Shown one piece after another: positions 1 through 64,000 of a stretch of DNA of 64,000 bases. Position 1 is the first letter of the stretch; each line of letters opens with the position of its first letter. This stretch comes from a virus. The position numbers and the translations under genes are program-made. The DNA is taken from the IMG/VR virus record IMGVR_UViG_3300030419_005456, positions 32,001 through 96,000 of that record; one strand, 5' to 3'. The notes under the pieces were generated by a model, which saw nothing but the letters and a program-made list of their open reading frames with translations, did no database searches and was not told the DNA's origin.

Positions 1-3000
1 AATGTTCCTAAAGGTTTTGGGGCTACGGGTAAAGGGGAATACGTTGACACCAACCATGGAAGTTGTTCGGTAGCTTATTACTGGGAAAATAGCTTAGGTT
101 TAGACCCTCATAACGCAAGGTCTTATCATAACCCCGGAGATTGGGCTTTAAGAAAATTAAACCTTCAACCGCAACCATTCAAAGCTACAGAGTGGAGGCA
201 AAACAAAAAGAAGACTCTCAAACAAGCTGAAGCAGATAGAGCAGCATTTGAGCAATGCATATCTGTAAGATGGCCAACTTGGTGTCAAAAGACCGGCCTA
301 CCATTCTGGTTTGAAAATGATTTTCTGTGGGACAAATTCACATACAAATACGGTCGTTACGGAAGTAAAACGGCTATTAGTGATCAAGCATGCGCCCCAA
401 TAAGCCAGTCTATATATGATATTTTGCAAGTTTCATATGACGACAAGAATTATGGCACCGAAGATAACCCTGAATATAAAGGGAAGTGTGTTTATTCTTT
501 TGAAAATGTACAAAAAAGGGTGATAACTTTAGACTCATTTTCTGTGTATGAAATTTTTGACGACAAAGGGGGTTTAGCTTCACAAGGAGCCAAATTTGAA
601 TCGGATGGTAGCGGTGGAGTGAAGGATCACGGGCATAGTGGAAAAGAGGCCACCGGTCGTATAATAGACGGTTCAAAAGTGGGTTTTCAGGAATGCATGG
701 TTGATGAGTACGAATATTGTACAGACGATAATTATATAAGTTTTGAAGGCTGCATGAATGGTGGTGGATACTGGCAATCAACAATGGGAACATGGGAATA
801 CCCAGAGTTAGAAGGGCCGGGAGATTCTGGGCATACACAATGCGGCGGTTGCGGTTCTGGGCCAAGAATTGCTTTTTTTGTTGATGATCCACCTGCGGGA
901 TTAAGCGCACAAGAAAAATTAGACTGGGAAAGAAAATATAGAGACGGGCAAAACATGAAACAGCCCGGAACAAATCCAGATGACTACTACTTTATTAACC
1001 TACCATCGCAAATTACTAGCAAGATGGCTGAGTTATATACAGACAGAAAAGATATAGATGGATATGATAAAGATGAAACTGATAGCTTAGACTATTGGGG
1101 AAAAACAGGTTTATGGCCAGATCACGCTACGGCTAGTTATGTTGCCCATACAATGCTTGGTCTTAATACTACTAGAAAAATTGAGTATGCTAGTAATACA
1201 ACCCCTATTGTTGTAAAAAGTATTAACCATGGCTTAAAGCTTGGTGACCATGTGGGAATTGATGGAATTCTTGGTAATTTCAGAGCAAACACATGGACTC
1301 TTGGCCAATGGATGGAACAAGCTTGGCACAATAAAAGATCAAGTCCATGTGGAGGAGAGACTGATTGTGACGCACCTATTTGGCCAGATGCCGTATGTCC
1401 GTGTAATGATGGAAGTTGTAGCCACCCAAAAGGGGCTGATAGTAAAGAGGCATGTGAAAGCATACGAAATACGTGGGATGATTTTTGTAAACTTGACGGG
1501 GTCGATATATCGGGCAGCGCTTTTGGTGATCTAGTAGAGAGCAACGACTGGTCTGAAGAAGACGCAAAAGAATATTGCTATTCATCTGGTAAATGTTATA
1601 AGACACATCCAGACGGTACAAGAATAGAGGAAATTTCAGGTGCCGTCGTAGAAAGCGAAGGTTATTTAAGTCAGCATACGTGCTTTGCTTATGGAAACAG
1701 GCAAGGGGGAGATGGTTTTAAATATGAATTTGATCACCATAATAAATTATGCCTTGTGGAAGGTGAGTTAAAATATGCTGAAGACAAGAACTATTGCGAG
1801 AACGCCTACGACCACAGTTTGGGCGGGGTTTGGCAAGGCAGCACTGATAAGTATCCCCCGGAGGCTAAGGCTAAATCGTCATCCGAATGTAGTGATACAA
1901 ACCATAAGAATAAAGATGACTGCCTTAAAGCAAGACCTAAATGGACACAAGGAAAAAGTTTTGGAAAAGATAATGAGCATTGCTCTGGCGTAACAATAAA
2001 AGGTAAAGCTCCACCTCCAGCAGATTTCTTTGTCGTAAAGCCAGTTGATGATGACCACTTCCAACTTTGGAATTGTGCTGGCGAACCAATAGAGGGAACC
2101 ATAGATGAAGGGGTTGTTTGTGAGGGTGATGAGGCTTTAGATGTTACAGAAAAAGCCTGTGGTAATACCATAGCTCCATGGAATCAGGGTGTGATTGGCC
2201 AAACCGGGGGTCAAGAAATTGAAATGGTTAAGCAAACCATATGGGGAATAGAAAAAGAATGGCCGATGTTGAAACTAAGTAACAGCATCCCCCTTAACGA
2301 AGACAATTGTACCGAATATGGATATTGTTGGATTGTTGGTATAGGGTATGAGGCTGAGTCAATAATGACTCAAACTGACTGTTTCAATCTTGCTCGGGTC
2401 TATGAAAAGATAGAAATGACCGAAGCCTCAAAGAAGGCTGGAAAATTCCAACACACTCTATTATTAGCCCCGCTAGACAAAAATCCTGACAATGTAAATC
2501 CTTGTGTCAATGGCACCGATCCATCAGAGTGTTGGCAACCTTTGGAGTGGACAAGAAAAAAATCAATAGAAGAAGCTGCTGGTGAAAGAACAAGCGCAGC
2601 CATTACCAACTGGCAAGTTTGTCCACATACGGGTGTTTGGACCATATGGGATATGAATACAACAAACCCCTTGGTTAGCGATCCCGCAGACCCCAGCATA
2701 AGTTGGAGACCTTTCTGGACAGAGTCTGCCTACAAATCAGAAAAGGGCGCAGAAGACAATTACGTATATATACACCAAGAAGAAGTTTGCCCAGTATGCT
2801 GTGATCACTTTATGCCAGAAAAATTACTGGCTACTGTTGATGGTCTTGCCGTAACCGGAAGTACTGGATTGGTAGAGGGAACAGATCACTTCAACTACAT
2901 GACATCGGGTACTCATAATGTAAAGGTTCCAGACACAGATAATGACTATTGTGCTGAAATAAAAGACGGGAAAAGAACCAAAACCGACAAAGAATATGTT

Positions 3001-6000
3001 GATTGTAAAGTCGATGAAAACACACCAGAAGGTGTTACTTATGAATGGATTGTCCCCCTTAAAGCCACAACAGTAAATTGTGGGATTAATGCCTGCACAG
3101 GTAAGTTCTATGATTTTGTTGAAACTCAAACTATAGACTTAAGAACAAATGCTAAGGGTAGAGTAGGTGGAAAGTATTGCTGTGATTGTGGTGGATATTA
3201 TGAAAATGGTGTTTGGTATACTACAGAATGTGTAAAATGTTCTGACGCTCTTAGATTTGATGATCCGGTTGTAGATCATGAATTTGGAGATTCCCAATTA
3301 GGTATTGCTCCAGACCCCTGCTGTAGTTGTGAGTGTAATCCCGGCGAAGGAAATACACATAAAACTTCTTTAATGGATTATAAATATCCTACGTACAAAC
3401 AAGTTTGTGATTCACCATTGATGCCACAAGAAGCCGGAAAAACTCTTACTGTCGGGGAGCTTACTTGTAAAACAGTTACGGTAGAAGAAGAATGCGTAGC
3501 AACTGTTGCCTCTTGTTTAGATCTAGACAGCGAAGAAAAGTGTAACGCTGCTGACGTTGGGGATGGTGGTTGTTATTGGGCTAGCGATACAACACCGTCA
3601 GGAGATGAGTTCTTTTACTGTAAAGATCGTGCAGACAGCGTACCGTTTAGTTCAGATTCAGTTTGTGCAGAAAGATATGAAGAAAAAGACGCATGTAATG
3701 CCAGCCCCGTATGCGTTTGGCAGGATGAAAAAACAGCTTGTAGCTGTGGAACAGACGGTACTGGTAGAAAGGGTTGTACGGGTTTTCCAAATAATAGACC
3801 ACTTACATGCGAACCTTCTCAATTGGGTACTAATAGAGGCGCTTGTGAATATGATTTCAACGGTGCAAAAATCATTGCCGGAGGAAGCACCGTTGATAAA
3901 GATGGCTATTATGTTAATGACGAAGCTAACAGTGCGGAGGGTTGTGGTGAACCTAATGTATATGCAATGCCAACAGCAGAATGTTGGTCATACAAATATA
4001 AAACGGGAGACGGATGTCGTGGTCTGGGAACCAAAACGGTAGAAATGGAATACAACGGTTCTCATTGGACAACGCCTTGGTTCCCAATGATGGCCGACAC
4101 TCCAAAAACCAGAACGCTTAATGATGGACAATCATACCCAGAATTTGTAGGCGGTATGTCTTGTCAGAATTTTGCCATTCATGCAAATTGTGAAGCGGGA
4201 TACGGCGGTAGAAACGCTGACAAGACCTACAAACAAATTTTGGTTAGTTCTATGGGAGATTCTCAAGCTGACATGAATTGCGGGGGATGTTCAACGCACG
4301 AATGGAACGGCGTAGGAACACCACCAATACCAAGCCCAAAGATGGACGCCTACTTAATGCGTGTTCGTATGGGTTGTGGTGGAGCGTATCAACAGTATCA
4401 CGGAATGGATACATTGAAGAGTGGAGATTATTATCAAAATAATCAATTGAGTCTTTGGTCTGAAATCACTAAATGTACCTATCACATGTGTAATAAATTC
4501 AATGTGATGGATTCATATAGACCACCATGTCCGGGGCAAGGAGATGGGTGTGTTAATACAAGCAATTGGGCAGAACAGGGTTGGTGTAAATTTGGAGATA
4601 CCGATGGATTTTGTGATTGTCCTGTATTAGATGCGACAGGCTTGGCACCAGACTTTAAAGCTGTAAAGACCATTACCGACGACAAAGTATGTCTTTCTAG
4701 CTATCATCCAGATTTGGAAGATACGACAGACTGTGGCGGTCTTGAAGACTGTCATTGCGTTTGGGCGCACCCCGACTCAAAGTTCGGGTGTGAAAAAGAG
4801 GGGGGCGAATGGATTCGATCAGAAGAACCCATTCCTTATTATGACGATTGCGTTAACTGGAACGGATGGGTTGCTGTTCCGGGCGTAGATTGTGACTCTC
4901 AGTTACCATGTACCGAATGTTGTTCATTCTACCCGCCAACTCCGCAAATGGTGTTCAATACAACTAAACCATATGATGAACATGGAGCGCCCAAGCAGTA
5001 TATTAGTTGCGCCAGTGCTAGTATGATTAGTTCCTTGGAAGCCACTCCGTATGGAATTGAGGGGATGCCATTTCCCAGATGGAAACATCACAAACATGCA
5101 GACAGAGTAACAAAAATGGAAACCACAGGATGGAATCCTAAAACTCCAGAAAACTTTACTGTATACTTTGTAGAAGATTATGCTAGTGATTATGTTGCAA
5201 ACGCAGGTCATTCATTAGTTGTTAACAAAGGTAGTCGTGAGGCTTGTAATTGGCATGCTGGAGATCCTGTTAGCATAGGAATGGCTGATAGGGTTGAGGC
5301 AGAAACCGGACAGGGTTTCGGATTTACTAGAGATAGATTAAGCGCACAACCAGATTGGCCAAATCATACCACCGAACTTGCTAGTGATATAGCAGATGGT
5401 AAAGCGCGGTGGGAAAATAGCATGTTCAGGGATTCCGCAGAAGAAGCATACATGGAAATTCATGTAAAAAATGCGGGAGCATTAATAAGCAGGGCGAGCA
5501 TAGAGCAATCGCGTTACTGGAGAGCGCAAGAAAGATACCTCGCCTCTGAACCTTGGCCGTATGGTGACAGAATCTGGCCGGTTGGACATCAAAATAATAG
5601 CAAGTCTCCTTCTGCAACGGTAAATGTGGGAGAACTTGAATCTGTAGGTGGAAACGCTTTATCGGCAGCAAATGCGGCAAGAAATGGAAGAATAGGTCAT
5701 TTACCCACACTTGATAATATTACCGATCCTAAAAAAGCGGTATTTATTGGTGAATGGCCAAAACATGAAGTTGAGTACAAAGGAAACGACGAGGGAGAAG
5801 ACGATACAACAAATCCAATTCCTGTTAATAATAATGATTTTAATAACTCTATTGCTATAGCAGAAGTAGAGAATGTATACGATTGGGATACAGCCTATTG
5901 TACAAATCCTGTTGCTAAAAATAAAGACGATTGTGAGGCGTTAGGCAAGTGTCTAGGCGTAGCAGACGAAGAAACAGGTATAAGACCTGTTATAGAAGAT

Positions 6001-7653
6001 ATTACCAATGAGATAGTTTGTAATGCAGAAAAAGACGTTGACTCAGAAGGAAAACTTGTAGATGCTGGATATAAATGGAAAAAGACAGGTTGGTGGATGC
6101 CTACCTTTAAATATACGTTGTTTACTATGGGTGCAAGACACACCGATGGTCACATAGTAAAAAGTGAACACGATCTTAGAGCCGGAGAAAAGATTATCAT
6201 AAATGGGTCTGAGTGTCACAAATCCTACTGTGCTGCACACCCACAAGCAAACGAAAAATGGGAATTGCCAGATCATATATCTGGCGGAGATAGTGAAATG
6301 ATCGAGGGGATGGAGGATGAGCAAGTTAAACATCATCCAACATTAGACAAAACACTTTGTGAAAAAGTATATGGAGGTGTTTGGACTAGCCCCAAAAGCA
6401 GTGAGAGCGTACAACAAGGATGCTCTCCCTTATGTAGACTAGACTTATGGTGGGATAAAAATGCTTGTGGTGACAACTGCATGGATTCTATAGTTACTGA
6501 GCCATATTGTAGTTGGAAAGAAAACGGTGACAAAGCACGACTAAAAGTTAAAAACAATACTAGCTACTGTATGCTGTTAGGCAAGAGGGTAGATTTAAAT
6601 GAGGCTGATTGTAAGGCTGTAAAAGCTTATGAATGTAAGGTTACTTCTGGCCCCAACGCGGGAAAATATTTAGATACTGGTAATTGTGAAGAGCCTTTAG
6701 GTACGAATAACGAGAATACAACAGACGATCAATGTCCGTGTTGTCCAGACCCCACACAGACGCTAGCTGGGGATATGAAGGCATATCCAGAATGTAAAGA
6801 AAAATGGACTATAAGCACAGGCGAGTGGGTAACCTCACATAGTTATGATCCTGACTTTTCATCGGAAACAGACTGCAAAGACAAAAATAAGTGTGCTTGT
6901 ATTTATACTGGAGCGTCTGGACGAGCAGGTGAAGAGTTTGGTGTGGCAGTAGACGGCGTAACAACAAAGGATGCCTGCGAAGCGTTACGACCTAACACTA
7001 AATGGGTGTGCGGAGGGACAGATACCAAATGGAATCCCGCAACACAAATATTACCAGAGTGTGTCATAGACGGTTCTCATGTGGTAGGATTAATTGATGA
7101 AGATGGAAACGTGATTAGAGACCCTCACAAATTAGGGGGCTTTGGAAATACTCAGATCCGCAAAGACGTATTTACCATCCTTAATGAGAATCCTGTAGTT
7201 CCACACTCACTTCGTCCAGAAAGTCCTAACAATTACAATGATATAATTAATAAAAACGTAGTGACTTCCTTGGGTCATGAAATAATGGGGGGCGCTCCGA
7301 AGAACTTATACAAAGGTAGTACGTACGTAGCCGGAGAGGTAAATGATGAAGGAGAAACAGGACCATATGCTGGTGGTTCATGGAGTCGTCACGGAGGGTC
7401 GTTTAACATTAGGGTAGGATCAAAACCACAGCTAGATGACTGCGCTCAAGGCAATTCAAACACACCAGTCCACTTAACTTACTTTTTAAACATGTCAAAT
7501 TCAATGTGTAATCACTACTTGCCACCAATTGATGACAAATGTAACGAACAATGTTGGCGAGGATATGGACCATATACAGAGCCTAATATGACTTTTGAAG
7601 AAAGAGGAAGAGCTTTAATTAGGGTGGATATAACAGAAAAAGGATCTTACTAG
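1..7653 (+). CDS. Giant cysteine-rich protein, probable virion fibre/adhesin; 5' end lies outside the window (at least 2550 aa)
   Basis: Frame 1 has no stop from base 1 (NVPKGFGATG...) through the track's TTG at 424 to TAG at 7651-7653. Many degenerate Cys/Trp units (KDDCEALGKC, KDACEALRPNTKW, KTLCEKVYGGVW) and two HGL/HDL-x-x-G[DE]-type beta motifs of the kind seen in phage tail proteins. Confidence 0.75.
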   Translation, partial: NVPKGFGATGKGEYVDTNHGSCSVAYYWENSLGLDPHNARSYHNPGDWALRKLNLQPQPFKATEWRQNKKKTLKQAEADRAAFEQCISVRWPTWCQKTGLPFWFENDFLWDKFTYKYGRYGSKTAISDQACAPISQSIYDILQVSYDDKNYGTEDNPEYKGKCVYSFENVQKRVITLDSFSVYEIFDDKGGLASQGAKFESDGSGGVKDHGHSGKEATGRIIDGSKVGFQECMVDEYEYCTDDNYISFEGCMNGGGYWQSTMGTWEYPELEGPGDSGHTQCGGCGSGPRIAFFVDDPPAGLSAQEKLDWERKYRDGQNMKQPGTNPDDYYFINLPSQITSKMAELYTDRKDIDGYDKDETDSLDYWGKTGLWPDHATASYVAHTMLGLNTTRKIEYASNTTPIVVKSINHGLKLGDHVGIDGILGNFRANTWTLGQWMEQAWHNKRSSPCGGETDCDAPIWPDAVCPCNDGSCSHPKGADSKEACESIRNTWDDFCKLDGVDISGSAFGDLVESNDWSEEDAKEYCYSSGKCYKTHPDGTRIEEISGAVVESEGYLSQHTCFAYGNRQGGDGFKYEFDHHNKLCLVEGELKYAEDKNYCENAYDHSLGGVWQGSTDKYPPEAKAKSSSECSDTNHKNKDDCLKARPKWTQGKSFGKDNEHCSGVTIKGKAPPPADFFVVKPVDDDHFQLWNCAGEPIEGTIDEGVVCEGDEALDVTEKACGNTIAPWNQGVIGQTGGQEIEMVKQTIWGIEKEWPMLKLSNSIPLNEDNCTEYGYCWIVGIGYEAESIMTQTDCFNLARVYEKIEMTEASKKAGKFQHTLLLAPLDKNPDNVNPCVNGTDPSECWQPLEWTRKKSIEEAAGERTSAAITNWQVCPHTGVWTIWDMNTTNPLVSDPADPSISWRPFWTESAYKSEKGAEDNYVYIHQEEVCPVCCDHFMPEKLLATVDGLAVTGSTGLVEGTDHFNYMTSGTHNVKVPDTDNDYCAEIKDGKRTKTDKEYVDCKVDENTPEGVTYEWIVPLKATTVNCGINACTGKFYDFVETQTIDLRTNAKGRVGGKYCCDCGGYYENGVWYTTECVKCSDALRFDDPVVDHEFGDSQLGIAPDPCCSCECNPGEGNTHKTSLMDYKYPTYKQVCDSPLMPQEAGKTLTVGELTCKTVTVEEECVATVASCLDLDSEEKCNAADVGDGGCYWASDTTPSGDEFFYCKDRADSVPFSSDSVCAERYEEKDACNASPVCVWQDEKTACSCGTDGTGRKGCTGFPNNRPLTCEPSQLGTNRGACEYDFNGAKIIAGGSTVDKDGYYVNDEANSAEGCGEPNVYAMPTAECWSYKYKTGDGCRGLGTKTVEMEYNGSHWTTPWFPMMADTPKTRTLNDGQSYPEFVGGMSCQNFAIHANCEAGYGGRNADKTYKQILVSSMGDSQADMNCGGCSTHEWNGVGTPPIPSPKMDAYLMRVRMGCGGAYQQYHGMDTLKSGDYYQNNQLSLWSEITKCTYHMCNKFNVMDSYRPPCPGQGDGCVNTSNWAEQGWCKFGDTDGFCDCPVLDATGLAPDFKAVKTITDDKVCLSSYHPDLEDTTDCGGLEDCHCVWAHPDSKFGCEKEGGEWIRSEEPIPYYDDCVNWNGWVAVPGVDCDSQLPCTECCSFYPPTPQMVFNTTKPYDEHGAPKQYISCASASMISSLEATPYGIEGMPFPRWKHHKHADRVTKMETTGWNPKTPENFTVYFVEDYASDYVANAGHSLVVNKGSREACNWHAGDPVSIGMADRVEAETGQGFGFTRDRLSAQPDWPNHTTELASDIADGKARWENSMFRDSAEEAYMEIHVKNAGALISRASIEQSRYWRAQERYLASEPWPYGDRIWPVGHQNNSKSPSATVNVGELESVGGNALSAANAARNGRIGHLPTLDNITDPKKAVFIGEWPKHEVEYKGNDEGEDDTTNPIPVNNNDFNNSIAIAEVENVYDWDTAYCTNPVAKNKDDCEALGKCLGVADEETGIRPVIEDITNEIVCNAEKDVDSEGKLVDAGYKWKKTGWWMPTFKYTLFTMGARHTDGHIVKSEHDLRAGEKIIINGSECHKSYCAAHPQANEKWELPDHISGGDSEMIEGMEDEQVKHHPTLDKTLCEKVYGGVWTSPKSSESVQQGCSPLCRLDLWWDKNACGDNCMDSIVTEPYCSWKENGDKARLKVKNNTSYCMLLGKRVDLNEADCKAVKAYECKVTSGPNAGKYLDTGNCEEPLGTNNENTTDDQCPCCPDPTQTLAGDMKAYPECKEKWTISTGEWVTSHSYDPDFSSETDCKDKNKCACIYTGASGRAGEEFGVAVDGVTTKDACEALRPNTKWVCGGTDTKWNPATQILPECVIDGSHVVGLIDEDGNVIRDPHKLGGFGNTQIRKDVFTILNENPVVPHSLRPESPNNYNDIINKNVVTSLGHEIMGGAPKNLYKGSTYVAGEVNDEGETGPYAGGSWSRHGGSFNIRVGSKPQLDDCAQGNSNTPVHLTYFLNMSNSMCNHYLPPIDDKCNEQCWRGYGPYTEPNMTFEERGRALIRVDITEKGSY

Positions 7654-7661
7654 GAGACAAC

Positions 7662-8195
7662 ATGGGTTGTGGAAAATGCGGCGAAAGTAGATATTATAAC
7701 TATCGCCCCAAAAAGAAGAGAAAAACCAAGGGGTTTTTTAGCGAAACAGGAACTATCGAAAAGAAGGAAAATAAAGGTCCACCCACTACACCCTGTGAAT
7801 GTAAATTTCAGGAGGGTCAAGAGTTATACTGCGATAGACATAAGTGTGTAAAAACAAAACAATTACATGAATTATGTCAGTATTCTCAGGGATACTTTGA
7901 TCTATGGGAGCAAGGAGAAGGCCCGTTGCAAGCTGTATTTCACAAAGAAGAAGAAAAACCAGCAGAAGAAGAGGTTTCTTTAAGCGACTTTTTTATGGGA
8001 GACTTAGATATACCAGCTAAGTCAAGAGGTTTAGGTGATACGGTTGCAAAAATAACAAAAATAACTGGTATAAAAAAACTAGTGTATATAATCAACGATA
8101 TGTTGGGAAGAGAATGCGCATGCACTGAAAGGCAGAGTTTTCTCAACAGATTGTTTCCATACGAAAAGCCCAAGAAAACTAAAGGGTTTTTTTGA
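7662..8195 (+). CDS. Conserved phage hypothetical protein with Cys motifs and a GLGDTVAKIT...CAC..RQ..LN motif
   Basis: AGGAGA RBS before ATG; GLGD-x-V...C-x-C-x-x-R-x-x-x-LN motif, which I recognise from phage genes near tail genes. Confidence 0.6.
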   Translation: MGCGKCGESRYYNYRPKKKRKTKGFFSETGTIEKKENKGPPTTPCECKFQEGQELYCDRHKCVKTKQLHELCQYSQGYFDLWEQGEGPLQAVFHKEEEKPAEEEVSLSDFFMGDLDIPAKSRGLGDTVAKITKITGIKKLVYIINDMLGRECACTERQSFLNRLFPYEKPKKTKGFF

Positions 8196-8199
8196 TAAT

Positions 8200-8210
8200 G
8201 GTGTATAATA
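8200..8210 (+). promoter_or_regulatory. Putative phage promoter GGTGTATAATA
   Basis: Intergenic, contains TATAAT, about 30 nt upstream of an AAGGAG-preceded ATG; identical 11-mer at 56849-56859 on the minus strand. Confidence 0.55.
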
Positions 8211-8240
8211 ATGTAGGTTAACCCGCAAGGAGATAGCAAT

Positions 8241-8951
8241 ATGGCTTCTATAAGTTTCTACGCTGGAAATACCGTCGTAAACCATCTATCTGGTTCAGGT
8301 CTTGGTTTTTTTGGCGGTTCATTTGGCCAGTCGGTGGAATTAAATCAATGGCAAAGTACCACTTATATTACTGACGGCAATGGAACCGTACAGGGTGGTG
8401 CAGCTAATAATGTAAAATATTCTACTGATAGTTTGGCATTTGCAGATGGTATTGTGCCAGCCACCGGCTTAAAATTCATACCAAACTCTAAAGCTACCTG
8501 TAATGTTCGTTTTACCAACAGCACCGCAGTAAAAACACAAAATGTCAAATTGAGAATTTTTGACAGAACAAATAAAGATCACCCAGCCAGTGGTGTTGTC
8601 ACGAGAGTAACAGAGCTTCTTCACCCATCCTCTTCGTACAGCGTAGAAGGATCTGGAGACTCGTTATGGTGGGGTAGTTCAACACATACTGGAACTGACG
8701 CTCAAGGCACTCTACAGGGATCTCCTAATCCAAGTAGCAGATTACCTGCTGGTACTAATACGGTTGGCGGTAGTGGTATTTATGTACCTCTCGCTAAATC
8801 TCCCGGCCCTAGTGGTATCTTTGCAGGAAACGGCGCTAACAATACAGGTCAATATACGCAGCATGACTGGTATTTGGGAATTAGCGCTTCTCCAGATAGC
8901 GTAGGAAGCAAAACCCTGTACGGTTTATATGTAGAACTAGAATATCTATAA
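8241..8951 (+). CDS. Gly/Ser/Thr-rich putative virion structural protein
   Basis: Strong RBS AAGGAG; beta-rich, low-charge composition; followed by a terminator. Confidence 0.55.
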   Translation: MASISFYAGNTVVNHLSGSGLGFFGGSFGQSVELNQWQSTTYITDGNGTVQGGAANNVKYSTDSLAFADGIVPATGLKFIPNSKATCNVRFTNSTAVKTQNVKLRIFDRTNKDHPASGVVTRVTELLHPSSSYSVEGSGDSLWWGSSTHTGTDAQGTLQGSPNPSSRLPAGTNTVGGSGIYVPLAKSPGPSGIFAGNGANNTGQYTQHDWYLGISASPDSVGSKTLYGLYVELEYL

Positions 8952-8972
8952 TCATTACCTTGTTGGTTCTAC

Positions 8973-9012
8973 AAAAAAACCCCCGGCCATCCTTGGTCGG
9001 GGGTTCTTTTTT
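8973..9012. terminator. Bidirectional intrinsic terminator
   Basis: Stem AACCCCCGGCCA / TGGTCGGGGGTT with TCCT loop, A-run on the left and T-run on the right, between convergent genes. Confidence 0.85.
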
Positions 9013-9090
9013 GGTAGCAGGCAAGCATGCACGCCTCCGCTTGCTACCGTATAGGGTTTTACCGTGGAAAGCTTAACCCTATTTGATTGA

Positions 9091-9426
9091 CTACTCCTCC
9101 TGCTTCGTTTCAGGATTCCACTTAACCCATCCTCGGTTTGGCAGCCAACCGCCTTCCTTGTCTTTTCGTTTTGGAAACAATCTTCCGCCCTGTTTGGTTT
9201 TACCAAAGGACAAACGAGACCCACAATCTTTACATCTGATTTCGTAATAAAGGTTGTCGTCTACATTTCTAGAAACAAATCGCAGGTCTTCGCTTTCGCA
9301 TTTTCCGCAACAGGTTTCATCAAAGATTTCTTGAAAGGAAGAGATCTGCTCAAAAAGGTCAATTTGAGTTTCACCTTCCATTTCAGCAGTAATCTTTGAA
9401 TTGCTATTTGTATAAGTAATTTTCAC
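9091..9426 (-). CDS. Zn-ribbon hypothetical protein
   Basis: CGKC...CKDC pair; GGAGG RBS; last gene of the minus-strand operon. Confidence 0.6.
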   Translation of the reverse strand: MKITYTNSNSKITAEMEGETQIDLFEQISSFQEIFDETCCGKCESEDLRFVSRNVDDNLYYEIRCKDCGSRLSFGKTKQGGRLFPKRKDKEGGWLPNRGWVKWNPETKQEE

Positions 9427-9429
9427 TGT

Positions 9430-10320
9430 TTACCTCCAGTCTGTTTTGTAGCCTTTTATATTTTCTGATATTTCAACATTGCCGTTCTGATAACTATTTA
9501 ACATTGTTATCATCTTTTTGGCACAATCTTTATCTATGTCATTAATGCTGCTATAAGTATGCTGACCCATATTTATAAACCCAACAACATCAATGTCTAA
9601 CTGATTACATTTGTTGTCAATAAACTGTACTTGTTGAGGGCTTATTCTTTGGTCGGCAGTACCAGCAGAAGCAGCAGAAACAGACTGTTGTACTATCTCT
9701 ACGATATTTTTCTTGGCCAGTTCTTCAGCAGCCAAAACCCGCAATTTCAGTGCTTTTCTTAACGCTCTACCTTCCGCTCTCGTGGACGCTGTGGCCACAG
9801 GATGGGCGCAGAATAAATCGTCTGTATTACCATGCCATACATCAGCCACTTCTGAGAAGGTTTTATATATTCCACTGTTAAACCAGTTAAATACAACCCT
9901 ATAAACAACTGTTGCACGACCCGGACCATCATTATCTGTAGCAGCAAAAACCTTAGATGGGCCTGTTTCTAAAATCTCTCCCAATAAAAGTTCTGCAACT
10001 CGTCTTAGGCCAGCACATATAGGATTACCATCTATTAACTCATTGTCATAAAAATGAGACATAGCATATTCATGCCATTCGGGAGAAGTAATAGATGGTG
10101 CATCAAGAACTTCTTCTGTTTGTATTTCAGAAGACTGTTGTACTTCATTCATATCAAAAAGTTCTTCATATTCAGCAGGCTTTTCCAATGTTTCTTCTGT
10201 CATCATAATATCTTCCGCTAAGGCTATCAAATCTTTTTTCTTTGCTCCGGTTGGAACTGCGCAATTATATTCTTTTAGTAGTTCCTTAATCTCTTTAACG
10301 CTAAGGTCTTTTACTATCAT
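9430..10320 (-). CDS. Putative Rad52/Sak-like single-strand annealing protein with an N-terminal HeH/SAP-like module
   Basis: ATASTRAEGRALRKALKL helix resembles Rad52-fold annealing proteins; N-terminal LSVKEIKELLKEYN...AKKKDLIALA resembles HeH/Rho-N. Confidence 0.45.
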   Translation of the reverse strand: MIVKDLSVKEIKELLKEYNCAVPTGAKKKDLIALAEDIMMTEETLEKPAEYEELFDMNEVQQSSEIQTEEVLDAPSITSPEWHEYAMSHFYDNELIDGNPICAGLRRVAELLLGEILETGPSKVFAATDNDGPGRATVVYRVVFNWFNSGIYKTFSEVADVWHGNTDDLFCAHPVATASTRAEGRALRKALKLRVLAAEELAKKNIVEIVQQSVSAASAGTADQRISPQQVQFIDNKCNQLDIDVVGFINMGQHTYSSINDIDKDCAKKMITMLNSYQNGNVEISENIKGYKTDWR

Positions 10321-11105
10321 GTTTCAATCTCGATTAGTCTTTTAGATTTTGGTGGAAACTTCTGTTCGATTTTATCAACGGTTTCCAAAACTTTTTCAAG
10401 GGTGTCTCGCATGTTTTTAGCGGAAACGTTCTTGATAAGATTCTTCACCCTTACTACAACATATCCAGCACTGATAAGCATACCGGCTTTCTGAGCGTCT
10501 GCTCGAATATGTTTCTGAAGGCTCTCTTCCCCCCAGATCGGCAAAAAGTGAGCCGGTCCATCAATCTCGATAGCCACTTTAAGGGCTGGGAGGAAAAGAT
10601 CAATTTCCATGTTTTGGTTGGAAATCAATCCCTTCTTATGAAAGATAGCTTCATATCCGGCTTCTGTCAAGCCTTTAAAGATAAATTTTTCGATTTTAGA
10701 GCCTTCTTTACTGGCTTTTCGGACGGCTTCTGCTGCCAATTTCCTCAAATTCGACTTGTCTTCTTCGGACATTTCTTCCCATTGTTTTTTAGAAAGCAAG
10801 GATCGTCTTTCCCTTTCTTCCTCTTCCATGTTGCCCCAGTAAGACGACATGCCATTGCTGATGGCGATTTTTTCAGAGTCTGTCCTCCTCTTGCCACGGG
10901 TTGGATGCTCATGTCGCCCTTGCTTAATCGCAACGGTTTGGGCGGAACTTCGATCACGCAAAGGCACGCCTAGCGTATTTAAAGTTCGTCTGATTTTGTT
11001 TGGGTATGTACCAATCTCCTGAGCTATTTCATACGTACTCTTTTCTTGATTAACATACCTGTCGATAATTGTCTCTTTGTATTTTTGAATAAATTGGCTA
11101 CTCAT
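10317..11105 (-). CDS. HTH + NUMOD3-like + Vsr/DUF559-type PD-(D/E)xK endonuclease (homing-endonuclease-like)
   Basis: STYEIAQEIGT HTH; GKRRTDSEKIAIS basic repeats; EIDLFLPALKVAIEIDGPAH nuclease motif. Confidence 0.7.
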   Translation of the reverse strand: MSSQFIQKYKETIIDRYVNQEKSTYEIAQEIGTYPNKIRRTLNTLGVPLRDRSSAQTVAIKQGRHEHPTRGKRRTDSEKIAISNGMSSYWGNMEEEERERRSLLSKKQWEEMSEEDKSNLRKLAAEAVRKASKEGSKIEKFIFKGLTEAGYEAIFHKKGLISNQNMEIDLFLPALKVAIEIDGPAHFLPIWGEESLQKHIRADAQKAGMLISAGYVVVRVKNLIKNVSAKNMRDTLEKVLETVDKIEQKFPPKSKRLIEIET

Positions 11106-11575
11106 TTGTTAATAACACCTATTAATTGATCTATATTAAAGTTTTCTACTACTCCACATACCTCTCTGTTGCAATAATTTTTAATGGCTTTGGCGTGGCT
11201 ATCGCTACGCGCTATCAATTTTATGCTTGGGTCTTTGTAAGCTTGTACAGTATATTCATATTCTATTCCTCCTTGTCTACTCCATTCTAAATCCCATACA
11301 TAAAAATACTTTTTGATGGGAAGGCATGTTTTTTGTAAGGATAAAGCCGTGGTTACAGAAGTGGCTATAGCAACACCGCCAAATCCCCAAATTTCGCTAA
11401 CACTCATTGTGGAAAATTTTGGTGGTATCATGCTTGGTGTAGAGTTTTCAAAAAAACCTACAAAGTCAAAATCTGAATTATCTAAGTGGTTGTTCATGTT
11501 TTTTATTGCGTAGAAGGTAAGCTGGCTAGCGCTAAAATCTTCTAGCAAAACACCAATTTGTTTATTTTTTTGCAT
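11102..11575 (-). CDS. Single-Rossmann glycosyltransferase-like protein
   Basis: IATS...YFYVWDLEW...IARS pattern resembles the N-terminal domain of a GT-B fold. Confidence 0.4.
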   Translation of the reverse strand: MQKNKQIGVLLEDFSASQLTFYAIKNMNNHLDNSDFDFVGFFENSTPSMIPPKFSTMSVSEIWGFGGVAIATSVTTALSLQKTCLPIKKYFYVWDLEWSRQGGIEYEYTVQAYKDPSIKLIARSDSHAKAIKNYCNREVCGVVENFNIDQLIGVINK

Positions 11576-12515
11576 TGGCCTCTTCTCTGTTATTTATGTA
11601 CCACTGAACAGTTTTTTCTATACCCTCTTTAACTGAAATCGGATCAATGGTAATATAATCTTTCATTCTTTTTGTATCTAACAACTTCTTTAGTTGTCCA
11701 TCGGGTTTATCCGTATTCCAGAGTACCCCGCCTGTATATTTTACAGAACCTACTATATATTCTACCAGTTCTTTAATGCTAATGTCACTACCGGTTCCTA
11801 TATTTAGTGGTGTAGTATTGTCCTCATATTTTTCTAAAGCCTGAACAATAGCTTCTGCTGCATCGTATACATACATAAACTCTCTTTTGGGACTTCCAGT
11901 TCCCCAGCATTCGACCTCGTCTTCTTCGTCGATTTTTGCCTCAACAAATTTTCTTATTAAAGCTCCTACGACTTTTGTTCTAACTAAATCGAATGTGTCA
12001 TTAGGCCCATAAAGATTTGTTACACAAACCGTACAGGCGTTCATGTCGTATTGATCATTGTAAGCCTCGGCTGCTGCTTGCAATATTCTTTTTGCAATCC
12101 CGTGACCTCTAATTGTTTTGTTTGGAAGACCATTCCAAAAAGTCTCTTCGCTGAGAACTTCCATTCCGGTATCAGGGTATGCACAAGATGTCATAATGGA
12201 AACAGTCTTTTTTACATTTGCATATTCGCACGCATGGTAAAGATTCAGCCCCATAACTGTATTGGCGTACAAAATATCAGCCGGATACATTCTGTTGAAT
12301 TCTATGCCACCATTGTATCCAGCACAGTGTATGCAGTAATCGGGTTTTTCAGTTTGCATCCAGCCAATAAGGTGGTAAAGATTCAAAAGATCCATTTCAG
12401 AATGTTTAAGAATCAAAGGTTCCGCACCTCTATCCTTTAGAACCTTACATACTGCGGTGCCAAGAAAACCTTCACCGCCAGTGACTAATACTTTAGAATT
12501 CTTTAATTTTATCAT
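11562..12515 (-). CDS. GDP-L-fucose synthase / GDP-sugar epimerase-reductase family SDR (divergent active site)
   Basis: TGGEGFLG, HCAGYNGGIEFNRMYPAD, SCAYP, NLYGPNDTF, WGTGSPKREF, KPDGQ. Confidence 0.85.
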   Translation of the reverse strand: MIKLKNSKVLVTGGEGFLGTAVCKVLKDRGAEPLILKHSEMDLLNLYHLIGWMQTEKPDYCIHCAGYNGGIEFNRMYPADILYANTVMGLNLYHACEYANVKKTVSIMTSCAYPDTGMEVLSEETFWNGLPNKTIRGHGIAKRILQAAAEAYNDQYDMNACTVCVTNLYGPNDTFDLVRTKVVGALIRKFVEAKIDEEDEVECWGTGSPKREFMYVYDAAEAIVQALEKYEDNTTPLNIGTGSDISIKELVEYIVGSVKYTGGVLWNTDKPDGQLKKLLDTKRMKDYITIDPISVKEGIEKTVQWYINNREEANAKK

Positions 12516-13447
12516 GCGTATTGGTGCCTTATTTGTAATATCGGTGCTACCTTAATTAGTTCTTGTATGCCGGTTTTCATATCTACATCGCATACAAACC
12601 CTTCGTTTTCTAGTTTATCATAACTAACTTCATAATCCCTTTGGTCTGCGTCCGAACCTATTTCCTCATAATGAACAAAACATCCTGTTTCTTTTTTAAC
12701 ATATTCTGCAAGTTCTCTTTTAGTCCAGTTAAGATGGTTGGCCCCACAGTTATAGACTTTGTGCTTCCAATATCCCATGTGTTCAAAACCGGCAGTAAAA
12801 GCTTTTGCCATGTCTCTAACATGTATAAAAGTGCGTCTAAAGTCAGCTTGGAAAATAGTAAGTATTCCATTTGTAATAGCTTGGTAAACAAAATCGTTTA
12901 CGAGCAAGTTCACCCGCATGCATGGGCTAACACCAAATCCTGTAGCAAACCTAAATGAGACCGTATTGTCTTGTGCGGCTACCATTTCCTCTGCAACACG
13001 CTTATTTACGCCGTAGAGCGACACAGCGTTTAGTGGAGACTCTTCCGTGCAAATACCCTCTACCTTGCCGTAGACGCTGCCCGTAGAGGCGTAAACGAAC
13101 GGCATTTTGGGATTGTAGGATTTGCGTGCTTCCAGCATGTTTTTTGTGCCGTCTATGTTTACCGCCGTGGCAAGAGAGGGTTGGGATTTGCAAGCCGGAA
13201 AGCCAACAATAGCAGCAAGGTGAATAACAGCGTCACACCCAAGGATAGCCTCCTTCATTTGTTCTAGTCTTGTAACATCTCCATACTCAAACTCAAAATT
13301 GGGGTTTGTAGCTAGGGGTATAATAGCATCGCATTGACCCTTATGAAAATTGTCAACGCATTTGACTCTGTAGCCTTGATCTAATAGGTGTCGGCATAAC
13401 ACGTTTCCTACGTATCCGCCACCTCCTGTAACTAATATTTTGGCCAT
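12512..13447 (-). CDS. NAD-dependent nucleotide-sugar epimerase/dehydratase
   Basis: TGGGGYVG, HLAAIVG, STGSVYG, YGVNK. Confidence 0.9.
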   Translation of the reverse strand: MAKILVTGGGGYVGNVLCRHLLDQGYRVKCVDNFHKGQCDAIIPLATNPNFEFEYGDVTRLEQMKEAILGCDAVIHLAAIVGFPACKSQPSLATAVNIDGTKNMLEARKSYNPKMPFVYASTGSVYGKVEGICTEESPLNAVSLYGVNKRVAEEMVAAQDNTVSFRFATGFGVSPCMRVNLLVNDFVYQAITNGILTIFQADFRRTFIHVRDMAKAFTAGFEHMGYWKHKVYNCGANHLNWTKRELAEYVKKETGCFVHYEEIGSDADQRDYEVSYDKLENEGFVCDVDMKTGIQELIKVAPILQIRHQYA

Positions 13448-13449
13448 TA

Positions 13450-14244
13450 TTATAGATGCTCCATAGATGTGATGCTGGGGGTTTGTGTTAAAACATAGTT
13501 GTAGCTAGCGTATGGGTTGCAACCAAGGTGGCATAAAAACTCACCCATATCTTTTAGCTCAACAAGCTGGCAATGTTTTCTCATTATCTCTTTTGATTTT
13601 TTACAGTCTATTTTTACTTTTTTGTGTTTTAGGAACGACAAGAATAGCAAAGTTTCTGGGGATATCCTATCGTTGTTTAGGTTTCCATTTTTGTAATCTT
13701 TTATCCCAAGCTCATGTCCCATTAGCGGGTCTTGTCTGCCCACATATTGCTTACAGATGCTTAAGGTTTCCTCAAACATTCCTTTTATGTTCTCTGTCAG
13801 CCCTCCCATTACATGGTCTGACGGATGAAGCTGTTGCCATTTGTCTGCAACAAACAGAAAATTACTGGTGGTGAGGCTATCTGGAGAGGATTTCATGACA
13901 TCAATAAATTTTGACATGTCTGTATAATACTCATCACACCTCACCTTGATTGTGTATTTGGTTTCTGATAAAGAAACGCCATTTAGAGAACTTACTGTTT
14001 GATATGCTATATGCGCGTCGTTATATAGATTTTCATATTTGGCAATGTCGTCTTCTGTGTATTTTACATTGAGGCGATTAAGCATTCTTTTTGATGGTTT
14101 AATTTCATGGTAATCCCAAGTTGATATAATTACCTGTGAAACAAACTTTTGATAGTCTTCTATATGCCTAAGACCTGCGGCCACTCTCTTTGCAATATTT
14201 TTGAGCGGCCCTTGCATCACTATAGTTACATCATCGTGTATCAT
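13450..14244 (-). CDS. WavE-like polysaccharide synthesis protein
   Basis: VTIVMQGP, IISTW, YQTVSSLNG, YTIKVRCD, HPSDHVMGG, PE motifs. Confidence 0.65.
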   Translation of the reverse strand: MIHDDVTIVMQGPLKNIAKRVAAGLRHIEDYQKFVSQVIISTWDYHEIKPSKRMLNRLNVKYTEDDIAKYENLYNDAHIAYQTVSSLNGVSLSETKYTIKVRCDEYYTDMSKFIDVMKSSPDSLTTSNFLFVADKWQQLHPSDHVMGGLTENIKGMFEETLSICKQYVGRQDPLMGHELGIKDYKNGNLNNDRISPETLLFLSFLKHKKVKIDCKKSKEIMRKHCQLVELKDMGEFLCHLGCNPYASYNYVLTQTPSITSMEHL

Positions 14245-14731
14245 TAAAGTCTTTTCCTCGACTGTTGTTCTCGCTACGCTTTCCTTGTTTTATATTGATT
14301 ACCTCTCGAAACAAACCAACATAATCAGAACAAATAGCATAAGATTCTGCAACCGTATCTATTGAAGATAATTCTGGTTTCATGCAAATCACATTACTAC
14401 CGGTTGCGTAGCCCGGATATCCAACTATCAAACCTCTGCTAGTCAAAGCATAATGGTCTTCTTGATGCCAAAAGCAATGCAGTTCTAAGTCTAGCATTGT
14501 TTTGAAAGCTTCTAGGTTTTTGGCGTGCAGGAGTAAACGAGGATGTTTGATAAAATTTTCACTTGTTTCGTTTTCGGGGGCGTCATGACCAAGCCACCAA
14601 CTGTCTTTTATTTTCCAAACGTCAATCTCAACAAAGTAATTTTCACTCAAGGCTTCTTCTATGAGTCTCTCGGTGTTTTCTAATTTGGGATTGGGTCCGT
14701 AAACATTCCCTCTGTGAGAGATAAATATCAT
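14231..14731 (-). CDS. Small GDPD/PI-PLC-like phosphodiesterase
   Basis: ISHRGN...EN...VEIDVW...LGHD...HAKN...FWHQED. Confidence 0.75.
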   Translation of the reverse strand: MIFISHRGNVYGPNPKLENTERLIEEALSENYFVEIDVWKIKDSWWLGHDAPENETSENFIKHPRLLLHAKNLEAFKTMLDLELHCFWHQEDHYALTSRGLIVGYPGYATGSNVICMKPELSSIDTVAESYAICSDYVGLFREVINIKQGKRSENNSRGKDFNDTR

Positions 14732-15564
14732 GGTACTTCTCCGTTAAAGTCCTCTAACATATAAAAAGTTATTCCATAGAAGTCCAACAACTGCCTTGTA
14801 TAACCCCAGCTACTATGGGTTCTGGTTATACCAAGCATGTGAATTTCTCTAACATTCTTTAGCCATAAAAAGTTAATAAGGAAGTGCAGACTGCTGCAAC
14901 AATTACGAAGTGTTCCGTCCTTTCTTAGGAAGTTGTCTACTGCTGAATAAACTAGGTCTACATCTTCTCTGTAGAATTTAACCACCCCTTCGTATTGAGA
15001 TAAGTCCATAACGTTGTCTACAGCATCATAGGAGATGGATGGGTGTAAAATACTTCTTCCTTCGTACTTCCCCGGAGCAAGTAGGTAGTCATTAAAATCA
15101 ACGGCATGAAAGAGCATCTTTGCATGTTTTGGGCTTCTGGGGTATCTATAAACAATGCTATCAAAATCTTTTACCGTTGTGGGTTCTTTTGCTCCGGTGT
15201 TGACGGTGTATCTTGGGGCTTTTCCAGAAAATGGGGACGTGTTAGATACTTCAAATATTCCAGAGTGCTTTCCGTCCCAATAGCGTTTTGTTAATTGGTG
15301 AGGAACTAAGAAATAATCCCACCTACCATTAAAGTTGGATAAGTTATGAACCAGTCTTATAAGGTCCAGACAGGTAACCACATCGACATGTTCTAAGGCA
15401 TAAAGAGCTTTGCCAGTACAAATCGTAAAGTATTTATCTAAATGCAAATACTCTAGTTTCTCTGGAGTTAGGTACTCATCAATATATGGCGCAGAACCGA
15501 TCAGTAAGACCGGCTTGTCGATTGACAGCTTGTTAAATTTTTTATTCTCGCTTAAGACCGCCAC
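14728..15564 (-). CDS. Putative Maf/sialyltransferase-like glycosyltransferase
   Basis: N-terminal VLLIGSAP and C-terminal SSLHFLINFL...VREIHMLGI motifs. Confidence 0.45.
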   Translation of the reverse strand: MAVLSENKKFNKLSIDKPVLLIGSAPYIDEYLTPEKLEYLHLDKYFTICTGKALYALEHVDVVTCLDLIRLVHNLSNFNGRWDYFLVPHQLTKRYWDGKHSGIFEVSNTSPFSGKAPRYTVNTGAKEPTTVKDFDSIVYRYPRSPKHAKMLFHAVDFNDYLLAPGKYEGRSILHPSISYDAVDNVMDLSQYEGVVKFYREDVDLVYSAVDNFLRKDGTLRNCCSSLHFLINFLWLKNVREIHMLGITRTHSSWGYTRQLLDFYGITFYMLEDFNGEVP

Positions 15565-15913
15565 TATCTTTTCTCACTATATCGGTCGGGTCTAAGCCGT
15601 CCGTCCAATAAATTTCCAAAGCCTTGGTGTCTTCCATGCACTCAAATCTATGGTCTATCATTGGCGGAACGTCGGAGAACATACCTGCTGTTAATATTGT
15701 CTCATCCTGACTATCCTGCTTATATATAATAACCTTTAGAGTGCCTTCTAGCACAATAAATCTATTCCACTTTTTTTCATGGTGGTGTCGGGAACAGTAA
15801 CCCCCTTTTACCGCCTCTATATAGTGAACCTCACTAGACTCATTCTCAAAAAAACAACGTGTTGTTCCCCAGAATTTACCTTGAGTCGCTCCAGTTAATG
15901 TTTTATGGCCCAT
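15542..15913 (-). CDS. Cupin-domain sugar isomerase/epimerase
   Basis: KFWG, CSRHHHEKKWNRFIVLEG, VPP..DHRF. Confidence 0.75.
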   Translation of the reverse strand: MGHKTLTGATQGKFWGTTRCFFENESSEVHYIEAVKGGYCSRHHHEKKWNRFIVLEGTLKVIIYKQDSQDETILTAGMFSDVPPMIDHRFECMEDTKALEIYWTDGLDPTDIVRKDSGGLKRE

Positions 15914-16901
15914 TTGCTAACTCCTCCTCGAATATATCTTTTAAGTGTGTCCACATATGCCCGTCCTTTATTTCTTCTATTTTCCACTGAAAATACGATA
16001 AAGACCTCCCAAGAGAGTGTTTTTCTTCAATAGTGGGTCTGTATAAGTTATTTATATCTTCAATCTTTGTGCTAGATATCGGTCTAGCTATTCCCTCTCC
16101 AAGAACTATCGTAGGTATCCCATAAAGATTTGCTTCTAAGGCTGCGTTGCTACTATGGGTTACTAAAGCGTAAACGTCCTTTTTTAGAAGGGTGTGAAAT
16201 TTAGTTTTTCTACCGCCCATGTATATTGTCTGCGGGATTGGTTTTCTGTCATCCCAGCTTGGTTTTGGCCTGTAAATTACTGGGCGGTCAGTATATTTTC
16301 TTAGCTCTTGAACTATATTCTCTGCGTAAGTGCTAGGCTCGTCTAAATCCATAAAGGTGTGATACTTATTGGAGCTACCAGCATATAGTATATAGCACCC
16401 TTCGTCCTCTCTTTTTGTTCGCTTGGGTTCTAAGGTTTCTCTGTGTTTTACTTTTCCGTTTTTATCCAATATCTTTCTTACGGGAATTTTCATAACCTTT
16501 TTCCATCGGTTATTTATATTGGCAAATTTATCCAAGTGCTTTAGAGGCTGCCAAGCGTTTGGGCTAATTCTAATGAAAGCATCTGGCTCTCGCAATCGTC
16601 TGTTCCTACAATATCCCTTATCCATGTATATATAACTTCCACCCGCCTCAATAACCATATCCCTTAACCAATGAGTAGTGATAGTAAATAAAAATGTAAA
16701 ATCATATTTACTAATCATCTCTTTATCAACGGTGTCTCTACCTACTATGTCTACGGTATGTCCGAACATTTCTAGTCCGGTTTTTATCGCGTCACATAGA
16801 TGCATTGAATATTCACGTTGTTTGGTTGGGAATAAAAATTTCATATGATTTTTTCGGTACGTTTTATATTCACTATTCGGGATAGGAAATAAAAATTTCA
16901 T
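15903..16901 (-). CDS. KpsS/KpsC (GT107)-like glycosyltransferase
   Basis: YRPKP, VTHSSNAALEANLYGIP, YFQW..EEI..G; TAATG coupling to the upstream gene. Confidence 0.6.
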   Translation of the reverse strand: MKFLFPIPNSEYKTYRKNHMKFLFPTKQREYSMHLCDAIKTGLEMFGHTVDIVGRDTVDKEMISKYDFTFLFTITTHWLRDMVIEAGGSYIYMDKGYCRNRRLREPDAFIRISPNAWQPLKHLDKFANINNRWKKVMKIPVRKILDKNGKVKHRETLEPKRTKREDEGCYILYAGSSNKYHTFMDLDEPSTYAENIVQELRKYTDRPVIYRPKPSWDDRKPIPQTIYMGGRKTKFHTLLKKDVYALVTHSSNAALEANLYGIPTIVLGEGIARPISSTKIEDINNLYRPTIEEKHSLGRSLSYFQWKIEEIKDGHMWTHLKDIFEEELANGP

Positions 16902-17890
16902 TAACTAGCCAGCCATTTGGGGTTGTCTATTGTCCACTGTACGGTTTTCTCAAGAGATTTTTCAAAGGGGACGGGATATTCGTATCCCATTTTACATAGC
17001 TTTGTATCTTTCAAAGCATACCTTAAGTCATGTCCCGGCCTTGAGGAGTGAAAGTCTACAAGCTCATAATCGAGTTCTTTTCCTAAAATATCAGCCACCA
17101 TTTGCGCAAGCTCTAGGTTTGATATTTCTTTCTGTCCCACAAGGTTGTACTTATCCCCATCTGTTGCTTCTTGGGTTAAGAATAAAGAAACGTCAGCAAC
17201 ATTCCTTGCGTGTACATAGAATCTGGTTCCCGGCTTTTTATTGGGATCTGAGTGGATGCTTATTTTCTCTCCGGCCAATATCTTCTTTATACATAAGGGT
17301 AGATATTTTTCGGGATGTTGCCTTTCTCCTATTACATTCATACAATTGGTAGTAATAATAGGAAGTCCGTAGGTGTTGTGAAAGGCTATTCCTAATTGCT
17401 CTGCTCCAGATTTAGTAGCAGAGTAAGGGTTCTTTGCCATATGACGATCCCACTCTTCGTAAGCGGTTCCAACGGGGGCATCACCAAAAACCTCGTCGGT
17501 ACTAAAGTTTTGTATATAATCTATAGTGTCACAGTGTCTAGCAAAGTTTAAAAGGTTGCAAGTGCCTACAACATTGTCATAAACAAAGCTAAGAGGATCT
17601 TCAATACTTCTATCAACATGAGAGGATGCAGCTAAATGATAAACCACACTCACATTGCCAATCTGCCTTGCCAACTGAGAGTTGATTTCAGCTTTCAGAT
17701 CGTGGTATAAAAACTTAAACCTCTTATTCCAGCTAGGATTTGCGTCCAAAAACTCGGATATCCTATTTAGATTTCCAGACGTATCTAACCTGTCTAAACA
17801 AACTATAAACCAATCAGTATTTTTTAGGAGGTGTTCTATTATGTGGTGGCCAATGAATCCCGCACCACCTGTAATTAAGACTTTTTGCAT
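16901..17890 (-). CDS. rmlB: dTDP-glucose 4,6-dehydratase
   Basis: TGGAGFIG, HLAASSHVDRSI, STDEVFG, PYSATK, RPGHDLRY. Confidence 0.9.
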   Translation of the reverse strand: MQKVLITGGAGFIGHHIIEHLLKNTDWFIVCLDRLDTSGNLNRISEFLDANPSWNKRFKFLYHDLKAEINSQLARQIGNVSVVYHLAASSHVDRSIEDPLSFVYDNVVGTCNLLNFARHCDTIDYIQNFSTDEVFGDAPVGTAYEEWDRHMAKNPYSATKSGAEQLGIAFHNTYGLPIITTNCMNVIGERQHPEKYLPLCIKKILAGEKISIHSDPNKKPGTRFYVHARNVADVSLFLTQEATDGDKYNLVGQKEISNLELAQMVADILGKELDYELVDFHSSRPGHDLRYALKDTKLCKMGYEYPVPFEKSLEKTVQWTIDNPKWLAS

Positions 17891-18465
17891 TTTATAAACT
17901 CCTTAAACTCGTCGTTAAGCTCAAAATCACCCCTGTTATACATTCTTGGTGGGTATTTATAGCAATGTTCAACTTGACTATCTTTTAAGTGTGACAGTAG
18001 CTTTAAACAGTTCTCCACGAAGAGTGGCGCTACTTTAAGCATTCGCTTATACAAATCAAAAGAGGTGTCAGTTTCAAAGACGGGGTAGGTAGTTTTAGAT
18101 ATGATGGGTCCATAATCTACCTCGTTTGTCATCTTGTGAAACGTAAGACCCTGCTCTGTGTCTCCATTTTTGACGGTATGATCTAGTATGTCTCTACCAC
18201 CGTATTCAGGCAAAAGACCCGTATGTACATTGTAAGCGTTACTTGTATCCTCTACATATTGATCGTACTGTAACGATAGTTTTATATCACACTCAGTATT
18301 TATATCAACTTCTGGCAATCGTATCTTACCAAAGACTGGAGTATTCTTACATGGAACATATCCAATTAAATTATAATTATGCGAAAGGTGATTTACGCAA
18401 AGCTCTGTCAAGTAAGAGGAGCCTAAAATAAGTATCCTAGTATAATATCCTCTATATTTCGTCAT
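17875..18465 (-). CDS. Sugar N-formyltransferase (FMT family)
   Basis: YNVHTGLLPEYGG, GLTFHKM..EVDYGPII. Confidence 0.85.
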   Translation of the reverse strand: MTKYRGYYTRILILGSSYLTELCVNHLSHNYNLIGYVPCKNTPVFGKIRLPEVDINTECDIKLSLQYDQYVEDTSNAYNVHTGLLPEYGGRDILDHTVKNGDTEQGLTFHKMTNEVDYGPIISKTTYPVFETDTSFDLYKRMLKVAPLFVENCLKLLSHLKDSQVEHCYKYPPRMYNRGDFELNDEFKEFIKCKKS

Positions 18466-19072
18466 AATATTTTCCTAACTCAAAAGGAACACCTTGTGTA
18501 ATGCTCTTTTTGCCAGACGCTTTATATTTTGATTTTGGAAGAACCCTAAAATCAAAACTGACCCTAGTTCTTCCAGTACTGTTTTTTTTATTGCCGTGCG
18601 TAAGATTGGCACCATTCCACATATAATATTCACCATAGGAAGCCTCCATCGGAGCAAAGTCTCCTTTATCTTCCTCGCTTTCAACCCAAACAGTGTTAGA
18701 TTCAAAAGCCTCGGTTAGGGGAACAAAAAAGTTTATTTCATGTTCAGAATGGTTGTAATCCCTATCTTTATGGTATCCACCGACCGCAAGATTCCCTTTC
18801 ATGTGAATCCTAAAGGTGGGCTTTTTTTGAAAAAGTATATCTTCATCGAAAAGCGGATAAACTTCATTTTCAACGAACCTTCTAAACATCACAAAAAAGC
18901 TGTGATCGTCTCGTAGTTTGTAAAAAACTCTATGATATTTAGAAGACTGGTCTGTATCCACATTAAAGGTTTTTAGGTTTTCGTGCAGGGTGGACAGATC
19001 TTTTGTGAGAAAGACCTTCTCCAAGGTCTCCGCAAACCTATAAGAGTTTGTATCATACGTTAACTTATTCAC
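18452..19072 (-). CDS. 2-oxoglutarate/Fe(II) dioxygenase (StrG/PhyH-like)
   Basis: PTFR, HKD (HxD), HGN, R.SFDFR. Confidence 0.75.
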   Translation of the reverse strand: MNKLTYDTNSYRFAETLEKVFLTKDLSTLHENLKTFNVDTDQSSKYHRVFYKLRDDHSFFVMFRRFVENEVYPLFDEDILFQKKPTFRIHMKGNLAVGGYHKDRDYNHSEHEINFFVPLTEAFESNTVWVESEEDKGDFAPMEASYGEYYMWNGANLTHGNKKNSTGRTRVSFDFRVLPKSKYKASGKKSITQGVPFELGKYYDEI

Positions 19073-21068
19073 CGTAAAATCCCCTTATTGTTTTCGCTAT
19101 GTCTCGTATTTGATGTATGCTCAACCACCACCCCACCGGTATACAAAGCATTTTCTCTGTAACTTCATCCATTACTGGAAGATTCTGCTTGTCGTATTTT
19201 ACTAATGCGGCATGCTTGTCATTTCTGGCGTGAACAGGACTTGATTCAATATGATCCTCTTTCAAAAACTCTATTAGCTCGTTTCTTCTGTTTGCCAATA
19301 TTGTAAAAAGCCAGTAGCTTGATTTATTTCGCGGATCATTTTCTAGCAAGCGAACATTCTTCATGCCTGATAGTTCTTGGTAATATACAGCAGCGTTTTG
19401 TCTTTGTGCTTCTATATTCTCTTCAATATAAGGATAATTGCATAGCCCAATTGCTGACGCTATATCATTCATATGAAATTTATAGCCAGCATCTTTTATG
19501 GGAAGACCGCTTCTGAAAGTTACATTATTATCTCTATCTAAACCGAACCATCTTTTTCTTCTGGCTTTTGCGGTAAATTCTGGCGGTGTTATCAAAAGCC
19601 CACCATCACCGGTAGTTAAAGACTTGATCGCTTGAAAACTAAAGCAAGAAAAATCAATAATGTTGCCTCCGACCAAATTTCCATGCCAAGTGGAACCCCA
19701 AGCATGAGCGCAATCCTCTATAACATATAAATTCTTATTATATTTCCCTGCGTATCTTCTTTTTATGGAATTTAGTTTCTTATAATCTATTGGATACCCA
19801 CCCCAGTGAACAAAGCTAACAATCCTTGTTTTTTCTGTAAGCATCCCTTCTAGTTTATCTAGGTCGATATTCAATGTGTCTTTAGATATATCGCACCATT
19901 TAATTGATATGTCATTATGGACAAACGGAAAGATGCCCGCCGCGCAGGTCAAAGGACTGCAAATAGCTATGTCCTTCTTTGTTAATTTTTCTTTTTGCTT
20001 AACAAGGTCTATAGCCAAATGAATAGCAGATGTACATGAATTAACCGTCACTATATTTTTGCTGCTAAAGTGCGATGAAAGAGTTTTTTCAAACACTTTA
20101 TTCTCTGGCCCTTGGGCTAGCTGTCCAGACCACAAAACTTCACTAACTTTTCTTGGGGCTTCGTCAGACATAAAAACCTTGAAGAGCTTTCTGTCTGGGC
20201 TTGGAAGATGAGATCTTCCTATACTTATGAGGTTTTGTATCTCCTTTAGCTTTTCCTTTTCGTGTCGCTGTTGAATCCCTTTAGGAGAATACCCATCCTC
20301 TCCTCTGGATTTTATTTTCATCCTTACATGTATGCCAAAAAGACAATCTTTCCAAAAGTAGATGTTCTTTGCTTGTGATGGAGGCTCTAACTGATATGTA
20401 TTCTGCATTGTTGATTCTGTGAAGTTATATTCTCTTTCGGGGTGTTCTTTGAGAATCCTTCTTACATTTTTATCTGCAACACTTTGGCTAACCGATTCGT
20501 ATGGAAAATCAAGGTGGTCTAAATAAACCTTTGTTCCTGTGTCTCCTTTGTAGAGATCTGTTGGTTGTGGAGTAAAATCAAACTTCGACATGTCCACCAT
20601 CTTCGTATCCACAAACAAACAATAAACACAAGGAAATGTACTAGAAGGTCTAGTACTTCCGTCTATTGCGTATGGTGTACCAAAGAAAGCAAGACCATTA
20701 TCGTTCATGTGATTGATTATGGTCTCTAAAGGTGGGGAGATATAAAAATCAGGATCTAAGAAGAGAGCATATCTTGTGTTAATGTGTTCGAGCGATTTGT
20801 TTAAGCCCGCAGCATGGTGCCAACTTCCAACGTGAATAGCACGGTTCTTCTTCGGAACTTTTACATATTTTTGCGATATGCCATTTATAATGGTGAAATT
20901 TTCTATACCCTCAAGCTCTTCAAGCTTTTTTGCTGGGGTGTTGTTCACAATAAGCCATTTGAGGTCTTTTGTGTTGTAGTGTGACATTGATTTCCAGTTT
21001 GATTTTATAAACTGAGTACAATTCCAAGCCGCACTAACTATCGTTATGTCTTTATTTGTTAGTCTCAT
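19065..21068 (-). CDS. Fusion of a GT-A glycosyltransferase and a DegT/DnrJ PLP-dependent sugar aminotransferase
   Basis: N-terminal LIVNN...HAAGLN...LFLDPD; C-terminal NSCTSAIHLA, VHWGG, IEDCAHA, FSFQAIKSLTTGDGG. Confidence 0.85.
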   Translation of the reverse strand: MRLTNKDITIVSAAWNCTQFIKSNWKSMSHYNTKDLKWLIVNNTPAKKLEELEGIENFTIINGISQKYVKVPKKNRAIHVGSWHHAAGLNKSLEHINTRYALFLDPDFYISPPLETIINHMNDNGLAFFGTPYAIDGSTRPSSTFPCVYCLFVDTKMVDMSKFDFTPQPTDLYKGDTGTKVYLDHLDFPYESVSQSVADKNVRRILKEHPEREYNFTESTMQNTYQLEPPSQAKNIYFWKDCLFGIHVRMKIKSRGEDGYSPKGIQQRHEKEKLKEIQNLISIGRSHLPSPDRKLFKVFMSDEAPRKVSEVLWSGQLAQGPENKVFEKTLSSHFSSKNIVTVNSCTSAIHLAIDLVKQKEKLTKKDIAICSPLTCAAGIFPFVHNDISIKWCDISKDTLNIDLDKLEGMLTEKTRIVSFVHWGGYPIDYKKLNSIKRRYAGKYNKNLYVIEDCAHAWGSTWHGNLVGGNIIDFSCFSFQAIKSLTTGDGGLLITPPEFTAKARRKRWFGLDRDNNVTFRSGLPIKDAGYKFHMNDIASAIGLCNYPYIEENIEAQRQNAAVYYQELSGMKNVRLLENDPRNKSSYWLFTILANRRNELIEFLKEDHIESSPVHARNDKHAALVKYDKQNLPVMDEVTEKMLCIPVGWWLSIHQIRDIAKTIRGFYGE

Positions 21069-21655
21069 CTTCTTGTAACCTTTGCTAACCTCAGATGTAT
21101 GTCATTCTTTTCAACAATCTCAAGAGGGTCAAGCCTTTCGACATTGTATCCATCGTCTTTTTCCAAGCTGTCAATCAAATTCTTGCATCCAAAATCATCT
21201 CTGTTTTCGTAGTAATCGTCAAATATAACAACCGTTTCTCTGTCCATTAGATGTTTGACATACCCCCAGTCGCTAGCGATTGTTTCTACTGAATGTCCCC
21301 CGTCAATGAATACAAAATCTATGAATCTATCTGGCGAAAACTTTTTTAGCGTGTTTTTTGTGTTACCGACATGGAGCTTATTGTTTATACCCGCTTTGTC
21401 TAGTCTCAGTTTTGTCTTTCCGAGTTTGGCTGATCTTTTTCCGTTAAATTCTGACTCCATAAATTCCTTGTCGCCCCAATCAAAAATATCAAAGCCGTAA
21501 TAAAAAACATCATCGTTTCGTCCGACGTGTTTTTTTGCTTCATTTACCATGTGAATCGCACTGTTTCCACAATGTGTCCCAATTTCCAATATGGTTTTGG
21601 GCTTTCTTTTGGCCACTTCTTCAATTAGCGTTACATATCGCCCACGTAGTGCCAT
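21065..21655 (-). CDS. Class I SAM methyltransferase (Methyltransf_24-like)
   Basis: ILEIGTHCGNS, GFDIF, FVFIDGGHS, VIFDDY. Confidence 0.85.
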   Translation of the reverse strand: MALRGRYVTLIEEVAKRKPKTILEIGTHCGNSAIHMVNEAKKHVGRNDDVFYYGFDIFDWGDKEFMESEFNGKRSAKLGKTKLRLDKAGINNKLHVGNTKNTLKKFSPDRFIDFVFIDGGHSVETIASDWGYVKHLMDRETVVIFDDYYENRDDFGCKNLIDSLEKDDGYNVERLDPLEIVEKNDIHLRLAKVTRR

Positions 21656-22380
21656 GCTTCACCTGACCTTATTTCTTCTAGAGTCCATTGTTGATAAGCT
21701 AAGTTTTTAAAAAATCTTCTATCCATAGGTGGATTTTCTATATCCTCAATTTTACCTAAAGTTCTAGCGGGATTTGTGAATATCACTGGAACCCCTTTAA
21801 CTAAAGCGTCAATTCCTGCGTTGGAATGGTCTGTGACCAAGGCCCAAGCGTTTTTTATTGCGCTTTCTATAGGATTGTCGTATTTGCTAGATACCACAAT
21901 TTTCCTATCGGTATGTTTTTTTAGTTCTGATATTGTTGACCTGAGCCACCCCTCTAACCCCAAGAATTCCTCCATGTATTCTGAAGGTGGAACAACTACA
22001 ATATGATCTCCGTTTTTTCTCCAATCCTTTAAGCTTATATTGAAGCTTTTAAATCTATCCTCTGGGTAATTTCCTTTTCCGTTATGCCATAAGCTATTAT
22101 GGGTTATCCTGTAATAGCCATCATACATTTCTGGTAAGGTAGATCGCAAAAAGTACCCATGATCTATATGCCAATAATCCCTAGCCCTGTTTATACCTTC
22201 TCCTGCACCACGAAGTATTCCGTAGCTGGCAACACGAGGAATGATAGCGCCAATGGTTGCCATCATTTGCAATTTGCTAATATGTATAATCTCGCCTCCA
22301 CACCCATCAGAAAACGCTTTTCCTACAACCTTGCTTCTTTCGTGGGTTGTAATGATTGTTTTCGGTGGAGACACCTTCAT
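21631..22380 (-). CDS. KpsS/KpsC (GT107)-like glycosyltransferase
   Basis: IDHGYF, VTDHSNAGIDALVKGVPV, AYQQWTLEEIRSG. Confidence 0.6.
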   Translation of the reverse strand: MKVSPPKTIITTHERSKVVGKAFSDGCGGEIIHISKLQMMATIGAIIPRVASYGILRGAGEGINRARDYWHIDHGYFLRSTLPEMYDGYYRITHNSLWHNGKGNYPEDRFKSFNISLKDWRKNGDHIVVVPPSEYMEEFLGLEGWLRSTISELKKHTDRKIVVSSKYDNPIESAIKNAWALVTDHSNAGIDALVKGVPVIFTNPARTLGKIEDIENPPMDRRFFKNLAYQQWTLEEIRSGEAWHYVGDM

Positions 22381-22381
22381 T

Positions 22382-23158
22382 CTACTCAGGATTAATCGAC
22401 CCTTTCATGCTGGGAAGGCCGTGTTTTTTCCAATGTATGCCTTTGTTGTGGAATATATAATCGGCAAATGGTCCATACTCAACCACGTTGCTTTCGTGAC
22501 AGTTGGCAACATCTCTGGTCGGGATTTGGGGGTTTTCTTCCACAACTTTTCTAAATACGTACCCATCGTCCCATCGTAAATATTCTCTAAACTCACCGCT
22601 TCTAAACTTATTGATCACTAAACCCAGAATAACGGCTCCCATTTCTTTTAGATTAAATCCGATTATGCCAGATTCTATACCGGTGTTGGATTCCCTTCTG
22701 TAGCTTCCCAGATGATAAAACATGGAAGCACCGTCAAAAATCTTATCTATGTTTTCTGCTGGTAGTTTTTTAGTGAAGATTGTGTCCGAGTCTATAAAGA
22801 TGATGGCGTCATACTCGTGTTTATAATCAAGAGCCTTATTCAGGGCTACTATTTTTCTAAACCACTGAGAAGCTCTATTGTTAAACTTTTGAGCTTTACC
22901 ATATTCTCCCTCAAATTTTCCACCAAGAAAGGTAGGTATAATATCTTCGTTTTCTTTGAGCCATTGAGCTAACCACTCGTCTTGCTCTAAATTATAGAAG
23001 ATAAACTTTCTATGCTTCGGTATTTCCTCGTCAATACCATCTTCGTATGTAATCAAAAGATCTCCTTCTGTTTTGTTAAAAACAAAGGACTCTATCATTT
23101 TCTTACCAGTAGCTTCGTAAAGCTTTTTGTTAAACGATGTTACATATAATGTTTTCAT
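22382..23158 (-). CDS. GT-A nucleotide-diphospho-sugar transferase
   Basis: FRKIVAL, IFIDSD (DxD), ESGIIGFN, DDGYVF, H.KG. Confidence 0.7.
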   Translation of the reverse strand: MKTLYVTSFNKKLYEATGKKMIESFVFNKTEGDLLITYEDGIDEEIPKHRKFIFYNLEQDEWLAQWLKENEDIIPTFLGGKFEGEYGKAQKFNNRASQWFRKIVALNKALDYKHEYDAIIFIDSDTIFTKKLPAENIDKIFDGASMFYHLGSYRRESNTGIESGIIGFNLKEMGAVILGLVINKFRSGEFREYLRWDDGYVFRKVVEENPQIPTRDVANCHESNVVEYGPFADYIFHNKGIHWKKHGLPSMKGSINPE

Positions 23159-23165
23159 TTTGTCC

Positions 23166-23834
23166 TCAAAAAGAGTAGAGCATAAGGCATTTGTTTTTTA
23201 GGATTATGCGACTAGCTCCGAGAGCTTCCATAAGGTCACAGCATCGGTCTTTGTCTTCGTTAATTTCAAATACCACTACGGGCTTATTTTTCTTCAGGGT
23301 TTCTATAGCCCCTTTGAGAACCCTTAGTTCGTGACCTTGGGTGTCAATTTTAATTAGTCCAACATTATCAAAATCGTGAGAGTCCAACGTTCTTACAGCT
23401 ACCACATCATCCGGGCCAAACACTCGATTCTTTAGTCTGGCATTGTAGGTTATCATGCAGTCTCCACAATTTTTTACGCTTTCAACCATATATCCAGTTG
23501 AATTTCTATCTGATAGCCCGTGCGTAAAAATATCTACATTGTTTATCGTTTCAAGATTTTTATTTAGGCACTCTAGGTTTTTTTGAACAGGTTCAAAGGC
23601 ATGAACTTTTTTAAATAACTGAGAGAGAGGTCTGCTCCATATACCTACGTTCGCTCCGACATCAACAAAAGCCCCAAAGTTGGTGACATGGCCCATTGCA
23701 GCTTCCCTAACTTTTCTTTCGTAGTATAGGTCTGTATGCATTGGGTTGGAATTTGGCTTCTTGTGTTCTAGTATCTTTTTTGTGATGAGTTCATCACCGT
23801 CAGGAACTGACCATACTTCATTTAGTGCTTGCAT
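23166..23834 (-). CDS. FkbM family methyltransferase
   Basis: VDVGANVG, AFEP, LIKIDTQGHE..VLKGA. Confidence 0.9.
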   Translation of the reverse strand: MQALNEVWSVPDGDELITKKILEHKKPNSNPMHTDLYYERKVREAAMGHVTNFGAFVDVGANVGIWSRPLSQLFKKVHAFEPVQKNLECLNKNLETINNVDIFTHGLSDRNSTGYMVESVKNCGDCMITYNARLKNRVFGPDDVVAVRTLDSHDFDNVGLIKIDTQGHELRVLKGAIETLKKNKPVVVFEINEDKDRCCDLMEALGASRIILKNKCLMLYSF

Positions 23835-24795
23835 TAATTTGTTTCCTTAATCTTTGCCAAGGTAACCCTTCTTTCATTTCCGCAAGGGACCATTCGGCAT
23901 ATGATATATCATATAACCATTGTTTTCTATTTGGCTTGCCTATTTTCTCTATCTTTTTAATACTGTGTTCAGCAACATCGTAAGCCAAGCAAATAGGGTC
24001 TTCAGTTATTACTGGAATACCATTAAATACAGCGTCAACCGCTCCATTTGACGTTCTTGTTATGGCGCACCAAGCATTTTTTAAGTCCTCTTTAATCGGA
24101 ACTTTTGTGGCGTCGGTGATTGTTATATCACTTACGTCTTCGGGTGGTCTGATCCTATTTCTTATTTCCTTGTCGCCTATAGGGTGTGTTCTAAAAACAA
24201 TCGGCCTGTCTGTATATTCTCTAACCCTTTTAACTAGGTTGTGGTAGTAATCCGTTGGGTCTGTCCAGAGATTAGACATTGGGTCGCTTTCAGTACCTAC
24301 ATGAGACAGGCCAGCACCATAATGTGTTTGACCGATAATCAGAATGTGGTCTCCCGAAGTTCGCCACTCCTTGATTCTAATTTTTCTTTTTTGAAACCTG
24401 TCACTGGGGCTATTTTCGTTGTAGAAATTTGCTCCGCGTTTGATTCCATCAACACCAATAGCAAAATACCTTTGATGTGTATCTTTTTTGCGATTGTCTT
24501 CTAAAATTCCACAATCTAATATTATCCTTTGCTTATTCATTTCTATCTGTTTGTTTTTTATAACAACTCTTAGATAGCCTTCTTCAGCCATTCCAGCCGG
24601 ATCGGAATGAAAACAAAGAGATTCGTATCTAGTAACTTCAGCTACTTGAAAAGATGTGTCACAATGTTCTAATTTGTGAATGTCGTCTTTACATTTTATA
24701 TGCTCTACTTCGTCTCCAGAACTAACCACACCTTCAGTGAAGGAATTCATTATGTCTTCCAATCCCCTTTTTGTGTGACATATAGCAACTTTCAT
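23818..24795 (-). CDS. KpsS/KpsC (GT107)-like glycosyltransferase
   Basis: FRTHP, ITRTSNGAVDAVFNGIPVI, SYAEWSLAEMKEG. Confidence 0.6.
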   Translation of the reverse strand: MKVAICHTKRGLEDIMNSFTEGVVSSGDEVEHIKCKDDIHKLEHCDTSFQVAEVTRYESLCFHSDPAGMAEEGYLRVVIKNKQIEMNKQRIILDCGILEDNRKKDTHQRYFAIGVDGIKRGANFYNENSPSDRFQKRKIRIKEWRTSGDHILIIGQTHYGAGLSHVGTESDPMSNLWTDPTDYYHNLVKRVREYTDRPIVFRTHPIGDKEIRNRIRPPEDVSDITITDATKVPIKEDLKNAWCAITRTSNGAVDAVFNGIPVITEDPICLAYDVAEHSIKKIEKIGKPNRKQWLYDISYAEWSLAEMKEGLPWQRLRKQINASTK

Positions 24796-25496
24796 GCAAT
24801 CGCTTCCTTCTCTTTAATTTCTTTGAGGGCTTCTAGCCACTCTTCTGCATAATCGCAGTCTTGGTAATTTTCAAACCACGGACCACCATTTGTGTAATGA
24901 ACAACGGCTGGGATTGTTTCTGGTTTGTCATACTCCCCTTCAAGCCAATTCCACTCTAGGGGCAGACTGCCTATTTCTTCGTCCTCTAGCCATGAAAATC
25001 TGTGCAAAAAAGCTCCTGTCGCATTGCTGGCCTGATATGGTCCGATAATTTTATTCTTTGGGTGTCCACAATTCCACAAAACGCAACTCGACCAGTTTTT
25101 CCTTGGGTACGCAACCTGTTTTTGTCCATCCATTTTTACCATTGTTCTTGGGACATAATCGTGCTGAACACACATGACGGCGTACTTATCATCAGCCATA
25201 GCAAACAGTTCTGAAATATCTTTCGAGAACATAAAATCACAGTCTACAAATAAAGCCCATCCTTCATAGTTGCAAAGATATGGAACAAGGAATCTTGTGT
25301 AGGTAAATTCTACAGAAGCCCCTTCTCCCGGTTTATCATCCGTTCGACTGTAAAGCCCCGCTTTTCTTACATCTTCTTGCTTGATTGGGTAGACTTCCAA
25401 ATTTTCCGAAGAACAGTGTTTGGCAAGCGTGTGCTGGGCTACTTTGTAGGCATCTACCTCTCTGGAATCCCATCCTATAAAAACCTTCATTCCCAT
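24792..25496 (-). CDS. GT8-like glycosyltransferase
   Basis: VFIGWDSRE, EFTYTRFLVP, FVDCD, KNWSS, EWNWL, HYTNGGPW. Confidence 0.85.
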   Translation of the reverse strand: MGMKVFIGWDSREVDAYKVAQHTLAKHCSSENLEVYPIKQEDVRKAGLYSRTDDKPGEGASVEFTYTRFLVPYLCNYEGWALFVDCDFMFSKDISELFAMADDKYAVMCVQHDYVPRTMVKMDGQKQVAYPRKNWSSCVLWNCGHPKNKIIGPYQASNATGAFLHRFSWLEDEEIGSLPLEWNWLEGEYDKPETIPAVVHYTNGGPWFENYQDCDYAEEWLEALKEIKEKEAIA

Positions 25497-26866
25497 CGTC
25501 TCCTATCAAGAAAAAGCTGTAAATCTTCTGGAGTACCCAAACCCCACATTTTTTCTATGTCGAATGTTTTTATCTTTTTTCCGTCTTCAATTGCTTCATT
25601 GAAAACTGGACATACATAAAATTCATTATTGACCCGTTTATTCTTTTGTATCATCTGTTCAGCATATTTTACATAATCACTACCTTTAGACCAATAATAA
25701 ATGCCAACAGTTGCCTTGTTACTAATTGGCTTTTTCTCAGCCACCTCGGTAACAAAACCATCTTTATCTAACTTAGCAAAGCTCCATTTTGGGTGTACCG
25801 ATTCAAATGTTAATATGCCGCCATCAACACCATCGGCTTGCATTGAGTAGAGAAACTCCCCGCTTACCCATTCAACAAATTGGTCTGAATTTGCCGTTAG
25901 TAAAGGTTGGTCGTTATCTATAAACTCTTTTGCTAGCAATGTTGTACATGCAGCACCCTCTGTCAATCCGTCAACCTGAACTATTTTGCAGTTTGGCGTG
26001 ATTAGATTAAGAAGGTACTGTAGATTATATTTGTCGTAGTGGTCTTTTTGCACTATGTAAATATATTCTGCCTCTATGCCAAGATTTTCAACAACCGTTT
26101 GAATCATTGGCTTTCCATTTACCTCGATCAAAGGTTTTGGAAATGTATATCCAGCTTGCTCAAATCTAGATCCAGCCCCAGCCATGGGTATTAATACTTT
26201 CATGTTTCCACCTTGCCATTTGCGTTTTGTGATTACGCCCTCTGCTTCATCTATAGCCCTGTTTATGTTTTCGAGGTTTACATCTTTTAATCCTTGAACC
26301 CCTAAAAGATGCCCGCCAGACTCACGCGCGGCTTCCCTGCCTATCTTGGAGTCTTCGATAATAAGGGTTTCTTTTGGTTTAACCCTCGCCTCAACCATGC
26401 ACCTTAGATAGATTTCAGGATGTGGTTTTGGATGTCCCACGTCTTGGTTAGAAAAATACTCATCAATATGATCTAAATAACCCGCCCTCAGTAACATTAA
26501 TTGCATGCTAGAGCGTATGGAGTTAGACGCACAGTAAACTTTATAACCCCTACTCTTTAGTCCACGCAAAACGGAAACGATTCTTTTGTGGTCATGTGAA
26601 TTAACTCGCTCTTTGATAATGTCGTGTGTGTATTCTTGCTTTTTGTTGTAAATCTCAGTAAAAAACTCCTGCGGCAGACCTTTCTCGTCTTTGAGAATAA
26701 GCATTTTCTTTCCGGTGGAAAGACCATCATACTTAGCTAAATGCTCTTCTCTTGAGATTACGTACTTTTCATCTATAGACGCCAACGCCCTATTAAAGGC
26801 GTCGTAATGAAAATCACGAGCCTCTACTAAAACTCCATCTAAATCAAAAACTATCAGCTTAATCAT
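25487..26866 (-). CDS. HAD phosphatase fused to a sugar-phosphate nucleotidyltransferase
   Basis: FDLDGVL, KPHP, IEDS; second domain IPMAGAGSRF...PKPLI, NSDQ, GLGTPEDL. Confidence 0.9.
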   Translation of the reverse strand: MIKLIVFDLDGVLVEARDFHYDAFNRALASIDEKYVISREEHLAKYDGLSTGKKMLILKDEKGLPQEFFTEIYNKKQEYTHDIIKERVNSHDHKRIVSVLRGLKSRGYKVYCASNSIRSSMQLMLLRAGYLDHIDEYFSNQDVGHPKPHPEIYLRCMVEARVKPKETLIIEDSKIGREAARESGGHLLGVQGLKDVNLENINRAIDEAEGVITKRKWQGGNMKVLIPMAGAGSRFEQAGYTFPKPLIEVNGKPMIQTVVENLGIEAEYIYIVQKDHYDKYNLQYLLNLITPNCKIVQVDGLTEGAACTTLLAKEFIDNDQPLLTANSDQFVEWVSGEFLYSMQADGVDGGILTFESVHPKWSFAKLDKDGFVTEVAEKKPISNKATVGIYYWSKGSDYVKYAEQMIQKNKRVNNEFYVCPVFNEAIEDGKKIKTFDIEKMWGLGTPEDLQLFLDRRRWE

Positions 26867-27564
26867 GAATAACGTTTGCCTCTTAACTTCATCGGAAAAT
26901 CTATTCTTTTTACTGGTATATTTTCTTTAGTTAAATGATACTTTAACAAGTGTTCTGGATGCACCATTTGGCCGAAGTGTGCGTTTGCATATACAGGAAC
27001 ATAGTGATACAAAGACATATAAGTGGTCATTAATTCTTTAGACCCAAAAGCAAAAGAATCCTGATAACCATCTCTTCCGTCTGTCCCATAAGGTATTACT
27101 AAATTTTCGCTGTTTAAATCTTCGTCGGTAATTTTTCTGTCATAAGTAATTTCTGTTCTACACCTAAAAACAACATCGTATTCATCTACTGAATTCTTCG
27201 GCAATAAGCCAAGGCATTTTGAGTTTGTGTAAAGCATGCACATCATGCGCTCCACGCTAGTTTCGGGAGCTTTGTTCTCTCTGAGGTAACTTCTTTTAGC
27301 CAGAAGATCTCGAACAACCTCCAAGTACTTGTCACAAGATGTAAAATGATAACCTGCCGGTTTGTATAAATCTAGAAATTCTTCTTCTGTTCCATTTTCA
27401 GAAAATCTCTGGGTTACGTTGTCCTTTTGAAAGTTGCTGGGTGAGAATTTCCACGCATAAACATATACGTCTGCATTTGTAGGACGAATGATATTCTCAA
27501 ACAGGGACTCGTAGCAATCTTTAAAGTTTCTAAGCTGTCCCGATAAACAAACTGCTGCTCTCAT
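26863..27564 (-). CDS. Putative glycosyltransferase of the 'AVCLSGQLR' family
   Basis: AVCLSGQLRNF, YDVVFRCR, DSFAFG, HPE. Confidence 0.55.
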   Translation of the reverse strand: MRAAVCLSGQLRNFKDCYESLFENIIRPTNADVYVYAWKFSPSNFQKDNVTQRFSENGTEEEFLDLYKPAGYHFTSCDKYLEVVRDLLAKRSYLRENKAPETSVERMMCMLYTNSKCLGLLPKNSVDEYDVVFRCRTEITYDRKITDEDLNSENLVIPYGTDGRDGYQDSFAFGSKELMTTYMSLYHYVPVYANAHFGQMVHPEHLLKYHLTKENIPVKRIDFPMKLRGKRYS

Positions 27565-28262
27565 AGCTTCTTTCTTGGTGTAATACCTTGTTCACAATTG
27601 CTAAAGATACCTTTGTCGTGAATGATTTTAGGTATCACATAAAAGGAATTGATTTCATGGTGCATGCCGTTTAATTGTGAATCAATTGGATTGATAGGAT
27701 CTAGTTCTAGAATTTTGTTGAACATGCCTCTTCTAATAATCACCCCGTGTAGGCCACCGCATGTAAAGTGAGCTTCCGAAACTTTGCCAACAGAAATGCT
27801 TCCGTGTTCGTTGTATAATCTTTCCGCAGTTAGATTCCACTCGTCATCAGCCTCTCCTATCCACCAGCCGAGAAATAAAATGTCGTATGGCAAGGAATCA
27901 ATATTTGTTTGTTTATCAAGTTTTTCCAGTACGTCGTCAAATCTTTCTGTAAAATAAGCGTCATCCTCTAGTAAAAGAATACTATTAAGCCCGTCTTCTT
28001 TGGCTTTTTGGATTATGGCTTGATGGGACATAAAGGCGTTGTAGTGGTTAATCTTTGTAACTTCGTTTCCGTAGCTCCAATTTTCCACTGGAGGGTTTGG
28101 GTCGTCTACCCTATCGTATTCTGATGCGTCTAGCGTTTTGCCATCTCCAACCACAAACCTTTCAAACTCAAGACCTTTAGCGAGACATTGCTTTTCTAAG
28201 TCGAGCCACTCTTCTTTTCTTTTGTCTAAACATAAACAAACAGCTTTATCTATTCCGAGCAT
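27561..28262 (-). CDS. GT25-like glycosyltransferase
   Basis: CLDKR..., SHQAI, LLLEDDA, LFLG, PID. Confidence 0.75.
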   Translation of the reverse strand: MLGIDKAVCLCLDKRKEEWLDLEKQCLAKGLEFERFVVGDGKTLDASEYDRVDDPNPPVENWSYGNEVTKINHYNAFMSHQAIIQKAKEDGLNSILLLEDDAYFTERFDDVLEKLDKQTNIDSLPYDILFLGWWIGEADDEWNLTAERLYNEHGSISVGKVSEAHFTCGGLHGVIIRRGMFNKILELDPINPIDSQLNGMHHEINSFYVIPKIIHDKGIFSNCEQGITPRKKL

Positions 28263-29308
28263 TTTTTCATTTCACTTAAAAAATATTTGGCCATAGCTTC
28301 TGTAGTCAGATGCTTTTCTGTATACTCTCTAAATCTTTTTAAGAGAGAGGTGTATTCATAGAAGTCAAAGTTCTTTCTGTCTATATAGCCCCTATCCTCT
28401 CCCGGCAGTATCTGCTTAGACGTTCCTATAAAGGTATCTTTTTGAGGGTTATAAGGTCTAATTGTACCGGGGTGTAAACCACTGAGCTTTTTCGCTTCAA
28501 CACACAGGTCTTTTGGAAAGTTAAAAAGTGTGTTTGTGGGGCATTTTTCTATGTCTGTAAAATATGGTATAGAACCGCAAGCAAGTATCTCATAGTGCCT
28601 CATACAGTCCCAACCGGCCTGCATGTCATCTTCTCTGGCTTTTTTGCAGGTATAGGCAAAGTAGCTTTGCGAATACATGTCATAATATGAATCTTCGGTG
28701 TCATATATATAGGTTTTTTGATGGGGGTCATCAAAGTGCATGTAGGCAGGAACTAGAGGAGCAAAATCAAACTGTCTTGTAAATGCCTCTTCCTCTCTTA
28801 TTTTTTCTTTAGGTAGAGAAAAGGAAATAGGTTTAGCTATTGAAGAGTATTGCTCCGCAAGTTCTCTTTTAAAGTAAACGCCGAGAGAAGCAAGTTTCGC
28901 ATTAATCGGTTGTCTATCCCAACCATCTACGATGGCGACTTGTTTTTTGTCGTAATAGCTCAGTATTGATAGAATTGTTGCTGTAGTGCTATTAGGATTA
29001 TTTATCTCCGTATGATGTATTGGGCATACGATCATATCATAATACTTGTTTCTTATCTTGCCCCCTATATCATCTCTATCCACTTCGAGATCCGGCAATA
29101 GGCCATAAGTAGTAAAACCCTTGCCCCATAGATCCTTTAATTTATTATCGTCAGCATCGTCGTAAAGATGCCACAGTTTGGCACAATCTACTACATCTTC
29201 CCCAAGAAGAGACCTAAGACCATGAAACAACGTATCTGACTGATAGTCTCCAACATTTTTTGAGTTTAAATTACACTCATATATGATTGGGCAATATAGA
29301 ATTTTCAT
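28250..29308 (-). CDS. GT-B-like glycosyltransferase
   Basis: DYQSDTLFHGLR, YFKREL, GWDCMRHYEILACG. Confidence 0.6.
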   Translation of the reverse strand: MKILYCPIIYECNLNSKNVGDYQSDTLFHGLRSLLGEDVVDCAKLWHLYDDADDNKLKDLWGKGFTTYGLLPDLEVDRDDIGGKIRNKYYDMIVCPIHHTEINNPNSTTATILSILSYYDKKQVAIVDGWDRQPINAKLASLGVYFKRELAEQYSSIAKPISFSLPKEKIREEEAFTRQFDFAPLVPAYMHFDDPHQKTYIYDTEDSYYDMYSQSYFAYTCKKAREDDMQAGWDCMRHYEILACGSIPYFTDIEKCPTNTLFNFPKDLCVEAKKLSGLHPGTIRPYNPQKDTFIGTSKQILPGEDRGYIDRKNFDFYEYTSLLKRFREYTEKHLTTEAMAKYFLSEMKKCSE

Positions 29309-30267
29309 TTTTCTTTACTTACTATGTCGGTTATAACGTCTTTAGAGTTAGGAAACTTTGGCTTCCAGCCTATAGATTTTAGCTTGGAATTATCAACCTT
29401 GATGATTTTATTATCACCCTTCCAAGTTGATTCTTCCCCAAGCCATTTTAGAGGTTTTTGTATCTGTAATCCATCCATAACAGCTTCGGCCACCTGTTCT
29501 ATATTTATGGAATCATCAGGTACAACATTGTATTCTTCATATTGTTCCAAATCAGATCCCGCCAGTAAAACTAAAGCTTCTAGTAAATCCTCTATGTGGC
29601 AAAAGGGTTTATTTGAACCGGGGTAGCTTCCCAAAACTTCTAGATATGGATTTTCACTACGTAGCTTTCTAATAAAGTCTTTAACTACGCCGTGAGTTAA
29701 CCCACCACCAACCGTGGCACAAAGTCTGGCAGAAGCCGCCTTAATTCTTCCCATGTTGGCATATGTTTCCAAGATGCTCTCAGAAGCCCTTTTTGTCATC
29801 CCGTAAACAGAAGTCGGACGAGTGTTATGCTTTTCTTTGTAGATGAGATTATCTGGAGAACGATCAGAATTAAATAACCAGTCGCCGTAAACAATTACGG
29901 AAGAGGCCAGTACGACCTTACAGCCTTCAGGAGCGTAATGAGCCACTTTTTGGGTGCTAACCATATTATCTAATATGATTTGATGTGGATTTTCCTCGTC
30001 TATTTTTACTAAAGGGTTGCTAGCTAAATGAAATATTACTTCTGGCTTATGTTCTTTACACAGATTTTCAAAGTTAAAGTATGTGTACCTAGATTGATCC
30101 GTTTCTCCCAAGTCTATGGCGTAATGTCTTTGTTCTACCCTTCTGTCCCTTTTGTTAACTAGTATTGGTCTGCGGGATAGGGTTATGACATCGTGGCCAA
30201 GTAGTCTTAGTTTGACAACTAAATGACTACCTATAAAACCTGTTGCACCTGTAACGAGTATTTTCAT
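29305..30267 (-). CDS. UDP-glucose 4-epimerase-like SDR
   Basis: TGATGFIG, HLAS, SSVIVYG, YGMTK, HGVVKDF. Confidence 0.85.
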   Translation of the reverse strand: MKILVTGATGFIGSHLVVKLRLLGHDVITLSRRPILVNKRDRRVEQRHYAIDLGETDQSRYTYFNFENLCKEHKPEVIFHLASNPLVKIDEENPHQIILDNMVSTQKVAHYAPEGCKVVLASSVIVYGDWLFNSDRSPDNLIYKEKHNTRPTSVYGMTKRASESILETYANMGRIKAASARLCATVGGGLTHGVVKDFIRKLRSENPYLEVLGSYPGSNKPFCHIEDLLEALVLLAGSDLEQYEEYNVVPDDSINIEQVAEAVMDGLQIQKPLKWLGEESTWKGDNKIIKVDNSKLKSIGWKPKFPNSKDVITDIVSKEK

Positions 30268-31313
30268 TATTCTCTTATCATGCTATTAAGAAAGTTTATA
30301 CATTTTTCTGCTTCTTGTGGCATTTCTAGTTCTTCAAAAATTTTGGCAACCCTGTGAAAGTATGTGTGGTTGTTCAAAACACAATCATGGCCACGTTGTA
30401 TGTAGGGAATTCTCTCTTCGGGGTTATTTATGTAATATTCGATTAGTTTCTCAAATTCTTCCGGCGTTTTTGCAAACACCATTTCGTCATTAGTAAACAC
30501 ATCATTCGCCATAGATTCTACATAGTCTGACACACAGAAACCACCGCTCATTAGTATCTTAAATGGTCTTTCGATGATGTCGTATCCAAAGTCTTGAGAG
30601 TGAGGCTCACTAACATTAGGACAAACAGTAGCCGATCTAAAAACGTGCTTGACATTTTCGTTCTGAATACGACCCATATATTGAATAACAGGCCAGTTGG
30701 AGCCGCCAAATATTTTGACATTAAACTTCCCTACCGGATGACAAAGCCTAAGCAAGTACTTATCCAAACACCGCGCTTTATACGGCCAATAGCCACCAAC
30801 AAAAGCAACATCAGACTTTAAAAAATCAACCTCTCCGGCTTCGGCATAATCAAACACGTCCGCCCCGTGAATGAGAGAGACGGGTTTAATTCCAACCGTT
30901 TTCCATCGGTTGTGTGTTTCTTTTAGCCAGTTGTCGTGATAATGGTTGTGAACAAAGTTTGGCTTATCGTGTTCACGCTTGAGTCTTTCTATCCATACAA
31001 TTTCTGCTTTATTTGCTGTTAATATTGGATATTTTTCACTGTCTATGTGATTTTGCATATCGCCCCAGTCAGAAGCTCTCATAACAACTTTTAGATGAGG
31101 TCTTTCGGCTATGCAGTTAAATACAGCCCTGTCTACGTTATATGTTTGACCCATAAAGATATCAGGTTCAAACTCGTCAAAAGCGTCATAGGCAGATTTG
31201 CTTTGAATATCCCATATAGCAACTTCATGCCCAATGGCTTGAAAAACTTTAGCCCACCCAAGTCTAATATAGTAATGGGCGTGAGGACCGTCGTTGCTGA
31301 TCATTATTTTCAT
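30267..31313 (-). CDS. CgeB-like GT-B glycosyltransferase
   Basis: DVAFVGG, ERPFKILMSGGFCVSD, HTYFHRV. Confidence 0.75.
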   Translation of the reverse strand: MKIMISNDGPHAHYYIRLGWAKVFQAIGHEVAIWDIQSKSAYDAFDEFEPDIFMGQTYNVDRAVFNCIAERPHLKVVMRASDWGDMQNHIDSEKYPILTANKAEIVWIERLKREHDKPNFVHNHYHDNWLKETHNRWKTVGIKPVSLIHGADVFDYAEAGEVDFLKSDVAFVGGYWPYKARCLDKYLLRLCHPVGKFNVKIFGGSNWPVIQYMGRIQNENVKHVFRSATVCPNVSEPHSQDFGYDIIERPFKILMSGGFCVSDYVESMANDVFTNDEMVFAKTPEEFEKLIEYYINNPEERIPYIQRGHDCVLNNHTYFHRVAKIFEELEMPQEAEKCINFLNSMIRE

Positions 31314-32026
31314 TGTTCTAAATCTCTAAGAGAGTTTATTTCTCGTATGCTCATACCTTCTGGTTCAAGAGCTTTGATTTTCGCACCTCTGTTTAGCATT
31401 GTGTTAAATAGCTCAAAGGGATACATCTTGTTTCGTTTTCTGTCCAAACATAAACTTTTAAACGTTTCTAATTCTTTTCCTTCTAGGTAAATTATCTGCG
31501 CCCATTTTGTCTCTAACCCATAAGAAAAGTTAGTTACTACGCCGTCTATTACAGTTACGCCCACGCTTTCTTCTTTAAATCTACCTTGGGAGTCAACTAG
31601 AATACAAGACCCATCCTTTGTGATGTCTTTTATTGACTTGGGGTTGAAAATTAAGTCTCCGTATATAATTAAAATTCGATCATGTATAGAATTATTAATC
31701 GCCAGTCTAAGGCTCTCTACTATGTTGGTTTGATCGTAAAGTTGATTTTCTATAACCCTAGCTTGCTTTGGTAAAACTTTAATTATTTTATCAGCCTCAA
31801 ACCCAACGACTGTAATTATTTCAGAAAAGGGAAAAAGGTTTTTTGTATCGTTAATAATTTTTGTAATTATAACATCTTCATGATTAAGGGGCAGCAAGCA
31901 TTTAGGGCCATAGGATTTCATTCTATGGCCCATTCCTGCTGCTGGTATAATTACGGTCAATTCTTTATCTCTTACCGTTCCAGCACCAGATTTTTTAGCT
32001 GACGTTATAAATCTGTTTTTAGACAT
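31310..32026 (-). CDS. LicC/MobA-like nucleotidyltransferase
   Basis: IIPAAGMGHRMKSYGPKCLL, TNIVESL, IYGDL, EIN. Confidence 0.8.
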   Translation of the reverse strand: MSKNRFITSAKKSGAGTVRDKELTVIIPAAGMGHRMKSYGPKCLLPLNHEDVIITKIINDTKNLFPFSEIITVVGFEADKIIKVLPKQARVIENQLYDQTNIVESLRLAINNSIHDRILIIYGDLIFNPKSIKDITKDGSCILVDSQGRFKEESVGVTVIDGVVTNFSYGLETKWAQIIYLEGKELETFKSLCLDRKRNKMYPFELFNTMLNRGAKIKALEPEGMSIREINSLRDLEQ

Positions 32027-32804
32027 TTGCCCTGCTGTGAAGTTTGTCTCTGACTCTAGCCCAGTTTTGTTCCCATACCGACTTGTTAACGACGAAACTG
32101 GAATTGTCTCCGGTTATTCTTACCTTCGTAAGAGACTCTGGGACGTGAGCGATGACGTATTTTTCGCTAATTCTCATCCATAAGTCATAGTCTTCGCAAG
32201 TTCTCATGTTTATGTCATAGAATCCGGTGTCCTCTTGTGTGTCAGACAACGCCTGTTTGCTTATTAAAGAACCACTATGAATTATACATTCTTCCAGAAG
32301 TCTTCTTCTGCTATACGGCTCTTTAAATTCTCTTATTGTCTTTTTTGTTTCAGTGTGGTATGTGTCATAGTCTGCATACACCACGCCAATGATTGACATG
32401 TCTTGTGACATAACATTAACACAAGCGGAAATTTTGTTCTCGTACATTTCATCGTCGGCATCAAGTATCGCATATACCTCTGCGTGAGGCCATGTATATC
32501 CTATGCCCCAGTTTCTAGCATCGCTGGGTCCGCCGTTTGGTTTTTGTATTACAACATATTTAATATTGCCGTTTTCACCCATGTTTTCTTGAAAAAACAC
32601 GCGCTGGTCTTTATAAGTGTCGGAAAGTTCTTTGGTAAAGAAGGTTCTTGCTGTATCCAAAGACTTATCGGTTGATCCATCGTCGATCACACATATTGTC
32701 AATGGGCCTATATAATCTTGCTTAAAAGCACTCTCTATAGACTTGCTTATATACTCTTCGTCGTTATAACAGGCTATAAGTACAACGACTGTTGGACTAC
32801 TCAT
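32019..32804 (-). CDS. GT2 glycosyltransferase
   Basis: IACYN, IDDGSTD, NGGPSDARN, LDADD, EDYDLW. Confidence 0.9.
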   Translation of the reverse strand: MSSPTVVVLIACYNDEEYISKSIESAFKQDYIGPLTICVIDDGSTDKSLDTARTFFTKELSDTYKDQRVFFQENMGENGNIKYVVIQKPNGGPSDARNWGIGYTWPHAEVYAILDADDEMYENKISACVNVMSQDMSIIGVVYADYDTYHTETKKTIREFKEPYSRRRLLEECIIHSGSLISKQALSDTQEDTGFYDINMRTCEDYDLWMRISEKYVIAHVPESLTKVRITGDNSSFVVNKSVWEQNWARVRDKLHSRANV

Positions 32805-33603
32805 TTTCCATTTGTTCCCATGTACGAACTACGTCCATTCCAGAATCTCCAAAGTCAGAGTCCTTTTGGATGGCTTCTATCTTAGATAACAGGGGGTTTG
32901 TCTGATTTCCGTTCAAGAACTTATGCATAACGCACTGAACTGTAGTTCCATTAATTCCGTCATCGCCTTTAATGTATCCTACAGAATCTAACTCATAGTT
33001 AACTTTATGGTTAATCAATGTGATAATATCTTTTCTGGGCGTCTTGCCAGCCTTTAGCACAGAATAGTAGCCATTTTTGAAGTTAGAAAAAACCAAGTCT
33101 ATGCACTCAAGTTCTGTAAGATCATCATCAAGAATGTTAGACACCTTGAAATCTACATCAAAATCTTCCAAGCTGTCTTGGGCTTTTTGGATAACGTCGA
33201 AGTGAGGTATGGAGGAGTTGTTTGCGATTAATATATGGCTTGGCTCACCATCTATTTCTTTAATCCCATCAAAGGTTGATTCCAAGTCAGCCAAGGCGGT
33301 TTCTTTGTCAAGATCTTTATTTGCACCGTCGCCTAGAATTACAACAAACCCAAGAGGCGTTACCAACTCGTTATTAACCTGTTCTATGGGGTTTTCGTAT
33401 TCGCTAGCCCAATCGCTTTCTCTATAGGCGTTACACCAAGCTTCAAGAACATAGAATTCATTTTCTTCCAAATCTTCGGCTTCGATAATATCAACGCCTT
33501 TTGATCTGAACTTTTCTATTCTTCCCAGTTTGCAATCAGTTTGGGTTTTTCCTATATAATTAGCAAAGACACAATCCTTGCAAGCTGTAGTTAGGTCGTT
33601 CAC
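32797..33603 (-). CDS. Hypothetical protein with an N-terminal Cys cluster, possibly a degenerate GT-A fold
   Basis: Likely GTG start at 33603 overlapping the upstream TGA (GTGA); CKDC...C...C. Confidence 0.5.
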   Translation of the reverse strand: MNDLTTACKDCVFANYIGKTQTDCKLGRIEKFRSKGVDIIEAEDLEENEFYVLEAWCNAYRESDWASEYENPIEQVNNELVTPLGFVVILGDGANKDLDKETALADLESTFDGIKEIDGEPSHILIANNSSIPHFDVIQKAQDSLEDFDVDFKVSNILDDDLTELECIDLVFSNFKNGYYSVLKAGKTPRKDIITLINHKVNYELDSVGYIKGDDGINGTTVQCVMHKFLNGNQTNPLLSKIEAIQKDSDFGDSGMDVVRTWEQMENE

Positions 33604-34109
33604 GGCCTTTCTCCTTCCACTATCATTTTGAAGCCTTTGATTCTTTGCTTGGTAACTCTGATGCCTTGAGATTCTAGAAAGGTTTTTAAGTCTTCCATCG
33701 TTGAATGACCCATTTTGACATCCCAAGCTTGACTAAACTCTCCGTGTATTAAAGAGTTAAGTGTTTTTAGATCTATTGCTTGTTTATAAAAAAGACGACA
33801 CACTTCAAGTATGTCGGTTCCACCAACAGTAATTTTTCCACCATGACGTAGTTTTGATATCCAATGAGCCAAAACATGTCTAGACTCTGACCACTCTAAA
33901 AAATCTAAAACATCTATTGCCACCAATTCTTTACACTCGGAATTAGAGACAATATCGTCAATATTTCTTATATCGCACTTAACAATGTTTGTTTGTTCTT
34001 GATTTGCATTCTCTAGAGAAACAGTTTCGCTTTTTCTCTGCAACGTAGGATCTATATTTACATATCCGCTTTTGTAGTTTTCGCTACCTATTGCTATATT
34101 TACTTTCAT
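33600..34109 (-). CDS. SAM-dependent methyltransferase-like protein
   Basis: Start at MKVNIAIGS; GYVNID, CDIR, LRHGGKI. Confidence 0.6.
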   Translation of the reverse strand: MKVNIAIGSENYKSGYVNIDPTLQRKSETVSLENANQEQTNIVKCDIRNIDDIVSNSECKELVAIDVLDFLEWSESRHVLAHWISKLRHGGKITVGGTDILEVCRLFYKQAIDLKTLNSLIHGEFSQAWDVKMGHSTMEDLKTFLESQGIRVTKQRIKGFKMIVEGERP

Positions 34110-34110
34110 C

Positions 34111-35127
34111 TTAACCCCTAAAACACATTTTTGCCGCCCTTTGGAACAATGAGTCCCAGTTGCCAACAAAATTTTCTTGAGAAAAATTGTCCACTATGGT
34201 CTTCCTTGCCGCTTCACCCATCTTCTTTGCTAGATCTTCGTCATTTAACAAATCAACGAGATATTGCTTTAATTCGGCCTCATCGTTGCTGATAAAACCG
34301 TTTACTCCATTTTCTACAATTTCTGGTATCATGCACGTAGATGTAGTAACAACGGCGCATCCACACGACATGGCTTCCAGCAGCGCTGTAGGTACAGGCG
34401 ATATAGTAGAAGTGTTTAGGAATATCCTACTGGACTGATATTCTTTTACCAAATCTTCTGTGCTTTTTGCTGCTTCTGATAACCCCGGAGTATCGCCAAC
34501 AACATGAATTGGTAGACCCGAAGAGACCCTTTGCCATATACCAAACCCACAACACCAGTCACGATTAATCCAATCATTCACAACAGAAAGAATTCTATTT
34601 TCTTTTTGTATAGAATTATCTGCATAAAATAGGTTGCTATCTACGCCATGGGTAATTACTATAGTATCATTTCTTGACTCCCATTGCCAGTCGTTAATGC
34701 TATAGTTTGAAATAAACACATTTACGTCGCCTCTCATGTGTCTTGTTTGAAACTTTACATCTTCGCTCCAATAAGGAACTGGCAGAGTATGTTCTAGGCT
34801 GACCAAAGGAAGTTGCAGGCTTCTTGATATTGGGTGAGCAACTTGAAACTGGCCAAATTTATTTTGGGAAAGCACCAAATCAAAGTCTACGTCTAGCGGA
34901 AGTTGACCTTCACCTAGCTCTTTGTTTAGAAGATGGTAATTGTCTGGAAGAGGAGCGTGCGTAGTATTCCAGTCTTTTATGCCTTCTGCTCTGTATGCAT
35001 AAAAATTGTGTCCTGTTTTAGCTAACGAAGTTTCATACCTCTCATGTGTAGGAAAGGTAAGTATGTTTAATGGCTCGTTAAACTTTCTAGTGGCCGCTCT
35101 GGTTATAGATGCTACTGGATTAGTCAT
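34111..35127 (-). CDS. GT4 glycosyltransferase
   Basis: HGVD, PTALLEAMSCGCAVVTT, ENGVNGF. Confidence 0.9.
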   Translation of the reverse strand: MTNPVASITRAATRKFNEPLNILTFPTHERYETSLAKTGHNFYAYRAEGIKDWNTTHAPLPDNYHLLNKELGEGQLPLDVDFDLVLSQNKFGQFQVAHPISRSLQLPLVSLEHTLPVPYWSEDVKFQTRHMRGDVNVFISNYSINDWQWESRNDTIVITHGVDSNLFYADNSIQKENRILSVVNDWINRDWCCGFGIWQRVSSGLPIHVVGDTPGLSEAAKSTEDLVKEYQSSRIFLNTSTISPVPTALLEAMSCGCAVVTTSTCMIPEIVENGVNGFISNDEAELKQYLVDLLNDEDLAKKMGEAARKTIVDNFSQENFVGNWDSLFQRAAKMCFRG

Positions 35128-36244
35128 TTAATAGCTCTTTGATTCTATTTCCTATGTTTTCGTGAGAATACTCGAAGGCTCTCAGCAACCCTTGCTGTCT
35201 CATCTTTGAATATTTGGGATCGCTGTCATTGTGCATATCGTACACTCTTCTCATGGCTTGTCGCAGTTCGTTAATATCAATCGAACACCAATTTTCTTCT
35301 GAGGTAAACAAATCTGCAAATGTCTCTGTCATTCCGAATACTGGCTCTTGTCTCCCAGACACCAAGACACCAGCATCTCCAACAAAATCAGCCATTCCTC
35401 CCACATTTGTACAAATCGGAGTATTTCCAAAGCCCATCGCGTCAAATGCTGGTATACACCAAGCTTCTCCGTAGCTGGGCATGACAAAACAATTACAGCT
35501 TTTATGTAGTCGCAACATGTCATTTTCAGACAAAAAGTCCGAGATGATTAAATCCTCTTTATAATCGTCAATAGAGGGATACTTTTTAAGACCTTCTTTA
35601 ATGGAATTGCATAAGTGTTGAATTTCAAGGGCGCATTGTTCCCCGTCTAATCCCGGCTTAGTGGATTTAATCAGAATAGACACGGGTTCGTGCGAATCAA
35701 ACTCTAAATGAAAAGCCTTTACAAAAGCTTCAAGATTTTTTCTTTTATTTAACTCACCTATAAAATAGAATACAAAATTATTCTCTATGTTTGGTATACC
35801 TAGTTTTTTATATCCAGACTCAAACTTTGAGAAGTTTGTTGCATGGGGTACAACATTTATTGGTATTGTTACCCCGCTGTCTTTAGAAGCTTGAACCATT
35901 TGATTATTTATAACCCAAGCTTCATCCATGCAGTTGATTTTTCTGTGCCAATTAGAATTGGTAAAGTTGCTTGTTTCTGTTGCATATAAAGCTATGTTTT
36001 TATCAAACCTACCGTTGTAATCCATCATATGAGGAAGGACGTGCTGTATGCATATATCACTCCCTAAGCTATCTTTGCTTTCTAGTTCTAATATTCTTTG
36101 GGGAAGATCGGGTTGGTTGTTATTAAGCTTGATAGCTCTAGGAACAACATCAATTCCAGCGGCATCCATTGACAGAATGTAATCAACGGCTGCCTGTCCC
36201 CATCCAGTACCTTCTCTGTAACAACCTATGTATAAGACTTTCAT
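35120..36244 (-). CDS. GT4 glycosyltransferase
   Basis: RKNL, FVMPSYGEAWCIPAFDAMGFG. Confidence 0.85.
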   Translation of the reverse strand: MKVLYIGCYREGTGWGQAAVDYILSMDAAGIDVVPRAIKLNNNQPDLPQRILELESKDSLGSDICIQHVLPHMMDYNGRFDKNIALYATETSNFTNSNWHRKINCMDEAWVINNQMVQASKDSGVTIPINVVPHATNFSKFESGYKKLGIPNIENNFVFYFIGELNKRKNLEAFVKAFHLEFDSHEPVSILIKSTKPGLDGEQCALEIQHLCNSIKEGLKKYPSIDDYKEDLIISDFLSENDMLRLHKSCNCFVMPSYGEAWCIPAFDAMGFGNTPICTNVGGMADFVGDAGVLVSGRQEPVFGMTETFADLFTSEENWCSIDINELRQAMRRVYDMHNDSDPKYSKMRQQGLLRAFEYSHENIGNRIKELLND

Positions 36245-37869
36245 TTAATTAATTCTTTTCTTTTCATTTCCCATGTGTTTCTTCTTTGGCAAAGGTCGGC
36301 CATCATTTGATAGGCAATTTCAATATCAAAAGGTTTAAACTCTGGTCTTACAAATTTATAAGAATCTTCATTTAAGTACATCTCGCCAGCGCCCTCGATA
36401 TACATACCATACTGCAAGTCTCTTACCATGCGAGCGTGCATGTAGGTGTTCAACCGCTCTGGTTCTCCAAGAACATTTACAATTAACCACTCCACATATT
36501 CTTTTGGGGGTAAATGACCCGGAACATCTGTAGGCGGATGGTGTATTCTTGGGGGAGATTTCCAAGTCTGTTCTTCTGGTAGAACTTCTACGCTGTCAAA
36601 ATATTCTTGCCATTTTTGTGCGGTTTGATCGTAGGAATAGTGTTTCTTAAAGTTGTTGTATACTTTTTCTCCAAACTTTTGTCTTTCTGCTTCAGGAAGT
36701 TCAAAGAATTCTTTTATTGCATTGGCTGTATAGTCATTGTCTGGAATAGCTCTGTTACAGCCTGTCTCCAATTCGTTGTATAGAGCTTTAACTTTTAGGG
36801 GTATCCCCCCAAGTTTTCTGACTACGCTGCTCATAGCAGAATAGTCCACACTCATTACGGGTACGGCACACGCGGCAGCTTCCACTTGTGGTAAACCAAA
36901 GCCTTCACTGTTGGCGTATTGTATGTAAAGATCAAAGGTGTTCATTATGCTAGAAAGAAATTCGTAGCTAACGCCATTCTTGACGCTGGCTAGACCTGCT
37001 GAATTACCACCGCATCTTGAACATTTTGTACGAGCGTCGGCAAAGAAGGACGGAAAGGCATGACCACAATCAGCACATACGTATGTAAAAATAACCTTGC
37101 TTGATAGTCCGTATTGATTAATAAGTTTGGGGATGTCCCAACCCAAGTCTGGATAACTAGTGTGGCAATACAGGTAAACGTCTTGTCTACCACTTTGATC
37201 TATAAACTTTCTAAAAGAGTCGAATAGATCTGGAAACAGTTTGCGCCTTTGGTTACGCATGACCGTTCCAACTATACTTATGTCCGAATCAAGACCCAAG
37301 CTTTCTTTGTGAGCCTTTTTATCTTCTACGGGTTGATAGGCAGCATCTGCTGATGGTGGAGCAGATCCCAAGCAATTAATCTTTCCGTTGGATTCTTTTT
37401 TGAGAATTTCGTATCCCCAGTCAGAATAATTAAAAACACCATTAGCATTAGAATAAGTGGCTACCCATTGTTCGTTTTGAGGGGCGGCATCAACTGTAGG
37501 CATAATAGCCCAGTTAAAAAACTGCCTGAAAGGAGATCTTTCTTGATATTCAAGCATCCAGAAATCTCGAATGTCAAAAACAATGTCTGGCCTAAATTCC
37601 AGCAAGGCTTCCTCAAATCGCCACTCGCCAAACTGGTTAGTCAGCTTTGAGTTGTACTCATCGACCTCCTGTTTATTTGTAGTGTCTGGCATGTTAGAAT
37701 AAAAAGTCCAAGGAGCATTATTTTCGTGATGTTCGCCATAACTAGCAAACTCAGCTAATTCATATTTGCCGGATTCATAAAGTCTTTTCATTACCTCTCT
37801 ACCATAAGTGGCATAACCGGTGTTTAGGTAAGTTGCTTCGCCGCAAAATAGTATTCGTTTTTTTCTCAT
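36241..37869 (-). CDS. GT4 glycosyltransferase with a Zn-ribbon insertion
   Basis: RNQRRK, SEGFGLPQVEAAAC; CADC...CSRC insert. Confidence 0.85.
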   Translation of the reverse strand: MRKKRILFCGEATYLNTGYATYGREVMKRLYESGKYELAEFASYGEHHENNAPWTFYSNMPDTTNKQEVDEYNSKLTNQFGEWRFEEALLEFRPDIVFDIRDFWMLEYQERSPFRQFFNWAIMPTVDAAPQNEQWVATYSNANGVFNYSDWGYEILKKESNGKINCLGSAPPSADAAYQPVEDKKAHKESLGLDSDISIVGTVMRNQRRKLFPDLFDSFRKFIDQSGRQDVYLYCHTSYPDLGWDIPKLINQYGLSSKVIFTYVCADCGHAFPSFFADARTKCSRCGGNSAGLASVKNGVSYEFLSSIMNTFDLYIQYANSEGFGLPQVEAAACAVPVMSVDYSAMSSVVRKLGGIPLKVKALYNELETGCNRAIPDNDYTANAIKEFFELPEAERQKFGEKVYNNFKKHYSYDQTAQKWQEYFDSVEVLPEEQTWKSPPRIHHPPTDVPGHLPPKEYVEWLIVNVLGEPERLNTYMHARMVRDLQYGMYIEGAGEMYLNEDSYKFVRPEFKPFDIEIAYQMMADLCQRRNTWEMKRKELIK

Positions 37870-38372
37870 TAGATATTAGCGTCTCTTAAAATTTCAATAA
37901 TATCTCGTATTTTACTAGTTAGTTCTGCTTTGGTGCATGACAGGTATTCACAAATTTCTGCATTTGTAAAATTAGATAGTTTCAGCTTCAGTATAAATTT
38001 CTGTTCGCTTGTTAGGTAGTCGGGTTCAATCTCAAAAAACGACCGCTTGTCTATAAAGTGCTTGCTAGCAGACTTCATAAGCTCGTTGTTGTAGAACAGC
38101 CTTAGTTTTTTACTGCTCTTCTCTTTTCTTTTTAAAGAAAGTATCTCATTTCTTATACAAACAGATGCGAACGTTGAAAACTTCGCTTTGCTTTCGTCAT
38201 GATTGCGTACAGCTTTTAGCAACCCTATCAATCCCACCTGCACGTAGTCTTCTATAACGCTATTGTCATCTAAAAAAGAAAGAGCTTGAGAAACAACTAA
38301 TCCATAATGTTCACGAACCAGTCGATCCTCAAGCTCTTCTTTTTGTTTGCTTGAATCTATCTCATTTTTCAT
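37869..38372 (-). CDS. Sigma-70 family RNA polymerase sigma factor (regions 2 and 4)
   Basis: DYVQVGLIGLLKAVRNHDESKAKFSTFA; C-terminal LTSEQKFIL...TNAEICEYL HTH. Confidence 0.85.
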   Translation of the reverse strand: MKNEIDSSKQKEELEDRLVREHYGLVVSQALSFLDDNSVIEDYVQVGLIGLLKAVRNHDESKAKFSTFASVCIRNEILSLKRKEKSSKKLRLFYNNELMKSASKHFIDKRSFFEIEPDYLTSEQKFILKLKLSNFTNAEICEYLSCTKAELTSKIRDIIEILRDANI

Positions 38373-38745
38373 TTAGGACTGCTTGTTGTTTCTCTTCAAC
38401 TTTATAACCCGTAGGCTCATTGTTGAAGAGTTTGAATTCTTTGACACGAAAACGGGTCTGAAGTCTTTTCTTTCCGTCTTTGTCTGTCCAAGATTTATTC
38501 TTAGCGGAGGTTACAACATCCACGATGTCCCCCTTCTTACAATGGTTTCCCAATGTAACAGCGCCAGAATCCCAAGCCTCAAAATCGAAATAGTTTACCG
38601 TCTTCTTTTTGTCTCCACCCTTTTCTTTGCGGTATTCATTAATGGCCAGCGTAAATGTAACAAGCTGTGTGTTATCCAGATTGACCAATTTAGGGTCCGC
38701 AGTTAAACGGCCAATAAAGCGACAGTAATTTGAAATTGAATTCAT
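38362..38745 (-). CDS. ssb: Single-stranded DNA-binding protein
   Basis: IGRLTADP, FTLAIN, FDFEAW, KKGD, SWTDKDG; GAGGGA RBS before the ATG at 38745. Confidence 0.9.
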   Translation of the reverse strand: MNSISNYCRFIGRLTADPKLVNLDNTQLVTFTLAINEYRKEKGGDKKKTVNYFDFEAWDSGAVTLGNHCKKGDIVDVVTSAKNKSWTDKDGKKRLQTRFRVKEFKLFNNEPTGYKVEEKQQAVLNEK

Positions 38746-38793
38746 AGCTCCCTCGTCATTCAAGTGTTGGTAAAACAAATCCCTTTCATCCTT

Positions 38794-38822
38794 AATATAC
38801 CGATCTTAGAAGAATTTTACAA
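38794..38822 (-). promoter_or_regulatory. Sigma70-like promoter TTGTAA-N17-TATATT upstream of ssb
   Basis: Exact 17-nt spacer, in one of the few intergenic gaps. Confidence 0.55.
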
Positions 38823-38825
38823 CAA

Positions 38826-40403
38826 CTAAAGTTCTAATATTTGATCGACTATTACTCCGTCACGTTCTCCCTGTACAGATTTTCCAATAATAAGAACATT
38901 GTTTCCTGTATATAATAAATTTTTGTAGTTTTCCCAAGGTTCATTAAATACGGTAATGTTTTCAAGAACTCCTGTTCCATCTTCTACTGCAAGAAAGCCC
39001 ATCTCTTTACCCTTTTGCTTTCCTTTTTTAGTTATATACTTTCTTATATCTGTTAAGGTAACAGCCAATTTAACTGGCCCCTCTTTGCCTTGAACAACCT
39101 CCTTGCAGGTTGTGTCAGACCTACTTGTGTCGCAAGAATCAACTTTAGAATAAGTAAGGGTTACTCCAAAGTAGTTCTCTTCTGTACGGGTTATCCATTC
39201 TGGATCATCATCCAATGACGAATATGGTTTTTTAAGATGCTCTACAAGATCGCTTACTATTTCGGTGCGATTCTTGTTTGCCACACCGCCACCTTCTTTC
39301 TTTGGTTTGGAAAGTGCTGTTAGTAGCTCTTGCAAGCTGTCCCAGTTTTTATAATTTTCCAAAGCCCAGTCAGTCTCTTTGCTGGTTATTTTTTGCCAAG
39401 TGTCAAACTCGTCCAGCATTAATTGTCGAGACATTCTTGTATGCGAGAGCATGCCAGTAGAAATTAAAGCCTTGACTGCTGTGCTTGTTACGTTCTTAGA
39501 AAAGCAAACCAAAAATTCATACCATGTCCAGTCGCATATTTTTTTACCGATAAATTCTTCAGCTTTTTTAACTTCTGAACTAAGCTCTACGATTTTATTC
39601 TTACCAAGAGATTTGACATTACTTAACCCAAAGTGAATCTTGCCGTCAATTATCTCAGTATCCGCATTCATATGAGATATGGATGGCGGGTGTATAAAAA
39701 CATTGTGTATTTTAGCGTCGGATACTAGCTCTCTGACTTCTCTATGTGGGTCTTGTTTTCCGCCGGAGTATCTAAGGTAGTTACAATAAAACTCTAGGGG
39801 AAAATGTGTTTTTGCGTATGCTGACCAGTATCCACATATGGCATATGAAACCGCATGCGATTTATTAAAAGCGTACCTGCTTGATTTTTCAATCCAAGAA
39901 AATATTTCCTCTGCGGACTCTTTTGAAACAACCTTTTGTTTAGAAGCACCTTCTATAAAGGACTTTTTTATCTTTGCCATCAGGTCTGCTTTTTTCTTTC
40001 CGATAGCTTTGCGAAGATCGTCAGCTTCTTGTAGATTGAATCCAGCAATAGCCTGAGCTATTTTCATAGACTGCTCTTGGTAGACCAGAACGCCCTGCGT
40101 ATTCTTAAGAATAGGCTCTAGTGACAAATCAATGTAAGTTACACTGTCTTTGCCATTTTTTCTATCTACATAGTGTTGCGTTAGGGATTTTTCATCCACA
40201 AAGGCTTTTAGGCATCCCGGTCGAATAATTGAAACAAGAGCGGCAAGCTCTTCAATATTTCTTGGCTTGGCTCGCTTTGCCCAAGACTTGCCGAGACTGC
40301 TCTCTAGTTGAAAAACACCCTTCGTTCTTCCAGAGCAGATTAAGTCCCAAGTCGCTTTGTCGTTGTAATTAATCTCTTTTACATTAAAGGTGGATGTTTC
40401 CAT
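38826..40403 (-). CDS. dnaE: DNA polymerase III alpha, C-terminal half (fingers, HhH, OB)
   Basis: GVFQLES, IRPG, LVYQEQ, ADDLRKAIGKK, YAFNKSHA, FGLSNVK, FLAVEDGTG; likely start METSTF at 40403. Confidence 0.92.
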   Translation of the reverse strand: METSTFNVKEINYNDKATWDLICSGRTKGVFQLESSLGKSWAKRAKPRNIEELAALVSIIRPGCLKAFVDEKSLTQHYVDRKNGKDSVTYIDLSLEPILKNTQGVLVYQEQSMKIAQAIAGFNLQEADDLRKAIGKKKADLMAKIKKSFIEGASKQKVVSKESAEEIFSWIEKSSRYAFNKSHAVSYAICGYWSAYAKTHFPLEFYCNYLRYSGGKQDPHREVRELVSDAKIHNVFIHPPSISHMNADTEIIDGKIHFGLSNVKSLGKNKIVELSSEVKKAEEFIGKKICDWTWYEFLVCFSKNVTSTAVKALISTGMLSHTRMSRQLMLDEFDTWQKITSKETDWALENYKNWDSLQELLTALSKPKKEGGGVANKNRTEIVSDLVEHLKKPYSSLDDDPEWITRTEENYFGVTLTYSKVDSCDTSRSDTTCKEVVQGKEGPVKLAVTLTDIRKYITKKGKQKGKEMGFLAVEDGTGVLENITVFNEPWENYKNLLYTGNNVLIIGKSVQGERDGVIVDQILEL

Positions 40404-41064
40404 CTGCAAAAGCCTTTTCAAATTTAACCGTAGGAGCAAATTTTCTATACAACTTCATAAACCCTATGAGTAGGTTTGCTGTATCTTTCACATCTTGCAG
40501 GGCGTCATGGGCGTTTTCTTTGTCCATGCCAAGCAAGTCTCTCATAGAGTCCATGCTAAGAGACTTAACATCTGGATTATTTTCAAACCACATCCATACA
40601 GTTTCCAGCAAATCAATCCTGTGAATTCTGTTGAAGATGGTCTGCCGACCCTGCTTGTCAGTAGGGCCGTATGCCTCGCACATTCTCTGCACAATAGGCA
40701 TATCAAAACCGTTGATATTGTAGCCCGCAGCTATCGGGGCAAAATAAGGGGTTTTCTTCCAGTTATACTTGTTAACAAAGTTGTTAAACTTGCCCCACAC
40801 AGTTTTTGGAAGAGGGGCTTTTGCAAGCTTCTTCCTATCTTTTCTTGTAATGGCCAAAGCCTCATCTTCAACTGGATCAAATCCAGCAGCAACGGCCTTC
40901 TCATCGTCCAGTATTGGGCGTATTTCACTATTAAAATACCCTCCCGGTTGCACTGTTAGCTTCCTTCCATGAATAGCAACAGCGGCTATTTGCGTGGGTT
41001 GCGTTTTGAGAGGATCTCTAGAACCCGTTTCAAAGTCAAAAACAATAATATCTCTATAGTTCAT
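40384..41064 (-). CDS. DEDDh 3'-5' exonuclease (DnaQ/epsilon-like)
   Basis: FDFETG, GYN..GFD, HDALQD. Confidence 0.9.
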   Translation of the reverse strand: MNYRDIIVFDFETGSRDPLKTQPTQIAAVAIHGRKLTVQPGGYFNSEIRPILDDEKAVAAGFDPVEDEALAITRKDRKKLAKAPLPKTVWGKFNNFVNKYNWKKTPYFAPIAAGYNINGFDMPIVQRMCEAYGPTDKQGRQTIFNRIHRIDLLETVWMWFENNPDVKSLSMDSMRDLLGMDKENAHDALQDVKDTANLLIGFMKLYRKFAPTVKFEKAFADGNIHL

Positions 41065-41285
41065 CTAATTTTCCTTTTTAGATCAAAGAATTTATCTATA
41101 GCTTCGTCAACGTCTTCATACAGCACGCTAAATGAATATTTATGAGATTCATTATGAACCTGATATTTTATTACATTGTCACGCATTCGATAGTAGTCAT
41201 TAATTCTACAAATAGACAGAGATTTATATTGTTCATATCTTCCGTTATTAATTTTGTCTTTAATTCTTTGTCTATGCGTGGACAC
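41061..41285 (-). CDS. Small hypothetical protein between dnaE-N and the exonuclease
   Basis: 74-aa ORF overlapping both neighbours. Confidence 0.6.
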   Translation of the reverse strand: MSTHRQRIKDKINNGRYEQYKSLSICRINDYYRMRDNVIKYQVHNESHKYSFSVLYEDVDEAIDKFFDLKRKIR

Positions 41286-43197
41286 TATTATCTCCCTCTA
41301 ATTGGTCCCTAATTCCCATAACTTTGTCTAGTAAAGATATACCAAGTATATCAAACTTTACATGACCCATTGATTCAAGATCTCCCATTTCCATACCGGC
41401 TATTTTTTCTGTTCCTCTCTTGTCTCTAACCATTGGACAGACAGTGTTCAAATTATGTGACGAAATAACAACTCCAGCAGCATGCTTACCCTGAGACTTA
41501 AACGTACCCTCAAGTCTCATTGCTTGCTCGAACATTTTCGAGTATTCACCCTCTAGAGATCCGTCATCATTTAGTCGGCAGTAATCTCTTAATATTTCTG
41601 GTTGATTTATTAAAGTCCACTGAATAACTGAGGGGTTATCCATGTCTGCAAGCTGGTCAGAAATTTCATGCTCATACGGAAGGCTTTTTGTGATCATGTT
41701 CATCTCTTCGTATCCACAAGCCTCATTCATTCGCAAGACTTCTTTTATGGCACTTCTACCTTGCAAGCGACCAAAAGTTACCATTTGGCTTACTTTTTCA
41801 TTTCCATACTTCTGTCTAATGTAATTTATTACATCGTCTCGTTTAGAAGCCGGAACATCAATGTCTATATCAGGCAAAGATACATGATCTTTAGTGTTTC
41901 TTCCGGCGTTGTAAAATCTTTCAAAGATAAGACCATGCTCAATGGGATCAACCTGAGTAACGCCAATTAACCATGATATTAAACAGCCAGCAGCAGAACC
42001 TCTTCCCGGCCCCGGTATCCAACCATTATCTTTGACTTGGTTTACAATGTCTCTAACTATTAAGAAATAGCCCGACAGATTGGCTTCCTCTATGACCTTT
42101 AGTTCGTTTTTTACACGCTCTCCATACAAGCTCTTTTTGTCGGGAGAATCTATCTTGCTGGTGTTTTGTAATTTTGACATCCAGCCTTCTCTGCATAGAG
42201 ATTTAAGATATTCCTCCTCCGAACCGTGTTTCTCTGGATATTCAAACTCTGGAAGCATAGGGCTTCCTAGAATATCATAATGCTCACACATGTCAGCTAT
42301 GTTGGCAGCATTTTCTATTTCGCTTGGTGTGTTGACTCTTTGTATTTCTTCTAAAGAAGGTATGTGAAAATTGTGAGATCTCATAAAACCGCTAAAGCCG
42401 ACATCTTCATTATTTGCGATTTTCGATTTAATTTTCCTGAGCGTGGTCTTCATGGCTGAACACAGAAGTAACAGATGATCTCCAGCATCATTTTTTCTTG
42501 GGTAATGAGAGTCAGCAGTTGCCACTGTTGCTATCTTTAGTTTTTTCGCTATATACCTCAAACCTTGAGCTACTAATTTTGCGGCAGGAGAATTTTCTTC
42601 GTCGATAGCTTGTATTTCAATAAGAAAATTGTCTTTTCCAAAAGCATCTAAATATATGTAAACCATCTGCGTTACATTCTCTACCCAGTTTGGGTCGATA
42701 AATTTCTTAACGCCAACCTCTGTGTCTTGGTTGTATGCCTGTTTATAATCTGTAAAGATGGCATTTGCTAAGTCGCTACCAAGATGCCCACTAAACGCAA
42801 TCAGATTTCCGTTGGCATATTCAGAAAGTCTATTTAGATCAATGCGTGGTTTATAATAGTACAAGTCTTCATCGTTACTTCTAGAAACAGCCTCGATTAG
42901 ACTGTGCCATCCCTTTGCATTTTTTGACAGAACAACCAAATGGCTCAATGATCGGTTCTCTGGACTTTGTATAGTGGCGTCCTGTTCGGTAAGATAAAAT
43001 TCACACCCTAATATTGGCTTGATATTTTTATTCTTACAGGCTTGAGTAAAAGCTACAGCACCAGCCACAGTTCCATGATCTGTAAGGGCGCAAGATTCAT
43101 AACCAAGTTCTGAACAACGTTCAGCTATTTGTGAAGGCTTGCTGAGTCCATCGAGAAGAGAGTAGTGCGAGTGTAGGTGTAGAGGAGTCCAATTCAT
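41272..43197 (-). CDS. dnaE: DNA polymerase III alpha, N-terminal half (PHP + palm/thumb)
   Basis: HLHSHYSLLDG, LTDHG, GPGRGSAAG, FERF, LPDIDID, KHAAGVVI, KFDILG. Confidence 0.93.
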   Translation of the reverse strand: MNWTPLHLHSHYSLLDGLSKPSQIAERCSELGYESCALTDHGTVAGAVAFTQACKNKNIKPILGCEFYLTEQDATIQSPENRSLSHLVVLSKNAKGWHSLIEAVSRSNDEDLYYYKPRIDLNRLSEYANGNLIAFSGHLGSDLANAIFTDYKQAYNQDTEVGVKKFIDPNWVENVTQMVYIYLDAFGKDNFLIEIQAIDEENSPAAKLVAQGLRYIAKKLKIATVATADSHYPRKNDAGDHLLLLCSAMKTTLRKIKSKIANNEDVGFSGFMRSHNFHIPSLEEIQRVNTPSEIENAANIADMCEHYDILGSPMLPEFEYPEKHGSEEEYLKSLCREGWMSKLQNTSKIDSPDKKSLYGERVKNELKVIEEANLSGYFLIVRDIVNQVKDNGWIPGPGRGSAAGCLISWLIGVTQVDPIEHGLIFERFYNAGRNTKDHVSLPDIDIDVPASKRDDVINYIRQKYGNEKVSQMVTFGRLQGRSAIKEVLRMNEACGYEEMNMITKSLPYEHEISDQLADMDNPSVIQWTLINQPEILRDYCRLNDDGSLEGEYSKMFEQAMRLEGTFKSQGKHAAGVVISSHNLNTVCPMVRDKRGTEKIAGMEMGDLESMGHVKFDILGISLLDKVMGIRDQLEGDNSVHA

Positions 43198-44207
43198 TTC
43201 TTTTTCTCTGCTAAACGGCCACCGCCGTCGCCATAGTTAGAGATATTATCAACATTGCCATATTCAGCAACAACTTTATTTATGCCCTTGCGCCTTATCT
43301 CATCTCTCATATGTTGACAAACGCTTTTCTTGGAACCCTCTTTATAGGGTTCGCTAAACAGACATAACTTTCTACATTTCCAATGTGAGTTTTCATTGGA
43401 TAGCAATCTGGGGTGTTCTTTATTTTTAATATACTGAAACTTCTTCTTCAGTATTTGCTCTGCCTTTTTGTAATCATCTTCATCAAATACGAGAGAAAAG
43501 ACTCCACCGTCGTTGATATAAAATATGCTTACATAGAATTCTGCTTCTGGGTACATATTTTTTAGCGCGTAGTAGTAAAGCAAGAGTTGCGTGTCTTTTT
43601 GCAACGCTTCTGGAGTCTTTTCTTCGCCTGTTGCCCAGTTAATTCTCTTTCCGGTTTTATAATCAAGTATCTCGTAGTAATTTTCGTCATGCTTGATTAT
43701 TAGGTCAACAGTACCTTTAATAGAAAGGTTCCCTGTTATTCTTTCTTTACCAATTCTGTAATCGTATTTTGCCCAAGGTTTATCAATTTCTATGTCGAAA
43801 AACTGTTCTGTAGAAAAGACGTTTTGATTTCTTGGATCAAACGATCCGTCACTATATGCTACGGCTTTTTCTGTCCACTTTATACAAGTTTTTAACTCCG
43901 CTTTTCCTAAAACAACATCTGGAAAATTTTCAGTATAAAAGTTAAACGCCCTCTCTGTTAGCTTTGGAAGATCATCACATTGTTTTAATGTGAATTTGCC
44001 AAGCTCATCATCAGTAAAGCTTTTGTTGCCACGCTGCATGCACAGATTCTTGTCCCCCAATATCTGAAGGGCTTTGTGTACAATCGTACCCATCAAGGCT
44101 TTTTTATTTGTTCTATCCTTGAGAGACAAATTGTATTGCAGAAAATATTTCTGTTCGCAGAATTCTAGAGTGCCTAGACTACTGCTTCTGTGGTAACAAA
44201 CTATCAT
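43194..44207 (-). CDS. Cas4/AddB-like PD-(D/E)xK exonuclease
   Basis: FCEQKY, GTIVH, GTVD, LDYKTG, QLLLY, C-terminal CRKLC...C. Confidence 0.85.
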   Translation of the reverse strand: MIVCYHRSSSLGTLEFCEQKYFLQYNLSLKDRTNKKALMGTIVHKALQILGDKNLCMQRGNKSFTDDELGKFTLKQCDDLPKLTERAFNFYTENFPDVVLGKAELKTCIKWTEKAVAYSDGSFDPRNQNVFSTEQFFDIEIDKPWAKYDYRIGKERITGNLSIKGTVDLIIKHDENYYEILDYKTGKRINWATGEEKTPEALQKDTQLLLYYYALKNMYPEAEFYVSIFYINDGGVFSLVFDEDDYKKAEQILKKKFQYIKNKEHPRLLSNENSHWKCRKLCLFSEPYKEGSKKSVCQHMRDEIRRKGINKVVAEYGNVDNISNYGDGGGRLAEKKK

Positions 44208-44730
44208 CTATAGGGTCCAAATCTTTAACTTGTAAATTATACATGTCCTGATGCGTTACGAAATTATTGCTTTTGTCAACATCACCCTTTTTCCAAAGAG
44301 TGGCTTCTTTAAAATATTCATCCCTGCTTTTCTGTCCTAGCACCCAAATTGCTCTAGGGGTTGCACCTTGAAATTGTATGCTTGTAAAGATATACAGGTC
44401 TGGTTGTTGGTGTGCGCTGGTTTTTGCCACAGAAACATCATAGTAGTCACGAGGAGCGACCGTGCGGCGTTTAGTTTTAACCTCTATACGTTTGCCATTC
44501 TTGAAGAGATCATAGTTGTATTTTTCTGACCCCTCATCGTTGCTTATAATTTCGGCATCAATAAAATGAGCAACAGCCTCTTCACCGAGATAACCCGCAA
44601 AGTTACCTACACCTCCCAATATGGAGTTTCTGATTTTCCCAAGAGACTTCGCTTTCTTATGGGATGATTCAACCATCTCTTTAGTAAATGGTATATTGAT
44701 TATTAGATCTTTGCTTTTAGCCATTCCCAT
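44179..44730 (-). CDS. Restriction-endonuclease-like PD-(D/E)xK protein
   Basis: GYLGEEAV...YD....IEVKT. Confidence 0.55.
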   Translation of the reverse strand: MGMAKSKDLIINIPFTKEMVESSHKKAKSLGKIRNSILGGVGNFAGYLGEEAVAHFIDAEIISNDEGSEKYNYDLFKNGKRIEVKTKRRTVAPRDYYDVSVAKTSAHQQPDLYIFTSIQFQGATPRAIWVLGQKSRDEYFKEATLWKKGDVDKSNNFVTHQDMYNLQVKDLDPIDDSLLPQKQ

Positions 44731-45479
44731 TCCTTTAGCTGTGCCAGTATTGCTCTGTTTGTTTCGTCTATATTCATATCTTGATTGTCTATCACACAGT
44801 CAAAGCCTTCGTAATCTTTTAGTGCTGTTTCACTTGCATGCTCGTCTTCATGGGGCGTGCGGGTAAGCTTTATAACTTTTCCACCAGCTTTCTTAATTGC
44901 CTTTGCTTCATTCGGAAAACGAACGTCAGGAATTATCGCAAGCTCTGTGTTGGACTGCCTAATTCTTTTAATACACGCAGAAACCCACACGTCAGATTTT
45001 AATGTTCTGCATATATCAGTACCAAAATACTGGAGAAACTCTCGTCCAGTAAGATGACCCTCTGCTGCTTGGTCTGGGCCAGAGATTAGCCTAGACATGT
45101 CATGAGTCTTAATGTTAGTCAAAGAATTCTTTTCTTTGTCAGTTCCATAACACTGTTCTTCCGATAATCCAAAAAGCTCTATAGCGATTATCTTTAGCGG
45201 GTCTGCAAAACTAAAATGCCTAACATAAGGCCAGATAGACATGGATGCATAGTCTATAAAGTCTTGATCTCGCCTTTCTACATCGAGAATCCCAATCTCT
45301 TCTATTTCTTTTCCGCTTTCGTCCATCATGGTTGCGTTAACAAGAAGTTGACCGCTCTCATTCATCAAGAACTTTGTTATTACTTCGTTGACACGCATTT
45401 GAAATCCATAAAGAAAATTCATGGAGGTCGTTTTGCCGCTCTGCTTTACACCTGAAAGTCCAAGTATTTTCTGGGACAT
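44703..45479 (-). CDS. Deoxynucleoside monophosphate kinase
   Basis: GLSGVKQSGKTT, SFADPLK, REFLQYFGT, DVRFPNE, HASE. Confidence 0.85.
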   Translation of the reverse strand: MSQKILGLSGVKQSGKTTSMNFLYGFQMRVNEVITKFLMNESGQLLVNATMMDESGKEIEEIGILDVERRDQDFIDYASMSIWPYVRHFSFADPLKIIAIELFGLSEEQCYGTDKEKNSLTNIKTHDMSRLISGPDQAAEGHLTGREFLQYFGTDICRTLKSDVWVSACIKRIRQSNTELAIIPDVRFPNEAKAIKKAGGKVIKLTRTPHEDEHASETALKDYEGFDCVIDNQDMNIDETNRAILAQLKEWEWLKAKI

Positions 45480-45492
45480 GGGTTTTCTTCTC

Positions 45493-46506
45493 CTATATCT
45501 GGTGCTTAATTTCGTTTGAAATCTGATCTATTGTCATTTCGCCTACATCCTTGAAGGAAAAGACAGGTTCATTAATCATAAACAATGTTTGACATTTTTG
45601 CTTAATGGAACTCTTAGCCTTTTGGCCAGCCTCGTCGTTGTCGGTAAGGACGACCAGAGTGTGTGCGCCTGACATTTGTAATAATCCCGACTGAGTATCG
45701 CTTAAGCTGGAACCAAATATTCCAACCGCATTTTTTATTCCGGCCTCCCACAACTTCCAAACATCGCCCTGCCCTTCAACTAGAACGGCAGTCTTTGTTT
45801 CTCTTATACTGTCTTTCGACAGCCATAAGCCGTACAAATATGATCCTGTGTTAAAACCTTTTGAATTGACCCATTTGTAACCGTTGTGTTTTTCATGCGG
45901 TGTTCTCCCCACACAACCAACGTATTGGTAGTTCTCATCGTATACAGGAGCAACCACTCTTCCAAACATTGGTTTTCCTTTTGTTTTGCAGAGACCAACG
46001 TCAAAAGCATCTAAAGCCTCCTCAGAAAAGCCTCTTTTTAGGTAGTATTCAACCGGTCTGTGTAGATTTTTTCGCACCTCTTCTCTTGATATGTTTAGTG
46101 CTGGTTTTCTTTTTTTCTTTCTGGACATTCTATCAATTGATTTAGAGATAGAAGCGTGCCTTTCTTCAAGATCTTTTTCTGACACCTCCAAAAAATTCAA
46201 ACAAAACTCAACCGTTTCTGAGAATGTAACCTCTCTATCTTTTGATAGTACGGCTCTTACAAAACCAAGTATAGAAGGCATGTGTTTCTTTTCGCAGCTT
46301 CTTGTCCAGCATTTCCACACCCCGCTAAACTCACCCTCTGTTGTAATGGTACAGCCATTAGGATTGTCAGCACCTTCATGTATGGGGCATACAAAAGATA
46401 AATAGTCCTCGTGATCTTGATACTCTATGTCAAGAACACCAAATAGCTCTCTTATTTTGCTACCTAGTATACCACACAAAGCTACTGTGTCAACCTTCTT
46501 ATTCAA
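45493..46506 (-). CDS. dnaG: DNA primase (Zn finger + TOPRIM)
   Basis: CPIH...CWTRSC, GCVGR, LVEGQGDV, DNDEAG, KDVGEM. Confidence 0.88.
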   Translation of the reverse strand: MNKKVDTVALCGILGSKIRELFGVLDIEYQDHEDYLSFVCPIHEGADNPNGCTITTEGEFSGVWKCWTRSCEKKHMPSILGFVRAVLSKDREVTFSETVEFCLNFLEVSEKDLEERHASISKSIDRMSRKKKRKPALNISREEVRKNLHRPVEYYLKRGFSEEALDAFDVGLCKTKGKPMFGRVVAPVYDENYQYVGCVGRTPHEKHNGYKWVNSKGFNTGSYLYGLWLSKDSIRETKTAVLVEGQGDVWKLWEAGIKNAVGIFGSSLSDTQSGLLQMSGAHTLVVLTDNDEAGQKAKSSIKQKCQTLFMINEPVFSFKDVGEMTIDQISNEIKHQI

Positions 46507-47963
46507 AATGGCCTCTCTTCATCAACAACTTCTGCTTCAACAACAAAGCCTTCTTTTTGTCTTTTGGTTTGTTGCATCAGTTCTGCTTTTGTTCCCTTTT
46601 CGGTAAGCGTAGCTATGCTACCTTCCATATTCATATTAACATAGTCATAGTCTTCCATACCCGAACCATGACGAGAAACTATAGGTATTAATTTTCTGTT
46701 ACCGCTCTCTCCGTTGTCTTCTGCAATTTCTTCGTCGGATTTTTTCTTAAAGATAGAAAAGCTGCTACAAAGCCATATCAATCTGTCCGAACCGCTCACA
46801 ACGTCTGTAGACTCTTTTGTAATACCATCCCTGTTTAATTGCACAAAGCTGAGACAAGGGCAATCGTACTGTACGCAAAAATTGTGGAGCTTTGTGATTT
46901 GAAATCCTAAAACTTGAAACTCTTTCATGCTGTCATTGATTTCGTCCGAAGCCATTAATTTCAAGTAATCATATATAATCATGCAGTCATTGAGTCGTCC
47001 GTTTTCGTCATAACCAACCTTTTTGATTAACCACCTTCTTATAATGGATAAAGTTTCTTCAAAAGGCTTTCCGGCAATAGCGATGTAATCCAAAGGCATT
47101 TCTTGTATTTTGTTACTAGCCTGAGAAATCCTTTCTTTGCCGTTTACCATTTTGGTGAATTTTCCAGTGGAGATATCGTTTATATCAACCTTGCTGTATC
47201 TTGCCAGAAGTCTATTAAAATGATCTTCTTTTGACATTTCCGTATCTAGGACTAACACTGGTATGTTTAATTCACCAGCAATATGCGCACCTATATTGTC
47301 AGCAAGCATACTCTTGCCAGTTTTTGGGCGTGCCGCAATTAAGTCTACGCATTTTCGACGAAAGCCACCTCCAATAGCCGCATCAAAAGAAGCAAACCCG
47401 CTACTTATGCCAAGCATATCGCAAGGATTTGTTTCTAGGTGTTCAACATAATCACCTATTTCATCACCAAGAGTAATCGGTTTGTCTTCCACAGACCCTT
47501 GAAGGGTTGCTGAAAGCTCAAAGAATGGAGACTCACCAACACTAATTATTTTGTCTATTGTTTCATCGCCGGTAACATCATTGATGTCTGAAATGACCCT
47601 TTTGGCTCTAAGCCTTACGTCTCTAGCGATTTCTAGTTTCTTTATTTTTACAGCGTGGGTTCTTACGTTTTCTAGTTGTACGTCACAGTTTACGACCCCA
47701 GCCATATGACTGTCAGGTATCTTTTCAGAAAACGTTTTTTCTAGACCCAAGTCTGAAGCGGCACTTAGCAAAGAGGGCAGGTCTATAGTGGAAGTGTTTT
47801 CTAACGCCTTCTTAAGGCAAGAGTAAATTATCTGATTTTCTGGCAGTACGAAACTGTTTGTATTTATTATATCATCAACATCTATAAACGCTTCTTCTCC
47901 ATATTTCATGATACCGGCTATCACTACTCTTTCGGAGGCGGGATTAGATATTGACTCTTGCAT
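46503..47963 (-). CDS. dnaB: Replicative DNA helicase
   Basis: AARPKTGKS, LDTEM, IYDYLKL, QLNR, SRHG; likely start MQESIS at 47963. Confidence 0.92.
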   Translation of the reverse strand: MQESISNPASERVVIAGIMKYGEEAFIDVDDIINTNSFVLPENQIIYSCLKKALENTSTIDLPSLLSAASDLGLEKTFSEKIPDSHMAGVVNCDVQLENVRTHAVKIKKLEIARDVRLRAKRVISDINDVTGDETIDKIISVGESPFFELSATLQGSVEDKPITLGDEIGDYVEHLETNPCDMLGISSGFASFDAAIGGGFRRKCVDLIAARPKTGKSMLADNIGAHIAGELNIPVLVLDTEMSKEDHFNRLLARYSKVDINDISTGKFTKMVNGKERISQASNKIQEMPLDYIAIAGKPFEETLSIIRRWLIKKVGYDENGRLNDCMIIYDYLKLMASDEINDSMKEFQVLGFQITKLHNFCVQYDCPCLSFVQLNRDGITKESTDVVSGSDRLIWLCSSFSIFKKKSDEEIAEDNGESGNRKLIPIVSRHGSGMEDYDYVNMNMEGSIATLTEKGTKAELMQQTKRQKEGFVVEAEVVDEERPF

Positions 47964-47965
47964 TT

Positions 47966-48388
47966 TTAACCACCTACGCAACTATCACAACGAAAAAATT
48001 GTCCCTGTGCCAAGATCGGATTTACTTCACTCTCTTTTCCGCATACATGACATTGAACTTTTACGGTTGTTGAACCCTCTCTTTTTCGAGGGCTGGGGGT
48101 GTATTCTGGAGTTACAACATCTTTATGGTCTGCTCCATCGTCCACAAATGTATTTCCATCAGCCTGCACAGGGGATTTGCTGGCTAGTCTTTTGTTGTCT
48201 CGCTTTGCTGGTTTTGTTGAGAAATCCATTTCTCCTGATTTTTGCATCTGCACCGGTGCAGGTTTTGACACTTCTGGTACTCCATCTTCTGGTCGGACTT
48301 CTTCTCCCGTGAGGGCCATATACCCTTGAATAATTTCTTCCATATCATTGTTTAGTATTCCCTTTTTGATAGATTCTAATGGACTCAT
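47966..48388 (-). CDS. Hypothetical protein with a C-terminal Zn ribbon
   Basis: CHVC...CDSC. Confidence 0.6.
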   Translation of the reverse strand: MSPLESIKKGILNNDMEEIIQGYMALTGEEVRPEDGVPEVSKPAPVQMQKSGEMDFSTKPAKRDNKRLASKSPVQADGNTFVDDGADHKDVVTPEYTPSPRKREGSTTVKVQCHVCGKESEVNPILAQGQFFRCDSCVGG

Positions 48389-48870
48389 CTTCTGTTCCTT
48401 TTAACATAAGCAAGCTTTTTCAAAACATCAACTTGGTCTTGCATGTAAGATATCTTTTCTTTTAACATATCTACTCTAGATTTAGCCACCCCTTTTGCCT
48501 CTGATATGGTTCTGGCGGTTTCGTTGTTCGATATTAGAATAGGCAACTTAAGTTCCCATTTTGTGTACTGTGGATACTGATACTCAGACATCATCTTACT
48601 AAGAGCGTTATTGCACCAGTCTAATTTGATCTGCTCTTTTGTGTGTAATATATGAATGTAATCACAATACCCCGTTAAGCAGAAAGATTTTTCTAGACAT
48701 TCTTGTTCTGTAAGGTCTCTGAGTCCAGCCTCTGTTAGATTAAGTATATCTCTAACTTCATAGTTTACCTCTGTAACTTCTATAGACTTATTGTTTATAT
48801 AGTCTTCTAGGTTATCTACGAGGCGTGCGTAATCGTTAGAGGACTCCGGCAAGTTCTTTTTTCCATTCAT
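48385..48870 (-). CDS. Helical/coiled-coil hypothetical protein (possible recombination mediator)
   Basis: Coupled ORF downstream of recA; helical composition. Confidence 0.45.
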   Translation of the reverse strand: MNGKKNLPESSNDYARLVDNLEDYINNKSIEVTEVNYEVRDILNLTEAGLRDLTEQECLEKSFCLTGYCDYIHILHTKEQIKLDWCNNALSKMMSEYQYPQYTKWELKLPILISNNETARTISEAKGVAKSRVDMLKEKISYMQDQVDVLKKLAYVKRNRR

Positions 48871-49261
48871 CGTCTGTGTCTGAATACTTTAGAATTACTA
48901 AGTTAAGAGAATTGAGTTGACACCATTCTTGTTTGTCTCTGTCTCGCTTTTGAGATCTAAAGAAATCAAGTTTGTTCCCGTGGAAGTGTTTTACAAATTC
49001 ATAGTGCTGGCGACCATGAACTTCCACCACAAGCGAGCGAGAAGATAAAAAGAAGTCTGCACGAAGGACATTTCTTACCGATCCGTGGCTAGATCCCGGC
49101 AGGGGAACTTCCTCGTATAATGTATCACGGGGGAATACGTATTGCAAGACTTTTTTTGCTCTTTGGTGCAAATTTGATCTGGATTTATTATCAACACCTC
49201 GAACAAAATATTTTGAAAAATTGAAATTCCTTTCCCTGCCGTCAAATCCGATTACTTTCAT
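48836..49261 (-). CDS. Vsr/DUF559-like endonuclease
   Basis: ADFFL...VVEVHGRQHY, RD..K..WC. Confidence 0.75.
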   Translation of the reverse strand: MKVIGFDGRERNFNFSKYFVRGVDNKSRSNLHQRAKKVLQYVFPRDTLYEEVPLPGSSHGSVRNVLRADFFLSSRSLVVEVHGRQHYEFVKHFHGNKLDFFRSQKRDRDKQEWCQLNSLNLVILKYSDTDDEWKKELAGVL

Positions 49262-50319
49262 TAGCCGTACAACTCTTTATAATATTTGTTTTGCAGGACA
49301 TCCCAAAGGTCGTTGTCAGTAAGATACTGACACAACTTTAGGGAACCTTGTACTTTTACTGGGTTTTCATTTGATTCCTCTAAAAAGCTTAACGTATACC
49401 AAGAACTACTTGCAGGCTTATCAAGGATGGTAGGAATCTCTGAGCATTTTTCTATAATTTCTTGTTTCCAGTCTAGTCCAATTCCATACCTAAGATAGCT
49501 AACCACTTCGGTGTTGGGAAATCCTCCAGACGCAGATGTTACTATTTTCCAATGTATCTTTTGCCCTACTTGCTTTTCTTGTTCGTCCCAAGGCTGAGTG
49601 TAAGCTATCTCCATAATATAATCGCATTGATAGCGAATCTTACGTCCACCATCTACCATCTTGCTCTTTCTGCTAGGACTAGTGTCTGCTATCATATGGT
49701 TGATAAAAATAACTATAGCTCTTTGTGCAGGAACAACTTGGCAGATCTTGCTGGTAAACAAGCCCATGATTCTTGGAACGCCAGCCCTAAATCCACTCTT
49801 GTCAAATTTGTAGTCCAACTCATCTCTGGTGGCCAAAGCTGATACCGAGTCGATGATTATTACAGCGTTCGGAACGGCATCAAGCACGTCTTCTACAGAG
49901 TTAACTACATCCTCTGCTGGCCAACCTTTGGCTTTTTTATAGACGGTTAACTTTTCTCTGTCTAATCCTTCAATTCCATCGAGCGCGTTAGTTCCAAATC
50001 TACCCTCAACGTCATAATAGTATATAGGTCTAGAGCCATATTCTTCTTTTTGACAGTTAGCTGCAAATTGAACAGCCGTGGTGGTTTTTCCAGATTTAGG
50101 GTCACCAGCCATTTGTACAAATGACCCCTCTCTAATTCCGCCACCAAGACCCAAATCCAACGAAGGGCTTACAGGAATAACCTGTCTATTAGTAACGTCT
50201 TCAAACAGAGCTTCCCCAGTCCAAGCTTGAATACCGTAGCGTTTTTCTTGAGACTGATTGACTTGCCCCTGAGAAACAGCCGTGATTACATTTCCTTCTT
50301 TTGCTTTTTTCTTAGCCAT
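49261..50319 (-). CDS. recA: RecA/UvsX-like recombinase
   Basis: SPSLDLGLGGG, GDPKSGKTT, DVEG, IIDSVSAL, FINH, GGRKI. Confidence 0.88.
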   Translation of the reverse strand: MAKKKAKEGNVITAVSQGQVNQSQEKRYGIQAWTGEALFEDVTNRQVIPVSPSLDLGLGGGIREGSFVQMAGDPKSGKTTTAVQFAANCQKEEYGSRPIYYYDVEGRFGTNALDGIEGLDREKLTVYKKAKGWPAEDVVNSVEDVLDAVPNAVIIIDSVSALATRDELDYKFDKSGFRAGVPRIMGLFTSKICQVVPAQRAIVIFINHMIADTSPSRKSKMVDGGRKIRYQCDYIMEIAYTQPWDEQEKQVGQKIHWKIVTSASGGFPNTEVVSYLRYGIGLDWKQEIIEKCSEIPTILDKPASSSWYTLSFLEESNENPVKVQGSLKLCQYLTDNDLWDVLQNKYYKELYG

Positions 50320-50716
50320 CTAATTTCCTAATAAAGCTTTTCTGTCCATAGGGTTTGGATGGACGAGACTGAGTATGGTCTTCATAGTGAGAACCTTTTA
50401 TGTCAATCTTATCCAACTTGTTCTGTTCTTTTTGAATGAGTTTTTCAAGCGTCTTAACTCTGAGAGAATAAATAGACTTACCCTGATAAGAGTTCAGGGC
50501 GTTTATGATCGCTTTGTCTTGGTATTTTTTTAACAACTGATATGCTTTTGTAACTTGGCTTTGAAATTTCTTTTGCCATTTCTTTGTGTTCCACAGAGCA
50601 TAAGCAGGTCTACCGACATTTTCTTTTTCTGCTTCTCTAAGGCATACCAATTCAGCTATGTACTGAGCGGCATTACACTCCTGTCCCGTTGTCTTGTGTT
50701 TGTAACCCTTGTTCAT
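50312..50716 (-). CDS. Basic hypothetical protein
   Basis: Coupled ORF in the operon. Confidence 0.6.
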   Translation of the reverse strand: MNKGYKHKTTGQECNAAQYIAELVCLREAEKENVGRPAYALWNTKKWQKKFQSQVTKAYQLLKKYQDKAIINALNSYQGKSIYSLRVKTLEKLIQKEQNKLDKIDIKGSHYEDHTQSRPSKPYGQKSFIRKLDG

Positions 50717-51155
50717 TCAATACTCCATTCTTTGTTATCAAATATTCTAGAGATTCACTAATGTTTCTCTCTTCAATAGCTTCCGGTATAACTTCAGGCA
50801 TTCTCCATTTGCGGGCATAAAGTTTTCCTTCGCTGAGTCTACCAACAACAAAAGAATGTACTGTTTCATCCCCAAAAAGAAAAGCACCCGCAGCTTTACA
50901 GAAAAAATATCCGTCATCCCCTTCACCAACAGTTTCTAGGTGAGAACGGTTTTTGAAGCTCATTTTTGTGATGTGCAAGTCGTTGGCATCACAGTATATT
51001 TTCAATCTTTCCCACGCGCTTGGAGGGGTGATTCCCGGTCTGCCGTCATCTTGATAGACCGTTTCTCCATTAGATAGCTCTACTATCCACATAGGGTTAG
51101 TATCGCCGTACACGTTTACGTAAGAATCCAGTTGTCTAGAAACAAATGCGTTCAT
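50673..51155 (-). CDS. Hypothetical protein
   Basis: Coupled ORF (LSNGETVYQDDGRPG...SAWERLK). Confidence 0.6.
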   Translation of the reverse strand: MNAFVSRQLDSYVNVYGDTNPMWIVELSNGETVYQDDGRPGITPPSAWERLKIYCDANDLHITKMSFKNRSHLETVGEGDDGYFFCKAAGAFLFGDETVHSFVVGRLSEGKLYARKWRMPEVIPEAIEERNISESLEYLITKNGVLNEQGLQTQDNGTGV

Positions 51156-51475
51156 TTTTCTTTGTTGATTATATATATAGAATTTTTGTGGGTTGCGCTT
51201 AAGTTTATTCTATCTGATCGAGTTTCATCGGCGGCCTGAGAAGCGTTGGGGGTCATTATAGTCACCCCTCTATCTTCCCTCCTTGCCATAAGATCGCCAA
51301 CGGGTGAACCTTTTTCTTCAGGTTCGTCGTCTCTACCAAGCTCTTCAGATATGTACTTTTTAACACAGTTTACCGTCCTGTTAAGATCTGTCGCTATATC
51401 AGCGGCTGCTCTGTCAGGATTGTTTTCTATATAAAACTTTTCAACCTTATTAAGCTTTCCTGTTTTTTTAGCCAT
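51152..51475 (-). CDS. Hypothetical protein with an HTH-like N-terminus
   Basis: AADIATDLNRTVNCVKKY. Confidence 0.55.
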   Translation of the reverse strand: MAKKTGKLNKVEKFYIENNPDRAAADIATDLNRTVNCVKKYISEELGRDDEPEEKGSPVGDLMARREDRGVTIMTPNASQAADETRSDRINLSATHKNSIYIINKEK

Positions 51476-51791
51476 CCAAACATTTCCTTTCTGCTCTTAA
51501 AAACATTTCCCGTTTACTTGTCTTTAAGTATTCAGTGTACAAATCAAAAGTGTCTTTTGATACTTTTCTGTAATCGGTTTGTACTGAGTTTATTTTATTT
51601 GCGTCTGCGCCTTTAGGATCAAACAGTCTAGACCTAAAAAATTTAATATAATATTGTTCAGAATTATCTAGGCTGATTTCGTAAGCGCAAGAGTTGAGAC
51701 CCTCTTCTTCAGCGGTAGTCCCGTCTGTTTGCAAATAGGTACGTTCTCTCTTTGGTTCTTTAACAAAGTCTTCGGCTGTCGGTGAAATCAT
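51468..51791 (-). CDS. Hypothetical protein
   Basis: Coupled ORF. Confidence 0.6.
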   Translation of the reverse strand: MISPTAEDFVKEPKRERTYLQTDGTTAEEEGLNSCAYEISLDNSEQYYIKFFRSRLFDPKGADANKINSVQTDYRKVSKDTFDLYTEYLKTSKREMFLRAERKCLDG

Positions 51792-52102
51792 TCTTTGTCC
51801 ATTTCTATAATCATTGTTCCATCTTCTTCATACATGGCTGACACTACGTCTCTTGATTTTATTGTAGAGTGAAAGTACTGACCAGTCAATGTATGAGTCC
51901 AGCTTTCACCCCGTTCGCCATCATTACATCTTTTATTTATGCACCTAACCTTGACCTTATGGGAGTCCCCAGTATCACGAACTTTTAGCATATTAAGTAG
52001 AGGTCTACCGCAATCTGCACAAGAAATCAGGGTCACTCCCATATCAACGGCTGGGGCTAACTCTTCTTCTTCATTTTCAAGATCTTGTATTTCTTCATTC
52101 AT
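51788..52102 (-). CDS. Zn-binding hypothetical protein
   Basis: CADC...CINKRC. Confidence 0.55.
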   Translation of the reverse strand: MNEEIQDLENEEEELAPAVDMGVTLISCADCGRPLLNMLKVRDTGDSHKVKVRCINKRCNDGERGESWTHTLTGQYFHSTIKSRDVVSAMYEEDGTMIIEMDKE

Positions 52103-52106
52103 TATA

Positions 52107-52550
52107 TTACCACATTTTGCAAGACCAATATCTTGCCTTCCATTTAGGGCCGGGGTTATCGCAATTATGTCTAGCTCTAAAACTCTTGCGTCTTGCCGGA
52201 TCGTTTTTCTTAATTTTCATATTAGGATCTCCGAAGTTAACTTTAACTACGTTACCCTTTTCATTTTTAACATATACAGAACGCTTCTTTGGCCCGTCAG
52301 GAGTCAAGAAAGGTTTGTTAAGTGTTACCTTTCTTCCTTGATACTCGGCGGCTTCAGCGTATTCTGTCCATTCTTCATTCCAGTTGTCTTCTAAAGAGCC
52401 TTTGCTAGAGCCGATTTTGCGACAGCTTCCGGGTTCGCCCTTTCTGGTGTTAGGAACTCTTTCGTAACCCTTCCAGCAAGCGCCCGTTTTTGGATCGCTA
52501 GTCGTAGCGTCTTGAGAATATTGGTTCATTGCGTCTATATATTTTTTCAT
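52107..52550 (-). CDS. Conserved viral basic protein (NFGDPNM...RKSFRARHNC...ARYWSC family)
   Basis: Motif I recognise from marine phage and giant-virus hypotheticals; N-terminal CWKGY...GSC minimotif. Confidence 0.7.
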   Translation of the reverse strand: MKKYIDAMNQYSQDATTSDPKTGACWKGYERVPNTRKGEPGSCRKIGSSKGSLEDNWNEEWTEYAEAAEYQGRKVTLNKPFLTPDGPKKRSVYVKNEKGNVVKVNFGDPNMKIKKNDPARRKSFRARHNCDNPGPKWKARYWSCKMW

Positions 52551-52900
52551 TTTTTACCCTCCCTTATGTATCTTTGCTTTTGTTGTGGACTCATTTTTTG
52601 AATTTCCTTTGGAGTAGCGTCTCCCGCTTTCTCTTTCCACGTTTTCTTCTTTAAATTTCCCTTGGCTTGCTGTTCTCTTCTTTTGCTTAGTTCATAGCTT
52701 CCCATTTTTTTGGTGTTGTTTTCTGCTAATTGACCTAAAGTTTTTGCCTCCCCCTTCACGAAAACTAGGGGCGGGTTGTCGTAGACTTGTTGGAGATCTC
52801 GCTTTCCACACTTTGTGCATGGTTCTGGCTGTTCGTGAAATCTGTGGAACGTTTCAAAAACGTGTCCGCAGGCATTACAGGAGTAATCGTAGGTTGGAAT
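52547..52900 (-). CDS. FmdB-family Zn-ribbon protein with an apparent ATT start (117 aa)
   Basis: Extending the track's 70-aa ORF upstream gives (I)PTYDYSCNACGHVFE...CTKCG; GGAG 8 nt before the ATT; in-frame TAA 10 codons upstream. Confidence 0.75.
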   Translation of the reverse strand: MPTYDYSCNACGHVFETFHRFHEQPEPCTKCGKRDLQQVYDNPPLVFVKGEAKTLGQLAENNTKKMGSYELSKRREQQAKGNLKKKTWKEKAGDATPKEIQKMSPQQKQRYIREGKK

Positions 52901-53268
52901 TTTAATAGCTCCGTTTCTCTTTGTTTTTTATATTTTTCGGCTTTTTGCAGAGAAGATGTTCCCGCTGCGTTTAGATACCACAAAAGCCAAAACTGAAAGG
53001 CAGCAACGCCTAGTATGGCATACCAAGCCAGCTTTCTTTTGTAATTATATAATATCGTTAAAACACCCAAAACGACAACAAGACCCATAACTTTACAAAG
53101 CATAAAAAGTGCTACCTGACCGTCCGAAGCCCTTATCAAGTATCTACCAATAGGGTTAACTTCTGTGTCAATCAGAACATCCTGTAAAACTATAGACCAG
53201 TAAACGTCTATGGCGGAAATAAAACCTATGCTAATCCACAAAAAACCATATATTATTCTCTTAATCAT
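52765..53268 (-). CDS. Three-TM membrane protein (DUF5658-like)
   Basis: Hydrophobic helices and EVNPI motif; start MIKRII overlaps the phoH stop. Confidence 0.65.
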   Translation of the reverse strand: MIKRIIYGFLWISIGFISAIDVYWSIVLQDVLIDTEVNPIGRYLIRASDGQVALFMLCKVMGLVVVLGVLTILYNYKRKLAWYAILGVAAFQFWLLWYLNAAGTSSLQKAEKYKKQRETELLKFQPTITPVMPADTFLKRSTDFTNSQNHAQSVESEISNKSTTTRP

Positions 53269-53935
53269 CTGACAATCTAGATAGTATTCTGGCGATGACA
53301 TCGTTTCTAATAATATCATCTGTCGTAAGTTCACAAATTCCTACGCCTTCCACGTCTTCTAATCTGTCCAAACAATTTTCAAGTCCTCCCCTAAGATTAT
53401 AGGGCAAATCGCTTTGATCAATATCGCCGTTTATTACGGCTTTTGAGTTCCTTCCAATTCTAGTGAGAAACATTTTTATTTGTTCGTAGGTACAGTTTTG
53501 TGCTTCGTCTAATATCATGAAGGCATTATGAAAATTTCTTCCCCTCATGTATTCCAAAGGACACACCTCAATCAAGTTCATAGTGCGAAGAGAATTAACC
53601 TTGTCTGGCAAAAGGTATTGATTTAGCTCTTCTAGTACTGGCACTAAATACGGATGTATTTTTTCTGTAAAAGTTCCGGGCAGGTAGCCTAAACCCCTGC
53701 CAGATTCAACGACAGGTCTTGTGACTATAATCTTGTCTATTTTTTTATCTAAAATATGCTCAGAAGCTAACCCTACGGCAACTGCTGTTTTTCCAGTTCC
53801 CGCTGGACCGATACATAATGTAACATCTTCTTCAGCCATTGTTCTGATATAATCTGCTTGATTATCTGTTTTTGGCTTTAGTGGTTTTCGTTTTCTTGTG
53901 TTTTGGTTTTGTTTTCTTTGTTTGCGTCTTGTCAT
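53261..53935 (-). CDS. phoH: PhoH family ATPase
   Basis: GPAGTGKT, TRPVVE, LGYLPG, YMRGR, LDEAQN, GDIDQSD. Confidence 0.95.
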   Translation of the reverse strand: MTRRKQRKQNQNTRKRKPLKPKTDNQADYIRTMAEEDVTLCIGPAGTGKTAVAVGLASEHILDKKIDKIIVTRPVVESGRGLGYLPGTFTEKIHPYLVPVLEELNQYLLPDKVNSLRTMNLIEVCPLEYMRGRNFHNAFMILDEAQNCTYEQIKMFLTRIGRNSKAVINGDIDQSDLPYNLRGGLENCLDRLEDVEGVGICELTTDDIIRNDVIARILSRLSDD

Positions 53936-53938
53936 GTA

Positions 53939-54409
53939 TTATTTGCCCGACGAACCAAAACCTCCAGAACCTCTGGCTGTGGAGGATAGTTCTTGTATTT
54001 CTTCTAGTCTAAATAAAGGAACTTCTTGAAGGAGGATTTGCGCTATGCGATCCCCCTGAGAAACGATAAATCCTGAGCCTGATTTTTTTGTGTTGTGAAG
54101 GCAAACTTTAACCTCACCTCTATAGCCAGAATCTATAACTCCAGCATGTCTATGAACGCCTTTGACGCCAAGAGAAGATCTATCCCAAATTAATCCAACG
54201 TAGCCATCTGGTATTTCTAGTGAAATTCCGGTACTAATTAAGGTTATGTCTCCGGGCAATAGTTCTACATGCTGATCTGCATATATGTCCCAACCCGCAT
54301 CGGTTAAGTTTGCTTTAGTTGGAATGATAGCTGTTTCTGTTAATCTTTTTACCCCAAACTTCAAGTACTCTCCGTACTTATTGTATTTCCGTGGTGGTGT
54401 TATTGCCAT
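53939..54409 (-). CDS. dut: Trimeric dUTPase
   Basis: AGWD, RSSLG, GVIDSGYRGE, DRIAQ, RGSGGFGSSG. Confidence 0.95.
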   Translation of the reverse strand: MAITPPRKYNKYGEYLKFGVKRLTETAIIPTKANLTDAGWDIYADQHVELLPGDITLISTGISLEIPDGYVGLIWDRSSLGVKGVHRHAGVIDSGYRGEVKVCLHNTKKSGSGFIVSQGDRIAQILLQEVPLFRLEEIQELSSTARGSGGFGSSGK

Positions 54410-54422
54410 GGTATTATTTTCC

Positions 54423-56618
54423 TTAGACTAATTCACATGCTCCTCCAGAACAAGCCCATTCCTGTTCGGGCTTGACATTATCCTGTTCTTCTATAACGTC
54501 TGTATAATTTACCTCTTTATACTCTCGTTTTAAATCCACCCATTCTTTCCAGTTGTACACATCTTTCATGCAATATGTCAACTTTTTCATATCTCCTTCC
54601 ATATATTTATCTGCAAACTTTGCGCATCTCTTCATCCAGTTTCTCTTGGCTCCACCTCTGACTGACTTGCCAATACCAAGAAGTGAGTCGCAAGCAGCCC
54701 AAAGGTTATCTTCCCATAGGTCTAGGGCAACTTCTATGAGTCCGCTAACCCATAGTGAAGCGTCACCGTAATGAGCAACCTGTTCGCTTGGTAGATATAT
54801 GGTAGTAAATGGGGCTTGTGGATAATCCTTATCTCCAGTTACTGGCAGTAAAGAAATTCCACAAAAGTATTCTCTGTTCTTGTATATAAACTCTTCGACT
54901 TCATCCCATTCGTCTGGCTTTACGTTTATAGTGTTTGAAACATTGTGATTTAACCACGGCTTGGTACACAAGGAGTCGGTCTTACCTATCATAACCCAAT
55001 TCTGCTGTGTGCTTCTCACGTATTCCAACAGATCTATAGCACCTATTTGATTTTTAGTCTTTGACCCCGCTGGAACTTCTATGCAAAAAGATACTACTTC
55101 ATCACTATCATTTGCAGACCAAACAGACTCTTCACAAGCTGTAGGGTTTATTGTTTTAAAGTGCTGGTAAATGTCTTCCATCTTATTGGCTTGTACACGC
55201 CGTATATATCGTTTGGCGTGGTGGGGATGTATCCCACTACTAGTGCCAAGAACGCAACTGGAAGTACCTTCCGGTTTAATACAGGTAGCCCTAGCCGCTG
55301 GATTAATTCCAATTTCTTTCGCTAGTTCTTTATTAACCTTTTTTACCAGTCTAGCACCTTTCTTTTGGATGGCTGGATTTAAGCAAATTTCGTGACTTTC
55401 CATCATGCCTGTCATCGACACGCCAAGAAGAGATTCTCTCTTCAAGATGCGTTCGCTCACCTCGCCCAAATAAGGAAGCTCTATAAAACCAGCCTGTAAG
55501 GTTCCGATGATAGCTGCTGCTCGGCAAGACTCATAAAAGTCTTCTTCTGTTTTTATTTTAGCGCAATTAATGGTGCTGAGATTACACGCCTGCCAGCCTG
55601 ATTCTCCGGTTTTTACATCAACCGGATACATGCCAATTTCAACACAGGGATTTACTATAAGATCTCTATGATCTGACCAGACAAATCCCGGCTCTCCAAA
55701 TTCACGAACGGATTGCATTAACTCGTGGAATTTTTTAGCGGAGGTTTTATTCCGAATGAGAAGTGCTGAGTTGTTAGACCTTCCTCTTTGCGGGTTTTCG
55801 TGAAACCAGTTGCCGGTTTTAGCCTTGGCCATATCCTCGTCGTCAGGAGAAAACAAGCATATCGTTGCTGAACGTCTAACACCACCAGATATAACGGCGT
55901 CGGCGGCATGCATAATTATATCGTATGCTTCGATTGGGTTTAGTTTTCTTAGTTCTTGAGAGCAAAAATCTGCGTTTTTAATAGCCTTTTCTAATATCTT
56001 TCTTATATTTGTTAAGGCTTTTTTTAGGGGTTCTGGGCCGGGAGCTTTACCAGCACTAGAACTTAAATAAGATCCTGCGGGTCTAATTTTAGAAAAATCA
56101 AACTGAACACTTTTACCTGTGTATTCTGGAAAAAGTTCTTCTTGCTCAAAGTAGCTAGAAATCAAGACGCCAACAGCGTCCGACCAACCTTCTATACTGT
56201 CTTCAACAACAAACTTTTTGTTAGTTCTTTTTGTTCCTTTTATAAAGTATGGAAGTTTAGCGATATGGTGTTTCTGAACAGAAAAGCCAGTGCCACAACC
56301 ACACAGTAGAAGATACATGCACTCTTGAAAAAATCTAAGTCGATCACAATAAGAAGAAATGCAGTTATAGATTCTTGCATTATGTTTTAAGATTGGCTTG
56401 CCGCCAAACTGAAGCGCTCTTTGAGAACCCAGAATACGCTTCTTGTACATCATGTCATAAGCCCATGCTATATCACCGTTCTGATCGGGATATTTTTCGT
56501 GCATCATATTCATAACACGATCTACAGATTCACGCCATGTTTCTCTCCTTTTTTTCTCTGGAATCCATCTTGCGTATTTAGAAACAAAAGCGTAGTTCTG
56601 TAGTTCACTGGCTGACAT
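54423..56618 (-). CDS. nrdJ: Class II (adenosylcobalamin-dependent) ribonucleotide reductase, monomeric RTPR type
   Basis: YNC, GGVRRSA, GEPG, NPCVEI, CNL, KPEGT, C-terminal CSGGAC; no ATP cone and no small-subunit gene nearby. Confidence 0.88.
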   Translation of the reverse strand: MSASELQNYAFVSKYARWIPEKKRRETWRESVDRVMNMMHEKYPDQNGDIAWAYDMMYKKRILGSQRALQFGGKPILKHNARIYNCISSYCDRLRFFQECMYLLLCGCGTGFSVQKHHIAKLPYFIKGTKRTNKKFVVEDSIEGWSDAVGVLISSYFEQEELFPEYTGKSVQFDFSKIRPAGSYLSSSAGKAPGPEPLKKALTNIRKILEKAIKNADFCSQELRKLNPIEAYDIIMHAADAVISGGVRRSATICLFSPDDEDMAKAKTGNWFHENPQRGRSNNSALLIRNKTSAKKFHELMQSVREFGEPGFVWSDHRDLIVNPCVEIGMYPVDVKTGESGWQACNLSTINCAKIKTEEDFYESCRAAAIIGTLQAGFIELPYLGEVSERILKRESLLGVSMTGMMESHEICLNPAIQKKGARLVKKVNKELAKEIGINPAARATCIKPEGTSSCVLGTSSGIHPHHAKRYIRRVQANKMEDIYQHFKTINPTACEESVWSANDSDEVVSFCIEVPAGSKTKNQIGAIDLLEYVRSTQQNWVMIGKTDSLCTKPWLNHNVSNTINVKPDEWDEVEEFIYKNREYFCGISLLPVTGDKDYPQAPFTTIYLPSEQVAHYGDASLWVSGLIEVALDLWEDNLWAACDSLLGIGKSVRGGAKRNWMKRCAKFADKYMEGDMKKLTYCMKDVYNWKEWVDLKREYKEVNYTDVIEEQDNVKPEQEWACSGGACELV

Positions 56619-56640
56619 TCATGTTGATCCGTCTGTTAGA

Positions 56641-56676
56641 TATAATAGAAAATCCGCAAGCCAAGGCGTGCGGATT
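56641..56676 (-). terminator. Terminator-like hairpin in the nrdJ leader
   Basis: AATCCGCA / TGCGGATT stem followed by TTCTATT, ending about 25-30 nt before the nrdJ ATG. Confidence 0.55.
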
Positions 56677-56685
56677 GGTTTGTTT

Positions 56686-56848
56686 TATTAAGAGCGACAC
56701 GGGGTTAATTCAAGCATTTTGTTACAGTGGGGTTTGATGTTTTATTTACTTAGGATACATGGTTGAACTAAAATACTTGAAGCGTTTGCGTGTCGAGGGA
56801 GTGTCGCCCCAGCCCTAGTCGTGTACTGCTCTTTAATCCCCGACAAAC
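56686..56848 (-). ncRNA. Candidate structured leader RNA / small RNA upstream of nrdJ
   Basis: Nested helices AAGAGC/GCTCTT, CGACACG/CGTGTCG and TTCAAGTATTTT/AAAATGCTTGAA in a 240-nt gap of an otherwise almost gap-free region. Confidence 0.55.
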
Positions 56849-56859
56849 TATTATACACC
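56849..56859 (-). promoter_or_regulatory. Putative phage promoter GGTGTATAATA
   Basis: Identical to 8200-8210; immediately 5' of the structured leader. Confidence 0.55.
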
Positions 56860-57350
56860 TAAAATAGTATGCCTTGCTCTTCTTTATTTTTTTTGTCTTT
56901 TATGTTTTTTAGGTAAGACAGGTCGGGTAGCATTGTTATAATCTCTAACCCGTTTTCTACGAGATGATTGTAGACAATTTGATCGTCAATATTGCGACCG
57001 TGAACCACACTGTCTATTGGTACATACCATGTTCTGATGTTGTTTTGCCAAAGAAGTTTGGCGCACCTGTGACAAGGCATGTGTGTTATATAGGCTACCG
57101 CTGAAGGGGGGTGGATTACCATATTGCTTATGGCGTTTTCTTCAGCGTGTACCATATAAGGGTATTTATGAGGTCTCTTACTGGGTAAAGAGTCATCGTC
57201 TACCCCAGAGCAAAAACCGTTGTAGCCTATTGATATGACTTTTTTATCAGAAACTAATACGCAGCCCACTTTGGTTTGGGCGTCGTGGCTTCGAGAGGAG
57301 GCTAGATAAGCAAACCCCATAAAATAATCATGCCAAGTCGGTTTTTCCAT
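56859..57350 (-). CDS. dCMP deaminase
   Basis: KVGCVLV, GYNG, HAEENA, THMPCHRC. Confidence 0.9.
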   Translation of the reverse strand: MEKPTWHDYFMGFAYLASSRSHDAQTKVGCVLVSDKKVISIGYNGFCSGVDDDSLPSKRPHKYPYMVHAEENAISNMVIHPPSAVAYITHMPCHRCAKLLWQNNIRTWYVPIDSVVHGRNIDDQIVYNHLVENGLEIITMLPDLSYLKNIKDKKNKEEQGILF

Positions 57351-57432
57351 CGCGTCTTTTCGTCCTTGATCGACGTTGTTTCTTTAGTCGTTTCTTGTCT
57401 CTTTTACTTTTTCTTCTTATCGTTCTTCCCAT
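57328..57432 (-). CDS. 34-aa highly basic peptide (not in the ORF track)
   Basis: MGRTIRRKSKRDKKRLKKQRRSRTKRRDGKTDLA; fills the gap and overlaps both neighbours. Confidence 0.45.
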   Translation of the reverse strand: MGRTIRRKSKRDKKRLKKQRRSRTKRRDGKTDLA

Positions 57433-57592
57433 TTTTAAATTCAGGATGCACCCAAGCCCAAGTGCCGCCTCTGGACAGAGCTACTAGTTTACGAAAGTTT
57501 TGAATCTGCGGCAAGACCCAAGCTGAAGTTTTTTCGTCAATCTCGAAAAGTTCACAGCCTTTTTCTTCGAGAGTTTTAATGTCCGGTTGCAT
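57404..57592 (-). CDS. Small hypothetical protein
   Basis: GGAGG RBS; 62 aa. Confidence 0.55.
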   Translation of the reverse strand: MQPDIKTLEEKGCELFEIDEKTSAWVLPQIQNFRKLVALSRGGTWAWVHPEFKNGKNDKKKK

Positions 57593-58562
57593 CTAGCACC
57601 TCCAATCCATGAATAGAATGACGTATGTCATTTTCCAGTTGTATCTCTTTTACAAAATCCGAAAGAAACAGATCGTAAACCAATATTCTTGCGGGCGAAG
57701 AGCCAACAAAAAGAAGGTTTTTGTGTTTAGCTAAACCTCTGTTCCAGTTGTTTACTGCTATGTCGTCAACACAGAATTTCGTATCCTTTGCTCTAGGAAT
57801 CTGAGCAACGTCAAACCTTAATCCACCAAGCTGTTTTGTAGCTATACCCAAAGAACTAAACGTAGTGAAGTTCGTTACGATGCAGTCCTCGTACTCATAA
57901 AAGTTATGTATAAAACTAGAAGCCTTGGAAACTACCGCTCCCGGTTTTGCTATACCGAACTCTTTAAGAACTTCGCCAGATACGTATGGCATTGGAATGT
58001 AGCTTTCACTCATGTCGTGAAAATCATACAAGCCGGTTAGCAGTCCAGAAAAAAGAAGCCTGCCGTTATGCTCGCATATAGAATTTATGTGGTAATTGTC
58101 ATTTTCAGATTTGTCTTTTGGGTCTATTTCTCGCAAACCCGTCAACACCTTGTGATCCGATTTACTTTCTCCAAGGACTTCCCAAAAACCTTTCACATTA
58201 AAGTCTAAGTCAACTTTTACTATTGCATCATAGGCTGTAGAAGTAGCCCACAGATGATCATCAAAATAGCATATCTCGTGAATAGACTTGAAGACTTCTG
58301 GATCTTTGTGTGTTCTTTTTATTTCATATGTATGTTTATCTAATTCAATAAACCCAGCAGAATCAGATACGATAATGCGATCAGGAAGAACGCAAATGCC
58401 ACGAAGACCTCTTTCTCCTCCACGCTCATTATCGTTAACAAAATCTCTTTCATAAGGCGCATAGTGCAAGACCTCCTCTGTATCAAGGTCTATTACATAA
58501 AGGCCGCCGTGAACATCGCCTTGCTTGGCGGCTCTAACCACCGTTGTGCAAATTATCTTCAT
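57576..58562 (-). CDS. Beta-propeller-like protein
   Basis: Repeated blade motifs (GLRGI, SIHEI, HINSI, FIHN, WNRGL, SIHGL); likely start MKIICT at 58562. Confidence 0.6.
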   Translation of the reverse strand: MKIICTTVVRAAKQGDVHGGLYVIDLDTEEVLHYAPYERDFVNDNERGGERGLRGICVLPDRIIVSDSAGFIELDKHTYEIKRTHKDPEVFKSIHEICYFDDHLWATSTAYDAIVKVDLDFNVKGFWEVLGESKSDHKVLTGLREIDPKDKSENDNYHINSICEHNGRLLFSGLLTGLYDFHDMSESYIPMPYVSGEVLKEFGIAKPGAVVSKASSFIHNFYEYEDCIVTNFTTFSSLGIATKQLGGLRFDVAQIPRAKDTKFCVDDIAVNNWNRGLAKHKNLLFVGSSPARILVYDLFLSDFVKEIQLENDIRHSIHGLEVLDATGH

Positions 58563-59415
58563 TATAAAAGCTTGCTGTAAAGTCCTGATAGGGTTTAGAA
58601 ACGTGAGTAAAATCAAAAGCATGATAGTCTATGATGTTACCTTTTAGGTATCTAGCATTAACGGTATCTATAGATATATCAAGGTTGCTTGGTACTGTTT
58701 CCGTTAATTTTACCATAGAGTTATGTAATACCACACTGTATTCTGGAGACGCCATCAGTGGCGAAGTCCCAGAAAAGTTACCGCTGTATAAATTGTCTTG
58801 CATTATTTTTTCAAAGTACTCTGGGTCTTTAACTTCTGATTTTTTTAGTGCATTAATAAGTATGTTCTTGTGATAAATATGGCCATTGGTTGAAAAAGGC
58901 ATGCTAAAGTTTGTGTAATTTTCTACTTTTGTGGCATCCCACAACAAAAATTTATCGAATACAAATTCACCCTCTGTTGGAATTGGTGAAAAATATTCTT
59001 CTCTTTCGTAAGGGTTTTGTATTACAGTATTGTTTCCCAGTCTTAGCGACAGGGAGGACAAAACGTAGGTTTTAAAGAGTTTCTTTATTAACCGATAAGA
59101 CCCAACTCTTTCAAAAAGAATGTTCTCGTCATTAAATAAGCAGCATAAGTCTCTACCTTTGGATACACACTTGTAGATATCTTCATTTATATTTGTTGAG
59201 TTTCTCAACTTCCATTTGATTGGAAAGTTAACGTTAAACATATGTTTGTTGTAGAAGTGGTTTTGCGTCTTTATATAACCACGAGCAAACAGATCGTCAG
59301 TATAATCATACAGGACGGTTATGTCGAATAGATTGCCACCATTTATTTGTAAGCTATCTAATAAAAGTCTAAGCTGTGCGGGTCTATCTTTTGAAAGAAT
59401 TACAGTGGTAATCAT
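58534..59415 (-). CDS. GT-A-like glycosyltransferase
   Basis: ILSKDRPAQL..LLDS, FNDE, SLRLG, PFSTNGHIY. Confidence 0.6.
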   Translation of the reverse strand: MITTVILSKDRPAQLRLLLDSLQINGGNLFDITVLYDYTDDLFARGYIKTQNHFYNKHMFNVNFPIKWKLRNSTNINEDIYKCVSKGRDLCCLFNDENILFERVGSYRLIKKLFKTYVLSSLSLRLGNNTVIQNPYEREEYFSPIPTEGEFVFDKFLLWDATKVENYTNFSMPFSTNGHIYHKNILINALKKSEVKDPEYFEKIMQDNLYSGNFSGTSPLMASPEYSVVLHNSMVKLTETVPSNLDISIDTVNARYLKGNIIDYHAFDFTHVSKPYQDFTASFYNEDNLHNGG

Positions 59416-60407
59416 CTAAGTGCGCTCATACTTGGCGGTAGATCGTTTGAACTATACATTTGCGGAGCGGGTTGGGTCTCATAAAACCATCTAGCAGTAA
59501 CATCCAGCCCGTCTTCAAGAGATACGGACGGTGTAAAACCAAGAACCGTCTTTGCTCTGGACGTATCTAAAGATCTTCTTTTCTGACCGTAAGCTGCCTC
59601 TAGCTTCCATTCTATACTACCTTTATAATCAAGCATAAGGCACACTTTGTCCAACAAGTCTTTTGTGGATATTTCTGTATCAGAGCCAACATTAATGATA
59701 GAAGGGGCTGTTGGTTTTTCTAAAGCTAGTGTGATTGCGTCAGCCGCATCGTCTACAAATAATAGATCTCTAGTAGAGCTTGAATCACCCCACACTTCAA
59801 GAGGTGATAATCCCCGTCCAACACAGTATCTAACTTTAGTGAGAAAAGATGGTATCATTTTGTTGGTGTGTGGATCGAAGTTATCTTCAGGACCGTAAAG
59901 ATCCGCTAAAATAAGAGTTGTAGAATCTATACCAAACTGTTTTTTATAACCATCTAAAAGCGTTACGATAGCTTTTTTTGCAATCGCATAATGTGATTTG
60001 ACTGGATGTGGTTGACCGTTCCAAAAATCTTCTTCTTTAAAGGGAACGGGACAATTAGAAGGGTAGGCACAGACATCGCAAACGTTGACAATTTTTTTAC
60101 AGTTATATTGTCGCGCTTCTTCTACCACCATTAGACCCATGTTGAGATTTTCGTACATGAGTCCACCGGGATATTTTGCGTTTGCTCTTATTCCACCGTG
60201 TTTTGCTGCTAGATGTATCACGGCGTCTGGCTTTGTAGAATCGAACAGCCAGCCAATGTTAGCCTTTTCCCCTAAGTCTAACCCCTGCCTGAGACCGCCA
60301 GCAGTAAAGACATGTTCGTAACCCTTTTCCCTTAAGGCTCTTTCTACGGCTTTTCCGAGAAAACCTTGACCGCCTGTAATTAATACGCGGCTACGGTTTG
60401 TAATCAT
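59412..60407 (-). CDS. Second GDP-L-fucose synthase / GDP-sugar epimerase family SDR
   Basis: TGGQGFLG, HLAAKHGGIRAN, CAYP, YAIAK, LYGPEDNF, VWGD. Confidence 0.85.
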   Translation of the reverse strand: MITNRSRVLITGGQGFLGKAVERALREKGYEHVFTAGGLRQGLDLGEKANIGWLFDSTKPDAVIHLAAKHGGIRANAKYPGGLMYENLNMGLMVVEEARQYNCKKIVNVCDVCAYPSNCPVPFKEEDFWNGQPHPVKSHYAIAKKAIVTLLDGYKKQFGIDSTTLILADLYGPEDNFDPHTNKMIPSFLTKVRYCVGRGLSPLEVWGDSSSTRDLLFVDDAADAITLALEKPTAPSIINVGSDTEISTKDLLDKVCLMLDYKGSIEWKLEAAYGQKRRSLDTSRAKTVLGFTPSVSLEDGLDVTARWFYETQPAPQMYSSNDLPPSMSALR

Positions 60408-60766
60408 TATTCTAGCTCTTCTAAAAATTCCACAAGAGTTTCTACGTCCATATTATTGGCGCTTTTTTTGACGTTATGATCTTCGTCCATGATTACAACC
60501 ATTGGGTATTTTTCTATACCGAATTCTTGCACAAGATGCCTATTCTGAGGCTTATTGCAAGTTACGAAAGCTGGTTTTCCACCATGATAAGGTTTAACAG
60601 CTTTTAAGACTTGATCATTAGTCCATGCATGCTCTTTCATTTGCACGCAAAATGGACACCAGTCCGTCATAAACACCACTACTTGATGTGTTTCCTTCTT
60701 TACCATTTTTAAACTCCAAGGTAAAATCCAGAACCTCCAGTCCTTTAGAGGCTCTGGATAGTGCAT
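60407..60766 (-). CDS. Thioredoxin-fold protein
   Basis: WCPFC; FGIEKYP cis-Pro motif. Confidence 0.85.
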   Translation of the reverse strand: MHYPEPLKDWRFWILPWSLKMVKKETHQVVVFMTDWCPFCVQMKEHAWTNDQVLKAVKPYHGGKPAFVTCNKPQNRHLVQEFGIEKYPMVVIMDEDHNVKKSANNMDVETLVEFLEELE

Positions 60767-60774
60767 ACCGCTAA

Positions 60775-60963
60775 CTATTTACCCATAAAGGGCAAAAGGT
60801 TTTTAATAGACTCAGGAGTCCACCAACCTTGGCTCACTCCTAAGAAGAACACTCCAGTACCGACCGTAAGTAAAAACATTATAGGCTTTTCTCTTGCCAT
60901 TTTTAATGGGTGAGTAATGCCATAGATAAGGTTTTTAATTGGTCTACCCTTTACAAAGCTCAT
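60775..60963 (-). CDS. Small single-TM membrane protein
   Basis: IMFLLTVGTGVFFLGV; AAGGGG RBS. Confidence 0.55.
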   Translation of the reverse strand: MSFVKGRPIKNLIYGITHPLKMAREKPIMFLLTVGTGVFFLGVSQGWWTPESIKNLLPFMGK

Positions 60964-60986
60964 ATTATACCCCTTCTAAAAAAGAA

Positions 60987-61166
60987 TTAAGAAGTCTCTC
61001 GGAGACTATCTCCCACAATCCATGCACCCGCCAATAAGGTGACTTGCATGACTGTATCTGGGTTAACTGTACCTTCACCAAAAATAGTGTCAGCACACAC
61101 AACTACCATGCCAGCTACAGCGACCCAAAATCGTCGTGAACTGACCATCGACTTTAACTTTGTCAT
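60987..61166 (-). CDS. 59-aa two-TM holin-like protein (not in the ORF track)
   Basis: MTKLKSMVSSRRFWVAVAGMVVVC...VTLLAGAWIVGDSLRETS; GGAG RBS; SR[RK]FW start resembles small phage holins. Confidence 0.65.
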   Translation of the reverse strand: MTKLKSMVSSRRFWVAVAGMVVVCADTIFGEGTVNPDTVMQVTLLAGAWIVGDSLRETS

Positions 61167-61190
61167 TTAAAATCTCCATTTAAAAACAAG

Positions 61191-61586
61191 TTAGAAAAAA
61201 CCTTTTACTTTATCCAGTATACCACCAAAGCTACTGAAACCGCCACCGGAAACGATAAAATAAATAATAATACCTAATCCTAAGAGCGCTACCAACCATT
61301 TTCTTTTTGCAGCGACAGCATAAGCCTTTTGAGTTATTAGACTTATCCTTTCCAGCCTAAAGTTACGTCTTTCTCCACGCTTGGCTTGTCTCTTTTGTTT
61401 TTTTGAGACTACCTTTTGGTTGTATTCCGCAATCTGATTTATTCTGTTCATGTAAAAATCACTTAAACCTCTTGTAATTGAGCAGCCCAATTGCTTGAGC
61501 AGCATCCCAATAATTATTATACCAAAAACAAACCCTCCAGCCAACACGCCTAGTATAAGTTGAAGGGTTTTTTTTATGAATATCAT
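61191..61586 (-). CDS. Basic membrane protein
   Basis: Two hydrophobic segments flanking a Lys/Arg-rich helix; start uncertain. Confidence 0.55.
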   Translation of the reverse strand: MIFIKKTLQLILGVLAGGFVFGIIIIGMLLKQLGCSITRGLSDFYMNRINQIAEYNQKVVSKKQKRQAKRGERRNFRLERISLITQKAYAVAAKRKWLVALLGLGIIIYFIVSGGGFSSFGGILDKVKGFF

Positions 61587-61591
61587 TAAAG

Positions 61592-62845
61592 TTACTCGAC
61601 GGGGCTACGTTTTCCCCACCCCTGTCTTAGAGTCCTTAAAGCGTTAGCCCCTAAAAACCCCTCAACCTGAACGTCTGTGTACCCAAGAGATGTCAAGTAT
61701 TTGGTTATTCTTGGAAGTTCGGACAAATCTGAAATTTCATCTGGAGGATCAGTAAAGCCATCATAGTCTGTACCAATACCAACACATCCAGAACCACCTA
61801 CATTAATCATGTGGTTCATTGTTTGTTCTATGTGTTTTAATCCTAATCCACTATCTACTGGGGACAACCAATAGTTCATAAATATAATACCTATAACACC
61901 ACCGTTGTCTCCAATCCACTTTATTTCTTTGTCTGTAAGATTGTATGGGTCTCTATGTATTTCAAATGCTCCAGCATGACTAGCAATAATACAATTACCT
62001 TTTTTATGGTGACTGGCTATCTCTAGTATTCTAGATTTTGCTTTTGGCGTACAGTGACAGATGTCTATCAGCATGCCTAGCTCTAGCATTTTTTCTACAA
62101 CTTTTTCTCCAGTTAAAGTTAGACCTTTGTTCATGTCCCATTTGCCTAAAGCTTTTTTCCATTTCATATGGCTCATTGCATATTCTGGATAAGGAAAAAC
62201 TGGGTATGCTATTCTATTGGGATAGAAGTGGGCCAATGTTAAATAAGCTACACCCCTGTTAAAGAAGTGTTCTAGATTGGCTAGTATCTCTTCTTCAACA
62301 TCTTTAGGTGAAGACATGATTTCATCTTCCAAACTTTTTCCTGCTTCGTGACCATGAAGAGAGTGACCTCCTTCTAAGGAGTGAACTACGCACATATCTC
62401 CATTAGCGAGACCTGTGTTTAAAGAATCAACAGAATTAGCAAAACACGCTCGTCTAGCATTAACCCCACGAGTCATGTTATAAGCGTGAATTTGTCTTTC
62501 CATTTCGTCGAGCATGCTATTAGTTGCATCAAAATACGTCGGATCAACCAAAGCCTTTCGCACGCTTGGGAAGAGCCAAAACAAAAACTTAATTAGTTTT
62601 ATGTCGTCTATCCATCCTTGTTCTAGGATGTAGGAGGTGGACAACATAACGTCAACACCTCCAGCATCCATTTTGGGAAAAGTAACCCTATCGCTAAAAG
62701 GCCAAAACTTTCTTTCAAAAAACTTCATAAGAGGTCGTCTCTTTTTAGAGCTTAAGTCTCTATCAAAAGTTACAGCCTTAAGAGCAGGGTGAGTATGCAG
62801 GTCTACCAATGTAGACTTATGGTGAAGTTCTTCCCAATTTTCCAT
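61592..62845 (-). CDS. Peptidase M19 (renal/membrane dipeptidase, amidohydrolase fold)
   Basis: VDLHTH, SLEGGH, YLTLAH, LIDICH, ASH, NLTD, GIGTDYDG, LGANALR; likely start MENWEE at 62845. Confidence 0.88.
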   Translation of the reverse strand: MENWEELHHKSTLVDLHTHPALKAVTFDRDLSSKKRRPLMKFFERKFWPFSDRVTFPKMDAGGVDVMLSTSYILEQGWIDDIKLIKFLFWLFPSVRKALVDPTYFDATNSMLDEMERQIHAYNMTRGVNARRACFANSVDSLNTGLANGDMCVVHSLEGGHSLHGHEAGKSLEDEIMSSPKDVEEEILANLEHFFNRGVAYLTLAHFYPNRIAYPVFPYPEYAMSHMKWKKALGKWDMNKGLTLTGEKVVEKMLELGMLIDICHCTPKAKSRILEIASHHKKGNCIIASHAGAFEIHRDPYNLTDKEIKWIGDNGGVIGIIFMNYWLSPVDSGLGLKHIEQTMNHMINVGGSGCVGIGTDYDGFTDPPDEISDLSELPRITKYLTSLGYTDVQVEGFLGANALRTLRQGWGKRSPVE

Positions 62846-62846
62846 T

Positions 62847-63521
62847 TTATTTGACCTTTCCATATAGTCTTTGTATTCTAGGAATATCATCCTGCATTTG
62901 AGGTACTTCAATGTTACTATTGTAATAGGGATACATTAAAGCGGTATCAAAGGCCGAATGACCTAAACCTAATAAATGTCCAATTTCATGGGCGCAGACA
63001 GCACGAAACAGTGTTCCTGCTTCTTCCGGTGCTAATGTCCAGTTTTCTGCGGAATCGAACATAGACCACAACTGACCGTCATAGTCACGACTAGAGGGTA
63101 GCTGCGCCCAAGCTAAAACCCCTCCGCTTTTTCCAAAGCTACTTCTTCTTCTTCCGCTAGATCCAATAATAATATCAGATTCTTCTATTTTATCGGTCAT
63201 TTCAAACGATAAATTTGTAACTTTAGTCCAGCAATCAAAAGATTTTTTGATTTCTCTGTCCCAAACAGAAGGTACAAAATCGTTATCTCTGTTGAAAATG
63301 TGATAAGTCAGATGAGTATGACCATCCACAGTGTTTGGTCCACCCCACCTGTCAGGGCGAAATTTCTTAACGTCTTGACTAGCAAGTGTAGAACACTCTA
63401 TTCCACACTTTGTAACTAAGTCTCTTCTAAATAAACCCTTTCCTTCAACCTTCTCCGTGTATCCAAAAGTAATACCAAGCATAGAAGCTATGCTGGCCTT
63501 CAATATGTCACGGCGATGCAT
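62847..63521 (-). CDS. Matrixin (peptidase M10) zinc metalloprotease with a twin-arginine signal
   Basis: MHRRDILK + hydrophobic stretch; GGVLAWA, HEIGHLLGLGHS, Met-turn ALMYPYY, DDI..IQRLYG. Confidence 0.9.
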   Translation of the reverse strand: MHRRDILKASIASMLGITFGYTEKVEGKGLFRRDLVTKCGIECSTLASQDVKKFRPDRWGGPNTVDGHTHLTYHIFNRDNDFVPSVWDREIKKSFDCWTKVTNLSFEMTDKIEESDIIIGSSGRRRSSFGKSGGVLAWAQLPSSRDYDGQLWSMFDSAENWTLAPEEAGTLFRAVCAHEIGHLLGLGHSAFDTALMYPYYNSNIEVPQMQDDIPRIQRLYGKVK

Positions 63522-63540
63522 GAGTACCCCTTTCTGTAAA

Positions 63541-63849
63541 TTAATTGTTCAGCTTCTTATCAATCCTTTCCAAAATATCTGCTATTCTTCTTTGGTCTGT
63601 TACTATTTTTGTCATGACATGTTGCATGTCTTTTTGTATTTCAGCCCAACTGCGAGGAACATAAACTAATGGGGTTCCATCTGTATCACATTTTTCGTGA
63701 AGATCATGTAAACCTTTTAGCCAAGTCCTTTCTTCTTGTGTTAGCACTGAACCCTTCGAGTTCGTCTTTGATATTAACATTTCAATAACCTTTATGAGTC
63801 CCATGGTAATAGCAATTACGGCTACTAAAGCTGGCATTTCTGAAGTCAT
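63541..63849 (-). CDS. N-terminally membrane-anchored coiled-coil protein
   Basis: GAAGGG RBS before MTSEMPALVAVIAITMGLI; helical C-terminus. Confidence 0.55.
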   Translation of the reverse strand: MTSEMPALVAVIAITMGLIKVIEMLISKTNSKGSVLTQEERTWLKGLHDLHEKCDTDGTPLVYVPRSWAEIQKDMQHVMTKIVTDQRRIADILERIDKKLNN

Positions 63850-63866
63850 AATATTACCCTTCTGGG

Positions 63867-63907
63867 AAAAAGAAACGGGGGATCTGGCTATTTCCAGAAT
63901 CCCCCGT
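63867..63907 (-). terminator. Intrinsic terminator
   Basis: ACGGGGGATTCTGG / CCAGATCCCCCGT stem followed by TTCTTTTT. Confidence 0.8.
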
Positions 63908-63927
63908 CCCATATAGAAAATCAACAA

Positions 63928-63999
63928 TTAGCCCGTGATGGCGCTATAATCCATCATAGTTTCGCTTACACTACCGTCGCCACTAGTGGACGTACCGGT
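63928..63999 (-). CDS. 3' end of a gene entering from beyond the window (...SETMMDYSAITG*)
   Basis: Open frame ending in TAA just before the terminator. Confidence 0.5.
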   Translation of the reverse strand, partial: TGTSTSGDGSVSETMMDYSAITG

Positions 64000-64000
64000 A

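Follow-up and report, generated by a model that had tools for sequence, protein, structure and literature searches.

Among the described systems, the closest by gene context to the leader reported here is the 2'-deoxyguanosine (mfl) riboswitch of Mesoplasma florum, which lies before a gene for a ribonucleotide reductase (RNR) subunit and, according to the available parts of the source, is a transcriptional off-switch that lowers expression of this subunit (PMC5435998). Like off riboswitches and attenuators, the phage leader is structured, is located directly 5' of RNR genes and has a helix followed by a U-tract before the start codon; like off riboswitches, it keeps its helices by compensatory change and its joining nucleotides are conserved. 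It differs from the purine and 2'-deoxyguanosine riboswitches in showing no sequence or structure match to them and in having crossing helices instead of a three-way junction, and from the known off riboswitches in that its own long-range helix abuts the U-tract, most members being without a separate terminator hairpin. Unlike the Mesoplasma mfl riboswitch, it is carried by phages and is a candidate riboswitch only. The nrdJ RNA motif of Rfam has nothing in common with it except the name of the neighbouring gene: the organisms differ, since both papers mentioning the motif concern, in their available parts, Streptomyces, and the phage leader also precedes nrdAB.

H-type pseudoknots are known from viral RNA elements and from several small riboswitch aptamers. 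The leader shares their strand order (A, B, A', B'), with covariation in both helices, but each of its two loops bears an entire hairpin (~20 nt for Pb, 60-90 nt for P2) and the coexistence of the two helices is only predicted. PeSLs, as a further point of comparison, are defined by many dispersed copies per genome and by a terminator stem-loop located upstream of an early promoter. In the available parts of a report on T4-like phages (PMC4122927; see also PMC2839356), they are small sequences that combine a terminator with a promoter and take part in modular shuffling. The leader resembles such cassettes in being a phage intergenic element with promoter and terminator-like signals at a place where gene content differs between relatives (PMC4122927, as far as available). 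It differs from them in being present in one copy per genome, bound to RNR, ~150 nt long, with five covarying helices and with the promoter before the structure. Searches of the open literature, the supplementary motif lists of large motif surveys aside, turned up no description of the leader.

To avoid any confusion, we use "the window" for the whole stretch of viral DNA that was analysed (64,000 nt, positions 32,001 to 96,000 of IMG/VR record IMGVR_UViG_3300030419_005456). On its minus strand, a 240-nt gap (56619-56858) between the genes for a dCMP deaminase and an nrdJ-type RNR contains the promoter-like GTGTATAAT, a structured stretch of ~165 nt and a hairpin with a U-rich tail (Table 1). 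An earlier sequence-only reading had named a promoter motif, a structured RNA and a terminator-like hairpin before nrdJ, and all the sequence features that it listed are present on this strand. It had also called the gap the largest non-coding one, and no internal stretch of the window without ORFs of at least 60 aa on either strand is longer; the second-longest (60964-61190) contains a 59-aa ORF. No tRNA or tmRNA was found by a tRNA/tmRNA scan, and a blastn search of 56300-57400 against 50,697 phage records gave no match.

Table 1. Features of the RNR leader locus in the window, listed in the direction of transcription of the RNR gene.
Feature	Positions	Strand	Details
dCMP/cytidine deaminase gene	56859..57350	-	Pfam dCMP_cyt_deam_1, E=2.6e-19; upstream of the leader
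Promoter-like -10 element	56850..56858	-	GTGTATAAT; abuts the TAG stop (56861-56859) of the dCMP deaminase ORF; putative promoter activity
Whole conserved leader RNA element (covariance-model match)	56683..56849	-	R1 83.7 bits; R2 73.7 bits
Helix A, 5' arm	56838..56845	-	UGUCGGGG (TGTCGGGG of the sequence-only reading); pairs with 56798-56791; covariation columns 12-63, 15-60, 16-59
Hairpin Pb	56811..56830	-	closing pairs AGC...GCU, inner AGU/ACU; inside the loop of helix A
Helix B, 5' arm of long-range helix P1	56801..56810	-	GGGGCGACAC; pairs with 56700-56691
Helix A', 3' arm of helix A	56791..56798	-	CCCUCGACA region (CCCTCGACA of the sequence-only reading); two bases 3' of B in the window
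Hairpin P2	56709..56781	-	15 bp and one bulge in the window, distal part variable; arms TTCAAGTATTTTAGTT (56781-56766) and AACAAAATGCTTGAA (56723-56709)
Helix B', 3' arm of P1	56691..56700	-	GUGUCGCUCU (GTGTCGCTCT of the sequence-only reading); pairs with B; covaries
Separate terminator-like hairpin	56642..56676	-	AAUCCGCA...UGCGGAUU, stem 56676-56651, U-rich tail UUCUAUUAU (TTCTATTAT); in the MFE structure
nrdJ-type (class II-like) ribonucleotide reductase gene	54423..56618	-	731 aa; Pfam Ribonuc_red_lgC, RNR-II_ins_dom, RNR_Alpha; downstream of the leader

The leader, which lies between GTGTATAAT and the RNR gene on the same strand, carries helices A-A', Pb, P1 (B-B') and P2, with the strands arranged as A, Pb, B, A', P2, B'. 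At the junction of A-A' with P1, two bases separate the B and A' arms, or none if the weaker pair at columns 17-58 forms. The 5' arm of helix A is predicted to be at or near the 5' end of the transcript, and Pb is weak in the window (-0.9 kcal/mol). When the 241 nt were folded alone, the fold was no better than chance (z -1.07; 29 of 200 shuffles folded at least as well). It is the comparison with relatives alone that marks the features of the window as more than chance.

Among marine viral and metagenomic contigs the family numbers 32 distinct sequences, and every one is located just upstream of an RNR operon (class II nrdJ or class Ia nrdAB). Members were found by exact-pattern scans of viral and metagenome contigs that were unbiased as to genes; the collecting patterns fixed the helix cores for most sequences, so that the invariance of these cores is partly ascertainment. 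The first broad pattern matched at least 120 loci, among whose listed blastn matches only L053 was leader-like; L053 is the one locus of L040-L159 that was searched with a model. Covariance model R1, run on 84 sources, upheld 38 matches (E<=1.5e-9) and turned down nine chance pattern matches (L160, L161, L168, L171, L178, L190, L191, L200 and L202). Its search of RNR loci added seven more divergent members (L207, L208, L209, L219, L242, L243 and L253). A second model, R2, whose 30 input relatives excluded the window and its nearest relative L187, found 56849-56683 on the minus strand as the sole match in the 64 kb (73.7 bits, E=4.6e-15), and the 125.6-kb genome holds one copy of the leader. 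Pattern matches were also present at at least 120 loci of bacterial and archaeal genomes, and the covariance model gave no match at E<=0.01 on 80 of these. Upstream of related RNR genes the leader is rare (1/38, 10/80 and 7/32 loci in three locus sets); being absent from most of them, it is therefore dispensable. Blastn of the leader against the 38 nrdJ-relative loci returned short chance matches only. By eye, L004 and L012 retain only the promoter and a start resembling helix A.

Covariation, which the sequence-only reading had named as a check across phage nrdJ leaders, was found in A-A', P1 and P2 among the 32 sequences. Under the assumed fold, 92.8% of the cells were paired and both-side changes occurred in 16 of 26 pairs (72 cells). 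None of 500 shuffles reached the observed values of pairing and covariation, in a comparison where the sequences are related and the shuffles ignore phylogeny; slid controls were 36-48% paired. In A-A', for example, column pair 12-63 is CG in 27 and UA in 5 sequences, and 16-59 is AU in 18, GC in 8, CG in 4 and UA in 1. In P1, both-side changes were seen in 5 of 10 pairs (column pair 48-188 being GC in 25 and AU in 7), and RNAalifold on a MAFFT alignment unfitted to any structure recovered the helix, with compensatory changes in 3 of 9 pairs and none broken. P2 forms in 32/32 sequences; the six base pairs of its foot, all with both-side changes, are 96.8% paired in the family. These patterns support helices A-A', B-B' (P1) and P2. 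The Pb region forms a hairpin in 26/26 distinct sequences, with the closing A-U and G-C in 24 of the 26 and variable inner pairs. The G-U wobble at columns 14-61, conserved in 30/32 sequences, makes helix A-A' specific to the RNR-sense strand. Among the joining stretches that are conserved in the alignment are UUUAAAG, GCCAUUGUUGC and AGUUUAA. Two further contacts considered by eye, one of the A-rich joining stretch with the U-tract and one of UUUAAA with AGUUUAA, found no support.

Since A-A' and P1 cross, their topology is that of an H-type pseudoknot; the two helices could alternatively be successive states that do not coexist. The pairings that covary are the very ones which the sequence-only reading had listed as mutually exclusive alternatives (TGTCGGGGA with TCCCtCGACA, and GGGGCGACAC with GTGTCGCTCT). 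Of its nested set, TTCAAG.../...CTTGAA (P2) is backed by the family, and CGACACG/CGTGTCG (A'-B') is not, with no both-side change in 32 sequences. The helix AAGAGC/GCTCTT of that reading is present in the window and was compared across the family by eye only. The alternative pairing of A with B and of A' with B', a candidate antiterminator, is possible in 90.4% of the cells, with no both-side change, as in all 500 shuffles; therefore no second state is backed by covariation.

Terminator-like signals follow the structure in 29/32 sequences and take three different forms. A U-tract is located at P1 in 26 of the 32: at least six T fall within 9 nt after P1 in 21/32, five T in L166 and L197, and in L203, L242 and L243 a U6 run begins inside P1. 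In the window and in L253, a strong separate hairpin with a U-run (U7 in L253) stands in place of the P1 U-tract, and L207 has both forms, its hairpin being an extra one. In the window, the P1 3' arm is followed by UAAUAAAA, unlike the U-tract of most relatives. The separate hairpin at 56676-56651 has -13.3 kcal/mol when the downstream stretch is folded alone; a consensus terminator scan of the window reported no terminators, this hairpin included. One lineage (L173, L174 and L188; 3/32) has neither a U-tract nor another hairpin. P1 and the ATG are 12-31 nt apart in 24 of 30 readable sequences. As a terminator stem, P1 would enclose a "loop" of ~100 nt (A' and P2). Textbook intrinsic terminators differ in this respect, being G+C-rich hairpins whose loop is short and which lead straight into a U-tract.

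The promoter-like GTGTATAAT is invariant in all family members seen, despite their differing upstream contexts, and the spacing from TATAAT to GCGACAC was 41 nt in the first three members. In the 125.6-kb genome it occurs six times versus 1.29 expected (Poisson P=0.002; analytic expectation), and all six copies have a same-strand ORF of at least 125 aa downstream, starting 3-71 nt away at five copies and 231 nt away at the nrdJ-leader copy. A two-hexamer sigma-70 scan omitted the GTGTATAAT before nrdJ, which has no -35 match.

The association with RNR is strict on the downstream side. The downstream gene could be read at 34 of 37 loci and was RNR in 34/34: 29 are of the nrdJ type, 4 encode an ATP-cone NrdA and 1 has a 72-aa ORF followed by nrdJ. 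In L199 and L179, NrdA and NrdB are followed by dUTPase, and in L199 PhoH comes next. The gene upstream of the leader varies among loci. That class Ia nrdAB operons have this leader too speaks against AdoCbl as its signal, and B12 is thus unlikely to be what the leader responds to.

In a search for known RNA families with cmscan and Rfam 15 (4227 families), the whole 64 kb gave no match at the gathering score, and at E<=10 the region 56400-57100 gave only three chance-level matches (E 8-9) outside the element. For nine other members, no match at E<=1 was located at the element, and one unrelated match to a snoRNA model was located elsewhere. The sequence-only reading had suggested a relation to the nrdJ motif, a cobalamin riboswitch or 6S RNA and an Infernal comparison with these three Rfam models. 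None of the covariance models (cobalamin riboswitch, nrdJ RNA motif, 6S RNA) matched the window or the nine other members. Its rod-shaped 6S-like RNA, 6S RNAs being rods with a central bubble, is also at odds with the backed fold, which has crossing helices and two side hairpins.

The gap thus holds a member of a conserved structured 5'-leader family of RNR operons in large marine phages, and on balance we lean towards a cis-acting, attenuator- or riboswitch-like role for it; the attenuator or riboswitch-like leader of the sequence-only reading is the interpretation that fits the comparative data best. Such a leader would probably control whether the RNR gene is read. Two features typical of riboswitches were observed, namely a covarying structured domain with conserved unpaired nucleotides and a consistent 5'-leader location before related genes. 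What the data establish is the family, its fold, the link to RNR genes and the terminator-like signals; where transcription starts and ends, whether it is switched and which ligand or protein, if any, takes part are inferred. Transcription would start from the phage promoter (-10 GTGTATAAT) a few bases before helix A, and the RNA would fold into A-A' (8-9 bp) with Pb in its loop, the long-range P1 (9-10 bp) and the long hairpin P2, the P1 5' arm lying just 5' of A'. With A-A' and P1 crossing, the core would have H-type pseudoknot topology. In most members the P1 3' arm leads directly into a U-tract 14-31 nt 5' of the RNR start codon, too close for another promoter to fit. Formation of P1 should therefore end transcription, and RNR expression would need read-through; in some members P1 may also crowd the ribosome site. 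In the window, the P1 U-tract appears to have been lost, and the separate hairpin with its U-rich tail 15 nt downstream would take its place. The fold would then act as the sensing part of a switch, of the attenuator or riboswitch kind, that governs the flow of polymerase into nrdJ or nrdAB-dut-phoH. More tentatively, and with doubts that outweigh our confidence, the leader may be a new riboswitch class of marine phages that senses, independently of B12, a dNTP, a deoxynucleoside or a related nucleotide as a signal of the deoxynucleotide economy, with P1 doubling as the terminator stem by which the phage shuts or opens its own RNR operon.

A stand-alone small RNA gene would account for several of the same features. 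In that case the promoter, a pseudoknotted RNA of ~150-190 nt and the terminator would form a transcription unit whose product acts in trans, for example as a protein decoy or a base-pairing regulator, and the adjacency to RNR would reflect co-inheritance. The strong promoter-like 9-mer at a fixed distance from the structure and the terminator-like signal after it in 29/32 sequences are in keeping with this, as are possible second promoters seen by eye, a TTATAAT between the U-tract and nrdJ in L053 and a TATTAT-like stretch in the window. However, in most members P1 is separated from the RNR start by only 12-31 nt, into which the U-tract and the ribosome site must also fit, so that a second promoter has no space. 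In the L173 lineage, which has no terminator, the RNA must continue into nrdJ, and at all 34 readable loci the linkage to RNR persists despite changes in the upstream genes and in the class of RNR. Contigs from RNA libraries also bridge the leader and nrdJ, though they are possibly derived from DNA. A 245-nt Logan contig covers L163 6129-6369 (promoter, whole leader, U-tract and the first ~44 nt of nrdJ) and a 229-nt one covers L163 6218-6446, each with 11-12 differences and with DNA as a possible source; contigs of this kind do not reveal transcript ends. Four runs from two studies of RNA libraries contain small shares of L163:5700-7000. Taken with these points, we regard a free-standing small RNA as rather unlikely.

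A passive leader without sensing has less in its favour, and we judge it distinctly improbable. It would act as a 5' mRNA stabiliser with a leaky terminator, or as a mobile promoter-terminator cassette or recombination point of the kind proposed for PeSLs, which are composite terminator/promoter shuffling elements according to the available parts of the source (PMC4122927). Helix A begins right at the predicted transcript start, as a stabiliser might, and the leader is located at a junction of changing gene content (nrdJ or nrdAB downstream, the deaminase or other genes upstream, and a small ORF inserted in L001). Against this, it is single-copy per genome whereas GTGTATAAT recurs six times with short leaders elsewhere, and its promoter stands ahead of the structure instead of behind a stem-loop. 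Five helices kept by compensatory change, together with conserved joining stretches, are also far more than a stabiliser or a promoter/terminator pair needs.

HDV-like ribozymes are common in phage and metagenome data. A loose likeness to their nested pseudoknots can be seen in the crossing helices, which begin at the RNA 5' end and have two hairpins inserted. A self-cleaving ribozyme, or some other catalytic or processing RNA by which the RNR mRNA would be trimmed at its 5' end, was considered for this reason. We hold it to be very unlikely: no Rfam ribozyme family matches the window or the nine other members, the strand order A, hairpin, B, A', hairpin, B' differs from that of HDV, and the strict RNR linkage and the U-tract after P1 would be unexpected.

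It is scarcely credible that the four TGTCG/CGACA copies are DNA operator sites bound by an nrd repressor (NrdR-like) and not arms of RNA helices. The motif does occur four times in two orientations near an nrd gene promoter, but the compensatory changes preserve pairing and not sequence, the G-U wobble of 30/32 sequences would become a C-A mismatch if the opposite strand were read, both Pb and P2 show covariation as hairpins, and the sites continue as far as ~160 nt past the -10 element. That the leader is a diverged member of one of the known families (cobalamin riboswitch, Streptomyces nrdJ motif, 2'-deoxyguanosine/purine riboswitch or 6S RNA) has next to no plausibility, as gene context alone speaks for it, nrdJ being B12-dependent and RNR-linked riboswitches existing (PMC5435998, in its available parts), while no Rfam family of the 4227 matches the element in the window or nine members and the leader also stands before class Ia nrdAB.

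RNR belongs to the commonest metabolic genes of marine phages, and little is known of its timing and tuning by phages. The leader, which is conserved and, on the loci searched, phage-specific, stays with the RNR operon when the enzyme class changes from the B12-dependent nrdJ to class Ia nrdAB, which points to control linked to deoxynucleotide supply and not to the cofactor. Should the leader bind a small molecule, it would represent a new riboswitch class of unusual build, in which an aptamer helix is also the terminator stem inside a pseudoknot, and, if it is indeed a riboswitch, a rare phage-encoded one that regulates a phage gene. If the response depends on a protein or on timing instead, the leader would provide a new handle on phage transcription programmes.

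The nrdJ gene of the virus, coding for its class II ribonucleotide reductase (RNR), is preceded by a dCMP deaminase gene and followed by genes for a dUTPase and PhoH. The 240-nt gap upstream of it (56619-56858, minus strand), described in the sequence-only reading as the largest non-coding gap, is indeed the longest internal stretch of the window without an ORF of at least 60 aa, and its longest stop-to-stop frame has at most 43 codons. The runner-up stretch contains a 59-aa ORF (MTKLKSMVSSRRFWVAVAG...) resembling a small membrane protein. By eye, two other loci (L016, L033) have comparable short ORFs directly 5' of nrdJ. The source genome (G000, a 125.6-kb viral record with an estimated completeness of 83%) codes for a DnaB-like helicase, a UvsX-like recombinase and a DNA polymerase in two ORFs. 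About 830 nt, with a further ORF starting MNYRDIIVFDFETG, lie between these two, which may represent a split gene or an insertion.

Every helix named in the earlier reading was found in the sequence, most of them in the minimum free energy fold. The 241-nt window sequence alone folds no better than chance (z -1.07 against dinucleotide shuffles; 29 of 200 shuffles fold equally well or better). By blastn, the 38 viral loci with the closest NrdJ proteins have no leader sequence in common, and in most of them a small ORF rich in lysine, or else a short leader, takes the place of the element. A window-like layout, GTGTATAAT and then GCGACAC...CGTGTCGC around about 90 nt, was recognized by eye in one locus, L001, and search patterns were assembled from the pieces common to both. 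One pattern gave 14 loci, 10 of them confirmed later, and another gave 12, all confirmed; 19 of 22 matches were confirmed in a single metagenome scan, and 16 of 18 with helix B unconstrained. Searched with the covariance model R1, built on alignment A2 (25 distinct sequences), 84 sources yielded 38 matches at E<=1.5e-9, none of them in L002-L038; nine pattern matches that R1 did not recover were judged to be chance. The window's genome has one copy by R1. Among RNR loci taken irrespective of leader, a few of them without upstream sequence, R1 matched 7 of 32 class Ia NrdA and 10 of 80 NrdJ loci. Seven new members are more divergent (L207, L208, L209, L219, L242, L243, L253). A second model, R2, from alignment A6 with the window and its nearest relative (L187) left out, recovered the window's element as its sole match (73.7 bits, E=4.6e-15). 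No family member was found among 80 bacterial loci tested. Contigs assembled from RNA libraries, in which DNA may also be present, span the leader and the nrdJ start in L163. Because most sequences were collected with patterns fixing the helix cores, core invariance is partly built in; it is the model-derived members in which the cores are seen to change in step.

The predicted fold comprises helix A-A', the long-range helix P1 (B-B') and the hairpins Pb and P2, in the strand order A, Pb, B, A', P2, B'. P1 was obtained by RNAalifold from an unfitted MAFFT alignment, with 9 pairs, 3 compensatory and none broken. Covariation was counted on alignment A5, 32 distinct sequences aligned to R1 with A-A' added to the structure; since A-A' is absent from R1, A5 was not fitted to it. 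Pairing was found in 92.8% of 828 cells and both-sided changes in 16 of 26 pairs (72 cells). The covariation score was 0.293 versus 0.146 in shuffles, none of 500 reaching it, and 36-48% of cells paired when partners were slid by 1-3 columns. Helix A of L001 is misregistered by three bases in A5 and was scored as partly broken; once this shift is undone, 7 of 8 positions of GUCAUCGG can be paired by eye with CCGUUGAC. At the foot of P2, pairing reaches 96.8% and each of the six pairs changes on both sides; the P2 region folds as a hairpin in 32/32 sequences, commonly flanked by a short outer helix. Each of the 26 distinct Pb sequences can form the Pb hairpin, with closing A-U and G-C pairs kept and inner pairs varying; in L253 the closing pairs are exchanged to G-C and A-U. 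Columns 10-17/58-65 cross columns 47-56/180-189, and therefore the core would have a pseudoknot topology, B and A' being only two bases (one alignment column) apart. The CGACACG/CGTGTCG helix proposed earlier, which falls within A-B and A'-B' pairings, fared worse, showing no both-sided change in the family. These pairings are possible in 90.4% of cells, have 0 both-sided changes and are equalled by every shuffle; in the sequences with a joint change of A and A' (L208, L209, L219, L253), A'-B' gains a central mismatch.

Features of the leader locus and its relatives (window coordinates unless a locus, the genome or alignment columns are named)
Feature	Position or members	Strand	Detail
dCMP deaminase ORF	56859-57350	-	Pfam dCMP_cyt_deam_1; TAG stop at 56861-56859
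Promoter-like GTGTATAAT	56858-56850	-	directly after deaminase stop
nrdJ	54423-56618	-	RNR barrel, class II insertion + alpha domains
Other GTGTATAAT copies	G000 7290, 40201; 96713, 101927, 108235	+; -	40201 is window 8201(+)
Runner-up ORF-free stretch	60964-61190	-	59-aa ORF
DNA polymerase, both ORFs	38826-43197	-
DNA polymerase, first ORF	41272-43197	-	phrog_405 profile positions 42-614
DNA polymerase, second ORF	38826-40439	-	phrog_405 profile positions 612-1054
Lysine/glycine-rich ORF	L001 2276-2500; L002 2274-2501; L005 2256-2501; L009 2268-2501; L026 2202-2414; L027 2070-2297
A-A' pair	columns 12-63		CG 27, UA 5
A-A' pair	columns 15-60		AU 16, GC 13, GU 2
A-A' pair	columns 16-59		AU 18, GC 8, CG 4, UA 1
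P1 pair	columns 48-188		GC 25, AU 7
P1 pair	columns 51-185		CG 29, UA 3
P1 pair	columns 52-184		GC 30, AU 2
P1 pair	columns 53-183		AU 29, GU 2, GC 1
U-tract at P1, at least 6 T in next 9 nt	21/32 sequences
U-tract at P1, 5 T	L166, L197
U6 run starting inside P1	L203, L242, L243		ribosome site 3 nt later
Separate strong hairpin + U-run downstream of P1	window; L253		-13.3 kcal/mol; -16.8 kcal/mol
Both forms, at P1 and downstream	L207
No terminator-like signal	L173, L174, L188

At the 5' end, GTGTATAAT is unchanged in all family members despite differing sequence 5' of it. With 1.29 copies expected, the genome holds 6 (P=0.002). All of them precede an ORF of at least 125 aa, at a distance of 3-71 nt for five copies and 231 nt for the one ahead of nrdJ. 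The recurrent motif is likely a phage promoter -10 element; no -35 element is conserved in the family, and a consensus promoter/terminator scan of the window listed neither this promoter nor any terminator there. At the 3' end, terminator-like signals take several forms (see the table). They are in tandem in L207 (1155-1200), P1 with U9 and then GGCCC...GGGCUUUUU; L187 was left unclassified, as its contig ends.

Comparative evidence thus describes the element as a conserved, strand-specific RNA, predicted to be pseudoknotted, between a putative promoter and the RNR gene and with a terminator-like end. We lean towards a cis-acting attenuator or riboswitch-like switch. A would pair first with B (6 bp), A' would then displace B, and B, now free, would pair with B'; the resulting stem and its U-tract would end transcription, and read-through would be set by a ligand or protein favouring one of the two states. 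The A-B state of this path has no covariation support in the 32 sequences. A stand-alone small RNA, ended by the same signals, is a less probable reading; the gap from P1 to the start codon is only 12-31 nt in 24 of 30 readable sequences, and RNR transcription must therefore traverse the element. Doubtful, too, is that it passively stabilises the mRNA or acts as a shuffling cassette. Among phage elements, PeSL, the promoter/terminator cassette of T4-like phages (PMC4122927), is the closest analogue, and the element is not a member of that class. A ribozyme seems improbable. DNA operators are more improbable still; a G-U pair at columns 14-61 in 30/32 sequences ties the structure to the RNR-sense strand. 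Model matches on the reverse strand score about 20 bits versus about 150. Least credible is a diverged member of a known family, with no Rfam family matching the element in the window or in nine other members. ARAGORN gave no match at the site.

In the open literature searched, including passages of PMC9004378, PMC3653736 and PMC5737381, no phage RNR leader or riboswitch was described, and the mentions found there of the nrdJ motif concern Streptomyces only. The 2'-dG off-switch, which precedes an RNR subunit gene according to PMC5435998, is the nearest analogue by gene context, but the element is not a member of that class as described there.

In many close relatives, a small lysine-/glycine-rich ORF (about 70-80 aa, ...PKFEVNF..RDK.GKPT.KRKTFAS...) adjoins nrdJ at the leader's place; in L001 the leader stands 5' of it. 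Two loci that keep the dCMP deaminase-nrdJ order, L004 (947-1019) and L012 (2431-2500), have a leader of only about 70 nt without a covariance model match, in which GTGTATAAT, a helix-A-like start and the next joining stretch (TGTTGCGGGATTAAGAAC) are retained (by eye) and the rest is absent. These look like deletion remnants, so the element can apparently be lost. In L162 and L182 the nrdJ frame 3' of the element stops after 154 and 84 aa (733 aa in relatives), which could reflect a frameshift, an assembly error or an interruption.

Among the 37 loci of the context set, 3 end before the downstream gene, and in all 34 readable ones the next gene is an RNR. It has an nrdJ-type N-terminus in 29 loci and is an ATP-cone NrdA in 4; in one (L001), a 72-aa ORF comes first and then nrdJ. 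ATP-cone NrdA, NrdB and dUTPase follow in order in L199 and L179, with PhoH next in L199 (in L179 the scan covered the genes up to dUTPase), and this downstream order matches that of the window. The upstream gene is mostly dCMP deaminase, its stop codon lying within TAGTGTATAAT; other genes take its place in L001, L167/L179 and L199/L201. The leader thus stays with RNR as both the RNR class and the upstream neighbour change, and its retention across a change of enzyme class disfavours B12 as the signal.
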